A DNA stretch of 64,000 nucleotides from Bugula neritina (taxonomy: Eukaryota > Animalia > Bryozoa), in the NCBI GenBank assembly GCA_964035545.1, contig OZ037767.1, positions 32,132,628 to 32,196,627 of the forward strand, in the 5' to 3' direction. The translations under genes and the position numbers were made by a program. Position 1 is the stretch's first letter. Each line of letters begins with the position of its first letter. The notes beneath the pieces were generated by a model. That model saw nothing but the letters and a program-made list of their open reading frames with translations, made no database searches and was not told the origin of the DNA. This document shows positions 1 to 64,000 of this stretch, piece by piece.

Positions 1-2248
1 TAAGCAACTATTTGTAAAAACAAATGATGACCTGGGCTACTAATTTTTCTATCACTGCACCCAATTATATTGGTTACGATTAATATTTTTAAAAGATAAA
101 ATTATTATAACTGAGTATAAATATGAATATAAATTATATCGATGTCAACTTTAAATTGAACAACTATTTTACTTTTAGTAGAACTTTAAATATAAACATA
201 AATCTGGCCCTGTAAATAAAAACTCTATTTGTAACAAATTAAATATAATCTCAATAATAATTACAGATTAAAGTAATACAAAGTTAAATAATAGACATTA
301 AATATAATTAGTATTACTATAACTAATAGTAAAACTAAATGGAATAGCTACTAAATACTAATACTAATAGAGTAATACTATTGCTAATATTAATAATCAT
401 AATGACAGTGTAATATTATTTTTAAAATGAATATTATTATATTTATAAATAATTATAACTATAAGTATAATAACATTAAATCAAATCAATAAAATTAAAT
501 GTATAGTTAGTAATTGTAATTAAAATCATCAATAAAAGTAATTTTACAATCATACGAGTTGCAACTTTAACTTGCATTAGCATTGCCACTAGACTTAAAA
601 GATGGTGATGCATTAAAACTGAATGTTTATCACTTAAACTTAAAGTTTATGTGATCATCAGACAATGACATCGTCATCAGGCTTAGCCGTAACGTTAGGA
701 AAATTCTTAGGCTTATGGCTATGCTTGATTGGACTAAAGTTTGTCTAAAGTCATTGGGCCAAAATTAATAATTAGTTTCAGACTTATTTTTAATAACACG
801 GTTGTTGAGGATGAAATAATGTAGGTGTACCCCTTATGATTAAAATGAGTATGTGATAAAGTTGAACCACAAGTTTGAGTTTTCTAAGTAACTTGGAATT
901 TGTGTTCATATCAATGGTTACAACTTACAAAGTCAAACTAGTAAATGTTAGCGCGTGAGTGAATTACTATTTGAACTGACTTGAGAAAATATATAAAAAT
1001 ACTTAGCATCAGATATAATAGTTATATATATTGCGTATCTCAAGCTAAAACAAAGATTAGTGATTCCAATTTGATGGTAATTCTCACAATCGTTACAAAG
1101 GGTCAATAGGTCAAAGGGTTGGAATAAATAAATCGTTCTAAATCGCGATTGTATGAAGTTTGATATATTAGTTCGGGCCAAAGGTCCAACTCAGACGGTC
1201 TACTCCAAAGGCTTGAAGGTTATATATCACGCTGGTCTGATCTAGCCCATCTTCTTAGCCCGACTAAATACATGTCCCACGGGCTCTAACTTTACTACTA
1301 GTAGTATTATAACGATAGTTGTTGCCGCCAAACTTTCACCTGCTTTCTCATAGATTTTATAAAGTCCATGATCAGCATCACTTTAATTTTATTAATTTGG
1401 TATAATCACTACCTATAGGCTATGTCATTTATCATTTATTATTCATACTGCATTTTGAAATTAACTAATTAAATTTAAATTAAAACTTAAAGTCTAAATT
1501 AAATTTACTATTTACTAATTTAGTCAATACTCAAGTCAATACTGAGACTTATACTTATACTTATATTCAAACTGATAGTGACACTGATACTCATAATATT
1601 AATTATACTTAATCTTATAGTTATAGTAATCATGGTGACTGGGTCTGGTGAGTGATGGGCAAATTCTGACTCACTGGTGGTCATAATGATAATAATTATA
1701 TTTATCATGATAATGATATTGATATAATATTAATAATTTGGCATTAGTCATTACCGATTACGGGTTACTCTGTGAGTGAGTGTTATTATAAATAATAATC
1801 GGAATATAGTAAAGTAAGTAATACTAATACAATACTAATACTAATAGTAATACTAATAGTAGTAAATGTAATAGTTATAACATATAAATTTATGGCCATG
1901 GTGATGGTGATTATCATTATAATTATTATTATGCTCATCATTAATGATTATGGCAGTATTTAGAGTTAATGTATTTCTAACTGTTGGACCTAGTTAATTT
2001 TAGGATTCCAATATGAATAATTGTTACTACTACCTACTCTATTGTTTATTTTAGCCATTAAGTACAATACTCTACACAAGGCTAGGCTAATGTTAGATTA
2101 GATTGCCATCACATATAATATCCATTTTTCTTATAATATCATTCAATTTATAATTAAAGTGCGACTTGTATGCAATTGGTGATAGCCTGCAAACGTGTGG
2201 TGTTGGTGACATGGTAGCACATCACTCTTTATTCTTGTAGGAGTTGTG

Positions 2249-5200
2249 ATGGGTGACAGTTATGATGAAGCTGCCGAAAAGCCAACGTAAGGTGTATAAG
2301 TTCAAGGTCATTTTTGTATTTTTGCTTGAAATTAAAAACCGCTTAATTTGCGTGGCATCTATCCCTTAAAATAAAAGTTTGGTTATTTATATTTTTTTTT
2401 ATTCAAGTTAAATTACAGATTACCATTTTACCTTTGAGAATTATATGTTTGTTGAAAATATTTCTCAGTATGATTTGTTCTGTCAATAAACTTGTTATGA
2501 CTTATTTTGTTTATACACCTGGTTGTCTGTAAGGAGCAATGAATCTAACCTTCTATTTAAGAAACACAATCTTGAAATACTATTCATTGTATTTAATATT
2601 TACACTTGGCGGAGTGTGATGCACATTGTTACGTTACGTTAAGCATGGTGTCGCTGCTGAAGCTGCCCGCCAAGATTGGCACGTCGTCTGATTCCTCACA
2701 CACGGCCAATCCCGATAGTCGGTCTGCAGAAGACAAACTCTGGTACCTACAGAATCTGTTCCCCCGACTTGACCACAGCACGGTTACCAGCACTCTCAAT
2801 TCCTCCAACACTCTCGATGAAGCAGAGCAGAAACTTATTAACATAAGTGCCAAGTTGAGCAAACAGGGTATGACGACTTCTCATGTCACTGCATGTGTAT
2901 TTGTACAGCTACACTGTTGGAGTCGGTCAACGTTTGCAATTCTAACTTGATTTATTTTTGATGTTGTAGCTGTTAAACCTAAAAGGAAAAGAATACGCAT
3001 GATGAGTGACAGCAGTAATGAAGATGCCACCTCCCCCATAAGTTCACCGAGTAGCAAGAAACCAGATCTCAGTCTAGCATCTAGTAAGCTAACCGATCCT
3101 CTTCACTCTGTCATTAAGTACTACTAATAGTCACACTGACTACTAGCTGACTGATTGTCACACTGACTACTAGCTGACTGATAGTCACACTGACTACTAG
3201 CTGATAGTCACACTGACTACTAACTGATAGTCACACTGACTACTAGCTGATAGTCACACTAACTGATAGTCACACTAACTGATAGTCACACTGACTGTTA
3301 GTCACACTGACTGTTGTAGGTAGAGCCAAGGTCCCGCAGCAGTTACTAGAGTTGCCAGCCAATCACACTGAGAAAGAGTCAGAAGATGAGGCGAGTAGTG
3401 AAGAGGTATGTGTCATATCAAGTCTGTCTCAGGTCTGTATCAAGTATGTATCAAGTATGTATCAGGTTTGTCTCAGGTCTGTCTCAAGTATGTATCAAGT
3501 ATGTATCAAGTATGTATCAAGTTTGTCTCAGGTCTGTATCAAGTATGTATCAAGTATGTATCAAGAATGTATGGTGTTGTCATTCTCCCAGGAAGTGGTC
3601 AAGTCTAAGACTAAAAGAGAGCTGATAGTCAAGTTCTTCAATGTCGGCACAATTGAGGAGGTGATGAGGATGCCCCGCTGTAAAGAGAAGAAGGCTGAAC
3701 TGATTCTCAGTCTACGACCTTTCTCCAGCTGGGAAGACCTGGTAATATGACCTTCACTGTCTCCTTTATTGAGAATTGCTGCCGAGTCAGCAGACTGGTA
3801 AACTCACACTGTGACACGTTCCTCTCTCTTTCCAGAAGAGCAAGTTTGATGAACACAGAGTGCTGGGTCCGGAGACCATAGAGAACTGCCGGGAACTGAT
3901 AGAAACCCGTCAGGTGGTCATCGACTTGATGGAGAGTTGTGAGAGAATATCAGAGAGATTGTCTCACCACGTCAGTCAGCTGACCAGCAGCGGTGACCTC
4001 GGGGGTCAGCGTATACAACACCAGCCCAGTGAGTCTCCCTCACACCTAGCCTGTTTCCCTCACACCTAGCCTGTCTCTCTCACACCTAGCCTGTCTCTCT
4101 CACACATACTTAGCCTGTCTCCCTCACACCTAGCCTGTCTCCCTCACACATACTTAGCCTGTCTCTCTCACACCTAGCCTGTCTCCCTCCCACCTAGCCT
4201 GTCTCCCTCACACCTAGCCTGTCTCTCTCACACCTAGCCTGTCTCTCTCACACATACTTAGCCTGTCTCTCTCACACCTAGCCTGTCTCTCTCACACATA
4301 CTTAGCCTGTCTCCCTCACACCTAGCCTGTCTCTCTCACACCTACCCTGTCTCCCTCACACCTAGCCTGTCTCCCTCCCACCTAGCCTGTCTCCCTCCCA
4401 CCTAGCCTGTCTCCCTCACACCCAGCCTGTCTCTCTCACACATACTTAGCCTGTCTCCCTCACACCTAGCCTGTCTCTCTCCTACCTAGCCTGTCTCCCT
4501 CCCACCTAGCCTGTCTCTCTCATTCCTAGCCTGTCTCCTCTACACCTAGCCTGTCTCCCCTACACCTAGCCTGTCTCTCTCCCACCTAGCCTGTCTCTCT
4601 CACACCTAGCCTGTCTCCCTCACACCTAGCCTGTCTCTCTCACACCTAGCCTGTCTCCCCTACACCTAGCCTGTCTCTCTCACACCTAGCCTGTCTCTCT
4701 CACACATACTTAGCCTGTCTCCCTCACACCTAGCCTGTCTCTCTCACACATACTTAGCCTGTCTCTCTCACACCTAGCCTGTCTCTCTCACACCTACCCT
4801 GTCTCCCTCACACCTAGCCTGTCTCCCTCACACCTAGCCTGTCTCTCTCCCACCTAGCCTGTCTCTCTCACACCTAGCCTGTCTCCCTCACACCTAGCCT
4901 GTCTCTCTCACACCTAGCCTGTCTCCCCTACACCTAGCCTGTCTCTCTCACACCTAGCCTGTCTCTCTCACACATACTTAGCCTGTCTCCCTCACACCTA
5001 GCCTGTCTCCCTCGCACATACTTAGCCTGTGCTCTATCTGTTTGCAGATCTCATCAATGAAGGTCTCAAACTCAAGTCTTACCAACTCATAGGAATAAAC
5101 TGGTTGCTGTTGCTATACCAGCAGAAAGTTGACGGAATACTGGCGGATGAGATGGGGCTGGGCAAGACATCCCAAACTATAGCCTTCTTAGCTTATCTTC

Positions 5201-5270
5201 TAGAACAGGGCAATGCGGGGCCTCACCTTATCATCGTCCCCTCCTCCACCTTAGGTACTCCCATGTGTTC

Positions 5271-5342
<72 letters not shown>

Positions 5343-7796
5343 ACCTGTATATCTCACCTGTATATCTCACTTATATGACTCACCTGTATGACTCACTTGT
5401 ATGACTCACCTGTATATCTCACCTGTATTCTGTAACAGAGAACTGGGCCGTGGAGCTCTCCCGCTGGTGTCCGTCCCTCAAATACCTCGTGTATCACGGC
5501 AGCGTCACAGAGAGACGAGATCTCCGTCAGCAGATCTTCTACGATAAGGAGTCGTACAACATAATTCTCTCCACGTGAGTTCTAGTGTTCAGCACTGATG
5601 TATAGTCTTGTAGTTGTTATGGTAACTGTAGCCCCAGTGTCTGCTCGCAGGTACAATGTCCTGATGTCTACAGTAGATGACAAGCAAGTCTACAAGAAGC
5701 TAACCTTTCAATACACGGTGCTGGATGAAGCCCACCTCCTCAAGAATATGACCTCCATTAGGTTTAAGAATCTCATGAAAATACAGGTAATGCTCTACCT
5801 GACAGGTACAGCTAGTAATACTCTACCTGACAGGTACAGCTAGTAATACTCTACCTGACAGGTACAGCTGGTCTAGTAATACTCTACCTGACAGGTACAG
5901 CTAGTCTTTCTGGTTGCAGTCAGTGAGACGTCTGCTACTGACAGGAACTCCCTTCCAGAACGACCTGGTGGAACTCATGTCTCTCCTCTGCTTTGTCATG
6001 CCTCACATGTTCATCAACAAGGAGGATCAGTTGAAGAAGATGTTCACCTCTCTGTCTGTACGTCTCTTTGTTCTGTGTATTGATTTCACACTCACAGTGA
6101 TTTCACACTCACATTGATTTCACACTCACATTGATTTCACACTCACAGTTGTTTAATACTCACATTGATTTGACGCTCACATTGATTTAATACTCACAGT
6201 GATTTGACACTCACATTGATTTAATACTCATAGTGATTTGACACTCACATTGATTTAATAATCACAGTGATTTGACACTCACATTGATTTAATACTCACA
6301 TTGATTTGATACTCACAGTGATTAAATAATCACAGTGATTTGACACTCACATTGATTTAATACTCACATTGATTTCACACTCACATTGATTTGACACTCA
6401 CAGTTGTTTAAAACTCACAGTGATTTCACACTCACATTGATTTCACACTCACAGTTGTTTAATACTCACATTGATTTGACGCTCACATTGATTTAATAAT
6501 CACAGTGATTTGACACTCACATTGATTTAATACTCACATTGATTTGACACTCACATTGATTTAATACTCACATTGATTTGATACTCACAGTGACGTATCA
6601 CTTGTATTGTCTCACAACCTCCTATGCAATTCATGATCATGTTTTAAACTGCTTTATCTGAGATTCTAGCGGAGAACTTTTTACTCCAATTCTGTTAACG
6701 GTACTGACACCACCGTAAGGATATCCTGCACTGCTGCTGGCTCTTCCTTGTTAGTCTTTAGAGTTAACCTCTCTATTATAGGTAGAAATACAATCTACAG
6801 GCTTTACACAGTTGTGTTCATTATGGAAAAGTATTAAAATAAGAGTTGGAGTTTGTTAGACAATTGACTGGTTAGCCTGTGAACTGGACGTTGTGTTTTA
6901 CAGAGGAAGGGCGTTGGCACTAACTCCTCCACAAAGTCCTTTGAGGCTGAGAGAATCTTGCATGCTAAGAACATAATGAAGCCGTTTGTGCTGAGACGGT
7001 TAAAGAAAGATGTGCTGAAAGAACTTCCCAACAAGTACAACCACGTGGAGTACGTCAGCATGTGTCCAGCCCAGCAGCAACTCTACTCACAGCTGGCTGA
7101 GAAATACAGCAACCCAGTGAGTGGCGAGGAGACGGCCAAGTTAGATGCAATCTCTCAGCTTAGATTCACTGCGAACCACCACTTGTTGCTAAGACACCGA
7201 TATACAAATAGTATGCTGAAGAAAATGGCTAGTAGGATAATCAGAAAGGTTTGTGATATAGTGGCTTTTATGTGATAATATACTGTACGCTATACACTAT
7301 GATAATATACTGTACACTATACGCTATGATAATATACTATACGCTATACACTATGATAATATGCTATACACTATACACTATAATAATATGCTATACACTA
7401 TACGCTATACACTATGATAATATGCTATACACTATACACTATAATAATATGTTATACGCTATACACTATGACAATATGCTATACGCTATATACTATGATA
7501 ATATGCTATACACTATACACACGAAGGAGCCCACTCACACTGACTGCAATGAAGAGTACGTGTTTGAGGACATGCAGGTGATGAGTGACTACGAACTCCA
7601 CTCCCTCTGTCTCAACTACTCCAGTATGAGGAAATTCTCCCTCACCGACCAAGATATCCTCTGTTCCGGCAAATTCCAGCAGCTCGACCTCATGTTACCT
7701 CTTATCAAGGAAAAGGTACTACTAGTGTTGTACTACTAGTAGTAATAGTACTACTATATACTACTATAGTACTACTAGCACTATATACTACTACTA

Positions 7797-7846
<50 letters not shown>

Positions 7847-10800
7847 ACAGCGCTACTAGTATTATATGCTACTACTACTACTAGTATTACCATAGTACTG
7901 CTACTACTAGTGATACTACTACTACTATTTATACTATTACTAGTACTAGTAATACTATACTGCTGCTACTACTAGCACTACTAGTGATACTACTGTATAC
8001 TACTATACACTATACTGTATACTACTATACACTATACTGTATACTACTATACTACTATACTGTATACTACTATACACTATACTGTATACTACTATATGTT
8101 GTTTTCTTGCAGGGAGAGAAAGTACTAATATTCAGTCAATACAAACTCGTGTTGAACATTCTTGAAGATTATCTGCGCCTGAGAAGCCATTCCTACCTGC
8201 GCCTAGATGGCAGCACACAGGTAGCTGACAGGTAATACTCAGGTAGTACTCAGGTAGTTCACTGGTAGTACTCAGGTAGCTGACAGGTAATACTCAGGTA
8301 GTACTCAGGTAGCTCACAGGTAGTACTCAAGTAGCTTACAGGTAGTGTTCAGGTAGCTCACAGGTGATACTCAGGTAGCTCACAGGTGATACTCAGGTAG
8401 CTCACAGGTGATACTCAGGTAGCTCACAGGTGATACTCAGGTAGCTCACAGGTAGTACTATTGTTTGCAGACTGTCCATGATAGATCAGTTCCGAGATGA
8501 CCCTGATCTCTTCGTGTTCATCCTGTCAACGAGGGCCGGCGGTCTCGGCATTAATCTCACTGTAGCCAACAACGTCATCATCCACGACATCGACTGGAAC
8601 CCCCACAACGACAAGCAGGCTGAGGACAGGTGTCACAGGCTAGGCCAGGAGAAGTGAGTCTATATTCATATGATATGTTGTGATATGATATACTTTGATA
8701 TAGTAATATATGTCGTGATATGATATACTTTGATATAGTAATATATGTCGTGATATGATATACTTTGATATAGTAATATATGTCGTGATATGATATACTT
8801 TGATATAGTAATATATGTCGTGATATGATATACTTTGATATAGTAATATATGTCGTGATATGATATACTTTGATATAGTAATATATGTTGTGATATGATA
8901 TACTTTGATATAGTAATATATGTTGTGATATGATATACTTTGATATAGTAATATATGTTGTGATATGATATACTTTGATATAGTAATATATGTTGTGATA
9001 TGATATACTTTGATATAGTAATATATGTTGTCATATGATATACTTTGATATAGTAATATATGTTGTGATATGATATACTTTGATATAGTAATATATGTTG
9101 TCATATGATATACTTTGATATAGTAATATATGTTGTGATATGATATACTTTGATATAGTAATATATGTTGTGGTATGATATATTGTGATGTGGTATGATA
9201 TGTCCTGGTAATCTTGTAGAGATGTCTACGTAACGCGCCTCGTCTCCAAGGGAACTATTGAGGCGGCCATGTTGGCTAAAGCAGATTTCAAACTGGACTT
9301 AGAGCGGCAAATTCAAAGTGAGTCAGTCAGTAGCTGGAGTTGTGGCTCTTGCAATGTGAAGCCATTAGTTTGTGTTTCAATGGAGTTGTCTTGCCTTTTT
9401 GGAACTCCTTGTAGGAAGTTATTACTATTTGAGAAAGTGAATGATGCCATCATACTCTAGTAATTATCTTGAGAGAGTTGAGGTTTTGGTCTGTGCATGT
9501 ATTGATTAGTCATTAGATATATCTCATTTAGTTCTAGTAATTAACCTGCCATCTGGTGCACGAGTTGTTTCCATGGTAACAGGTGTAATCCAAAGCAACA
9601 TCTTCCTTGTATAGCTTTCTCTGACTCAGCAGTGTAATCAGTGAGCTTAATGAGCTGTTTACACTCATAAGTTTAGCAACTCTCTTGTCCTTTTATATCC
9701 CTGTATCATTATATCTTATCATAGTATCATTATATCCCTGTATCATAGTATCCCTGTATCATTATATCCCTGTATCATAGTATCCCTGTATCATTATATC
9801 CCTGTATCATTATATCCCTGTATCATAGTATCCCTGTATCATTATATCCCTGTATCATAGTATCCCTGTATCATTATATCCCTGTATCATTATATCCCTG
9901 TATCATTATATCCCTGTATCATTATATCCCTGTATCATTATATCCCTGTATCATTATATCCCTGTATCATTATATCCCTGTATCATTATATCCCTGTATC
10001 ATTATATCCCTGTATCATAGTATCCCTGTATCATAGTATCCCTGTATCATTATATCCCTGTATCATTATATCCCTGTATCATAGTATCCCTGTATCATTA
10101 TATCCCTGTATCATTATATCCCTGTATCATAGTATCCCTGTATCATAGTATCCCTGTATCATAGTATCCCTGTATCATTATATCCCTGTATCATTATATC
10201 CCTGTATCATAGTATCCCTGTATCATTATATCCCTGTATCATTGTATCCCTGTATCATAGTATCCCTGTATCATTATATCCCTGTATCATTATATCCCTG
10301 TATCATAGTATCCCTGTATCATAGTATCCCTGTATCATAGTATCCCTGTATCATTATATCCCTGTATCATTATATCCCTGTATCATTATATCCCTGTATC
10401 ATAGTATCCCTGTATCATTATATCCCTGTATCATAGTATCCCTGTATCATTATATCCCTGTATCATTGTATCCCTGTATCATAGTATCCCTGTATCATTA
10501 TATCCCTGTATTATTATATCCCTGTATCATTATATCCCTGTATCATTATATCCCTGTATCATTATATCCCTGTATCATTATATCCCTGTATCATTGTATC
10601 CCTGTATCATAGTATCCCTGTATCATTATATCCCTGTATCATTGTATCCCTGTATCATAGTATCCCTGTATCATTATATCCCTGTATCATTATATCCCTG
10701 TATCATAGTATCCCTGTATCATAGTATCCCTGTATCATAGTATCCCTGTATCATTATATCCCTGTATCATAGTATCCCTGTATTATTATATCCCTGTATC

Positions 10801-13606
10801 ATTATATCCCTGTATCATAGTATCCCTGTATCATTATATCCCTGTATCATTATATCCCTGTATCATAGTATCCCTGTATCATTATATCCCTGTATCATTA
10901 TATCCCTGTATCATTATATCCCTGTATCATAGTATCCCTGTATCATAGTATCCCTGTATCATAGTATCCCTGTATCATTATATCCCTGTATCATTATATC
11001 CCTGTATCATTATATCCCTGTATCATTATATCCCTGTATCACAGTATCCCTGTATCACAGTATCCCTGTATCATAGTATCCCTGTATCATAGTATCCCTG
11101 TATCATTATATCCCTGTATCATTATATCCCTGTATCATTATATCCCTGTATCATTATATCCCTGTATCATTATATCCCTGTATCATAGTATCCCTGTATC
11201 ATAGTATCCCTGTATCATAGTATCCCTGTATCATTATATCCCTGTATCATTATATCCCTGTATCATTATATCCCTGTATCATTATATCCCTGTATCACAG
11301 TATCCCTGTATCACAGTATCCCTGTATCATTATATCCCTGTATCATTATATCCCTGTATCACAGTATCCCTGTATCACAGTATCCCTGTATCATAGTATC
11401 CCTGTATCATAGTATCCCTGTATCATTATATCCCTGTATCATTATATCCCTGTATCATTATATCCCTGTATCATAGTATCCCTGTATCACAGTATCCCTG
11501 TATCATAGTATCCCTGTATCATAGTATCCCTGTATCATTATATCCCTGTATCATAGTATCCCTGTATCATTATATCCCTGTATCATAGTATCCCTGTATC
11601 ATAGTATCCCTGTATCATAGTATCCCTGTATCATAGTATCCCTGTATCATAGTATCCCTGTATCATAGTATCCCTGTATCATAGTATCCCTGTATCATAG
11701 TATCCCTGTATCATTATATCCCTGTATCATTATATCCCTGTATCATAGTATCCCTGTATCATAGTATCCCTGTATCATAGTATCCCTGTATCATTATATC
11801 CCTGTATCATTATATCCCTGTATCATTATATCCCTGTATCATAGTATCCCTGTATCATTATATCCCTGTATCATAGTATCCCTGTATCATAGTATCCCTG
11901 TATCATTATATCCCTGTATCATAGTATCCCTGTATCATAGTATCCCTGTATCATTATATCCCTGTATCATTATATCCCTGTATCATAGTATCCCTGTATC
12001 ATAGTATCCCTGTATCATTATATCCCTGTATCATAGTATCCCTGTATCATAGTATCCCTGTATCATTATATCCCTGTATCATTATATCCCTGTATCATTA
12101 TATCCCTGTATCATAGTATCCCTGTATCATTATATCCCTGTATCATTGTATCCCTGTATCATAGTATCCCTGTATCATTATATCCCTGTATCATTATATC
12201 CCTGTATCATAGTATCCCTGTATCATTGTATCCCTGTATCATAGTATCCCTGTATCATTATATCCCTGTATCATTATATCCCTGTATCATTATATCCCTG
12301 TATCATTATATCCCTGTATCATAGTATCCCTGTATCATTATATCCCTGTATCACAGTATCCCTGTATCATAGTATCCCTGTATCATAGTATCCCTGTATC
12401 ATAGTATCCCTGTATCATAGTATCCCTGTATCATTATATCCCTGTATCATTATATCCCTGTATCATAGTATCCCTGTATCATTATATCCCTGTATCATAG
12501 TATCCCTGTATCATTATATCCCTGTATCATTATATCCCTGTATCATTATATCCCTGTATCATTATATCCCTGTATCATAGTATCCCTGTATCATTATATC
12601 CCTGTATCACAGTATCCCTGTATCATAGTATCCCTGTATCATAGTATCCCTGTATCATAGTATCCCTGTATCATAGTATCCCTGTATCATTATATCCCTG
12701 TATCATTATATCCCTGTATCATTATATCCCTGTATCATTATATCCCTGTATCATTATATCCCTGTATCATAGTATCCCTGTATCATAGTATCCCTGTATC
12801 ATAGTATCCCTGTATCATTATATCCCTGTATCATTATATCCCTGTATCATTATATCCCTGTATCATTATATCCCTGTATCATAGTATCCCTGTATCATAG
12901 TATCCCTGTATCATAGTATCCCTGTATCATTATATCCCTGTATCATAGTATCCCTGTATCATTATATCCCTGTATCATAGTATCCCTGTATTATTATATC
13001 CCTGTATCACAGTATCCCTGTATCATTATATCCCTGTATCATTATATCCCTGTATCATTATATCCCTGTATCATAGTATCCCTGTATCATTATATCCCTG
13101 TATCATTATATCCCTGTATCATTATATCCCTGTATCATTATATCCCTGTATCATAGTATCGTATTATAGTAACATTATATCGCTCTATTGTATCATGTAC
13201 CTGTAGTTAATAAATAGTAACTCATTCTTTTGATTTAATCACCAGCTGACGCTGGTCAGCAGTTTTTAAAAATATCCCATTATGATTCATTTGATTATTC
13301 TGCAGCATTTAAGCCCTCTTTATTACCATGTTTATATATAAACAGCAAAAGCGTTTTCTAATCATCTGTTTTAAGTAATATGACCTGCATGATTTGGTTT
13401 TTGAAATTAATTTATAACTGACTGTTAAATTTGAAAGCCATCGTCAAGCAATCTGTAGAAAGTAGATTGTAGTAGGTATTCCACCTCAGTATATTGTGAG
13501 TTGCCTCCCCTGTGCTGTAGAGGGAGACGCTAAAGATACTAATGTGGACGCTGTCACAATGCTGAAGGAAACTCTCTCCTTATGGACAACTAGTAACAAG
13601 TCATAA
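2249..13606 (+). CDS. SMARCAD1: SWI/SNF-related chromatin remodelling ATPase SMARCAD1/Fun30/Etl1, 16 coding exons, 813 aa
   Basis: Exons 2249-2286, 2644-2867, 2970-3083, 3320-3405, 3592-3741, 3836-4028, 5048-5254, 5439-5574, 5651-5786, 5920-6057, 6904-7248, 7527-7715, 8113-8231, 8471-8653, 9220-9317, 13521-13606. All introns are GT-AG and phases are consistent (2442 nt). SNF2 motifs: [73 protein letters not shown]. An N-terminal CUE-like segment (LQNLFPRLD...LDEAEQKL) and basic NLS-like KPKRKRIR point to the SMARCAD1 subfamily. The first small exon is the least certain. Confidence 0.92.
3125..3316. repeat. Intronic minisatellite (gtcacactgactactagctgata-like, about 15-26 nt units)
   Basis: Direct tandem copies visible. 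Confidence 0.85.
3410..3565. repeat. Intronic 11-nt repeat (tatcaagtatg/tctcaggtctg)
   Basis: Tandem copies. Confidence 0.85.
4032..5030. repeat. Intronic 20/24-nt minisatellite (cacacctagcctgtctctct)
   Basis: About 1 kb of tandem copies filling SMARCAD1 intron 6. Confidence 0.95.
5275..5428. repeat. (TA)n microsatellite followed by tcacctgtat repeats
   Basis: Direct inspection. Confidence 0.9.
5787..5905. repeat. About 28-nt repeat (gtaatactctacctgacaggtacagcta) starting at the donor site
   Basis: About 4 copies. Confidence 0.85.
6078..6592. repeat. 17-nt minisatellite (tgatttcacactcacat)
   Basis: About 30 diverged copies. Confidence 0.9.
7272..7520. repeat. About 27-nt repeat (ctatacactatgataatatgctata...)
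   Basis: Tandem copies. Confidence 0.85.
7716..8095. repeat. (TAC)n-derived low-complexity repeat
   Basis: Direct inspection. Confidence 0.85.
8218..8458. repeat. 11/22-nt CAGGT-containing repeat spanning an exon/intron junction
   Basis: caggtagctca/caggtgatact units beginning inside exon 13. Confidence 0.9.
8670..9200. repeat. 35-nt minisatellite (tgatatgatatactttgatatagtaatatatgtyg)
   Basis: About 15 near-identical copies. Confidence 0.95.
9695..13160. repeat. 16-nt satellite (tatccctgtatcat-ta/ag), about 3.45 kb
   Basis: Roughly 215 copies in the last SMARCAD1 intron. Confidence 0.98.
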
Positions 13607-13926
13607 CTACTACCTCTAGAGCTCTTTGAGATTCTGTGAGAGCTCATTGGTACAGTTTGTAGACAAAGACACCCTGTAGATCTCAATGCTGTATACTCAC
13701 ACCCTGTAGATATCATACACTCGCACCTTGTGAAGCTATGGACACATGTCTTCTCTCAAACAGTCCGATGTTCGCATTGATAAACAAATACCTTAGAGAA
13801 CCTTGTTTTAGCTGTCTCACCACAAACCGTGTAAAGTTTATTTTTATCTCGAGGTCTGTCGCACTTTGTGCAATATTTTGCCAAAAGTTTCATTATTTTT
13901 GTAATGATATTCCATTTTATATAGTC

Positions 13927-13932
13927 AATAAA
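13927..13932 (+). promoter_or_regulatory. Putative polyadenylation signal of SMARCAD1
   Basis: AATAAA about 320 nt after the stop codon, followed by T-rich sequence. Confidence 0.4.
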
Positions 13933-14129
13933 ATAATAATTTTATTTGCTTCACTTCTTAAAGCTTACGTTGGCTACTGAGTTTCAAAGGATACTCTTTT
14001 TGTTTCTACTTTGTTTCCCTGTACTAACATCTTACACAAGAGTCAGCGAAAGGTGCTGCCCTGTGTGATGGCTGATGGTACATAAATTACCTTACTTAAC
14101 TAAGCCGGGCTACCATACCTCCACCATAC

Positions 14130-14405
14130 CTGTCCAGCTGTTGCACCACACTGGGCCAGCTGTACCACACTGGGCCAGCTGTTGTACCACACTGGGCCAG
14201 CTGTACCACACTGGGCCAGCTGTTGCACCACAATGGGCCAGCTGTTGTACCACACTGGGCCAGCTGTACCACGCTGGGCCAGCTGTACCACACTGGGCCA
14301 GCTGTACCACACCGGGCCAGCTGTACCACACTGGGCCATGTGTACCTTACCGGGCCAGCTGTACCACACTGGGCCATGTGTACCTTACTGGGCCAGCTGT
14401 ACCCT
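14130..14405. repeat. 19/22-nt GC-richer intergenic minisatellite (ctgggccagctgtaccaca)
   Basis: Tandem copies. Confidence 0.9.
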
Positions 14406-14774
14406 GGCACACGTCTCTCTTTTCCGTCTTGCCTTCTAAATGACTCAACCATCTCAAACCTGATGCCAAAACACAAACACCATCAAAATATACTTGTGCT
14501 GTGACAATTACTCTAAATAGCCCAGTTTCTACACTTGGAAGTATCTATATCAAGGGATAGTCTAGTGTACCTCCCGTACTCCTTCAGTTGTGACTAATTA
14601 AGCTAAGGTAGTTGTACCAGTCAATGTAGTTGAGTGATATCACCGCACCTGTCTGCGTGGCTAATTGAGCTCTACGGCTAATTGATCTCTACGAGTATTT
14701 AACTGAGTGCTCAGTGCAACTTCTCACAGAAGTGAAACTCGTACCAACAGCTGTTGGCTGCTAAATTATCCAGG

Positions 14775-17700
14775 ATGAAGTCTCGGAGCAAAATCTTTTT
14801 TCTGTGTCTAACACTGTTGGGTAAGTACAATATCTACCTGTACCATATCTACCTGTACTAGTTACCTGTACCATATCTACCTGTACAATATCTACCTGTA
14901 CAAGTCACCTGTTAATAACTACCAGTGTCTGCTACCTGTATCACGTAGTTGTGAACTTGGAGGCTAGACTAAGGCTCAGACGTCTCAGAAACCGGGGCGG
15001 TACGAGCACCTTATCACCCTTGACCACGTCACGTGCCGTAGTCGATCCCCGTGATACATCATACCCTCATGGATTTTCTCTCAGATTCCGACCAATAGCA
15101 GGTGAGATAATATTCACTGGAACCGCCCATAGCTGCTTGTATGAAATTTATTCATTTAGTATAGAATTGAGTATATAATGTAGTATAGAACATTATGTTA
15201 TTGAATTATGTTGTTATACCTCCAACATTATATGTTTTACTGTGTCTTTGGAAGAACTGGTTATAAACAGGAGTTTCTGTTAAATATATATCTCCTGTTA
15301 TTGTGCCCTAGGAATCCGTCTACCTGCCCCTGTATCCACTCGTACAACCCCTACAACCACCCCTACAACCCCTGCATCCACTCCTACAACCCCTGCATCT
15401 ACTCCTACAACCCCTGCATCCACCACTACAACCCCTGCATCCACCCCTACAACCCCTGCATCCACCACAGCTAGACCCGCTCCTCTAAGGCCACCTCCAG
15501 CTCCTGCCAGCGACGCTCCAGTTCACGACCCTCTGGACAGCGGGCAGCAGGCTGTGGTTGCTGACCAACTGAGAAATATCGGCACTGGAAAGGGCAGCAG
15601 GTCAAGCCAGGTGGGTCTGTCTACCTGTGTGTCTGCCTGTGTGTCTGTTGATAGGTGACTCACAAGTGTTGCAAAATCCCAAGGTCTTTCCTTGGCAGCT
15701 TAAGTAGATGTTCCGTTTTGCATCTTTTACAATGTATTCTAAAGAAGCTTTGAAATTCAGGAACTTTTAAATACCAGGTCAATGTAGTAGGCTCGCAGTA
15801 AATATCTCGTTACAGGTGACACCCTCCACCAAGTCCACCAGACCAACCACTCTGGAGAAGTCGGGCTCACTCGGCTCTAAGATGAGGCAGGACGTTGGAG
15901 ATGAGGGAAGCGATCAGCCTACAAACAACTCAGATGATGCCCTGCTCGTTGAGCTCTTTGAAGACGAAGCACTGAAGTTTACCAAACCTCGCAATGTTGC
16001 GCACATGAGTATGCCTGGCCCTCCGCCCACTCTGTCTCGGCCGTCAGCAACTATTTCCAGTCGGGGCGGTGCTGACTCTGGCAGCGATGGTCCTGGTGAG
16101 ATATTATGCTGCGTGCCACATTATTCACTACTTTGTCATTTCAATATAATATAATATTTCAGCCCTATATAAGTAATACCTTAGCATGATGTATTGTTAT
16201 GCTGTATTGCTTGTTTTGAGCACAGGTTTAAATTGCTGGGACATAATTGCTTATTTTGCCAATTTGTTTTCGTTTGTCTTTCACTAATCTCTGCACTCAC
16301 TCACTGCGCTCTCTCACTCTCTGCCTCATCAGTTGACAACCCAGGCAGGTAATCCCTTTCCCTAATGTCATAGTAGTCAGCGCGTGTCTCAGTAGTAAAT
16401 GATGTGTCACCACTGACCATAAGCTGTATAGTGGTTGTGACCAGCTATGCAAGTGGTTGTTACATAGTAAGATGTCATTAGCATTGCATGATGTCATCCT
16501 GGTCCAGTGTTGTGACCAGCTATGCAAGTGCTTGTTACATAGTAAGATGTCATTAGCATTGCATGATGTCATCCTGGTCCAGTGTTGTGACCAGCTATGC
16601 AAGTGGTTGTTACATAGTAAGATGTCATTAGCATTGCATGATGTCATCTTGGTCCAGTGTTGTGACCAGCTATGCAAGTGCTTGTTTTTGAGCTACAAGT
16701 GTATTTATTGCTCAGTGAGCTAAGGGGGTACAGCATTGTAAAATTATCAGAAATTCCTGGTTTCATTGAAACTTCTGTTATGTTAGGATGTCAGCTAAAA
16801 TTTATTTTGGGAGTCAAACCTTAATAGATTTTAACTTTTTGCAACTAATGTTTGAGAGTTAATTTGGGAGACATCATACTCGTATGTTATAGAACATCAC
16901 ACTATATTATAGTACAATATATCATATAACACAGCATCATATCATATACTACACAGCATCATATCATATACTACACAGCATCATATCATATATTACACAG
17001 CATCATATCATATATTACACAGCATCATATCATATACTACACAGCATCATATCATATACTACACAGCATCATATCATATATTACACAGCATCATATCATA
17101 TATTACACAGCATCATATCATATATTACACAGCATCATATTATATATTACACAGCATCATATCATATATTACACAGCATCATATCATATATTACACAGCA
17201 TCATATCATATATTACACAGCATCATATCATATATTACACAGCATCATATCATATATTACACAGCATCATATCATATATTACACAGCATCATATCATATA
17301 TTACACAGCATCATATCATATACTACACAGCATCATATCATATATTACACAGCATCATATCATATATTACACAGCATCATATCATATGATATGCCATTGC
17401 AGCAAGCAGGCGTGTTGATAGTTATGGTACAGAGTTCTGGTTAGCCTTCATGGACAACAGAGTGGAGGTGCCAGTGAATCAACCTCTAGAGATCTATGTG
17501 ACGGCTGCACATTACGCAGACGGAGCCAAGGCTACAGTTAGCCTGTGGTACTACAACCCGTACGGCAGACGGGAGGAGGTGTTTGATCAGACGGAGGTTC
17601 ACTCAGACAGCGTGAAGATTCTTACAGTGCCAGCGTATATGAGAAATGTTGGTGAGTCGATCACATGATATACTCTCTATACACTCTCTGTATACACATC

Positions 17701-20700
17701 ACATGATATACTCTGTATACTCTATACACATCACATAATATACTCTCTCTATACACATCACATAATATACTCTCTCTATACACATCATATAATATACTCT
17801 GTATACTCTATACACATCATATAATATACTCTCTCTATACACTCTCTATACACATCACATAATATACTCTCTCTATACACATCACATAATATACTCTCTC
17901 TATACTCTCTCTATACTCTCTCTATACACATCATATATATACTCTCTCTATACACATCACATGATATACTCTCTCTATACTCTCTCTATACTCTCTCTCT
18001 ATACTCTCTCTATACACATCATATAATATACTCTGTATACTCTATACACATCACATAATATACTCTCTCTATACACATCACATAATATACTCTCTCTATA
18101 CACATCACATAATATACTCTGTATACTCTATACACATCACATGATATACTCTGTATACTCTATACACATCACATAATATACTCTGTATACTCTATACACA
18201 TCACATAATATACTCTCTCTATACACATCACATAATATACTCTGTATACTCTATACACATCATATAATATACTCTGTATACTCTATACACATCATATAAT
18301 ATACTCTGTATACTCTATCATATTATATACTCTGTATACTCTATACACATCATATAATATACTCTGTATACTCTATACACATCATATAATATACTCTGTA
18401 TACTCTATACACATCACATAATATACTCTGTATACTCTATCATATTTCAGTCAATGGAGTGTTCCAGAAAGGTATTCGTATCGTATCCAGTCGTCCAGTC
18501 AGTGTCGTGGGTTTCAACTACGAGAGGTTCTCTGCAGACGCGTTCAGAGTACTTCCTGTAGACGCATTGTCCTCTCACTACGTGGCCGTGACATACGGAC
18601 AGCCCAAGGTCCGCACACAGCTAGCGTGTCTAGCACTGCGGGACGATACCCTCCTCAGAGTGACCCTCCCACGACCTCCGCCACCCGGGGTCACGGAACC
18701 TGTTGTTGATATTGAAGGTGAGACAGCTACTCTTTAGAGTTGGAGGGAACTTTCTCAGTAACATAATTATATACGTTGTAATGCATCTAGCTTGTACAAC
18801 TTCACGTCATACAGTTTGCATACGTTGGTGATTTCCAGGTCTGCGGTTTGGGGCAGGAGAGACGTTCAATCTCACTCTGAATGCATTTGAAGTTCTGGCT
18901 CTACGTTCAGTCGGTGATCTGACTGGCGCAAGTTTGGTGTCTTCTGACAAGGTGGGTGTGGCTGGTGTACTCTGTCATATATATGTTCATATACAGTATA
19001 CTCTATCATATATATGTTCATATACAGTATACTCTGTCATATATATGTTCATATACAGTATACTCTGTCATATATATGTTCATATACAGTATACTCTGTC
19101 ATATATATGTTCATATACAGTATACTCTGTCATATATATGTTCATATACAGTATACACTGTCATATATATGTTCATATACAGTATACTCTGTCATATATA
19201 TGTTCATATACAGTATACTCTGTCATATATATGTTCATATACACCGTACCCTGTCATATATATGTTCATATATAGTATACACTGTCATATATATGTTCAT
19301 ATACAGTGTACTCTGTCATATATATGTTCATATACAGTATACACTGTCATATATATGTTCATATACAGTATACTCTATCATATATATGTTCATATACAGT
19401 ATACACTGTCATATATATGTTCATATACAGTATACTCTGTCATATATATGTTCATATACAGTATACTCTGTCATATATATGTTCATATACACCGTACCCT
19501 GTCATATATATGTTCATATATAGTATACACTGTCATATATATGTTCATATACAGTGTACTCTGTCATATATATGTTCATATACAGTATACTCTGTCATAC
19601 TCTGTCATACTCCGTCATACTCTGTCATACTCTGTCATACTCTGTCATAATCTATCATATATATGTTCATATACAGTATACTCTGTCATACTCTGTCATA
19701 CACGCAGGTCGCCTGCTTCTCTGGAAATGTCCGAGCTCACGTCGCTGCCGGACTAGAAGGCTGGTCCAGAGATCATCTAATATCACAGCTGCTGCCTGTC
19801 TCCACGTGGCAGACAGAGTTTGCTATCAGCGCTGCCCCTTCGGGATTGGCCGGAGCTTGTACGTATATCTCACGGTGCTACCATGGTTACAGTACATCTC
19901 ACGGTGTTACCATGGTTACAGTACATCTCACGGTGTTACCATGGTTACAGTACATCTCACAGTGCTACCATGGTTACAGTACATCTCACGGTGTTACCAT
20001 GGTTACAGTACATCTTACGGTGTTACCATGGTTACAGTACATCTTACGGTGTTACCATGGTTACAGTGCATCTCACAGTGTTACTATAGTTACACTCTAA
20101 TATCATGTAACCTTGACCTGTCCTCCACACCTGCCGCCATTTTGTAGCCCTGGGAGAGACCCATATCTTTGTCAGCTCACAGCCAGACACCCGGATTGTC
20201 GTCACAGAATCCGGGAAGACCCCGGTCACTCTGACAATCAGACACGCCTACGGGAAGGCATTTGTAAGTGTTGCTCTTGTTGCTGAGAGAAGTGGATTAG
20301 ACGACAGGTTGCAGTATCTCTTTTGTCATTCAACTCTGTGTGACTGCAGATAAAGAACCTGGATGGGTTTGCCCATGTTCTGTCAGATAAGCCAATACAA
20401 GTAGCTCAGGTGTTCGGCTCCCAGCAAGGCAGGGATTCTCCGGTAACTGGAGACCCCAGCATGGTGATATACAGCGCCATTAGTCAGTACTCCAGCCTGC
20501 CTCAGACTACCCTTCCACCTGAAGGTCACTTCGGGTGAGTTCAAGGTCATGTTAATGTTTGTACACGTGTTTATATACACGTTGCTTTACATGTTGGTAT
20601 ACATGTTGGTACACATGTTGTTGATATATACATATTGGACAGGTATATCATATTAGTATATACGTATTGGACAGGTATATCATATTAGTATATACATATT

Positions 20701-23700
20701 GGACAGGTATATCATATTAGTATATACATATTGGACAGGTATATCATATTAGTATATACATATTGGACAGGTATATCAACAAGGTACTCATATTTATCGA
20801 TAAGAATCAAAGACAAGGTCTGCGAATGAGTCGCAAGAGAAATAATCAACTCGAGAGTGGTAACTGGTTCTCCGTTCCAAACACCAACCTTGTGGGTCGC
20901 TGTGAGTGTTGCTTTACATTGTATTATATTACACTGATATATTATATATATATAGCCCTGAGTGTTATAGCAATATATAAAACGTATATTACAGTCCTGA
21001 GTGTAATATAATAATATATAAATCATATTATATTACAGTCCTGAGTGTGATATAATAATATATGAAGCGTATTATATTACAGTCCTGAGTGTAGATGAAG
21101 ACAGACTGACACAGATATACCACACAGACAACTCCGTACGATTCTATGTTCAGTATTACGGCTTCTCAGATAGAGAAAGTTACACCTACGCTGGTGCCAT
21201 CTCCATGTCTGTGGTTAGTGCTCTATATCTCTATGTCTATGTGTAGTATGCTATATATCTCTATGTCTATGTGTAGTATGCTATATATCTCTAGGTCTAT
21301 GTATATTATGCTCTATATCTCTATGTCTATGTGTAGTATGTTATATATCTCTATGTCTATGTGTAGTATGTTATATATCTCTATGTCTATGTGTAGTATG
21401 TTATATATCTCTATGTCTATGTGTAGTATGTTATATATCTCTATGTCTATGTGTAGTATGTTATATATCTCTATGTCTATGTGTAGTATGTTATATATCT
21501 CTATGTCTATGTGTAGTATGTTATATATCTCCATGTCTATGTGTAGTATGTTATATATCTCTATGTCTATGTGTTACTTCCTCTCAGGGCTGTGACCACA
21601 CACCATCAGTAGCTGGAGATGGAATAGACAATGATTGTGATGGCTATGTAGATGAAGAGATCATTGATAATTATGGTGAGTATAGACGTCATTGCCGGCC
21701 ACATTGTGTTCTTATTATCGTTATTGGTTTATGTATTTTTAGAAAAGCTCTTGTATTCAAAGTGGTTTGTTGTGTGAAGATCTACAATTCATGTCACTGT
21801 TTCCATGGTTACAGATAGTTCTGTATTGTGACTGTTTCCATGGTTACAGATAGTTCTGTATTGTGTCACTGTTTCCATGGTTACAGATAATGATGGAGAC
21901 GGGTTAGTGGATGAAGACACTGGACACAGGAAGCCGTATGAGCTGGTGGGAGGGAAAGAGTACGTGCTGACCTTCATGGAGAACAGTGCTGCCGAGTTTG
22001 ATCAGAACATACACCTGTATATGGCTGTCTCACCTGATGAGAATGTTGCGCAGGTGGATGTGACCATCAGGTAAAAATACGTCTGCATAATAATACGTCT
22101 GCACTGGTACTACTTAATAATGCATCTGCACTGGTACTTCATAATAATACGTCTGCACTGATACTACATAATAATACGTCTGCACTGATACTATATAATA
22201 ATACGTCTGCACTGATACTACTTAATACTACATCTGCACTGGTACTATATAATAATACGTCTGCACTGATACTACTTAATAATACGTCTGCACTGATACT
22301 ACATAATAATACGTCTGCACTGGTAGTATATAATAATACGTCTGCACTGGTGAAGTACTTTGTGAGTCATGTGATCACTGATAGTCTGTCTGTTTCCTGT
22401 AGCCAACCCCGACTCTCCAGTTCTGGGATTACCACTACTACAGTCACTGTTACTAAGGGACGTTTCCACATGGTCAACCTCCAGCCAGATGATGCGGTCG
22501 TATATGGCACCAGGAAGTAAGTTTAGCTTCCTCTGTTTTCTCATAGCCGTTTCCTGTTACACGTACAGTTCTCACGCTAAGGCACTGCACCTCAGCCACC
22601 CATTGTATTATTACTCGTATATTTTACTTGCAGATCAAATAAGGCCATTAGAGTTGTCTCCACTCATCGGATTGTCGTGTATGCTTTGAACAGGAAACGC
22701 TTCTCAATGGACGGTAATTTGGTCTTGCCAGTTGATAGACTCGGTACTGAGTATTACACAGTATCATACAGGTTAGTTGATAGACTCGGTACTGAATATT
22801 ACACAGTATCTTACAGGTTAGTTGGTAGACTTGGTACTGAATATTACACAGTATCATACAGGTTAGTTGATAGACTCGGTACTGAATATTACACAGTATC
22901 TTACAGGTTAGTTGATAAACTCGGTACTGAATATTACACAGTATCATACAGGTTAGTTGGTAGACTCGGTACTGAATATTACACAGTATCTTACAGGTTA
23001 GTTGATAGACTCGGTACTGAGTATTACACAGTATCATACAGGTTAGTTGATAGACTTGGTACTGAGTATTACACAGTATCATACAGGTTAGTTGATAGAC
23101 TTGGTACTGAGTATTACACAGTATCACCACACCCCTTTTATATATCTGTAGTCCGAGTCACGTTGCCACGCAGTTCGCCATTGTCGCTACCGAGCCAGAT
23201 ACCGTAGTGGAGATTGTCTTTCCTCCAGAAGTGAGAGGGAAGCCCTGGTCAGACGGCCCTATTCAGGTGACCTTCACCTTACCACAACTTTCACAAACTT
23301 ATCAGTTAGAGCTTAGTTTCATACCTTTCTATACCTGCAAGAAGCTGTCTTTACCTGCAAGAAACCAATCTTGCTTTGCTATACGTTTAATTTTAAACTT
23401 CTTATTAAAAGTTGAAATATTTATAATTGGTTGAAATGATGAATTACTTGCCTAAACTATATTTCCACATCACATCGAGTTTGATAAATTTAACTATTGG
23501 CTCTCCACTAGTTGTTGGCATTGAGTCTTGTATGTCTAGTAATAACATGTTTAGTAGTCACATGTCTAGTGTCATATGTCTAGTGTCACATGTCTAGTGT
23601 CACATGTCTAGTGTCACATGTCTAGTGTCACATGTCTAGTGTCACATGTCTAGTGTCACATGTCTAGTGTCACATGTCTAGTGTCACATGTCTAGTGTCA

Positions 23701-26700
23701 CATGTCTAGTGTCACATGTCTAGTGTCACATGTCATGTGTCACATGTCATGTGTCTACAGGTGCCCTGGAAAGGGTTCATGTATACCAACAACCACCAGC
23801 TGACGATAAGACTGAATGAATTTGAAGCTCTACAAATGCAGAGTGGATACGACTTACCCCGAGATTTTGCTAACCGCTACCTGAGGGGGGACCTCACGGG
23901 CACCCACATCTCGTCTAATAAGCCCATAGCAGTCTTCTCCGGGAATGGCAGAGTCAATACTAAACCATCTAAATCTAGAGTGAGTTTCATATATATAGTC
24001 TATACTAAACCTTCTATACTGAGAATGAGTATCACATCTCCTTCTATTCACACATTGCAGGACCATTTAGTGGAACAGCTTCCCTCTGTGAGCACCTGGG
24101 GAAAGGAATACATTGTAACTCCAACACCTGGTAGAACCGTCGGTGAATATTATAGAATCATAGCTTCAAAACCTAACACCAAAGTCATAGTTGACAGGTG
24201 AGTGTCATAGTTTAAAGGTCATAGTTGATAGGTGAGTTCAAAGGTCATAGGTGCAAGTGTGAGTCAGACTCTATCTGCTATATCTGCAAGCTAATGTTTC
24301 AGGAGTGACGGGTACTACGAGACTTTCACTATTGGTAAAGGAGAATTCAACCAGCTGAATGTGTTGAGGGGAGGAGTCTCAGCCTCTATATACGCAGATA
24401 AACCCGTCATGGTGGTGATGTTTATGAAGAGCCAGGACTCCCCTCTGGGCGTCATGGTAATACCTATTCTATGTTACATCTACTCTCTCTACTACATCTA
24501 CTCTCTCTACTACATCTACTCTCTCTACATCTACTCTCTCTACTACATCTACTCTCTCTACATCTACTCTCTACTACATCTACTCTCTCTACTACATCTA
24601 CTCTCTCTACTACATCTACTCTCTCTACATCTACTCTCTCTACTACATCTACTCTCTCTACTACATCTACTCTCTCTACATCTACTCTCTCTACTACATC
24701 TACTCTCTCTACTACATCTACTCTCTCTACTACATCTACTCTATACTACATCTACTCTCTCTACTACATCTACTCTCTACTACATCTACTCTCTCTACTA
24801 CATCTACTCTCTACTACATCTACTCTCTCTACATCTACTCTCTCTACTACATCTACTCTCTACTACATCTACTCTCTACTACATCTACTCTCTCTACTAC
24901 ATCTACTCTCTCTACATCTACTCTCTCTACTACATCTACTCTCTACTACATTTACTCTCTACTACATCTACTCTCTACTACATCTACTCTCTCTACTACA
25001 TCTACTCTCTACTACATCTACTCTCTCTACATCTACTCTATACTTCACCTATTCTATAGCTTTAGTTATGTGCTATTTATAGTAATATTTCATTGTCTGG
25101 CAGAGCGAGCCCGGAGACCCGGCCATGATAGTCATCCCGCACACCTACCAGTGGGTGTACCGTCTGCACTTTGGTACTCCGCTAGCCAACTACCAAGACT
25201 TCCACGTCACCGTTGTCCTTCAAAGGAAGTTCATCAGTGGACTGAGGCTCAACGGGGAGCTCATTCCACCTTCTGATTTCATTGTCACTCCGAGACGTGC
25301 GTAACAGTTTTCCCTCTTAACGTTGCGCTGCCCTTACTACTTGCGTTTGCTTTACTTCCAATATTTACAATTATATACATCTGCCACGCTATAGACATCT
25401 GTTTAGACCTGAATAATAATAAAACTTCAGTTTATTCGTTGGTGACTGGTTAGTTTGTATTCCTATACTATACACTGTGTAGGTGTTCAATATGTCTGCA
25501 TTAATTCTCACTAAACAGCATTTCCGGGGTATTTTCAGTTGGAACAAAGACATATGCATACGTCGTGCTTAACGTACAGCAAGGACAGGACTACAAGCTC
25601 TCCCATGACCATCCTTCTGCTAACTTCTTTGCCCAGCTTTACGGTGAGATTCAACATGTAGTGTTATCACTCAGTCTATATTCTTATATAATATCACACC
25701 TCTTTCTCACTACCTGCATTTGTGGGATGGTGTACAATGCAGTAGTGGTGTACAATGCAGTAGTGAGATACAATGCAGTAGTGGTGTACAATACAGTAGT
25801 GGGATACAATGCAGTAGTGGAATACAATGCAGTACTGAGATACAATGCAGTAGTGGGATGGTGTACAATGCAGTAGTGAGATACAATGCAGTAGTGGGAT
25901 ACAATGCAGTAGTGAGATACAATGCAGTAGTGGGATGGTGTACAATGCAGTAGTGGGATGGTGTACAATGCAGTAGTGGGGTGGTGTACAATGCAGTAGT
26001 GGGATGGTGTACAATGCAGTAGTGGGATGGTGTACAATGCAGTAGTGAGATACAATACAGTAGTGAGATACAATGCAGTAGTGGGATACAATACAGTAGT
26101 GGGATACAATGCAGTAGTGAGATACAATGCAGTAGTGGGATACAATGCAGTAGTGGGATACAATGCAGTAGTGGGGTGGTGTACAATGCAGTAGTGGGAT
26201 GGTGTACAATGCAGTAGTGGGGTGGTGTACAATGCAGTAGTGGGATGGTGTACAATGCAGTAGTGGGGTGGTGTACAATGCAGTAGTGGGGTGGTGTACA
26301 ATACAGTAGTGGGATGGTGTACAATGCAGTAGTGGGATGGTGTACAATGCAGTAGTGAGATACAATGCAGTAGTGAGATACAATGCAGTAGTGGGATACA
26401 ATGCAGTAGTGAGATACAATGCAGTAGTGAGATACAATGCAGTAGTGAGATACAATGCAGTAGTGAGATACAATGCAGTACTGAGATGTACGTCTAACCT
26501 GTCTCCAGGCACCAGAGACAGGGAGTCTGTTGGTTACGTACTCGGGGTGAATCTGCCAATAGAAAACAAAGCCTATGTGTACTACCCTCAAGATCCTCCA
26601 ATACCGGGTGGGTTTACCAACGACCCGTATGATATTCACACCGTGGAGCTCTGCAATGATGGTATCGACAATGATGGTGATTTCCTTGCCGATGAGGACT

Positions 26701-28831
26701 GTGAACGTGAGTTTGTGCTGCATTACCACTCGCACTAACGTAATACTAGCACTCCAGTAGCACTATACTAGCACTAATGTAATACTAGCACTGCAGTAGC
26801 ACTCCAGTAGCTCTACAGTAGCTCTACACTAGCACTACAGTAGCACTATACTAGCACTATACTAGCACTGCAGTAGCACTCCAGGAGCTCTACAGTAGCA
26901 CTACAGTAACTCTACAGTAGCTCTACACTAGCACTATACTAGCACTCCAGTAGCACTGCAGTAGCACTATTTAGATGGCTTGCCGTGACTTCATTTGGTT
27001 CTAGATCTCAAAGGTTTTCTCTTATTGATCATCAAGAGGTATTGCCTGTGACTATTATAATGTATAAGCAGAATTTACCTTCACTGTTGGTTGCTACACA
27101 CGTATCATAGAGTCTAGTTGTGTTATTATGTGGTAGTCGAGTGTTTGTGATTGCAGATGCCCATGAGTATTACGCTATGTTCCTGACTAACACCGTACCC
27201 CAACCTCTGGACCACAGTCTAGAGATCCACTGCGTCTCTACTTCCAACAAGAACTATGTCCGTCTTACTACTGGCCACATCAACCGCCGCATCGCTCGAC
27301 ACGAAGTTGAGAAAAACATTATACAAGAAGTAGAATTAAACCGGGATGAGGCCATTTTGTTTACAGTTCCTGGTCACTACAGAGCGCAGTTGAGTCGCAG
27401 CGGCTACTTTGACACTCAGTACAAGGTGAGTTGGTAGACATGACACTCAGTACAAGGTGAGTTGGTAGACATGACACTCAGTACAAGGTGAGTTGGTAGA
27501 CATGACACTCAGTACAAGGTGAGTTGGTAGACATGACACTCAGTACAAGGTGAGTTGGTAGACATGACACTCAGTGCATGGTGAGTTGGTAGACATGACA
27601 CTCAGTACAAGGTGAGTTGGTAGACATGACACTCAGTACAAGGTGAGTTGGTAGACATGACACTCAGTGCATGGTGAGTTGGTAGACATGACACTCAGTG
27701 CATGGTGAGTTGGTAGACATGACACTCAGTACAAGGTGAGTTGGTAGACATGACACTCAGTACAAGGTGAGTTGGTAGACATGACACTCAGTGCATGGTG
27801 AGTTGGTAGACATGACACTCAGTACAAAGTGAGTTGGTAGACATGACACCTTCTCATCATCTTGCAGGGGGTGGTGGTTGAGTCTGATTGGGCTTTGGAG
27901 TGTTTCACATTCAATAAAGACACGGGAAGTGCAGACGGTTGGCTGATGAAGGATTACTATGACTTGGGAACCAGCTACGTCGTGTCTGCTGCGTATCCAT
28001 ATGCAAACCATCAGCTGATTGGTCTAGTTGGTACAGAAGACAACACCCAGGTGAGAATACTTATGTAAACCATCAGCTGATTGGTCTAGTTGGTACAGAA
28101 GACAACACCCGGCTGATTGGTCTATTGATTTACTTTAAGGTGTCCGTGACATTGCCTGCTAATACAGACCCAAACCTCTTCTACACTTACATTGATGTCC
28201 AAGGCTACAGATATTATGCTGGAGAGAGTTTCAATATCACGTTGAATAGACTTCAAATATTCCAGTTGGACGTCAAGAATGGATTTGATCTTAGTGGTCT
28301 GTATTCACTGTATTCATTGCATCCCTTGGTGTAGCACAGAGTGGTGGTAGTACAGAGTGGTGGTAGTACAGAGTGGTGGTAGTACAGAGTGGTGTAGTAC
28401 AGAGTGGTGGTAGTACAGAGTGGCGGTAGTACAGAGTGGTGTAGTACAGAGTGGTGTAGTACAGAGTGGTGTAGTACAGAGTGGTGGTAGTACAGAGTGG
28501 TGGTAGTACGGAGTGGTGGTAGTACGGAGTGGTGGTAGTACGGAGTGGTGGTGGTGGTAATATCTAATAGCCATCTAATACCTCCTGCAGGTACATTCAT
28601 CAACTCCAACAGGCCGGTCGCAGTGTTTGCTGGGAACGAGAGAAGTGGCATCCCCTACCAGAGTTATGTTGGCTACGACCACGCTGCCGATCAGCTGCCT
28701 GCTATTATTAGAAAATCAGAGTTGGCTCCACACGCTGGAACCAGCTTTAGATACGACATCTTACCCACTGTTGGTAACGACCTCTACGATAGATATCAGT
28801 GAGTAGTAGCAGTAGTAGTAGTACTAGTAGT

Positions 28832-28898
<67 letters not shown>

Positions 28899-28988
28899 CA
28901 GCGGTAGTAGTAGTAGTATAGTAGTAGTAGTAGCAGCAGCGGTAGTAGTAGTAGTAGTAGTAGTATAGTAGTAGTAGTAGCAGCAGCG

Positions 28989-29039
<51 letters not shown>

Positions 29040-29097
29040 TAGCAGCGGTGGTAGTAGTAGTAGTAGTAGTAGTATAGTAGTAGTAGTAGCAGCAGCG

Positions 29098-29134
<37 letters not shown>

Positions 29135-30822
29135 CATATAGTACTAGTAGTGCTGTGTAGTAGTAGTGGTAGTAGTGGTGGTAGTAGTAGTAATAGTAGT
29201 AGTGGTAGTAATAGTGGTAGTAGTAGTAGTAGTAGTTTGTAATAAAGATAGCCTTAGGTCTAATGATTGCCAATCTTGTAGATGTGTTGGCTGGGCATCT
29301 GGTACTACCGTAAATATACGACAGAATGGAATCACCATGTCTACTTCACCTCTGAATTTTATGGGAGTTTTACAGGTACGTGTTGCCTCTCATAATAACT
29401 TACACCTCATAATAACTTACACCTCATAATAACCTACACCTCATAATAACCTACACCTCATAATAACCTACACCTCATAATAACCTACACCTCATAATAA
29501 CTTACACCTCATAATAACCTACACCTCATAATAACCTACACCTCATAATAACCTACACCTCATAATAACCTACACCTCATAGTAACTTACACCTCATAAT
29601 AACCTACACCTCATAATAACTTACACCTCATAATAACTTACACCTCATAATAACTTACACCTCATAATAACTTACACCTCATAATAACCTACACCTCATA
29701 ATAACTTCTGGTGCTGTTCCCAGAGTGACCTACCTACGTCGAGTGGCCCGGTACAAATATTCGCTGACAACCCTCTGATGTGTGAGCAGTTTTCCTGGTC
29801 AGATGCCAACCGACCTGGCAATGCGCCAGAACTTGCTGCCAACATTCTAGCCAACACTCTTTACGACAGCAGACCTTGGTACGAGTTATTTACACTTACC
29901 TCATGACTGCCTGAATTCACCAGAGCTTATGAATGTATACTGTAAGGTTTTATGTAAACTCATTTTCATGCTAAACTCAACAGAGCTCGTGATATGATAG
30001 TATGGTCATACACACAGTTACTAGTGATATGATAGTATGATTATACACACAGTTACTAGTTATATGATAGTATGATTATACACACAGTTACTAGTTATAT
30101 GATAGTATGATTATACACACAGTTACTAGTTATATGATAGTATGATTATACACACAGTTACTAGTTCAGCTCATTTCAATTTATTTTTTAGGTTCAGATT
30201 CGTAATACCAAAGATCTCTACTTTATCAGCTGAGTACGACTCTAGTGTCGTTGTGTCATTTAACCTTGACCAGCTGTTTGCTGGAGAATCCCCTGCTTTC
30301 TTTCTTGACGGTGATTGGATAGATGATGTGGTGAGTGTGTATATTACAGGTGCTTGTAACTGACATGTGCTAGCAAGATGCTTGTAACTGACATGTGCTA
30401 GCAAGGTGCTTCTAACTGACATGTGCTAGCAAGATGCTTCTAACTGACATGTGCTAGCAAGGTGCTTGTAACTGACATGTGCTAGCAAGGTGCTTCTAAC
30501 TGACATGTGCTAGCAAGATGCTTGTAACTGACATGTGCTAGCAAGGTGCCTGTAACTGACATGTGCTAGCAAGGTGCTAATATTTTAGTCATATATTATT
30601 CATCTCTCTGTGTTTCAGACTGCCGACGTGGTTGGTGATCAAGCCTGGTTCACAATATCTGGGCTAGGTTATGGAGCTCATGCTATTTCCAGTGCAATAG
30701 TGGACAACTCCAATAATAGTGTGAAAAAGGCACTTCTCAGATTCACTTTGCAGTTGTTCTTGAATGCTGGTAGAGAGAGTATTGCCTATTCCCCTGTCCC
30801 TCAGCAACTCTACTCTACGTAG
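14775..30822 (+). CDS. Secreted IgGFc-binding protein (FCGBP) N-terminal-domain-like protein with mucin-like stalk and three modules, 31 exons, 1724 aa
   Basis: Exons 14775-14820, 14949-15101, 15312-15610, 15816-16095, 17403-17651, 18451-18717, 18839-18951, 19708-19858, 20148-20263, 20350-20534, 20771-20901, 21083-21213, 21588-21675, 21887-22070, 22403-22516, 22634-22771, 23152-23266, 23761-23979, 24061-24197, 24303-24456, 25104-25296, 25539-25643, 26509-26706, 27157-27425, 27868-28050, 28140-28296, 28591-28798, 29282-29375, 29724-29878, 30192-30330, 30619-30822. Total 5175 nt, open and phase-consistent. Signal peptide MKSRSKIFFLCLTLLVVNLEA, then a PTTPAST repeat. Recurrent family motifs: DSYGTEFWLAFMDN/GKEYVLTFMEN, LPVDALSSHY/LPVDRLGTEYY, GDLTG..I.S.KPIAVFSGN, DHLVEQLPSVSTWGKEY, GDPSM/GDPAM. 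Confidence 0.85.
16433..16682. repeat. 75-nt tandem repeat, about 3.3 copies
   Basis: 25-aa periodicity in the ORF track; near-identical units. Confidence 0.9.
16920..17388. repeat. 22-nt minisatellite (cacagcatcatatcatatatta)
   Basis: Tandem copies. Confidence 0.95.
17660..18440. repeat. Compound minisatellite (atactctctctatacacatcacataat)
   Basis: Tandem copies. Confidence 0.9.
18965..19700. repeat. 31-nt minisatellite (tatactctgtcatatatatgttcatatacag)
   Basis: Tandem copies. Confidence 0.95.
19860..20092. repeat. 29-nt minisatellite (agtacatctcacggtgttaccatggttac)
   Basis: About 8 copies. Confidence 0.9.
20625..20778. repeat. 32-nt repeat ending in the true acceptor of exon 11
   Basis: catattggacaggtatatcatattagtatata x about 5. 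Confidence 0.9.
21200..21574. repeat. 30-nt minisatellite (ctctatgtctatgtgtagtatgttatatat)
   Basis: About 12 copies; the first overlaps the exon end. Confidence 0.95.
22075..22352. repeat. About 27-nt minisatellite (aataatacgtctgcactgatactacat)
   Basis: Tandem copies. Confidence 0.9.
22731..23126. repeat. 45-nt repeat of an exon end plus donor
   Basis: gttgatagactcggtactgartattacacagtatcwtacaggtta x about 8.8. Confidence 0.95.
23555..23757. repeat. 14-nt repeat (tgtctagtgtcaca)
   Basis: Tandem copies. Confidence 0.95.
24472..25042. repeat. 17-20-nt repeat (tacatctactctctctac)
   Basis: Tandem copies. Confidence 0.95.
25725..26488. repeat. 18/23-nt minisatellite (tacaatgcagtagtgrga[tggtg])
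   Basis: Tandem copies. Confidence 0.95.
26740..26970. repeat. 11-nt repeat (tagcactacag)
   Basis: Diverged tandem copies. Confidence 0.85.
27411..27848. repeat. 31-nt repeat of an exon end plus GTGAGT donor
   Basis: gacactcagtacaaggtgagttggtagacat x14. Confidence 0.95.
28330..28558. repeat. 13/16-nt repeat (agtacagagtggtggt)
   Basis: Tandem copies. Confidence 0.9.
28803..29236. repeat. (GTA)n microsatellite, interrupted
   Basis: Direct inspection. Confidence 0.95.
29387..29707. repeat. 17-nt minisatellite (cctcataataacytaca)
   Basis: Tandem copies. Confidence 0.95.
29990..30166. repeat. 35-nt repeat x5
   Basis: atatgatagtatgattatacacacagttactagtt. Confidence 0.9.
30348..30578. repeat. 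28-nt repeat x8
   Basis: gtgcttgtaactgacatgtgctagcaag. Confidence 0.9.
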
Positions 30823-31929
30823 TGTTGGTGCTAAGGCTATTCATTCAACCAACACAACTTATAGCATTTTAATGCGAGATTCAAATGTGTTAGATTTTGT
30901 GTCTAGATGCAGATCCTATTAGACTGATGATTATATAGTTTTCATTTAATTCATCTCTTTATAAGTTTTATTGTAACATTTTTAACCTAAACTGACCATA
31001 TTTTTTAAATAGAATATTATGATATTGCAAACAATATATAACCAATATTATTACTATGTTATTCTAGTGTCTGCACTTATAGTGGTCTTTATATAAGCAA
31101 TGCTAACTAATGTTCTTTCTACATGAACCATTAACTTACACACTTTACCAAGATTAGATTTTATGATTCTGGACCACTTGATACAGTGTCATGTGACCTA
31201 TACTAGCAATAGCCTGCCGTCTACAATGTCATGTGACTGGCATGTGTGTGCATGTGTATTGTGTGTGTATGCGTACACGGTACACGGTACACGTGTATAT
31301 TATGTATTACTTGTAGTATCAGTGTTTAGGTTTACAGCTCATACTATGGCTTGTAGTTCATTTATTAGACATCAATGTGTAGATATTCAGAATTATTGTA
31401 TTTATAGAAACTTCTTCTTGGGGTAGTTTTCCCTTCAGCCATCTATTTGCCAGAGAGACGAGGCAACTCTGTAAATCAGTAGTGTGAGTTTTACTGCAAC
31501 TGGAGCTACTTTACAACTTTCAGATTTAATGCTTGCTGAACTTATATGAATTATTACAAAATTTTTATTCAACCTAGTTATAAAATACTTTTCACTTGTA
31601 TACATATTATATATGGTTAATGAATCTTCACTGCATACTTAGCCAATCATATATATGTTCCTAGCAGTAATATATATTACTGCTAGTAATATATATTACT
31701 AGCAGTAATATATATTACTAACAGTTATATACATTATGTTTATAAGACTGATCATACAACATGGAAATGTTATACTGTATACTTACTGCACTCACAAATA
31801 GGGCAACCGTCAACCATAACGTTGCCATATTCACAGTACATCATACAAACAGGTGGACAATCTGAAATCAGTAATAAGTTACATATTATCTTTTTCCTAT
31901 AGTACTTTGTATTGAGTTGACTTTATGCT

Positions 31930-32505
31930 ATATACTAGTAAACTGTAGACTTGTAAACTGTAGACTAGTAAACTGTAGACTAGTAAACTGTATACTAGTA
32001 AACTGTAGACTAGTAAACTGTAGACTAGTAAACTGTATACTAGTAAACTGTAGACTAGTAAACTGTAGACTAGTAAACTGTATACTAGTAAACTGTAGAC
32101 TAGTAAACTGTATACTAGTAAACTGTAGACTAGTAAACTGTAGACTAGTAAACTGTAGACTAGTAAACTGTAGACTAGTAAACTATATACTAGTAAACTG
32201 TAGACTAGTAAACTGTAGACTAGTAGACTGTGGACTAGTAAACTGTAGACTAGTAAACTGTAGACTAGTAAACTGTATACTAGTAAACTGTAGACTAGTA
32301 AACTGTATACTAGTAAACTGTATACTAGTAAACTGTATACTAGTAAACTGTAGACTAGTAAACTGTAGACTAGTAAACTGTATACTAGTAAACTGTAGAC
32401 TAGTAAACTGTAGACTAGTAAACTGTAGACTAGTAAACTGTAGACTAGTAAACTGTAGACTAGTAGACTGTAGACTAGTAAACTGTAGACTAGTAAACTG
32501 TAGAC
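31930..32505. repeat. 15-nt minisatellite (tagtaaactgtagac)
   Basis: About 38 copies. Confidence 0.95.
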
Positions 32506-32590
32506 GAGATAAAGAGCTGTGAAATAATATGATGCAGAGAGACACTTATCACATAACCAACAGGCTGGTTGGTGTGATCTTCTGTTTATT

Positions 32591-33232
32591 TTATTCTGGA
32601 AAGTTCTAAGCCCTTCATTTGATGTAAGTAACAGAGTTTATTTGACAACTGACCATTTGATGTAAGTTCATGTAGTTTAAACTCTCACTCTCAGTGAGAT
32701 ACTGTCAGTGAGATACTGTCAGTGAGATATTTAGCCTGAGTTTTCTACTGGTTTACGACTAGCAGAAGACTCACCGCACTGACAGGTGCTGCATCCGTTG
32801 ACCTTGACATGACCATATGGGCAGAAGATGGCGCATTGTACAGGTGGACAGCTCGGAACTGAAAGTTTAAACCAAAATGTAGACAGAATTTGGCAGATTC
32901 ATTCAATTCAATATTAAAGCAGAATAATATAGGTATCAAACGTCTATTGATTTTCAAACTAAGGAATACAAAGTTAATTTAAACTGTTCTGGACTTTTTA
33001 TTCTGAGCAGCAGCAACTATGTTTTGCACAATGGACTCTGAATGTAGAAATTAAACATGTGGCCTCCAGTTGAAACAAAACTGCTCGAAGTGACTGACCA
33101 GAAACTGAGCTATTAGCAGCACGTTTACTGGAGCAAAAGCAAGCAATAGAGTTGATGTCATGAAACCTACTCACCGACAGCAGTGGCAGACGTCAGCAAC
33201 ATGAAGCAGCTGAAGAGAAGAAGTGTCCTCAT
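32591..33232 (-). CDS. Small secreted antistasin-domain serine protease inhibitor (guamerin/hirustasin-like), 3 exons, 48 aa
   Basis: Exons 33232-33175 (MRTLLLFSCFMLLTSATAV, signal peptide, donor GTGAGT), 32858-32775 (VPSCPPVQCAIFCPYGHVKVNGCSTCQC, acceptor ctttcag, donor GTGAGT) and 32595-32591 (E-stop, acceptor ctttccag). Six-Cys spacing C-x4-C-x3-C-PYG-x4-NG-C-x2-C-x-C matches the antistasin domain pattern. Confidence 0.8.
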
Positions 33233-33278
33233 TGTGGCAGAACTTTCTAGAATGTCTCTGCTTTCAGCCCACTTCCTG

Positions 33279-33285
33279 TTATATA
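33279..33285 (-). promoter_or_regulatory. Putative TATA box of the antistasin-like gene
   Basis: TATATAA on the - strand, 47 nt upstream of the ATG at 33232. Confidence 0.5.
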
Positions 33286-34144
33286 GAGCCCTAGACTGTG
33301 GTGCGTGTGAGATAGACTTCCTAACCTAGGGAGGGCCTTATAGCGCGCCCTCCTTAGTGCACACAGGATATAAGTGAACTAGTCTATTCTAAGTACAGTT
33401 ATTTATAGCAACAGATCATCTGCTGGTCGGTTTGTGTCAAAAATTTCAATCGGTTATTTATACTTTTGACAGCTGCAGCAGCACGTATTTACCTCGGCAG
33501 CTCCACTGTAACATGCCCACATGTTGTGTTGATTAATTATGACATGATATGCTAGCTACACTGCTAGCCATAAATAAGTTGATATAATATACAATTAATA
33601 TAGTAAATATATACTATTTTCTCACCTATCTCCACTTTGTCCTGTTCGAGTAGCGGGAGTAAATAATATACTATATAGTGTATTGTATAATATACTATAT
33701 AGTGTATTATATAGTGTATATTATATAGCATATAGAATAATATACTATGTTATACACAAATGAGTTGGAAGGTTTTGCTAGTATGTTGTTTATTGTGTTA
33801 CTCTTCACCTTCCAGTTACTGATGGAGACAAACTAACAAACGTTTCTAATCTCTAAAGAAGCTGATTTTCATAGAACCAAGTGACTCAGCTTGTCTGCCA
33901 AACATCTTATTTATTAGATTGTAAATCAAATGATGTCATAGAAACACAGAAATAACATAATATACTAATATTACACAAGTGAAGTTATTCTCTCCCAGCA
34001 CTGTCATAAAATATTATATTTGTCGTATTAAAACAAAAACTTTGAGGTAAACCTTTTAAAACAACAAGTATAATGCAATGTAATCTTCAGTGCCAAAGAG
34101 CTCAAAGCCTCTGATCTTAACAAATACAGAGCCTCGAGTCTGGG

Positions 34145-37100
34145 CTAGTTGATTGTTGTGTTGACAAAGCATGGAGGGATGAAAGATTCTGGTTTAGCCA
34201 AGTCTTCTATTGCTGCGTATATAGTGACGGCTCCCCCGAACCCCCCAACTCCTATCATTATGATGCACAGCACCTTCTCGTACAGAGCTATCTTTCTGAA
34301 AACACCAGCAGTTACTCACTCAAAGCATTCACAAAAATAAACTCACAGTTGTTGAACTTCTTTATTATAAAAATGTATGTTTCGTTGATTACGAAAATCA
34401 ACATTATTAGTGTTTGATTTTTAAATATTTAACCAGGACCATTTAGTGCAGTGTTTGTAGTTAGACATCAAATACTCGTTCTACACTTTGATGTAAGACA
34501 CTTAAAATTTTTAACATATTTTTGGTGTTTATGTTATGCGAAATACTTTGCAGGTAAAAGGAACATGATCTAAATACTAGGCATAAATTTACCTGTCAGG
34601 CCATTTACCATCTTTAAAAGAACACAGTTTCCAGTAGAACACGCAGGGGAAGATGATACAGAGTAGAGTGTTAGTTGAGCCTCCCACAAGGGAGAGTATA
34701 GGTGCGAAGTGGGGCATAAGCTCTGAGACTAAGAGTACGAGTAGCACGCAAGTAGTCCTGCATACTGCCCTCTTCCATGTGAAATCTGAAAGTACACAAC
34801 TACTGAAGTAAAAGGGACGGGTTGTACTATGATAATGATGTGTTGGTCTGTATAGTGTTGTGGAGCTAGATGAGTATAGATAGACGTGATGAGATCATTT
34901 GACCCTGGCATCACTTCCTGTTAATGAGAAGACAATTCACATGATAGTTGAATAAGTAACTGACTTTGTGGAATATCGAGTTGGTGCTCTATAGCTTGAC
35001 AGAGAGGGTTGAGGACAATAGTGAAGGCGGAGAACAGGTGAGTGCACATGCATATCTGTATTATGTAATACATCCAGGTAGGGTATCCTTCCAAAGTGTC
35101 CAGGATATTGGCACTTAGAGTGTCTCCCAGAAATGTATAACCAACAACTGCCACTGGGAAGTACATCATTAGCAAGGCTGCAACAGATATTATGGTCTAA
35201 GGCTATATAACTCTCAACTATAGTTAGACTCTATAAGCATGTTTAACAATTTCAGATTAAGCTCACAAAAAAGCAGCATGCAGACAAAGAATGGCTAATT
35301 AGAAGCTCACCTAGAAAGCCCAGGATCACTGCCTTGTTGAAGTCACTTGTTACTTGCATGTCGTGCTGAATAGTGGGGAATGCTGGAGCACCCCCAAAGG
35401 CAAACAGAATGATTCCAAACCCTAAGGCACACCGCTCTACGTCTAGGGGTGTGTGCTCGACGTACTCGACACCAGTTCGGGGGTAGAGTACCATAGAAGG
35501 GATGAGAAGTAAACTGGCTATTCCAGTGGTCACTGTGGCAGCAACAGCTATTGGCCTGCCATCAAACAGTAAACAATTCAACATGCTAAACAAAACTGAA
35601 TTACACTTGTAGTCATGCTAAAAAATTATTTTATGCAACTTTTTAAAATTAATGGCTTGCTTGTATTACTGTGAAACACATTACCCTCTTCTTCCTTTTT
35701 TTACAGTAAAGTAAAACACAGAAATAATGAGTAATTTATTCCATGAAACTATGATTTTCTTTATAAATCAGTTTATAACCAGACAAAATTTGAGATCAGC
35801 TCTTGTATAATTTAAAAACCTTTAACATTTAGAATTTGTTTGTATTGTAAATATTAGACATTTTCATGTTTACTAAAAATCTTATTAGCACATAATGGAT
35901 TACAAATATTTCACCATAGAATACAGATCTAGGAACCAGCCAATAGATAGAATACAGATCTAGGAACCAGCCAATAGATAGAATACAGATCTATTAACCA
36001 GCCAATAAATAGAATACAGATCTAGGAACCAGCCAATAAATAGAATACAGATCTAGGAACCAGCCAATAAATAGAATACAGATCTAAGAACCAGCCAATA
36101 AAGAGAGTACAGATCTAGGAACCAGCCAATAGAGAGAATACAGATCTAGGAACCAGCCAATAGAGAGAATACAGATCTAAGAACCAGCCAATAGAGAGAA
36201 TAATCTCACCAAAAGTCTTTAGGTGTTCCCAGCCACACGACTGGAATTTCTATGACTGTGATGATGATCATGTAGAAGCAAGGAGAGAAGTGCAGGATGG
36301 GCACCTTGACAAAGATGTCATTTAGGTTGGTGGCTGCCAAAATCATGAATACCACAGCCACTCCAAACAGCGTGACGTTGATACAGGCTGAGACTAGAAA
36401 CCTGGAGAATTCAACAACAAATTCATCAGGTCTCTACTTGCTACTACCTTAATGCTTAAATAATTACTAAACACAGTAAGTAACTACTAAACACAGTAAG
36501 TAACTACTAAACACAGTAAGTAACTACTAAACACAGTAAGTAACTACTAAACACAGTAAGTAACTACTAAACACAGTAAGTAACTACTAAGCACAGTAAG
36601 TAATTACTAAGCACAGTAAGTAATTACTAAGCACAGTAAGTAATTACTAAACACAGTAAGTACTTGTAATTATTAAACACAGTAAGTAACTACTAAACAC
36701 AGTAAGTAAACTGAGTAGTTTGATTGTTTCCTAAAACCACTTACCTTCCCGGTTTCCCAAACACTTCAAAGCCGATGGCGGGGTAGGGGTTTCTACACTG
36801 CTCCTTATACTCCGGGAATCTCTCCTCCAGAATGAGCCAGCAACGTCCCAGTAGGATTCCACACCAACCATTTGCTACACAGCATAGTGGTAGGAGCACT
36901 ATCCCAATCCACCCTGTCGTCACATTATATTCATATGTTTATATATACATGTATATAGTCTAATATATATTCATATGTACAATCTACTCCATGTTTATTT
37001 CATATTCCTATATTCATAGTTTATGTTTGATGTGTATAGATACAACACAATGCATACATAATATATATTCTAATAACATTACAGTAATAATGCCAACCTG

Positions 37101-38071
37101 GAGTAATATGATATGTCATGTGATATGATATGTCATGTGACATGGTGTGTCATGTGACATGGTGTAACATGTGACATGATATTGGTAACAGGAGCTTTTT
37201 GGTGAAAGCTTTTTGGTAAGAGATTGAGGGTTGTTAGCTATTAATGTTATGGTATGAGTCAGTGCAAGTTAAAGAAGTGAAGGAGAAAAGTTAGCTGTAT
37301 TCACTTCTCTTATTATTTTTCTTTTGTATGAAGATGTACATAACTTTCCATTTATTGACAAAATAATTGTAAGTATTATGTTATTTTTTATTTTTATTGA
37401 TGCAACAGTTCTCTAAGCTATAAAGTTGTGTAATTAATGAGTGTAAATTAAACCAGGTTATTTATACTCTGAGGTTACAGTCTCATACGTGGAACTATAT
37501 AGAACCAATGATTTGATTCATCGTGCAGCATCTGCATTCAAAGTCTAAGCATCCATGTCATACAGCAGCCTGCTGTCACAATATTTGACGCACCTGTGTC
37601 TTCAACAGCTCTTGGCAAAGCCAACACACCACTTCCTGCAATCTCTCCAGCTATGAACACCACTCCAGTCCACACAGACAGTTTGAGTGCATCCTCATCT
37701 GGGCTGGTGTATCCATCCTACAGGTAAACAGGTAAACAGGTAGTACAAGTAGTACAGGTAGTACAGGTAAGCAGGTAGTACAGACAAACAAGTAAAGGGG
37801 TAGTACAGGTGGTACAGTCAACTGCCTCATAAAACACAGTTTAGTATGAATGTATAACACACATGAAGGCCTACCTTGTGTATGCTCAAACATCCACAAA
37901 CCAATTGATGGATGACTCAACACACTACATATACTGGTACTCAATATCTAACTCAACTCATAACTCTCTTAAGTCTTTGAAAGTAACCTGTGGCAGTGCA
38001 AGCACCAGACTAATGTTGATACAGGACGCATGTATGCCCTCACTCACCCGAGAAGGAATGCAGGAACTCAT
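34145..38071 (-). CDS. Amino-acid transporter, Aa_trans (AVT1/SLC32-36-38-like) family, paralog A, about 436 aa
   Basis: Exons 38071-38048, 37717-37594, 36913-36745, 36401-36210, 35555-35311, 35177-34965, 34785-34593, 34295-34145, phase-consistent. Motifs [60 protein letters not shown], plus many hydrophobic segments. Start exon uncertain; an alternative is 40639-40568. Confidence 0.88.
35917..36200. repeat. 31-nt minisatellite (agaatacagatctaggaaccagccaataaat)
   Basis: About 9 copies. Confidence 0.9.
36460..36710. repeat. 20-nt minisatellite (taactactaaacacagtaag)
   Basis: Tandem copies. Confidence 0.9.
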
Positions 38072-38129
38072 TCTAGCATCCAAATTGATCCTACAAATCA
38101 ATATAATATTTTTTCCAGTCAATTTCATA

Positions 38130-38312
38130 TATTATTGTATACTGTATAATATATTACTGTATACCATATAATATATCACTGTATACTGTATAATACATTA
38201 CTGTATACCATATAAAATATTAGTGTATACCATATAATATATCACTGTATACTGTATAATATATTACTGTATATTGTATAATATATTACTGTATATTGTA
38301 TAATATATCACT
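38130..38312. repeat. 22-nt repeat (atattactgtatactgtataat)
   Basis: Tandem copies. Confidence 0.85.
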
Positions 38313-38619
38313 ACTGAATACGGCACACTTCATACCTACCACTCTATCTTACACACAGGTAGTGGTGGCCACGTTTAATATCTCAAAACACAATGTGTGA
38401 TAGAATAGACTGTACTTTTAATGCCTATTTCAAATATTAAAAAAACAGTATTGAATCATAGTCTGTTACCAATATTAGATCAAGACTGGTTTTCCCAGTA
38501 ACAGAAGGATTCCTAAAGTTATCTTCTCTCCATGACCTGACAACTCCTGATATAGCAAGTTATTGTTGCTGCAAGAGTTAATTACAACGAGCTGAGTTAT
38601 GAAGGAGATGAAGTGTTAG

Positions 38620-39350
38620 ATATGTTACAGTTTGTAGAGTATAGTATGTTACAGTTTGTAGAGTATAGTATGTTACAGTTTGTAGAGTATAGTATGTTAC
38701 AGTTTGTAGAGTATAGTATGTTACAGTTTGTAGAGTATAGTATGTTACAGTTTGTAGAGTATAGTATGTTACAGTTTGTAGAGTATAATATATTGCAGTT
38801 TGTAGAGTATAATATGTTACAGTTTGTAGAGTATAATATGTTGCAGTTTGTAGAGTATAGTATGTTACAGTTTGTAGAGTATAATATATTGCAGTTTGTA
38901 GAGTATAATATGTTACAGTTTGTAGAGTATAATATATTGCAGTTTGTAGAGTATAATATGTTACAGTTTGTAGAGTATAATATGTTACAGTTTGTAGAGT
39001 GTAATATGTTACAGTTTGTAGAGTATAATATGTTACAGTTTGTAGAGTATAGTATGTTACAGTTTGTAGAGTATAGTATGTTACAGCTTGTAGAGTATAA
39101 TATATTGCAGTTTGTAGAGTATAATATGTTACAGTTTGTAGAGTATAGTATGTTACAGTTTGTAGAGTATAATATGTTACAGTTTGTAGAGTATAATATG
39201 TTACAGTTTGTAGAGTATAGTATGTTACAGTTTGTAGAGTATAGTATGTTACAGTTTGTAGAGTATAGTATGTTACAGTTTGTAGAGTATAGTATGTTAC
39301 AGTTTGTAGAGTATAGTATGTTACAGTTTGTAGAGTATAATATGTTACAG
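38620..39350. repeat. 21-nt minisatellite (atgttacagtttgtagagtatart-like)
   Basis: Several dozen tandem copies; source of the MLQFVEYS and NCNILYST pseudo-ORFs, whose 8-aa period implies a 24-nt effective unit. Confidence 0.85.
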
Positions 39351-39982
39351 GCTTTCAGTAGTTCACAAACTCTGCCTACACTTAATATCACTCACACGCT
39401 CATATCATTATATAAAACTATTTTAGGTTTCCTGCTTTTGTATTTTAAAAATACTTTCAGCATTTGTTTCACTTTATAGAGAAAATAACTGCGAACCACA
39501 AACTGCTTTTACGAAGTGACTATGTTACAAATCTCAGCTAATGTTATATTTAACACAATCGTTTCTATTGATATATCTATCTATGTCATCACCCAGCTGA
39601 CTTCTATACTTATAATATATATGTCGATATAACTTAGCTGTTGTAGAGCTTATAGACTAAGTTAATATATAGTCAGTAAATTATATTATATTATAATATT
39701 ACTACATGATATTTTACCCACACATGAATCCATAGTTAGAGTAGTAGTTGCTGTAAGGAGTGCCGTGTGCAAGTGAAGACCATCATATAACTGTAGTATG
39801 ATGAGATAGAGTATAGTGCATCTATATCCCTTCATCTTATCCTTTACATTCCTCACTACCTGCATATTCACCACAACTTAAGTTATAACGTGCATTGTAA
39901 TATCTTGTTGACTTTTTGTTTAGTCTACGTTATGTTATAAATGAGGTTGTACATGACTTACTCATTGACTTCATTAGGAATG

Positions 39983-40277
<295 letters not shown>

Positions 40278-40724
40278 TGTATCATATATATACACATACA
40301 TGTTATATATAATATAACATATATGTATATGATACATAATATTTACATGTAGGCATACATGTAAATATGTTTCTAATATATCTTCTTTTGAAGGCACATG
40401 CTTAAAACGTTCCAATTTGCTTTGTATCTCACTGTAATTGAAACGTTCACGCTGTGTAATTAAATTTCAAGATTAAAATCAATAAAACATAAAGTTGTTG
40501 ACATGAGGATGTAATGGAAATGTTCATCTGAAAGTTTTACATTTAAAAATGTTAATTAAAAACATACCTTTTGATGTTGCAGAGAATGAGCGATTGATTG
40601 AAACATCTTTCTTGTTCTTTTCCAACCAGTAGCCATCATCTCAGTATAAAACATTCAACTTGTAAGTAGCTACAGACAGTTGGAAGGGAGATGTAGACGT
40701 TTAGCAAACATTCAGTTTGTCACT

Positions 40725-43683
40725 ATGAATATTTCAGCTTGTTGTATCCTTTGGGTAATCCTGTGTGAGTATAGATATTTGTTTATATATGTGGATATGT
40801 GTGTGTACTTTGAGGGTGCAGTTGATATATATAGAACTATAAACTGATTCTTTATACAATATGGCAGAAATAGAAAAGCAATCTTTGCTAGGTCATGGTG
40901 GAAATAGATGTAGGTCCCTTATTATATTTTAAATATATCTATTTTTTGTCATAGCTCACAAATATTCAAGTTTCTCAACTTCCACTCGAGTCTGTGTTAC
41001 ACTTGTTATTGTCTAGCTAGTAGCTAGGAACACTATTGCAGCGTGACAGCTTTTGTAACTCTTGTAGGGGCAGCCATATTGGAAGCTGTTCCTGTAACAA
41101 TTTCACGTTCACAAAGTTCTGTAGACAAGATTGATGTACTCAAGTTTGGTGAACATACAACCTCCATGATACCAACATTTGACAGCCACAACGAGAACGT
41201 CTTTTACTTAATTCCTGCTGAAGTTCATTATGGTAACTTACGGGCACTAACACGGTGTTTTATTTCACCTGACTACGTATCTTGCATCGAAATCTGCAAG
41301 ATCTGTAAGTAACAACCTTTGTTGATTTATTGGTAGTATGTTTACTGTATAACTATAGATGTTATACATCTCATGTTATATGTAACTCTATGCATGTAGA
41401 AGAATGTAAATTAGCTAATATACATTAGTATAAACTGGTGAATCTCATAGTGTAACAGATATAATAGACTTGAGTTACTTTGTCATAGCTACACAAATGT
41501 ACAACCAGTGGAAGTAACTCCTTTTTATAACAAAATAGTTATTGTACAGCAACGCGTGCTGAGTTTGTGGATATGGTTGTTCTGGACTCTCTGATAGTCA
41601 TCCTGGCCAGCTATGGCGGTATCTTTCTTTATGAGAAACCAATAGGATTGAGAGACTTTTGTACATTTAAACCATCAAGTTTTTCAGTTTATGGAACTGA
41701 AAAAAAGTATATAGAGAATGTAAAGGTAAGGAAGTTATGCAACTGTTTCAGTTCTATTATCTGTATCAGTTCACTAAAATAAGGGAGCACATCTGTTATC
41801 TCAAAGTTGAAAGCATCAGCTTGAGAATAATTATTATGGAGTAACTATCAGCTGTGATATCAGCTACAAGTCAACATCTAAGTGATGCAACCTATACTAA
41901 TAAGAAGAATATTATTGTATGCGTTATAAACCAAACATGTGTACCTAAACTTAATAGAAGTGGCAAAAGTTTTTCATACTACATGAAGCAATAATATATT
42001 CCAGTTCAGTAAATAAACGTAATAGTTACTGAAACTCAACTTAGATGCAGCAGACTACAGTTGCACGAACCTCGTTTCCAGACGAACATACAAGTACCTT
42101 TAGTCTAGTTTGTCATACTTACTGTTTTAGATCTTCCCCTACAGCTCAGTAGAGTTCTTTGCTAGTTGGACAAACACCAAGTATGACAAGGTGGTGGTAG
42201 TAGCTCTGTTGAACGCTGAAACCAGCTCCCACACTTACCTGTTTCCCAGCTACAACCCCAAACCCCTCTCTACTCTAACTCTGTCAAACTGTGACCAGTA
42301 CACTCTGGTTATTACTGAGTACAGTAGCAAAACCAAAGAGATTTGTGTTCAGTTCAGCAAACTCAACGCTAAACATAGCTTTGATGGTGCTAAGAGATTC
42401 TGCTTAGCTCTGATGGAAAGTGGTAAGAAATTCAACTATAATTGTGAGCTGTTCAGTCATATATACCTGTCAGACACCAAGGAAGAGAGGTGATAGTAGC
42501 TAGATATTCTATTCTCCCCCTCCTGCGTTTGTCTAGTGAAAAATGCATTTTTATGACTTTGGAATTCAAAAGAGCTTGTCCAAATCTAAGCTACAAGTTA
42601 AAGTTCAAAGTTAGTCCAATAGCAAATGTACAGATGTGTAAGGGAAATGTAGCTTAACTCAGACTATTAGGCCAGACTCGGACTAAAACTTGCGTCTACT
42701 AGAACTGCTCAGTCTAAAATAGCTTAGGGTTTCATCATATGTATCAATGTTAGAAATAATATTTACTTTGTAAGTTACAGGAGTTATGCTCTCCTGATAC
42801 AACTTATACTTGTTGCAGACGTTGAGGGAATCCTTGACCTGTTTGTGAGCTGTAACAATATACTCTATCTCATTGTGACCCACACAAAGCTAGGCAATGT
42901 CCTCTACAAATGGGACAGGCCATCCATAACAGACCTAACCGAAGAGCTCAAAGTGCAGACCAATGCAAACCCGCCACTGGCAGGAAGTAAGAGTAAACTA
43001 CTTTTCTACAATGACAACAGGAACATCATGTTAGTAGATTTAGGTAAGTTGTTAATTTATTTTCACTCAGTATACATAACTAAATGTGATATAATATAAC
43101 ATCAGTTACATGTACCAATCTTCTCATAGCTCGCAGTTCTTGCTCATAATTAATGTATATTGTCTCCCTTGCAGACAAGAGTTCAAAAGGTCAAGACCTA
43201 GACACCTCTGCTGAAAACAACCAGCAACCTTCACCTCCTGACCATCCTGCTGCTTCCCAGACATTTCCTGGTATAGCAGATACTGCAACCAGTCCGGCAG
43301 CGTATCCTGACAGCTCGGCAGCACCAGAGGCAGCACCAGAGCTGACACAACCAGACACATGCTCTAAAGGTGCTGGAAACTTTCCCACAACAGTAAACCA
43401 AATGCAGATAAAGAGGTATAGATTCAAAATCTCCTCATCCTGTAGACATAAATACTCTCAGTATAGAGAAGCTGCCAGACCTCAGCTGGTTCCAGGAGAA
43501 TCTACCCGTGAATGTGCTGTAGAATGTGCCTTTGCTGACCAACAGACCCAGTGTGTAGGATTTGTCTTCAATTCGGCTGAAGTTAGTTGTAGCTTGCTTA
43601 CATGGGCTGAATCCGCGACTTCCCTTCCATATCATGATTACCGGGATGAGAATTATGTTTGTTATGAGAAGATTGACAACTAA
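40725..43683 (+). CDS. Secreted protein with uncharacterised N-terminal region, Pro/Ala/Ser-rich linker and C-terminal PAN/Apple domain, 6 exons, 492 aa
   Basis: Exons 40725-40764, 41068-41304, 41550-41725, 42131-42422, 42819-43043, 43175-43683 (1479 nt, phase-consistent). Signal peptide MNISACCILWVILWAAILEA. C-terminal ECAVECAFADQQTQCVGFVFNSAEVSCSL...CYEK fits the PAN C-x3-C...C-x-G-F-x-F...C pattern. Confidence 0.75.
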
Positions 43684-46013
43684 AGTTCTGTCTTGGTACT
43701 ATTTCCCAGAAGATGTTTGTATGCATGTGTAGTTGTCATTCCATTTCTGTTGTTGAGTATATAGCGCTTTTTCCATCAAGCATAGGTTGTATCATTTAGT
43801 TGCTTTATTAAAGGAAGTGGTGTGTACAGTTCCATGTTGGATCATATTCTATTTTTTATCTATATTGCTAGATAAAACTCTTTATCTGATACCCCTACGC
43901 ATGTTTGCTGTAGCAGCTATACTTTGTTAAAGCTGTGGCCTTATGTATCATGCATTCAGTAAGACACTTTCCATTTAGTGGGCACCATTAGCTGCATGTT
44001 TCAAGAATTGCATTTTCAAGTCTGTCTGTTTGCTGGGTTTAGAGTTCTCAGGTTGTGGCAGTTATGATGTAGTTGGTTGAGTTTTACAGCACCTGTAGCT
44101 GAGCTTGATATTGTTTCTGTAAGATAGCTTGTACAGCTTGTTGTCATTGGATACTTATTGTTCTAGTATTAATAACATTGCTTTTCAGAGGTACTTCACA
44201 AGATGCTTTACAAGAGCGGTGAGTTATACCATATTATGTTTATTCTTGCTCTTATAGGTTTGAATGTGCTGGTAATATATTTTGGTTTAGGTTTTAGCTT
44301 GTGTGCATATGACTGTAACCTCTTTTGTCAATGACGTTTTGGTGTTCCTGGTGGTTTGTTGGAAGTTGTTTCTAAACCTCTGCCTGATTTTGAGTAGTGA
44401 AAATATTATAATCAGAGTGCAGCATTCTGCCCCATCATTGAAGCTGCCCACGGTGATGTCGGATAGAGAGTTGTCCTCTCTACTCATAGAAAACTACAGG
44501 AAGCTCAGTTTCTGTTAGAGTTGTATATCCTGTAACAAAGGCCTAGTGCAATATTCAGCAAGTCTTCGGTTAAACAGCAATGAATATGCAAGAAATAGTT
44601 AGTGTTGATGCTACCTTGATTGGTGAACTATTAATGGTAGCTGCACATGTATTGGTTGAAATAATTAGAGTTGGTACAATCAAGTTGTTAACTTGGTCTT
44701 TGTATTCAGCTTACATAGACTATTATATCACTATATGAGTATTAATTGTCAGAATATTTCACAGTGACTTGGTGAACAACACTAGAGTGTATCATCATTT
44801 CCACCTTATAGTACGTTGATAGTATTTCAAATATTGTATACATGTGATAGTCTACACTATCACGTGTAACACAAAGTATGAAATGGAGACATATTTACTG
44901 ACTATGTTTTCCAGATATGGGAAATAGACAGTTATGATATGAAATTCATTTAGCATTGCATAATGTATTGATGTATTGATGTTATCATTGCCTATATAAT
45001 GAATACGTAGTGTGGTGAACTTTAACTCCTCTGTTGAGATGCAGATAAACACTCTCTTATGCCGTTTAATCAAGGAAAAGTATTATTTTCTTGTTTATTT
45101 AACCATCGTTAATTAGAAAAACACAAAATTAATTGGCAAAAAAAACTTTAATGAAAATCAGGAAAAATATTAAACAATACAAATGAGTAAGACAGTGCAC
45201 TAATTTGTATGTTCAAGATTGTTGCGATATTTTAATGTATACTATTTATAAAAGTTGTATTATTAAAGCTGCAATTTAAATGAAAATAAGAAAATATAGT
45301 ATAAGTCAGTTACTCAGTGTTTTGATTGGTATCTATTCAAGTTGGAGTTTTATGTTCAACATAGTAAATATAGCTGTTATATTTTGTTATACTACTTAGA
45401 AATACAATTGCCTTGTGTGGAGCCGTCTTTTTATGTGTCAAGTTTTGACTAAGCATTGCATAAAGTGACTTTGCTAACAAATATTATATAACTCATTGTC
45501 TTGCCTTTTTGTAGTGCTGCTGGTTATTTATATTGCAAAATTACTTATTTTTTAATTGTTATATGCGTAAAATCTTGGTTGATATAAAAATGGCACAAGT
45601 CAATGTTGATGATTTCACATTTTGTAACTGGATTTATTTGAAATAGTTCAGCAATAAGACTCAATGGGAAAGTAAAAACAATAGCTCTTTTATTTCTAAA
45701 CTATAAATATAAAATAAATTATATATTATGTAAATATCGGGAGAAAATACAAAATTCAACAAAAAATAATATCATTACAACTAGTTAGATGTAAATATTA
45801 TAAATGTTATTTTGATATGAATTCTTCACTCACAATGGAGGTATAATAACTTCATATAAGAACATCGGATAACCTTGGTGTATGATATTGCTGTCTATTG
45901 CATAATTCGTTGACTTTTATAGATAAGTAGAGACTGATAAGCATATAAAAAGGAAAAACAATATCCTTAAAAATAAACTAAAAAATTTGTGTATATATTA
46001 GAGAATATAAAAC

Positions 46014-49000
46014 CTATAATATGTCTGTAGTGTTTATAAAACAAGGCGGGACTAAAGTGGCGGGATTTGCTAACGCTGCAATGGCTGAGTAAGTGGAGAT
46101 AACTCCCCCTACCAGTCCTATAGTTATCATAAACACAGCAAATATCTTCTCGTGCAGCTCTATCGATCTACAAACAGCGGGCAACTCCATTATCAGATAT
46201 ATATATATAAATATGTGTGTTACTAGAGAGTAGACAACTCTAGGTACGTTACTATAGAGTAGACAACTCTAGGTACGTTACTCACCTGCGCGGCCAGCCT
46301 CGGTTGTCCATAGAACAGAGTTTCCAGTAGAAGGCGCAGGGGAAGACGAAACTGAGTAGAGTTGTGGTGGACCCACCAATCAGAGAGAGAATAGGACCGA
46401 AATGCGGCACTAACTCGCCGACCAATAAGGCGAGAAGTGTGCACGCAGTTCTTGTTACAACCCGTTTCCACGTGAATCCTACAAATAGCATTCAACTGAC
46501 AAATGGCTATGAAGTTACCGTGGCAACCGAGCAAGTATATCCTGTTCAGAATGTATCCATGCTATAGACATGGCTGGTCTATTTAGTGTTTAGTAGAGAG
46601 TCATATTTCAGTGAGACAGTGAAGAGAGTCAACTCACGAGGGGGTACTTTGAACAGCTTCTCCACTCCTTGACACAAGGGGTTGATGACGATGGTGAATG
46701 CTGACAGCAGGTGTAGACAGATGAGAACCTGTACCAAGTAATACATCCAGGTGGGGTGGGCCTTGAGCGTGTCCAGTATGTTGTCACTCAGATTGCTGCC
46801 GAGCAGTGAATAGCCAACAGCAGCAACAGGAAGGTAGAGCACCATGAGGACTAGAAATATGCACAATGATTAGAGTGTGTGATAATGTGACCTTCTTATC
46901 AGCTGATAATGTGACCTTCTTATCAGCTGGTAGAGCAGATGGTAGAGCAGATGGTAGAGCAGATGGTAGAGCAGATGGTAGAGCAGCTGGTAGAGCAGAT
47001 GGTAGAGCAGATGGTAGAGCAGATGGTAGAGCAGATGATAGAGCAGCTGGTAGAGCAGATGGTAGAGCAGATGGTAGAGCAGATGGTAAAGCAGCTGGTA
47101 GAGCAGATGGTAAAGCAGATGGTAGAGCAGATGGTAGAGCAGCTGGTAGAGCAGATGGTAAAGCAGATGGTAGAGCAGATGGTAGAGCAGATGGTAGAGC
47201 AGCTGGTAGAGCAGATGGTAGAGCAGATGGTAGAGCAGATGGTAGAGCAGCTGGTAGAGCAGATGGTAAAGCAGATGGTAGAGCAGATGGTAGAGCAGCT
47301 GGTAGAGCAGATGGTAGAGCAGATGGTAGAGCAGCTGGTAAAGCAGCTGGTAGAGCAGATGGTAGAGCAGATGGTAGAGCAGCTGATAGAGCAGCTGGTA
47401 AAGCAGATGGTAGCACAGCTGATAGAACTGAACATCGTGTGACAAACTCATGTGACAAAACAGTCATATGTGAGTAAAGCAACTAGTTGGCTTTAAGATA
47501 ACAATACATACACAAGTTCAGTCATGTAGTTTAAAGAAAACAACTCCTGGATAAACTGAAGCTCCCAATAAATACCTGCGAAGCCCAAGAACACAGCCCG
47601 AGGGAAGTCTGTGGTGACTCCCATGTCGTGTTGAATTGTAGGGAAGGCGGAGGCGCCCCCGAAAGAGAAGAGTATTGTACCAAAGGCTAGAGCGAAGGAC
47701 TTCACGTCTATAGGCGTGTGAGTGACCTTGGAGGGCAGGTTGGTTGAGGAATATGAGGCTATGGCTGCTATGAGAAACCCGCAAGCTATGGCAGTGGCTA
47801 CTGTGGCTCCAACAGCTATTGGCCTGAAGGGAACACAAGTTGACACACACTGAGATACTACACTCTCACTCTCTGCTTATTGTTACTTGAATTGTTTGTC
47901 ACCGCAGAGGGCTAAGGCACTCTGTGTTGAGCTGATGAGGGGACAACTCCATACAACACCCTAACATATAGGACGAGGGAAAACTCACCAGAAGTCCTTT
48001 GGGGTGCCGAGCCACACGAAGGGGGTGAGGATGGCCACAAGAATGATCATCCAGAAGCAGGGAGAGAAACCAAGAGCCGGAACCTGCTGGAAGACGGCGC
48101 TAAAGTTGGTGGCTGCCAGCAGCATAAAGACCACCGAAACTCCAAAGAGGGTGAGGCTGACACAGACGGTCACTAAAATTCTGTGGAAATAGTGGTTGTG
48201 TATAGTGGTTATGTATAGTGGTTGTGTATAGTGGTTGTGTATAGTGGTTGTGTATAGTGGTTGTGTATAGTGGTTGTGTATAGTGGTTATGTATAGTGGT
48301 TGTGTAGAGTGGTTGTGTATAGTGGTTGTGTATAGTGGTTGTGTATAGTAGTTATGTATAGTGGTATAGTGGTTATGTATAGTGGTATAGTGGTTGTGTA
48401 TAGTGGTTGTGTATAGTGGTTGTGTATAGTGGTTGTGTATAGTGGTTTAGTGGTTACCTTCCAGCCCTACCGAATGCCTCAAAGCCGATGGCGGGGTAGG
48501 GGTCCCGGCACTGCTCCTGGTACTCCGGGAATCTCTCCTCCAGAATCAGCCAGCAACGTCCCAGTAGGATTCCACAACAACCAACCGCCACACAGCAGAA
48601 GGCAAGTATTACGAGTCCGATCCAGCCTATAAAGTATAACACAGCAACTATACAGTATAACAACTATACAGTATAACATACTATACAGTATAACATACTA
48701 TACAGTATAACATACTATACAGTATAACACCTATACAGTATAACGTCTATACAGTATAACATCTATACAGTATAACAACTATACAGTATAACATACTATA
48801 CAGTATAACATACTATACAGTATAACATACTATACAGTATAACACCTATACAGTATAACGTCTATACAGTATAACATCTATACAGTATAACAACTATACA
48901 GTATAACACCTATACAGTATAACACCTATACAGTATAACACCTATACAGTATAACACCTATACAGTATAACATACTATACAGTATAACATCTATACAGTA

Positions 49001-49904
49001 TAACACCTATACAGTATAACATACTATACAGTATAACATCTATACAGTATAACATCTATACAGTATAACAACTATACAGTATAACGTCTATACAGTATAA
49101 CGTCTATACAGTATAACGTCTATACAGTATAACAACTATACAGTATAACATATTACTAAACTGAGAGTAAAAGACTGAGAGTAATAGAAGGGGTACCTGT
49201 GTTCTCCACTGCCTTAGGTAGGGCAAGTACTCCGCTCCCCGCCATTTCTCCCACAATAAACACCATAGCAGTCCCAACAGTAAGTTTGTGAGCTGCATGA
49301 GCAGCATTGCTGCTGGAGCCACCATTCTTATCATTCAATAAAATACAAAGCCAAATTCAAATGTTGCTATGCGGAATCATATATCTGTTTACTATTGTCC
49401 ATTCAAGACGAATATATGAATGTGAAATATAGCTACTTTGTTTCCGTGAATAAATTTGAAAACACTATAGTATTAACATGCGTGTTATTGCAGTAACCTG
49501 CACCACTTGAATTAGGTGACAAAATAAGTAATTTAAGTTTTAACTCATAATTTTAGGCATTAAAATATAATAATTATCAAATTAGAAACAAATAACTCAT
49601 GAATTAAAATATTAAAAGTTAAAAAGCAAGTTATAATCGTAGTGATAGTACAAGTTTTCACTGTAAGTAAAACATTTAAAGTAGCTGTAATTGTAAAAAC
49701 TACACAAGTTAAAGCTCGGTTTTGTAATAGTAAAAGTATTAATATTATTAATTATCATTTTAACATTTCAAGCACCAAATTATTACTCACATCAACTGCT
49801 AAGAGAGCTTCTCTCTCCGACTCTGCCTCTCCCTTTAAAATGCTGGCATGCGGATACTCTCCACTGGGATTCCCTGAATCATCTTTCGACTCTCTAGCAC
49901 CCAT
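46014..49904 (-). CDS. Amino-acid transporter, Aa_trans (AVT1/SLC32-36-38-like) family, paralog B, 470 aa
   Basis: Exons 49904-49791, 49326-49197, 48626-48458, 48180-47989, 47823-47576, 46850-46638, 46478-46286, 46167-46014 (1413 nt). Motifs [47 protein letters not shown]-terminal acidic dileucine EREALL. Confidence 0.9.
46880..47425. repeat. 12-nt minisatellite (gcagatggtaga)
   Basis: About 42 copies in an intron of transporter B. Confidence 0.95.
48190..48455. repeat. 13-nt repeat (gtggttgtgtata)
   Basis: Tandem copies. Confidence 0.95.
48632..49152. repeat. 16-18-nt repeat (tatacagtataacatac)
   Basis: Tandem copies. Confidence 0.95.
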
Positions 49905-51703
49905 TACGATTATAATTGTGATTCAAATGAAATGGCTAATTAACCAATTCTAAAGACACCACAGACTAAGCGTTCTAGTTCTAATTGAATATCGAGTCCT
50001 GAGACTTAGTTACTACTTACTACTTTGTAACTGCAAAGTAGTCTAAACAAAGTAGACTTTCTTTTGTCTTACTTGTACGCTTAGAGTTACACTTACTGTT
50101 AGTTCAATTTTAAATTCAGAGTTATAATTTTATCTATTTTACCTTTACTTTTAAGTTTTACCTTTATCGTTGTTATATTTATCACAGAGATTTGTTTAAA
50201 TAATAATCATAATGTGCTTAAATTTTAGTTATCATCATACTTTCCTCATAAGTTCAGAATGAAAATAAACGTTGACTTATTACTAAAATTAAAGGGAAGT
50301 ATTACGAAGTTGAAACAAGCGTAACAATACTTGCGGCCATGTTTTTATCATGTGATTGAAAAGGGGGCGTGAAAATTGTAACATGCGTTTGTTCGCAATT
50401 CCTGGTTGCTAGGTATTAACTGCTCGTAACTTAAAACAAATAATAAGAACTTAGTCTATAATTGTTTCTCGTTGCCATTTATTTATCAATGTTATTTGTT
50501 AAACGCCCACTTTTGTAATTACGTCATATTATATTGGCTGCATACACAGGTCCTTTTATAATTATTGCTCTTTGTTTCATGAAATCAGGATTTTGGGTTA
50601 TAAAAGAGACATAAATTTATTGACATATTATATTAATGTCACTTAAAAGTTAGAATTTTAGGGTGAGAGCAGGCATGATACAATCATCTAAGCTTAACAA
50701 GTATTTTATTACAGCTTTTGTGAAACTCGGTTGTGAAGTGTTTAATATATTACCATATAGCTGTTATTTCAATGATATTTATTACTCATCCTATATATCC
50801 CTCTTCTATCACATGAATGTACCAGCAAATAAAATATAAATAAATTAACTTTTTAGATAAATATGTACACCTATGTCAATTTACATGCTTTGGTTTCTCA
50901 TTACAAGAGTTGATAGATGACACACTTAGGGTGACAGAGATTGCTAAGCGCTTGCAAGGTGCTTGTTAACAGCTCACTCTAGGCCATTCCCAGTCTTTCA
51001 TAAAGCTTTATCAACATTGCATTAAGGGGGAATATATCATAAATATTTACAATTACTTGATCTGAAGATTTTAGTTGCAAAATAGTATCTATGTTATTAA
51101 ACACAAATCACTCATACTTTTATATAATCTTGACAGTAATAATTTAAACATAATTTTTAAGTACCTTTCACAGACAAAATGTCATAAATTGCAAACAATG
51201 TTTTTAGTGAGTTGATTCTAGCAAAATCATTGAAGCACTTCTTTTTAAATAAAAAATATATATAATTAAATTATATATTTATTATTTAGCACAATTATAC
51301 TAAATAGTTGATAATATTATTACTCTATTTTCTGATATAGTATATATATTTATACTTTATTTTCTGATAGAGCATATATATTATTAGCACATTTCATAAC
51401 TACAGTGAACTATAGATAGATGCAGAGGCTGCTGTGTAACTTGAAGCTATAAGTAAAAGTATGGGTCAATAAGCAGTACAAGATCAGCACTTAAAACTAC
51501 TGAAGATAAATTAATAAACTAATTTTAATATTATTGTTCATAGCATAATTGTTTTGACTAAACATCTGCATGCATAAACTAATTTTGTTGATAATTGAAT
51601 TGTATTGTGGAAATGAGTTGACACAACAGACCCTTTCTGCTATGCAAGCAGTTTAGTTTTGTTCACAGCTAATGAAATGATAACAAAACAGAGATAATTG
51701 TAA

Positions 51704-51774
51704 ATGCAGCAGTCAAACTCTGATCATATTGTAAATGCTAGTGAAGAGTTACCACTCAGTGAATCTACATATAG
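51704..51774 (+). CDS. Candidate alternative first coding exon V1 (MQQSNSDHIVNASEELPLSESTY)
   Basis: ATG directly after an in-frame TAA; 23 codons +2 nt; donor AG|GTAGGG; upstream acceptor ttttgttcacag at 51668. Confidence 0.4.
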
Positions 51775-51899
51775 GTAGGGGATAATTTAACTTTATAATG
51801 TTACTGATTTTCTGAGCTGTTTTCATCTCCCTCAAAACGCTCTATCAAGTTAAATTACAAATGCTATGCTAGGAATATTCTAATTACTATATATCACTG

Positions 51900-52965
51900 T
51901 ATTATTATATTACTACCTTCTTAGATATACATATTACACATACTATATATTATTATATTACTACCTTCTTAGATATACATATTACACATACTATATATTA
52001 TTATATTACTACCTTCTTAGATATACACATTACAAATACTATATATTATTATATTACTACCTTCTTAGATATACATATTACACATACTATATATTATTAT
52101 ATTACTGTCTTCTTAGATATACATATTACACATACTATATATTATTATATTACTACCTTCTTAGATATACATATTACACATACTATATATTATTATATTA
52201 CTGCCTTCTTAGATATACATATTACACATACTATATATTATTATATTACTACCTTCTTAGATATACATATTACACATACTATATATTATTATATTACTAC
52301 CTTCTTAGATATACATATTACACATACTATATATTATTATATTACTACCTTCTTAGATATACATATTACACATACTATATATTATTATATTACTACCTTC
52401 TTAGATATACATATTACACATACTATATATTATTATACTACTATACTACCTTCTTAGATATACATATTACACATACTATATATTATCATATTACTACCTT
52501 CTTAGATATACATATTACACATACTATATATTATTATATTACTACCTTCTTAGATATACATATTACACATACTATATATTATTATATTACTGTCTTCTTA
52601 GATATACATATTACACATACTATATATTATTATATTACTACCTTCTTAGATATACATATTACACATACTATATATTATTATATTACTACCTTCTTAGATA
52701 TACACATTACACATACTATATATTATTATATTACTACCTTCTTAGATATACATATTACACATACTATATATTATTATATTACTACCTTCTTAGATATACA
52801 TATTACACATACTATATATTATTATATTACTACCTTCTTAGATATACACATTACACATACTATATATTATTATATTACTACCTTCTTAGATATACATATT
52901 ACACATACTATATATTATTATATTACTACCTTCTTAGATATACATATTACACATACTATATATTA
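51900..52965. repeat. 48-nt minisatellite, about 22 copies
   Basis: ctaccttcttagatatacatattacacatactatatattattatatta. Confidence 0.95.
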
Positions 52966-52983
52966 TTTCATAGACCAAAATCC

Positions 52984-53078
52984 ATGTCACTTTCATCCTT
53001 CGGGGCCACAAGAACATCTCCCAACTCAAGCAAAGGGAAGAAGATCTCATTCCATGCATTAAGCAGTTTGCTTGTGAA
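52984..53078 (+). CDS. Candidate alternative first coding exon V2 (MSLSSFGATRTSPNSSKGKKISFHALSSLLV)
   Basis: 31 codons +2 nt; donor AA|GTGAGT; acceptor atttcatag at 52973; GC-richer than flanks. Confidence 0.6.
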
Positions 53079-53104
53079 GTGAGTCAAATTTAACTGTTAG
53101 TTAG

Positions 53105-53390
53105 ATACACTGCCCAGTATATAAGTATATATTATAGTGTGTATATACATACATCTACTAGCATATAAGTATATAAGTATATATATTATAGTGTGTATAT
53201 ACATACATATACTAGACACACTGCCCAGTATATAAGTATATATTATAGTGTGTATATACATACATCTACTAGCATATAAGTATATAAGTATATATATTAT
53301 AGTGTGTATATACATACGTATACTAGCATATAAGCATATAAGTATATGAGTATATATTATAGTGTGTATATACACATACATCTACTAGCA
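53105..53390. repeat. Compound AT-rich repeat (about 55-60 nt units)
   Basis: Repeated tatattatagtgtgtatatacatacat...actag. Confidence 0.8.
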
Positions 53391-53810
53391 AAGACCTTGC
53401 GGTGGAATGATTGGGATTAAACTGTTTACAAGATGTAATAGGGTAATGAGCTAACACTTTTCATTATTTGTTTTCACTTCTCAAGACAAGTTTTCACCAC
53501 TTATAGTAAGTCTAAGATACTGGCAGTCAAACTGAGAGAGACTGCTGAGTAGAAATGTACACAAATCAGCAACTTAAGAGATCAGCTCCAACCAACTGGC
53601 AGCTCAGGTTATATTTAATCAGTTTATTTAGCTCCTTAAGTCTAATCTGTGCACATATAAATACATTTAGAGCAGCTGTCATAAATATATTGAAAGTTTT
53701 TATTTCTAAATTAAAACTGCAATAGTTATAAATCTTGGAATACAATTATTATATTCATTGAGCTGAGGGAAGATCTGAAACGATATCTGAGGATTTAACT
53801 TAGCTTTGCT

Positions 53811-54172
53811 ATGAGCTTTCACAACCGACCTCAAATCAAACCTAACAGATTTTGTGCAGCAGCAAAATCAGTTATCAAGTTGAAGAAAGAAAATGGAAAG
53901 ACAACTGGAAGTAAAAAATTGCTTGATTTTGACTCTCGTAAAACAGATTTGACAGGAATCAGCTTTAAAACTGCCTTCAACACCAAAGACTTGACTTTAT
54001 CTGCCAGAAACAACTTGACTCTACCTGCCAGAAACAACTTGACTCTACCTGCCAGAAACAACTTGACTTTACCTGCCAGAAACAACTTGACTTTACCTGA
54101 CAGAAACAACTTGACTCTACCTGCCAGAAACAACTACCGTAGTCCATCTCCAAGTTCTCTAAACCCTTCCAG
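53811..54172 (+). CDS. Candidate alternative first coding exon V3 (MSFHNRPQIKPNRF...; contains NNLTLPAR-type repeats)
   Basis: 120 codons +2 nt; donor CAG|GTGTGT; the ORF continues unspliced to 54284. Confidence 0.5.
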
Positions 54173-55088
54173 GTGTGTTGTAACTCTATCAGAAATAAAT
54201 TCAAAAGTTACCAAAGTTTTGAAACAAAATCTTGCGATTCTTGAGCTTGTCACTGACTGGTATTCAAAGTGCAACGTTGATTAATAATACTCCAATAACT
54301 TGTAGCCTTTTTATGTCATATGTCATTGACTTCTTCCATATCCTCATTGACCTCTTTAATCAGAGCAAATATCTTGTTTTAGTGATTATTCTGAGAGCCC
54401 TTTTAATGAACTGGTTTTAGTTTTAGTTAAAAATTCGTTTTATTTTTCATGCGCATATAACTGTAGTACAAGAGATCAAAGAATTATCCTCTCTTGACAC
54501 AGCTGAAAAATAACATCCATTGTATTTTAAAGTAGTTATATTCCCTATGCTATAATTATACATAAATCATTCTCCTTGAGTTGTATTTTTAAAGTCAAGA
54601 AGTATAGCAACCGACAGAATTAAATGTACCATATCAGTATTCTCTCTTGAAACACATTCTAGTCTTCATTTCCCATTCTTTGCAGCAAATCACTTGTAAG
54701 TCATGAGTATTATGTAGTTGAAGAGTTTAATGGATGGTATTGTGTATTGCTTGATGCCAAGGGTTGCTATGTTAACGCAATTCTGCTCCGACAGTTTTAG
54801 AGAATAAATTACAACATAAACACAGACTCTACAATAGAGTTCAATTATTGCTAAAGTAGGCACTGCCTTTATTCTATTGTGTAGAAAGCAAAATCCACAT
54901 TGTTTTAAGCTTTTAGCTCTACTTTGACTTTACACACTGCATTATCACACAGAATACAGCCACGACACTCTAGGGCAGGTGCTTTATATGCAAGGATAAT
55001 CTAGCTGCCTGTAAAACAGCCTAGCATGGTGAATTTTGCTTGAGTAGATAGCTATACCAATCAAATAGAGTATTAGAGACTTGTTGCT

Positions 55089-55159
55089 ATGACGACGCCA
55101 ACAACTAAGGGCAAGGACAAAGCGAGTAGGCTGTCCAGCGCAAGTCCAGCTGTGAAAGT
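55089..55159 (+). CDS. Candidate alternative first coding exon V4 (MTTPTTKGKDKASRLSSASPAVK)
   Basis: 23 codons +2 nt; donor GT|GTAAGT; in-frame TAG upstream at 55074-55076. Confidence 0.6.
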
Positions 55160-55384
55160 GTAAGTTGTAACATTTACAGACTTGGGATAATTTAAGTCAG
55201 ACTTGAGATACTTGAAATGGTCAGTTGTACTCAACTCTCAACTTGGCTTGCCTTGAGAATATGCTAGGTACAAACAAGTAGATGTGTGTTACTTATTACA
55301 CTCTCATAGGCATACATTGTGATATTACTTTTACATAATCAGCTCAACATCATATACGCTCTAGCAAATAATTCTACTATAACA

Positions 55385-56045
55385 CACTTTCATAGCACTC
55401 ACTTTCCTAGCACACACTCCTATAGCACACACTCCTATAGCACACACTCCTATAGCACACACTCCTATAGCATACACTTCTATAGCACACACTCCTATAG
55501 CACACACTCCTATAGCACACACTCCTATAGCACACACTCCTATAGCACACACTCCTATAGCACACACTCCTATAGCACACACTTCTATAGCACACACTCC
55601 TATAGCACACACTTCTATTGCATACACTCCTATAGCACACACTCCTATAGCAAATACTCTCATAGCACACACTTCTATAGCACACACTTCTATAGCACAC
55701 ACTCCTATAGCACACACTTCTATTGCATACACTCATATAGCACACACTCCTATAGCAAATACTCTCATAGCAAATACTCCTATAACACACAATCCTACAG
55801 CACACAATCCTATAGCACACACTCCTATAGCACACAATCCTACAGCACACAATCCTATAACACACACTTCTATAACACACACTCCTATAGCACACAATCC
55901 TATAGCACACACTTCTATAGCAAATACTCTCATAGCACACACTCCTATAGCACACACTTCTATAGCACACATTCCTATAGCACACACTTCTATAGCACAC
56001 ACTCCTATAGCACACACTTCTATAGCACACACTTCTATAGCACAA
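55385..56045. repeat. 15-nt minisatellite (cacacactcctatag)
   Basis: About 44 copies. Confidence 0.95.
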
Positions 56046-56457
56046 CCTCTTCTATTATAGCATAGACCTCTATAGCAAATAATTCGATAGCAAACACTAT
56101 TATAGTATATACTACTATAGCATAATATACTCCCATATAGCAAACACTTCCACTGTGATATGCTATGCCAATATAAATTCCCAGCTCACAAGTATAACTG
56201 TATAACCTAGCAATAACTTGGAGGGACACAATGGCTGGTCTGCTAATTCTTTCACCATAACAATTTATTAATTTGGCACCTTAAAGACAAATAAGATGTT
56301 TTCTATTTGTCTAATGAGCAATTGTTCACGTGTCTTTGAGTTTGGCAGTAACTCAGTGCAGATTTGTATTTCAACTAACATAACATTGCTGGGCGGACAT
56401 GTTTGGCAGCGTAAAGCTAGCACTACGAGTCTAACAGCTGTCTGCTTGAACGTCAGC

Positions 56458-56513
56458 ATGCAGGGCAGCTCTAAAAGGAGTTTCAGGGCAACAAGTTCTC
56501 TCATAGGCAAGCT
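56458..56513 (+). CDS. Candidate alternative first coding exon V5 (MQGSSKRSFRATSSLIGK)
   Basis: 18 codons +2 nt; AGCATG context; donor CT|GTAAGT; further in-frame ATGs upstream, from 56296. Confidence 0.55.
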
Positions 56514-57278
56514 GTAAGTCATTTTAAGTATTTAAAACATTATTTCTCTCATCATTATTTTTAGCAATGCTTAATTACCTGAACAGTGCTAGAACAGAAA
56601 CCATGAGTCATAGTCATAGTCTTTCATTATTTAATTAAACATAACAGTATATGACAGATCTTCAGCACCACCATTTCTATGCTGTCTGTCTGTGTGTCTA
56701 CTGTCTGTCTGTGTGTCTATAACTGTGTAAAGTACCAAGTATAGAGATTTTAATTATATACATATCTAAAGCATAAGGTGAGCAAATCTATAAATAACTG
56801 TGTGGCAACCTAATGCTACAGTTATGATTTATTTAAATTTCTAAATATTGTATTTCAATTAAAATTGATCAATATTTTATTCTGTATACTGTAATACGAG
56901 AGGCGATGGTGCCAGCCACTCGAAAACATAGCCACGTGTTTCAACTTAACGCAGATTGCGTCGCCTATAGCAAATGCCCTCACAGCTTTCAGATTTCGTT
57001 TTCTAAAAAAATAAAGCTAACGTTTTTCACGCATGATTACCAAGTTGCTATCCAATCCTTTGCTTGTTGTTTTTTGAAAAGTTTTCAATATAGAAATTGA
57101 TTCAGGAAACACAGCCCCGGGCGATCAGGAAAATCACTTCAAATTGTTTCAACATATCGCCAATAACTCTCACCCCAAAGAGCAAAGTTATTGAGCAGCC
57201 TAAAAGTATTCTTTTCTGATTACCCTCACCAGTCACTCGGTGATGTACTGCATAGTGTAGCAGAAAGAGAGATATAGC

Positions 57279-57403
57279 ATGTTTAAAAAGATTGCAGGAA
57301 AGGCGAGAGAAAGTGTCACACCAACTAAGGGTGCTGCCAGAGAAAGTGCTGGCCAATCACGGCACAGCAGCAGCGCAAAAGCTCTAATCAAAGTTCTGCA
57401 TGA
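57279..57403 (+). CDS. Candidate alternative first coding exon V6 (MFKKIAGKARESVTPTKGAARESAGQSRHSSSAKALIKVLH)
   Basis: 41 codons +2 nt; AGCATG context; donor GA|GTGAGT; in-frame TAG upstream at 57258-57260. Confidence 0.6.
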
Positions 57404-58250
57404 GTGAGTTTTAAACAGAGGTCTTGTTTAGAAACAGTTTAATTTTAATTTTACTTGTATTTCCTTCTTACTCTATCGTAGCTTTATTTATTACTGTCAC
57501 TTTATCTTTCACTGTTAAGGTGCTTGATTGCGTATTTAACCAACAAGGGAAGAGCAACTCAAAATTTTATTTAGAGTACAACTGTTTTAAACTTAAATCT
57601 TCACTTTGTTTCATAACATGGACATTATTCATTGTATTGTTAAGCAAGCTTTTACTCAGAATATTGACAGAATGCACACAAATATTTTACTTCCACACGG
57701 AGAAAATTGTACAATTAAATTACTTCAAGTTTTTCCTATAATTCTGAGTCATGCATGGTATAGTCATAGTCCTAGACATAGTATAGTAATGGTAAAGCGT
57801 AATATATATGACTCCACAAGTAGTTGATGCTGTCACTATCTACCAATACTTGTGGTAAATTGAGTTCTAATAAAGAAAAAGTCTTATAGTACATACAGTA
57901 CATGACTGAATGAGTGAGTGTTTAGCTAAACTTGTTAACAACGCTGATTGTAAAATGTACGATAAGAGAAAATAATATTATATATGTTCTATAACTCTTA
58001 TCATTTTGAATATAAGACTAAGTTGCTAAGGTATGCCACACGCTGTAGTCATTACGTTGAGGTATCTACTTGACTTCACCCAGTCTCATAGTCTGCAGTC
58101 TTTAGCACTAGTTGCTCTTTTCTCTCCTTCTAGTGGCGTCAGGCTTTTGCATATTTGGGTCCTCTCCTTGAATATTAAAAGTAATTATTGAGTTGAAAAT
58201 TGGAATCAGCTAAACGGGAAAAGAAGGTGTATAGAACTAAGAGAAGCAGC

Positions 58251-58456
58251 ATGTCTGGGCGTAAGTTAAAGGGACCGGTCAACACTCTTCTCTCCGCTGA
58301 GAATTCTATCTCCACCGCGAGCAGACGGCTCTCAGCTCCCATACGAGATAAACTCAGTGGGGGGAGAAAGCTGACTCATGCTGCCTTAACTGACCTTAGC
58401 AGTGTTGCTAGCTCTTTCTTGTCTCCTAGAGATTTGAGACTGACACCAAAGACTGG
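58251..58456 (+). CDS. Candidate alternative first coding exon V7 (MSGRKLKGPVNTLL...DLRLTPKT)
   Basis: 68 codons +2 nt; AGCATG context; donor GG|GTAGGT. A strong acceptor ctcttttctctccttctag at 58133 is followed by an in-frame TGA (58194-58196), i.e. a UTR+start exon. Confidence 0.6.
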
Positions 58457-58978
58457 GTAGGTTGATGCAACTAATTATTTCAAATTCCTTAAACAATATT
58501 GAGTGAATTGCTGAATACATAGTAAGAGGCCTTTAGTACACAGGCTATATCCCTGACCTACTAGGGAAGGTGATTGGGCTGAAGCTTACAGGATTATAGA
58601 GGGGGAGGTTTATGTTACTTGAGCACAACTCTTTCTCTCCTTCTCATACACTGTGTTATATTGTTTACTAGACTTGTGCAGTTCTACATAATGTATGCAG
58701 GATACATATTAACAGTTAACACAGACTCTAGCATAAAGTCTCTTTATCTCTCATCTCTTATTTACATACACTGAATCAACTGCCTAAAGTAATTCTGTCC
58801 TCTGAATAAAGATTAGGTTTAAGAAATGTAATCCTCTACCCAATATAATGTCAACCATTCAAGAAAGCTTTAGCTAGACATAGTTTATAGGTTTCTCTAA
58901 ACCTGCTGGCAGCATACATAAAGGCAGCTGCCGCAGACACATATAGTCATTTAGTCACGAGCGCAAAGTTTTAGTAGC

Positions 58979-59094
58979 ATGGCTAGTCCGCAGTCAAAAA
59001 GGTCTCGACTCAATGTTGTGGATGACTCATTGAGTAGAGGATCTCCTGTTGGCAGGTCTCGGACTACTAGTGCTGTGAGGTTGAACAGTGGAAG
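58979..59094 (+). CDS. Candidate alternative first coding exon V8 (MASPQSKRSRLNVVDDSLSRGSPVGRSRTTSAVRLNSG)
   Basis: 38 codons +2 nt; AGCATGG context; donor AAG|GTTTGA, with a second phase-2 GT 6 nt later. Confidence 0.55.
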
Positions 59095-59149
59095 GTTTGA
59101 GTTAGATATTTACTTAGTTTATATCTCTTACATCTAACACAGTATACTA

Positions 59150-59212
59150 TACTAACTGCTAACTAGGTAACTGCTAACTAGGTAACTGCTAACTAGGTAA
59201 CTGCTAACTAGG
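59150..59212. repeat. 15-nt repeat x4 (taactgctaactagg)
   Basis: Tandem copies. Confidence 0.85.
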
Positions 59213-60508
59213 GGCTGTAATACATTGCTTACCATTATAAAATAACTTAGTTTCTAGGAATATTATGTTTGTACGTGTTTTTTAAGGGTTAGCAAAACAA
59301 ATTTATGCCAAAGTGGTAATTTGCTTATGATAAATAATAACACTCAGGCTCAATGCTTAAATTTGTGATATTTTAGTAAAAATTCAAGTGTGGTAGCATC
59401 ATTTTCAATTTTAATTGGTGTTAAAATAATAATAATTTAATTACTTTAAAAACATTGTAGAAAACCTCTTGAATCGCCTAATTAACTTAATTCAACTTAG
59501 CACTCTCTTTTATAATATTTAAAAGTTTGCTGAGATCGAATGATATTTGGTTATCTGCTAATATATCCTTTGAGAACAAAAGCTAATCATAATATCCCGA
59601 CATTATGATATTTAGATGTTCCACATGCAAGATTACTGTTGTTGCTCCCTGCTCCCTGCTCTCGGCAGTGGCTGGTCATGGTGACATTATATAGAATGTT
59701 ATTTAAAGCTATATATTTTATAGAGCAGACAACCCTTAGACAGAAATACATACTACCATCACGCTAGTAGCGTTTATCCTTCACTGTTGCTAAAACATAT
59801 TTTTACTTCAATTTGCTAAACCCATCTTTGGTCTATATAGCCCAGTTCTTATTCACCCCACAATCTACACTCTATTGAGTTCAAAGCTGACATAACTATA
59901 AGCTGCCAAGTAGAAGGCAGCACTTCTCTTCTCGCTGTCCACCTGCAGCTAATACTTAGATCATTATTAAAGTCTATAAAGTATTGATTGCTGTGAATGT
60001 TTTATCAAACAATTCGCTGCTAAAAGCTACATGTGGTGTTGCTATGTTCTAATTCTCCAATACTTATAAAACAAACAAATATCCCTCTTAAGAAAACACT
60101 CTTTCCATTCATTAGTCTACAATTTCTTCAAATCAACAATTAACATGTGAATGAGTAACTAATTTCTCACCAATTAGACGTGAAGGCAGCAGCTCACTTC
60201 ACATAAGACTCTCTCTAAGAAAGCAGCAGAAAAGATAAAACTGCCGCAATATTTCCTTTCGCTTGAGGAAAGTTAATTCCCGGTGCTGATATCCCTGGGA
60301 AGTGGTGAACTCTTGACCTTACAAGCAAGTTCAGTCTTATATCAGGACAGAGCAGGGAGTCAATCATCAGAACAGAGTGACTGGAGCAAATCCAGTGGCT
60401 GATTGGTTATAACCTGAAACTGGAGAGCAGCGTTCTAATTGGTTACGTGACAGGAAGTAGCTAAGGGACAGGAAATAGTTAAGTGACAGGAAGTAGCTAA
60501 AGGACAGA

Positions 60509-60639
60509 ATGGATGCGCTGCCTCCAGCCAGTCAGAGACAAGTAACCAAAGACAAACACCGCGGATCTATCAGCAGACCAGCAGCAGACCTGAATCAAAG
60601 AAGAGACAGTTTGGATAAATACAACAAGTCTAAAGACAG
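60509..60639 (+). CDS. Candidate alternative first coding exon V9 (MDALPPASQRQVTKDKHRGSISRPAADLNQRRDSLDKYNKSKD)
   Basis: 43 codons +2 nt; donor CAG|GTCAAG or AAG|GTAGTT at 60646, both phase 2; in-frame TAG upstream at 60494-60496. Confidence 0.55.
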
Positions 60640-60827
60640 GTCAAGGTAGTTAATGGACCAATCAAGTGTCTTCTACATTCAGTTCAGGTTATCCAACCAA
60701 TACCCATGTTCTTTTACAAAACTCTCCATATTGGTCAGGCATTGGGTTATGGAATTTTTCTGATATTTGTTTGCTTTCTTGGTCTTTTAATCATTTCATG
60801 GCAGATTAAACATTTAGATGCTTTAAT

Positions 60828-61036
60828 TTTGTTTTAGTATTGCTATAGGTTTCCTCAAGGGGGGGGTTATGTTTTAGTATTGCTATAGGTCCCCTCAAGG
60901 GGGGGGTTATGTTTTAGTATTGCTATAGGTCCCCTCAAGGGGAGGGGTTATGTTTTAGTATTGCTATAGGTCCCCTCAAGGGGAGGGGGGTTATGTTTTA
61001 GTATTGCTATAGGTCCCCTCAAGGGGAGGGGGGGTT
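60828..61036. repeat. 40-44-nt repeat x5 with G-tracts
   Basis: gttttagtattgctataggtcccctcaaggg(g/a)nttat. Confidence 0.9.
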
Positions 61037-61310
61037 AATCCCTTGTTGATTGCTATGATTTTTCTTAGCTTCTATACCTCCTTAAATTTGAATTTTGCAG
61101 TGAAATCAAAGCACTTCTATTATTGTTAGTCCTCTAGCATTAGAGATTAAATCCTCAGACAGCGTCCCTCTCTTCCCCTTTCACCTCTTTAGCATGGTAT
61201 TGTAGCTTTGGTTTAGTGACTTTACCTCATTGAGGATGTACCTATATCTCACGCAGGTTGTGTTTCCCCATCACATATTCTATGATATACTCTATGGTAG
61301 ATTATAGAGT

Positions 61311-61760
61311 GGTGTCATCTCACTTAGACGCTTCCCAGTTAGACGCTATTTATTTATTTTGGTGCAATATGTATTTTATGTGCAATTTATTTTAATATCA
61401 TTGAAATAAATGTATGTTTAAATAAACTTGGATCAATTGTTTGCTATTTAGTACATAAATAAATTTTTTTGATCTGCATTAACTTATTAATTTTGCATAT
61501 TCTATACTTTTTGTTGTTTGAAAAAAATATTCCGTTAACAAATATTCATTAAAAATAATGTCTATTATTAATGTATTACTGTTTTTTGCCCCACACAAAT
61601 CTGCAAAAATTAGGCTATTATTCCAGATAATTTTTATTAGCTATTATAGCTATTATAAGCATGTATTAGCTATTTAGCAATCAACACACCAGTTATAATG
61701 TAAAAAATAGCGTCTAACTGGGAAGTGTCTAAGTAGGAAGTGTCTATCTGGGATGAAACC
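61311..61760. mobile_element. Non-autonomous DNA transposon (MITE), 450 bp
   Basis: Left end ggtgtcatctcacttagacgcttcccagttagacgctatt is the imperfect inverse of right end aatagcgtctaactgggaagtgtctaagt...tgggatgaaacc. Flanked by near-identical direct repeats tatagagt (61303-61310) and catagagt (61761-61768). AT-rich non-coding interior. Confidence 0.75.
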
Positions 61761-62186
61761 CATAGAGTATATTATATTACATGTCGTATTTACATAACTT
61801 GTGTATATAGTAGACAGATAGGCTGACATACACACATAGTTGAGACTTTGACTAAGTTCCGTATTGTTGTTGGGGGGGGGGGGTATTTGATGAGCCCCAT
61901 GACTGTGATTACAAAATAATCAATACTCTTCAGACAATAAGCTTCTGTATAGAAACATAGATGCAATTTTTGATTGATATTATCTATTGTTTCATCAATA
62001 CGTGCTGATTGTTGGCCAGTTCAGTGTTAGCGTGGCAAGTTACAGTCACCTGGATACTGCCGCACTCATCAGATAGAAGGGTTTATACGACAGGAGTAGA
62101 TGAGTGACGGCCACCGGGTTATTCTACTGCTTGCATACAGGAAGTAAACGAGTTTACTAAAACAACTGACAGACTTGCTTTGAGCC

Positions 62187-62515
62187 ATGAGTGCACATCC
62201 CAGAAGTGTGACACAGATCGGGCGTTACCAAAACGCCCGCAAGAAAAGCAGAGATGAAGTGTTTCACCGACTAAGCAGATGGTACCCCTCTGTCTCGGAC
62301 ACCCCTGAGGAGGCCATCCTTCTGATGGTGAATGGAGGCAGCAGTCTCTCTGGAGCCGGCAGCACTCTGCCACCAAAGTCCCGAGTTGATCAGTACGTGC
62401 TGAGGACAGAGTCCAGAGTACAGTCAGTCTTAGAGACTCCGGACGTTATTTCAGAGTCACTCACTAAACCAGAAGGAGGAAAAATATCTAAGCTATTGCA
62501 GTTTAGTATGAAAGA
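62187..62515 (+). CDS. Candidate alternative first coding exon V10 (MSAHPRSVTQIGRYQ...KLLQFSMK)
   Basis: 109 codons +2 nt; GCCATG context; in-frame TGA at 62181-62183; donor GA|GTGAGC. Confidence 0.6.
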
Positions 62516-63323
62516 GTGAGCTACTTAAATTTATATACTAACAGCAAGTCTATAAGCTGAGTATAATAGGCAACACTGAGTTGTAAAATGTAGTTCACAT
62601 CAAATAACTTTATGGGTATGTTTACGTGCTATGCACTTGACTCTGTGAAGAAAGCCATAACTTGTAAACACAGTCAGTATTCTCACGTATTATATGTTAG
62701 GTTAGGCGGGACAATTTAGCTGTTGGTGTTGAAATTTGACTTTGATCACTACAGTTATTAACTAGGGTAACTGCATCTTGAAGCAATAAACTTTTGAACT
62801 GATTGTTATATTGGTGGAATAAGTAGAATTTACTATAAAAAATTATATGAAACAATAATTATCTTGTTTGAGCTATAAATAATGTGTGATTTGGCTTACC
62901 CATCCTGAACGTATCTGTATATAACACTGACAGTTTGGCAATTACTACATGCTTATTTTGTTGTAATTAAATTAGCAAACAAGCTATCAACCACTAACTA
63001 TTTTTAGTCATGTCTATTTCCACGTTTAAAGGGGGTAAAAGAACATTAAATAAAATAGTCCAGCGCCATAGTTTTCACAAAACTTCAAAATTATTGTTGG
63101 CTTCGACGAACTTAGGTGAAGTATTTTTGCTCAATTAAGAGTTGTGCACACTTGATTGTACTACAAAATGCGCATGCGTAAAATCAGTTGTATAAAATAT
63201 TACTGGGCAACGGATGAAATGGACACGAGATTCATCGTGCTATGCTAGTAATCTTTTTGAACAACTTAAATTTGTGTTCACAAAATTTTTCTTTATAATT
63301 GATAACACTTGATGGTTTTGAAT

Positions 63324-63385
63324 ATGCCTGCCAAAACTCCCAAAAGAGTAGAATCTAGAATGAATTCTGCAGCTCGAGGGCATGA
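63324..63385 (+). CDS. Candidate alternative first coding exon V11 (MPAKTPKRVESRMNSAARGH)
   Basis: 20 codons +2 nt; donor GA|GTAAGC. Confidence 0.5.
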
Positions 63386-64000
63386 GTAAGCATTAATTCA
63401 TAATTGACAACCAGTCACTGTCAGAACTTAAGTGAACGTAAACCGTAAACGGCGTAAACGTAGAGGTAGCATTCGATTCTAACTTCCAAGACCATAGTTA
63501 TACTTACAGTAATTGTTATTGTGGTTGTGTGAATGAGTATCGGAATGATTGGGCTGCTTATTTTTTCTGTGATGAAATTTAACTTCAAGTGCGAGTCACT
63601 TTTAGTTTTAGTGTGAGGAATTTTAATTTAAAAATGACACTCATTCCGAGCTGGCCGACAACTAACAATCACCGTGCCATTGTGATAGCTAAACTTACGG
63701 TAATAATTGTTATAAGTTATTTTCTAATTCAGTAATTTTAGTTCTCAGGGCTAAAATTTGCTGCAATATAAAAATTTAGTTTTTGCTCAAGATCTAGATT
63801 AGGTTGTTACTCTTATCTATGATTATGATAAGGTTATTGTCATTATGATTATGTAGTTGAATAGATAGCTGATCAGCTCGAAGATAACCCTAATTTAGCT
63901 AGAATAGACTTTAGAATAAGAATAATTAGTACGTCAATGTATGATCGTGTGTTTTTAACTCCTAAGAGCTCTACAAATCTCATTACTGCCTACTCACCTC

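What the first reader, a model, noticed from the sequence alone, without database searches (positions are those of the whole stretch)
51704..63391. Array of 11-12 dissimilar ATG-initiated exons all ending in a phase-2 donor: a variable N-terminus cassette
Seen: across 12 kb of otherwise AT-rich, apparently empty sequence there are short GC-richer islands on the + strand at 51704, 52984, 53811, 55089, 56458, 57279, 58251, 58979, 60509, 62187 and 63324 (plus a weak one at 59616). Each begins with ATG (four in AGCATG context), is open for 18-120 codons and ends after exactly n codons +2 nt at a GT donor (GTGAGT x2, GTAAGT x2, GTGAGC, GTAAGC, GTAGGT, GTAGGG, GTGTGT, GTTTGA, GTCAAG/GTAGTT). Several have an in-frame stop just upstream of the ATG (51701, 55074, 57258, 58194, 60494, 62181). 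For V1 and V10 this leaves no room for an in-frame acceptor, so they must initiate translation. The peptides are mostly Ser/Lys/Arg-rich and share no visible similarity, so they are not recent duplicates. Established: alternative first exons spliced to one common exon must share a phase, as in clustered protocadherins, UGT1A and plectin. Inference: one gene, whose constant exons lie beyond 64000, makes more than 10 isoforms with swappable N-termini (targeting or phospho-regulatory), each possibly with its own promoter. Caveats: a phase-2 GTRA donor creates an in-frame stop, so random ORFs ending in G-stop can mimic this. Several exons also have an AG 1, 7 or 10 nt before the ATG, which would make them symmetric phase-2/2 cassette exons instead.
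Basis: partly seen in the sequence, partly recalled or inferred. Interest (0 to 1): 0.9.

Follow-up and report, generated by a model that had tools for sequence, protein, structure and literature searches.

The report
Androglobin gene with many alternative first exons
The single androglobin (cilia/sperm globin-protease) gene of the bryozoan Bugula neritina starts from an array of about ten different, unrelated first coding exons, each spliced onto the same second exon. One protein therefore gets many interchangeable N-terminal tails: a known gene design, but new for this gene.

Summary
All 12 listed ATG-ORFs and donors sit at the stated coordinates. The constant exon lies 758 nt past the window end. 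It is exon 2 of the only androglobin (ADGB) gene in this 216-Mb Bugula neritina genome, and its acceptor is phase 2.

RNA-run contigs, but not DNA contigs, join the donors of V8 (59094), V12 (63385) and a 13th exon outside the window (V13, ATG 64393) directly to that acceptor.

A sibling-lineage genome (about 88% identical in non-coding DNA) was compared. V3-V8, V10-V13 keep ATG, frame and donor there. Pooled dN/dS is 0.20 (p 2e-13). Exons carry 2 in-frame indels where 22 are expected.

V9 is rejected: the junction makes a stop and the sibling has a frameshift. V2 is not conserved. V1 is unresolved.

V11 and V12 recur, in the same order and spacing and with phase-2 donors, on a contig of an unidentified, more distant relative.

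This is a plectin-like array of alternative first exons, new for androglobin. RNA proof exists for only three exons, and from one sample. The scan noted similar arrays at two other loci of this genome, a TIR protein gene and a guanylyl cyclase gene.

The parts
51704..51774 (+). V1 candidate first exon (doubtful)
   Evidence: The ORF and GTAGGG donor are present. There is a T at -3. In the sibling contig L029 the 3' part is a tandemly repeated unit and the ATG is not covered. No RNA test was possible.
52984..53078 (+). V2 candidate first exon (not conserved)
   Evidence: The ORF and GTGAGT donor are present. In L029 the ATG is ATA and a 1-nt deletion breaks the frame. There is a T at -3.
53811..54172 (+). 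V3 first exon: 121 codons containing a 24-nt x 6 repeat (ARNNLTLP)
   Evidence: ATG, frame, length and the GTGTGT donor are kept in L029 with no indel. pN/pS is about 0.8, so the peptide sequence is barely constrained. No database homologue was found. No RNA test was possible.
55089..55159 (+). V4 first exon
   Evidence: The peptide is identical in L029 with 2 synonymous changes, and the donor GTAAGT is kept. The upstream 250 nt are 95% conserved. An X-box-like site overlaps the ATG.
56458..56513 (+). V5 first exon
   Evidence: The peptide is identical in L029 and the donor is kept. The upstream 250 nt are 98% conserved.
57279..57403 (+). V6 first exon
   Evidence: There are 6 synonymous against 2 non-synonymous changes, and the frame and GTGAGT donor are kept. 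The upstream 250 nt are 94% conserved.
58251..58456 (+). V7 first exon
   Evidence: ATG and the GTAGGT donor are kept. The only indel is an in-frame 15-nt deletion in L029. pN/pS is 0.31. No database homologue was found.
58857..58978 (+). 5' untranslated leader of the V8 transcript
   Evidence: A 793-nt contig of RNA run X2 runs colinear with the genome from 3 nt before L008:1 to the V8 donor. No splice is used at the AG before the ATG (table 8, record 9).
58979..59094 (+). V8 first exon (RNA-confirmed)
   Evidence: The joint L008 232->5897 occurs in X1 and X2 only. Read with one A>G difference it is exactly 59094|64758. pN/pS is 0.07.
59616..59680 (+). V9 candidate (rejected)
   Evidence: Splicing to exon 2 would give TG|A, a stop. 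A 16-nt deletion breaks the frame in L029. RNA depth is zero.
60449..60507 (+). 18-nt x 3.3 tandem repeat carrying ETS-like GGAA cores, directly before the V10 ATG
   Evidence: Two of the three copies are kept in L029. A promoter role is inferred only.
60509..60645 (+). V10 first exon
   Evidence: The peptide is identical in L029, with 4 synonymous and 0 non-synonymous changes, and the donor is kept. There was no RNA in the one sample laid.
62187..62515 (+). V11 first exon: 110 aa, anciently conserved, predicted disordered
   Evidence: There are 15 synonymous against 3 non-synonymous changes and one in-frame 3-nt indel. Homologues at 43-58% identity lie on other organisms' contigs. Every one whose DNA was fetched (P0002, P0003, P0004, P0006 and the L040/L041 copies; P0005 was not fetched) ends at a phase-2 GTAAG donor. 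It is single-copy in this genome. AlphaFold mean pLDDT is 56 with no secondary structure. There was no RNA in the sample laid.
63169..63211 (+). Conserved promoter-like block before V12: NRF1-like TGCGCATGCGT and X-box-like ATTACTGGGCAAC
   Evidence: Both are kept in L029. Both recur at the same distance before the V12-like exon on the unidentified relative's contigs L043/L044.
63324..63385 (+). V12 first exon (RNA-confirmed)
   Evidence: The joint L008 4526->5899, GT..AG, occurs in X1 and X2 and not in the DNA run. The peptide is identical in L029. It is 76% identical on L043, about 807 nt after the V11-like exon there.

Best explanation
The 13 kb between a divergently oriented amino-acid-transporter gene and exon 2 of the single androglobin (ADGB) gene holds an array of alternative first exons. 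Each has its own leader and ATG, a short and mostly disordered Ser/Arg/Lys-rich coding stretch, and a phase-2 5' splice site. None has a usable 3' splice site.

Whichever exon starts the transcript is therefore joined to the one acceptor of exon 2 (window-equivalent 64758), and all downstream first exons are removed as intron. Exon 2 has no in-frame ATG, so every androglobin molecule must begin with one of these peptides.

Shown:
- Three first exons (V8, V12, V13) are spliced to exon 2 in RNA.
- The phases match.
- Ten exons have been kept as coding sequence with intact donors since the split from a sibling lineage.

Inferred:
- The other seven exons also splice to exon 2.
- Each exon has its own promoter, supported by conserved 250-nt upstream blocks and different motif content.
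- The peptides act as cell-type-specific or compartment-specific targeting or regulatory tails for a ciliary/flagellar protein.
For: **Gene identity**
- Downstream exons hit Pfam Androglobin_IV (39 and 37.5 bits; cut-off 27) and Peptidase_C2 (24.0 bits; cut-off 23.8), with a sub-threshold hit to Androglobin_V (19.1 bits; cut-off 27).
- The genome holds only one Androglobin_IV locus.

**Exon 2 phase and sequence**
- Exon 2 is in phase 2.
- It has no in-frame ATG. This was read by hand from the sequence shown.

**RNA joints**
- Joints 59094->64758, 63385->64758 and 64478->64758 are present in the RNA-run contigs X1/X2 and absent from the DNA run X3.
- The leaders of V8 (at least 119 nt) and V13 (at least 190 nt) are unspliced.
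- The exon 2 to exon 3 junction is also seen.

**Sibling-lineage comparison (L029)**
- Ten exons keep ATG, frame and donor.
- Pooled dN/dS is 0.20, p 1.7e-13.
- For the six exons without RNA proof (V4-V7, V10, V11), pN/pS is 0.019/0.176, p 7e-15.
- Exons carry 2 indels (3 and 15 nt) against 22 expected, P 6e-8.
- There are 0 changes in 60 donor positions.

**Other support**
- Phase-2 excess on the + strand only.
- Purine at -3 in all ten supported exons and T in the three weak ones.
- Upstream 250 nt are 94-98% conserved for seven exons, against 84% before the internal exon 2.
- V11 followed by V12 is conserved in order, spacing, donor phase and promoter motifs on an unidentified, more distant relative's contig.
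Against: - RNA evidence covers only three exons. It comes from Logan contigs of two runs of a single sample of the sibling lineage, whose library type is only a guess.
- No transcription start data exist, so separate promoters are unproven.
- V3 shows almost neutral amino-acid change.
- The motif hits (ETS, NRF1, X-box-like) are no more numerous than chance; only their position and conservation are suggestive.
- No protein-level evidence shows that the peptides are made or matter.
Confidence: 0.85

Rival explanations
1. Only the exon-2-proximal exons (V8, V12, V13, perhaps V11) are androglobin first exons. The more distal conserved ORFs (V3-V7, V10) are something else, for example small independent protein genes or first exons of unannotated transcripts that do not reach exon 2.
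For: There are no RNA contigs on V10/V11 in the sample laid. V3 is nearly neutral. The NCBI draft annotation calls V11 a stand-alone 111-aa protein.
Against: All have conserved GT donors in the one phase that fits exon 2, with no donor change in the sibling lineage. The phase-2 excess is strand-specific. V3 and V8 have donors that do not create a stop, so the ORF end is not the selected feature, and V8 is proven to splice. V11 homologues in other taxa all end exactly at a GTAAG donor, not at varied stops. One sample cannot show silence.
Confidence: 0.1
2. The units are symmetric phase-2/2 cassette exons of one long transcript. They would use the AG that lies 1-10 nt before several ATGs and would be included serially or combinatorially.
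For: Four exons have AG|C before the ATG, which would keep the frame.
Against: RNA contigs run straight through that AG for at least 119 nt before V8, and for at least 190 nt before V13. V8 joins exon 2 directly, skipping V10-V13. The sequences before the AGs are purine-rich and lack pyrimidine tracts. Six exons have in-frame stops 3-57 nt upstream.
Confidence: 0.02
3. The finding is a chance pattern: random ORFs that end in G+TRA mimic phase-2 donors in AT-rich intergenic DNA.
For: A GTRA donor in this phase always makes a stop, and background DNA has about 0.14 such units per kb-strand.
Against: There are nine units where 2.1 are expected (Poisson p 3e-4). The phase and strand bias is clear. 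Purifying selection and indel avoidance are seen. RNA joints exist.
Confidence: 0.01

Closest known systems
Plectin (PLEC) 5' end: about twelve alternative first exons spliced into a common exon 2 (review PMC8468861)
   Same: There are many short, mutually dissimilar first exons, most with their own ATG. All join one exon 2 and give one large protein different short N-terminal tails. In plectin these tails dictate localisation and expression profile.
   Different: It is a different gene and phylum. The plectin isoforms are experimentally established with known targeting roles. Here only three junctions are shown and no function is tested.
Clustered protocadherins and UGT1A variable-exon arrays
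   Same: These have a tandem array of promoter-plus-first-exon units. The transcribed first exon is spliced to shared constant exons, so all units must share one phase.
   Different: Their variable exons are large paralogous duplicates that encode whole functional domains. Here the exons are short (19-121 codons), show no detectable similarity to each other, and the one folded is predicted disordered.
[quoted passage not shown]
   Same: It has a tandem array of alternative first exons in a gene tied to male germline function. Repeats flank the exons on their 3' side. Here minisatellites follow several donors.
   Different: The hydra exons are recent duplicates of one exon in a de novo gene. 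Here the exons are unrelated in sequence, the gene is ancient, and at least V11/V12 predate the split from an unidentified, more distant relative.
Mammalian androglobin (ADGB) locus (PMC7949040)
   Same: It is the same protein family: a calpain-like domain plus androglobin domains. The mammalian gene is driven by the ciliogenesis factors FOXJ1 and RFX2. Here an X-box-like site is conserved before V12.
   Different: The mammalian work describes one promoter with distal enhancers. Neither paper in which these terms were searched mentions alternative first exons or N-terminal isoforms.

Membership tests
Alternative-first-exon array (plectin / UGT1A / protocadherin design) | Two or more different first exons are each spliced to the same acceptor of a common downstream exon | tested here: met
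   RNA-only joints run from 59094, 63385 and 64478 to 64758. This was not tested for V3-V7. It was not seen for V10 or V11 in the one sample.
Alternative-first-exon array (plectin / UGT1A / protocadherin design) | All variable exons end in the phase that the constant exon needs | tested here: met
   All exons are n codons + 2 nt. Exon 2 begins with 1 nt and then codons.
Alternative-first-exon array (plectin / UGT1A / protocadherin design) | Variable exons are true first exons (no acceptor used), so they are mutually exclusive | tested here: met
   This holds for V8 and V13: their leaders are colinear with the genome for at least 119 and at least 190 nt, and V8 skips V10-V13. For the others only upstream in-frame stops and the absence of pyrimidine tracts are available.
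Alternative-first-exon array (plectin / UGT1A / protocadherin design) | Each variable exon has its own promoter or transcription start | tested here: inconclusive
   The 250 nt upstream of seven exons are 94-98% conserved, against 84% before the internal exon 2. Motifs before V12 are conserved in a distant relative. No start-site data are available, because contigs cannot show starts.
Alternative-first-exon array (plectin / UGT1A / protocadherin design) | The variable part is translated and alters the protein | tested here: met
   Pooled dN/dS is 0.20 (p 1.7e-13). Only in-frame indels occur. Exon 2 has no in-frame ATG. This is indirect; there are no proteomic data.
Protocadherin/UGT1A subtype | Variable exons are paralogous copies that encode a folded domain | tested here: not met
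   There is no pairwise similarity beyond composition. No Pfam domain is found in V3, V7 or V11. V11 is predicted disordered.
Androglobin (ADGB), for the constant part | Androglobin-specific domains and a calpain-like domain | tested here: met
   Androglobin_IV scores 39 and 37.5 bits (cut-off 27) and Peptidase_C2 scores 24.0 bits (cut-off 23.8). Androglobin_V is sub-threshold at 19.1 bits (cut-off 27). There is a single locus in the genome.
Androglobin (ADGB), for the constant part | Circularly permuted globin domain with an embedded IQ motif | not tested
   The exon that looks IQ-like by eye (L003:9608-9886) gave no Pfam hit.

The most novel reading that the evidence does not exclude
The array is a conserved bryozoan device that gives a single-copy ciliary/flagellar globin-protease a set of cell-type-specific N-terminal address or regulatory tags. 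Different promoter types would drive different tags, for example an RFX/X-box-like promoter for V12 and ETS-like sites for V10/V11. On this reading the array is one instance of a genome-wide habit of Bugula of building arrays of unrelated, basic, de novo-like first coding exons in front of constant exons; the scan noted two more such loci. This would be a lineage-specific route to N-terminal protein diversity.
Probability: 0.2. Interest if true: 0.75.

Novelty: new member of a known kind. Interest (0 to 1): 0.55.

Why it matters
Androglobin is an old, enigmatic chimeric globin tied to cilia and sperm, and what it does at the molecular level is still open. Bugula neritina has only one copy, and that copy must start from one of about ten selectively maintained N-terminal peptides. 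At least two of these peptides are shared with an unidentified, more distant relative.

This points to the N-terminus as a functional handle for targeting, regulation or turnover. It also offers a natural isoform series to test in an animal with many distinct ciliated cell types.

The finding shows as well that current annotation splits such exons off as orphan 'hypothetical proteins' (V11 = EB796_015770). Other orphan short ORFs that end in G+TRA may therefore be unrecognised first exons.

Tried and rejected
- **Peptide homology among the 13 exons.** None is found beyond composition, so ancient duplication cannot be shown.
- **Word-based protein searches.** V3 and V7 gave nothing. V11 gave only the unspliced ORF of the draft annotation.
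- **ESM Atlas look-alikes of V11.** No usable hit.
- **Metagenome scan with the V11 family.** It returned two more short contigs and one false hit, L042, which is a bacterial TnpB-like transposase sharing 'SRWYPS' by chance.
- **Strict palindromic RFX X-box.** It is absent. GTTGCYA half-sites are enriched by eye, but the loose X-box count equals background. Only the V12 site is supported, and that by conservation.
- **ETS site before V11.** It is not conserved in L029.
- **V10 against an S/R-rich ATG exon upstream of the V11-like exon in L040.** The similarity is not significant.
- **An extra candidate at 63533-63612.** It keeps ATG, frame and donor in L029 but is hydrophobic and has no RNA depth. 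It is left as unresolved.
- **A mis-chosen L029 range.** It gave a meaningless alignment and is ignored.
- **Steps not done.** The donor scoring matrix is a generic one written from memory, so absolute scores are rough; the strand, phase and background contrasts use the same matrix throughout.

Full report
**Organism and place**

The window is G000:C3:32132628-32196627 of a 216.0-Mb assembly. The V11 ORF is 96-97% identical to NCBI hypothetical protein EB796_015770 of Bugula neritina. The size matches the published 216.00-Mb chromosome-level B. neritina genome (PMC11480708).

**Observation**

The exons are GC-richer (0.40-0.54) than their flanks (0.21-0.45).

The peptides are rich in Ser (16%), Leu, Arg and Lys. 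They are not detectably similar to one another (mean z 0.07 over 78 pairs).

**The constant exon**

I fetched the DNA past the window end. The + strand there carries an androglobin gene.
- Exons hit Pfam Androglobin_IV (39 and 37.5 bits; cut-off 27) and Peptidase_C2 (24.0 bits; cut-off 23.8), with a sub-threshold hit to Androglobin_V (19.1 bits; cut-off 27).
- It is the only Androglobin_IV locus in the genome.
- Its exon 2 lies at window-equivalent 64758-64839 behind the acceptor tgtttgtttcag.
- It has no in-frame ATG, a point I read by hand from the sequence. Translation must therefore start in a first exon.

A 13th unit of the same kind lies outside the window. V13 has its ATG at 64393 and the donor GATGA|GTAAGA after 64478.

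On the other side, a - strand Aa_trans transporter gene ends near 49.3k. The array therefore fills a divergent intergenic interval.

**RNA evidence**

Two runs labelled metagenomic RNA-Seq of a 'symbiont metagenome' (X1, X2; one sample) hold 6-7% of the words of 53.8-63.4k. A DNA run (X3) holds 93%.

I laid these on L008, which is window 58860-64859. X1 and X2, but not X3, have contigs with three joints.
- L008 4526->5899 has GT..AG ends. This is the V12 donor joined to the exon 2 acceptor.
- L008 232->5897 has one extra G. With a single A>G difference this reads exactly as V8 ...GGG AG|AGCGG, that is 59094|64758.
- L008 5616->5899 has GGA between the two sides. With a T>G difference this is V13 ...GAG GA|AGCGG, that is 64478|64758. 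It is seen in X2 only.

Both differences are those of the sibling-lineage genome described below, so the RNA comes from that lineage.

Other points from the same table:
- A 793-nt X2 contig is colinear with the genome from 58857 through the V8 ATG to the donor.
- A 276-nt contig covers 64203-64475 before the V13 donor. Neither leader is spliced.
- V8 skips V10-V13.
- A loose end at the exon 2 donor reads into exon 3.
- V9, V10 and V11 have no depth in this sample.

**Comparative evidence**

L029 is a contig of the 2020 B. neritina draft (GCA_010799875.2; PMC7576161). It is colinear with window 51.7-65.1k at about 88% identity. That is enough divergence to test constraint.

- V3, V4, V5, V6, V7, V8, V10, V11, V12 and V13 all keep the ATG, an open frame of n codons + 2 and the GT donor.
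- Pooled pN is 0.031 against pS of 0.146, giving dN/dS of 0.20 (Fisher p 1.7e-13).
- For the six exons without RNA proof (V4-V7, V10, V11), pN/pS is 0.019/0.176 (p 7e-15).
- V3 alone is near neutral (0.076/0.096) but has no indel in 362 nt.
- Indels occur 13.7 times per kb outside exons, and only 28% of them are multiples of three. In 1620 exon nt there are two, of 3 and 15 nt, against 22 expected (P 6e-8).
- No donor position +1 to +6 has changed in the ten exons (P about 0.003).

Three candidates fail this comparison or cannot be tested.
- V9 has a 16-nt deletion, and in any case it would make a TGA at the junction.
- V2 has ATA in place of ATG, plus a 1-nt deletion.
- The 3' part of V1 is a tandem repeat unit in L029, and its ATG is not covered.

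All ten supported exons have a purine at -3. V1, V2 and V9 have T there.

**Null model**

A generic donor matrix was applied alike to all sequences.
- The + strand of the region has nine ORF-plus-stop-overlapping-donor units. About 2.1 are expected from 400 kb-strand of the same chromosome.
- By phase, the + strand gives 11 (phase 2), 3 (phase 0) and 1 (phase 1). The - strand gives 3, 2 and 1 for the same phases. The background gives 96, 103 and 98.

**Depth of conservation**

An exhaustive HMMER search with V11 found five 100-126-aa proteins at 43-58% identity. They lie on short Logan and ENA contigs of unnamed organisms.
- They share MSA..., RKKS.D, and the motif YHR.SRWYPS(I/V)SDTPEE.
- Every one whose DNA I could read ends exactly at a phase-2 GTAAG donor.
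- On L043 a V12-like exon follows about 807 nt later. It is 76% identical over all 21 residues and has the donor TGA|GTGAGT. The spacing in the window is 808 nt.
- That V12-like exon is preceded at the same distance by the GCATGCGT and ATTACTGGGCAAC elements that precede V12 in the window.
- The V11-V12 pair, with their donors and a V12 promoter-like block, is therefore old.
- The taxa of these contigs are unknown. I assume they are bryozoans, but this is not shown.

**Promoters (inferred)**
- The 250 nt before V4, V5, V6, V8, V11, V12 and V13 are 94-98% identical to L029. The figure is 84% before the internal exon 2, and 56-91% in the aligned introns after the supported donors.
- V10 is preceded by three tandem GGAA-core (ETS-like) units, two of which are kept.
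- The X-box-like site before V12 fits the RFX2/FOXJ1 control described for mammalian ADGB (PMC7949040). However, loose X-box matches are no more frequent here than in the background.

**Nature of the peptides**

V3, V7 and V11 have no Pfam domain. V11, folded with its family alignment, has a mean pLDDT of 56 and no secondary structure. Confidence is highest (64-71) over the conserved motif. The peptides therefore look like disordered tails that carry short linear motifs.

**Mechanism**

Choice of promoter decides which first exon heads the transcript. Because first exons lack acceptors, the only productive splice is from the cap-proximal donor to exon 2. The result is one androglobin body with interchangeable N-termini.

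What the tails do (targeting, phospho-regulation, stability) is inference by analogy with plectin (PMC8468861).

**Comparison and novelty**

The design is known. Plectin is the closest match, with about twelve short dissimilar first exons spliced into exon 2. UGT1A and the protocadherins differ in having paralogous, domain-encoding exons. Drosophila hydra differs in having recent duplicates (PMC1904467).

I found no mention of alternative first exons or N-terminal isoforms in either of the two androglobin papers whose full text I searched for those terms; only listed papers. I file this as a new member of a known kind.

The scan's notes list two more first-exon arrays in this genome. I did not test them.

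**Limits**
Exons were searched singly by reference.
- The RNA status of X1/X2 is the tool's guess. The argument rests on the exact GT..AG joints, which are absent from the DNA run.

Noticed in passing
window 51900-52967, 53102-53390, 55382-56131, 59153-59212, 60830-61031; also 64867-65175 and about 66100-66300 beyond the window: Different minisatellites (units of 48, 54/111, 15, 15 and 40 nt) begin 25-225 nt after the donors of V1, V2, V4, V8 and V10. Similar arrays follow exons 2 and 3. Each intron start has its own array (for the in-window arrays; those beyond the window are inferred from repetitive ORF translations). Whether this is a general feature of Bugula introns or is linked to exon definition is unknown.
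   Followed up: partly
window 61273-61784: A MITE-like element of about 510 nt with nested terminal inverted repeats (25 and 33 nt) lies here. Contig depth in the DNA run is about 100 times the single-copy level, and RNA-run contigs also cover it.
   Followed up: partly
window 53989-54135 (inside V3): V3 contains a 24-nt x 6 coding repeat (ARNNLTLP). Its copy number is unchanged in the sibling lineage, although the peptide evolves almost neutrally.
   Followed up: partly
window 63533-63612: A further ATG-ORF of 26 codons (hydrophobic) ends in a phase-2 GTGAGG donor. ATG, frame and donor are kept in L029, but RNA depth is zero. It may be chance or a 14th first exon.
   Followed up: partly
window about 63726 (L008 4867): A low-depth RNA-run contig lies in the intron between V12 and V13 and has a 1-nt deletion relative to the window. 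It may be unspliced RNA, a longer V13 leader, or DNA carry-over.
   Followed up: no
L040:585-806 and L041:1005-1226: On the contigs of another V11-bearing organism, a 73-codon Ser/Arg/Gly-rich ATG-ORF ends in a phase-2 AAG|GTAATC donor about 1.5 kb upstream of the V11-like exon. It is identical in both contigs and not significantly similar to V10. This hints that the relatives have their own extra first exons.
   Followed up: partly
window 46200-49400, - strand: An Aa_trans amino-acid transporter gene is divergent from the array. One of its introns (46.8-47.5k) holds a long 12-nt-periodic repeat that is open in all six frames.
   Followed up: partly
L042 (SKEP01000012.1): A bacterial TnpB/OrfB-like transposase shares the string SRWYPS with V11 by chance and was pulled in by the pattern scan.
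   Followed up: yes
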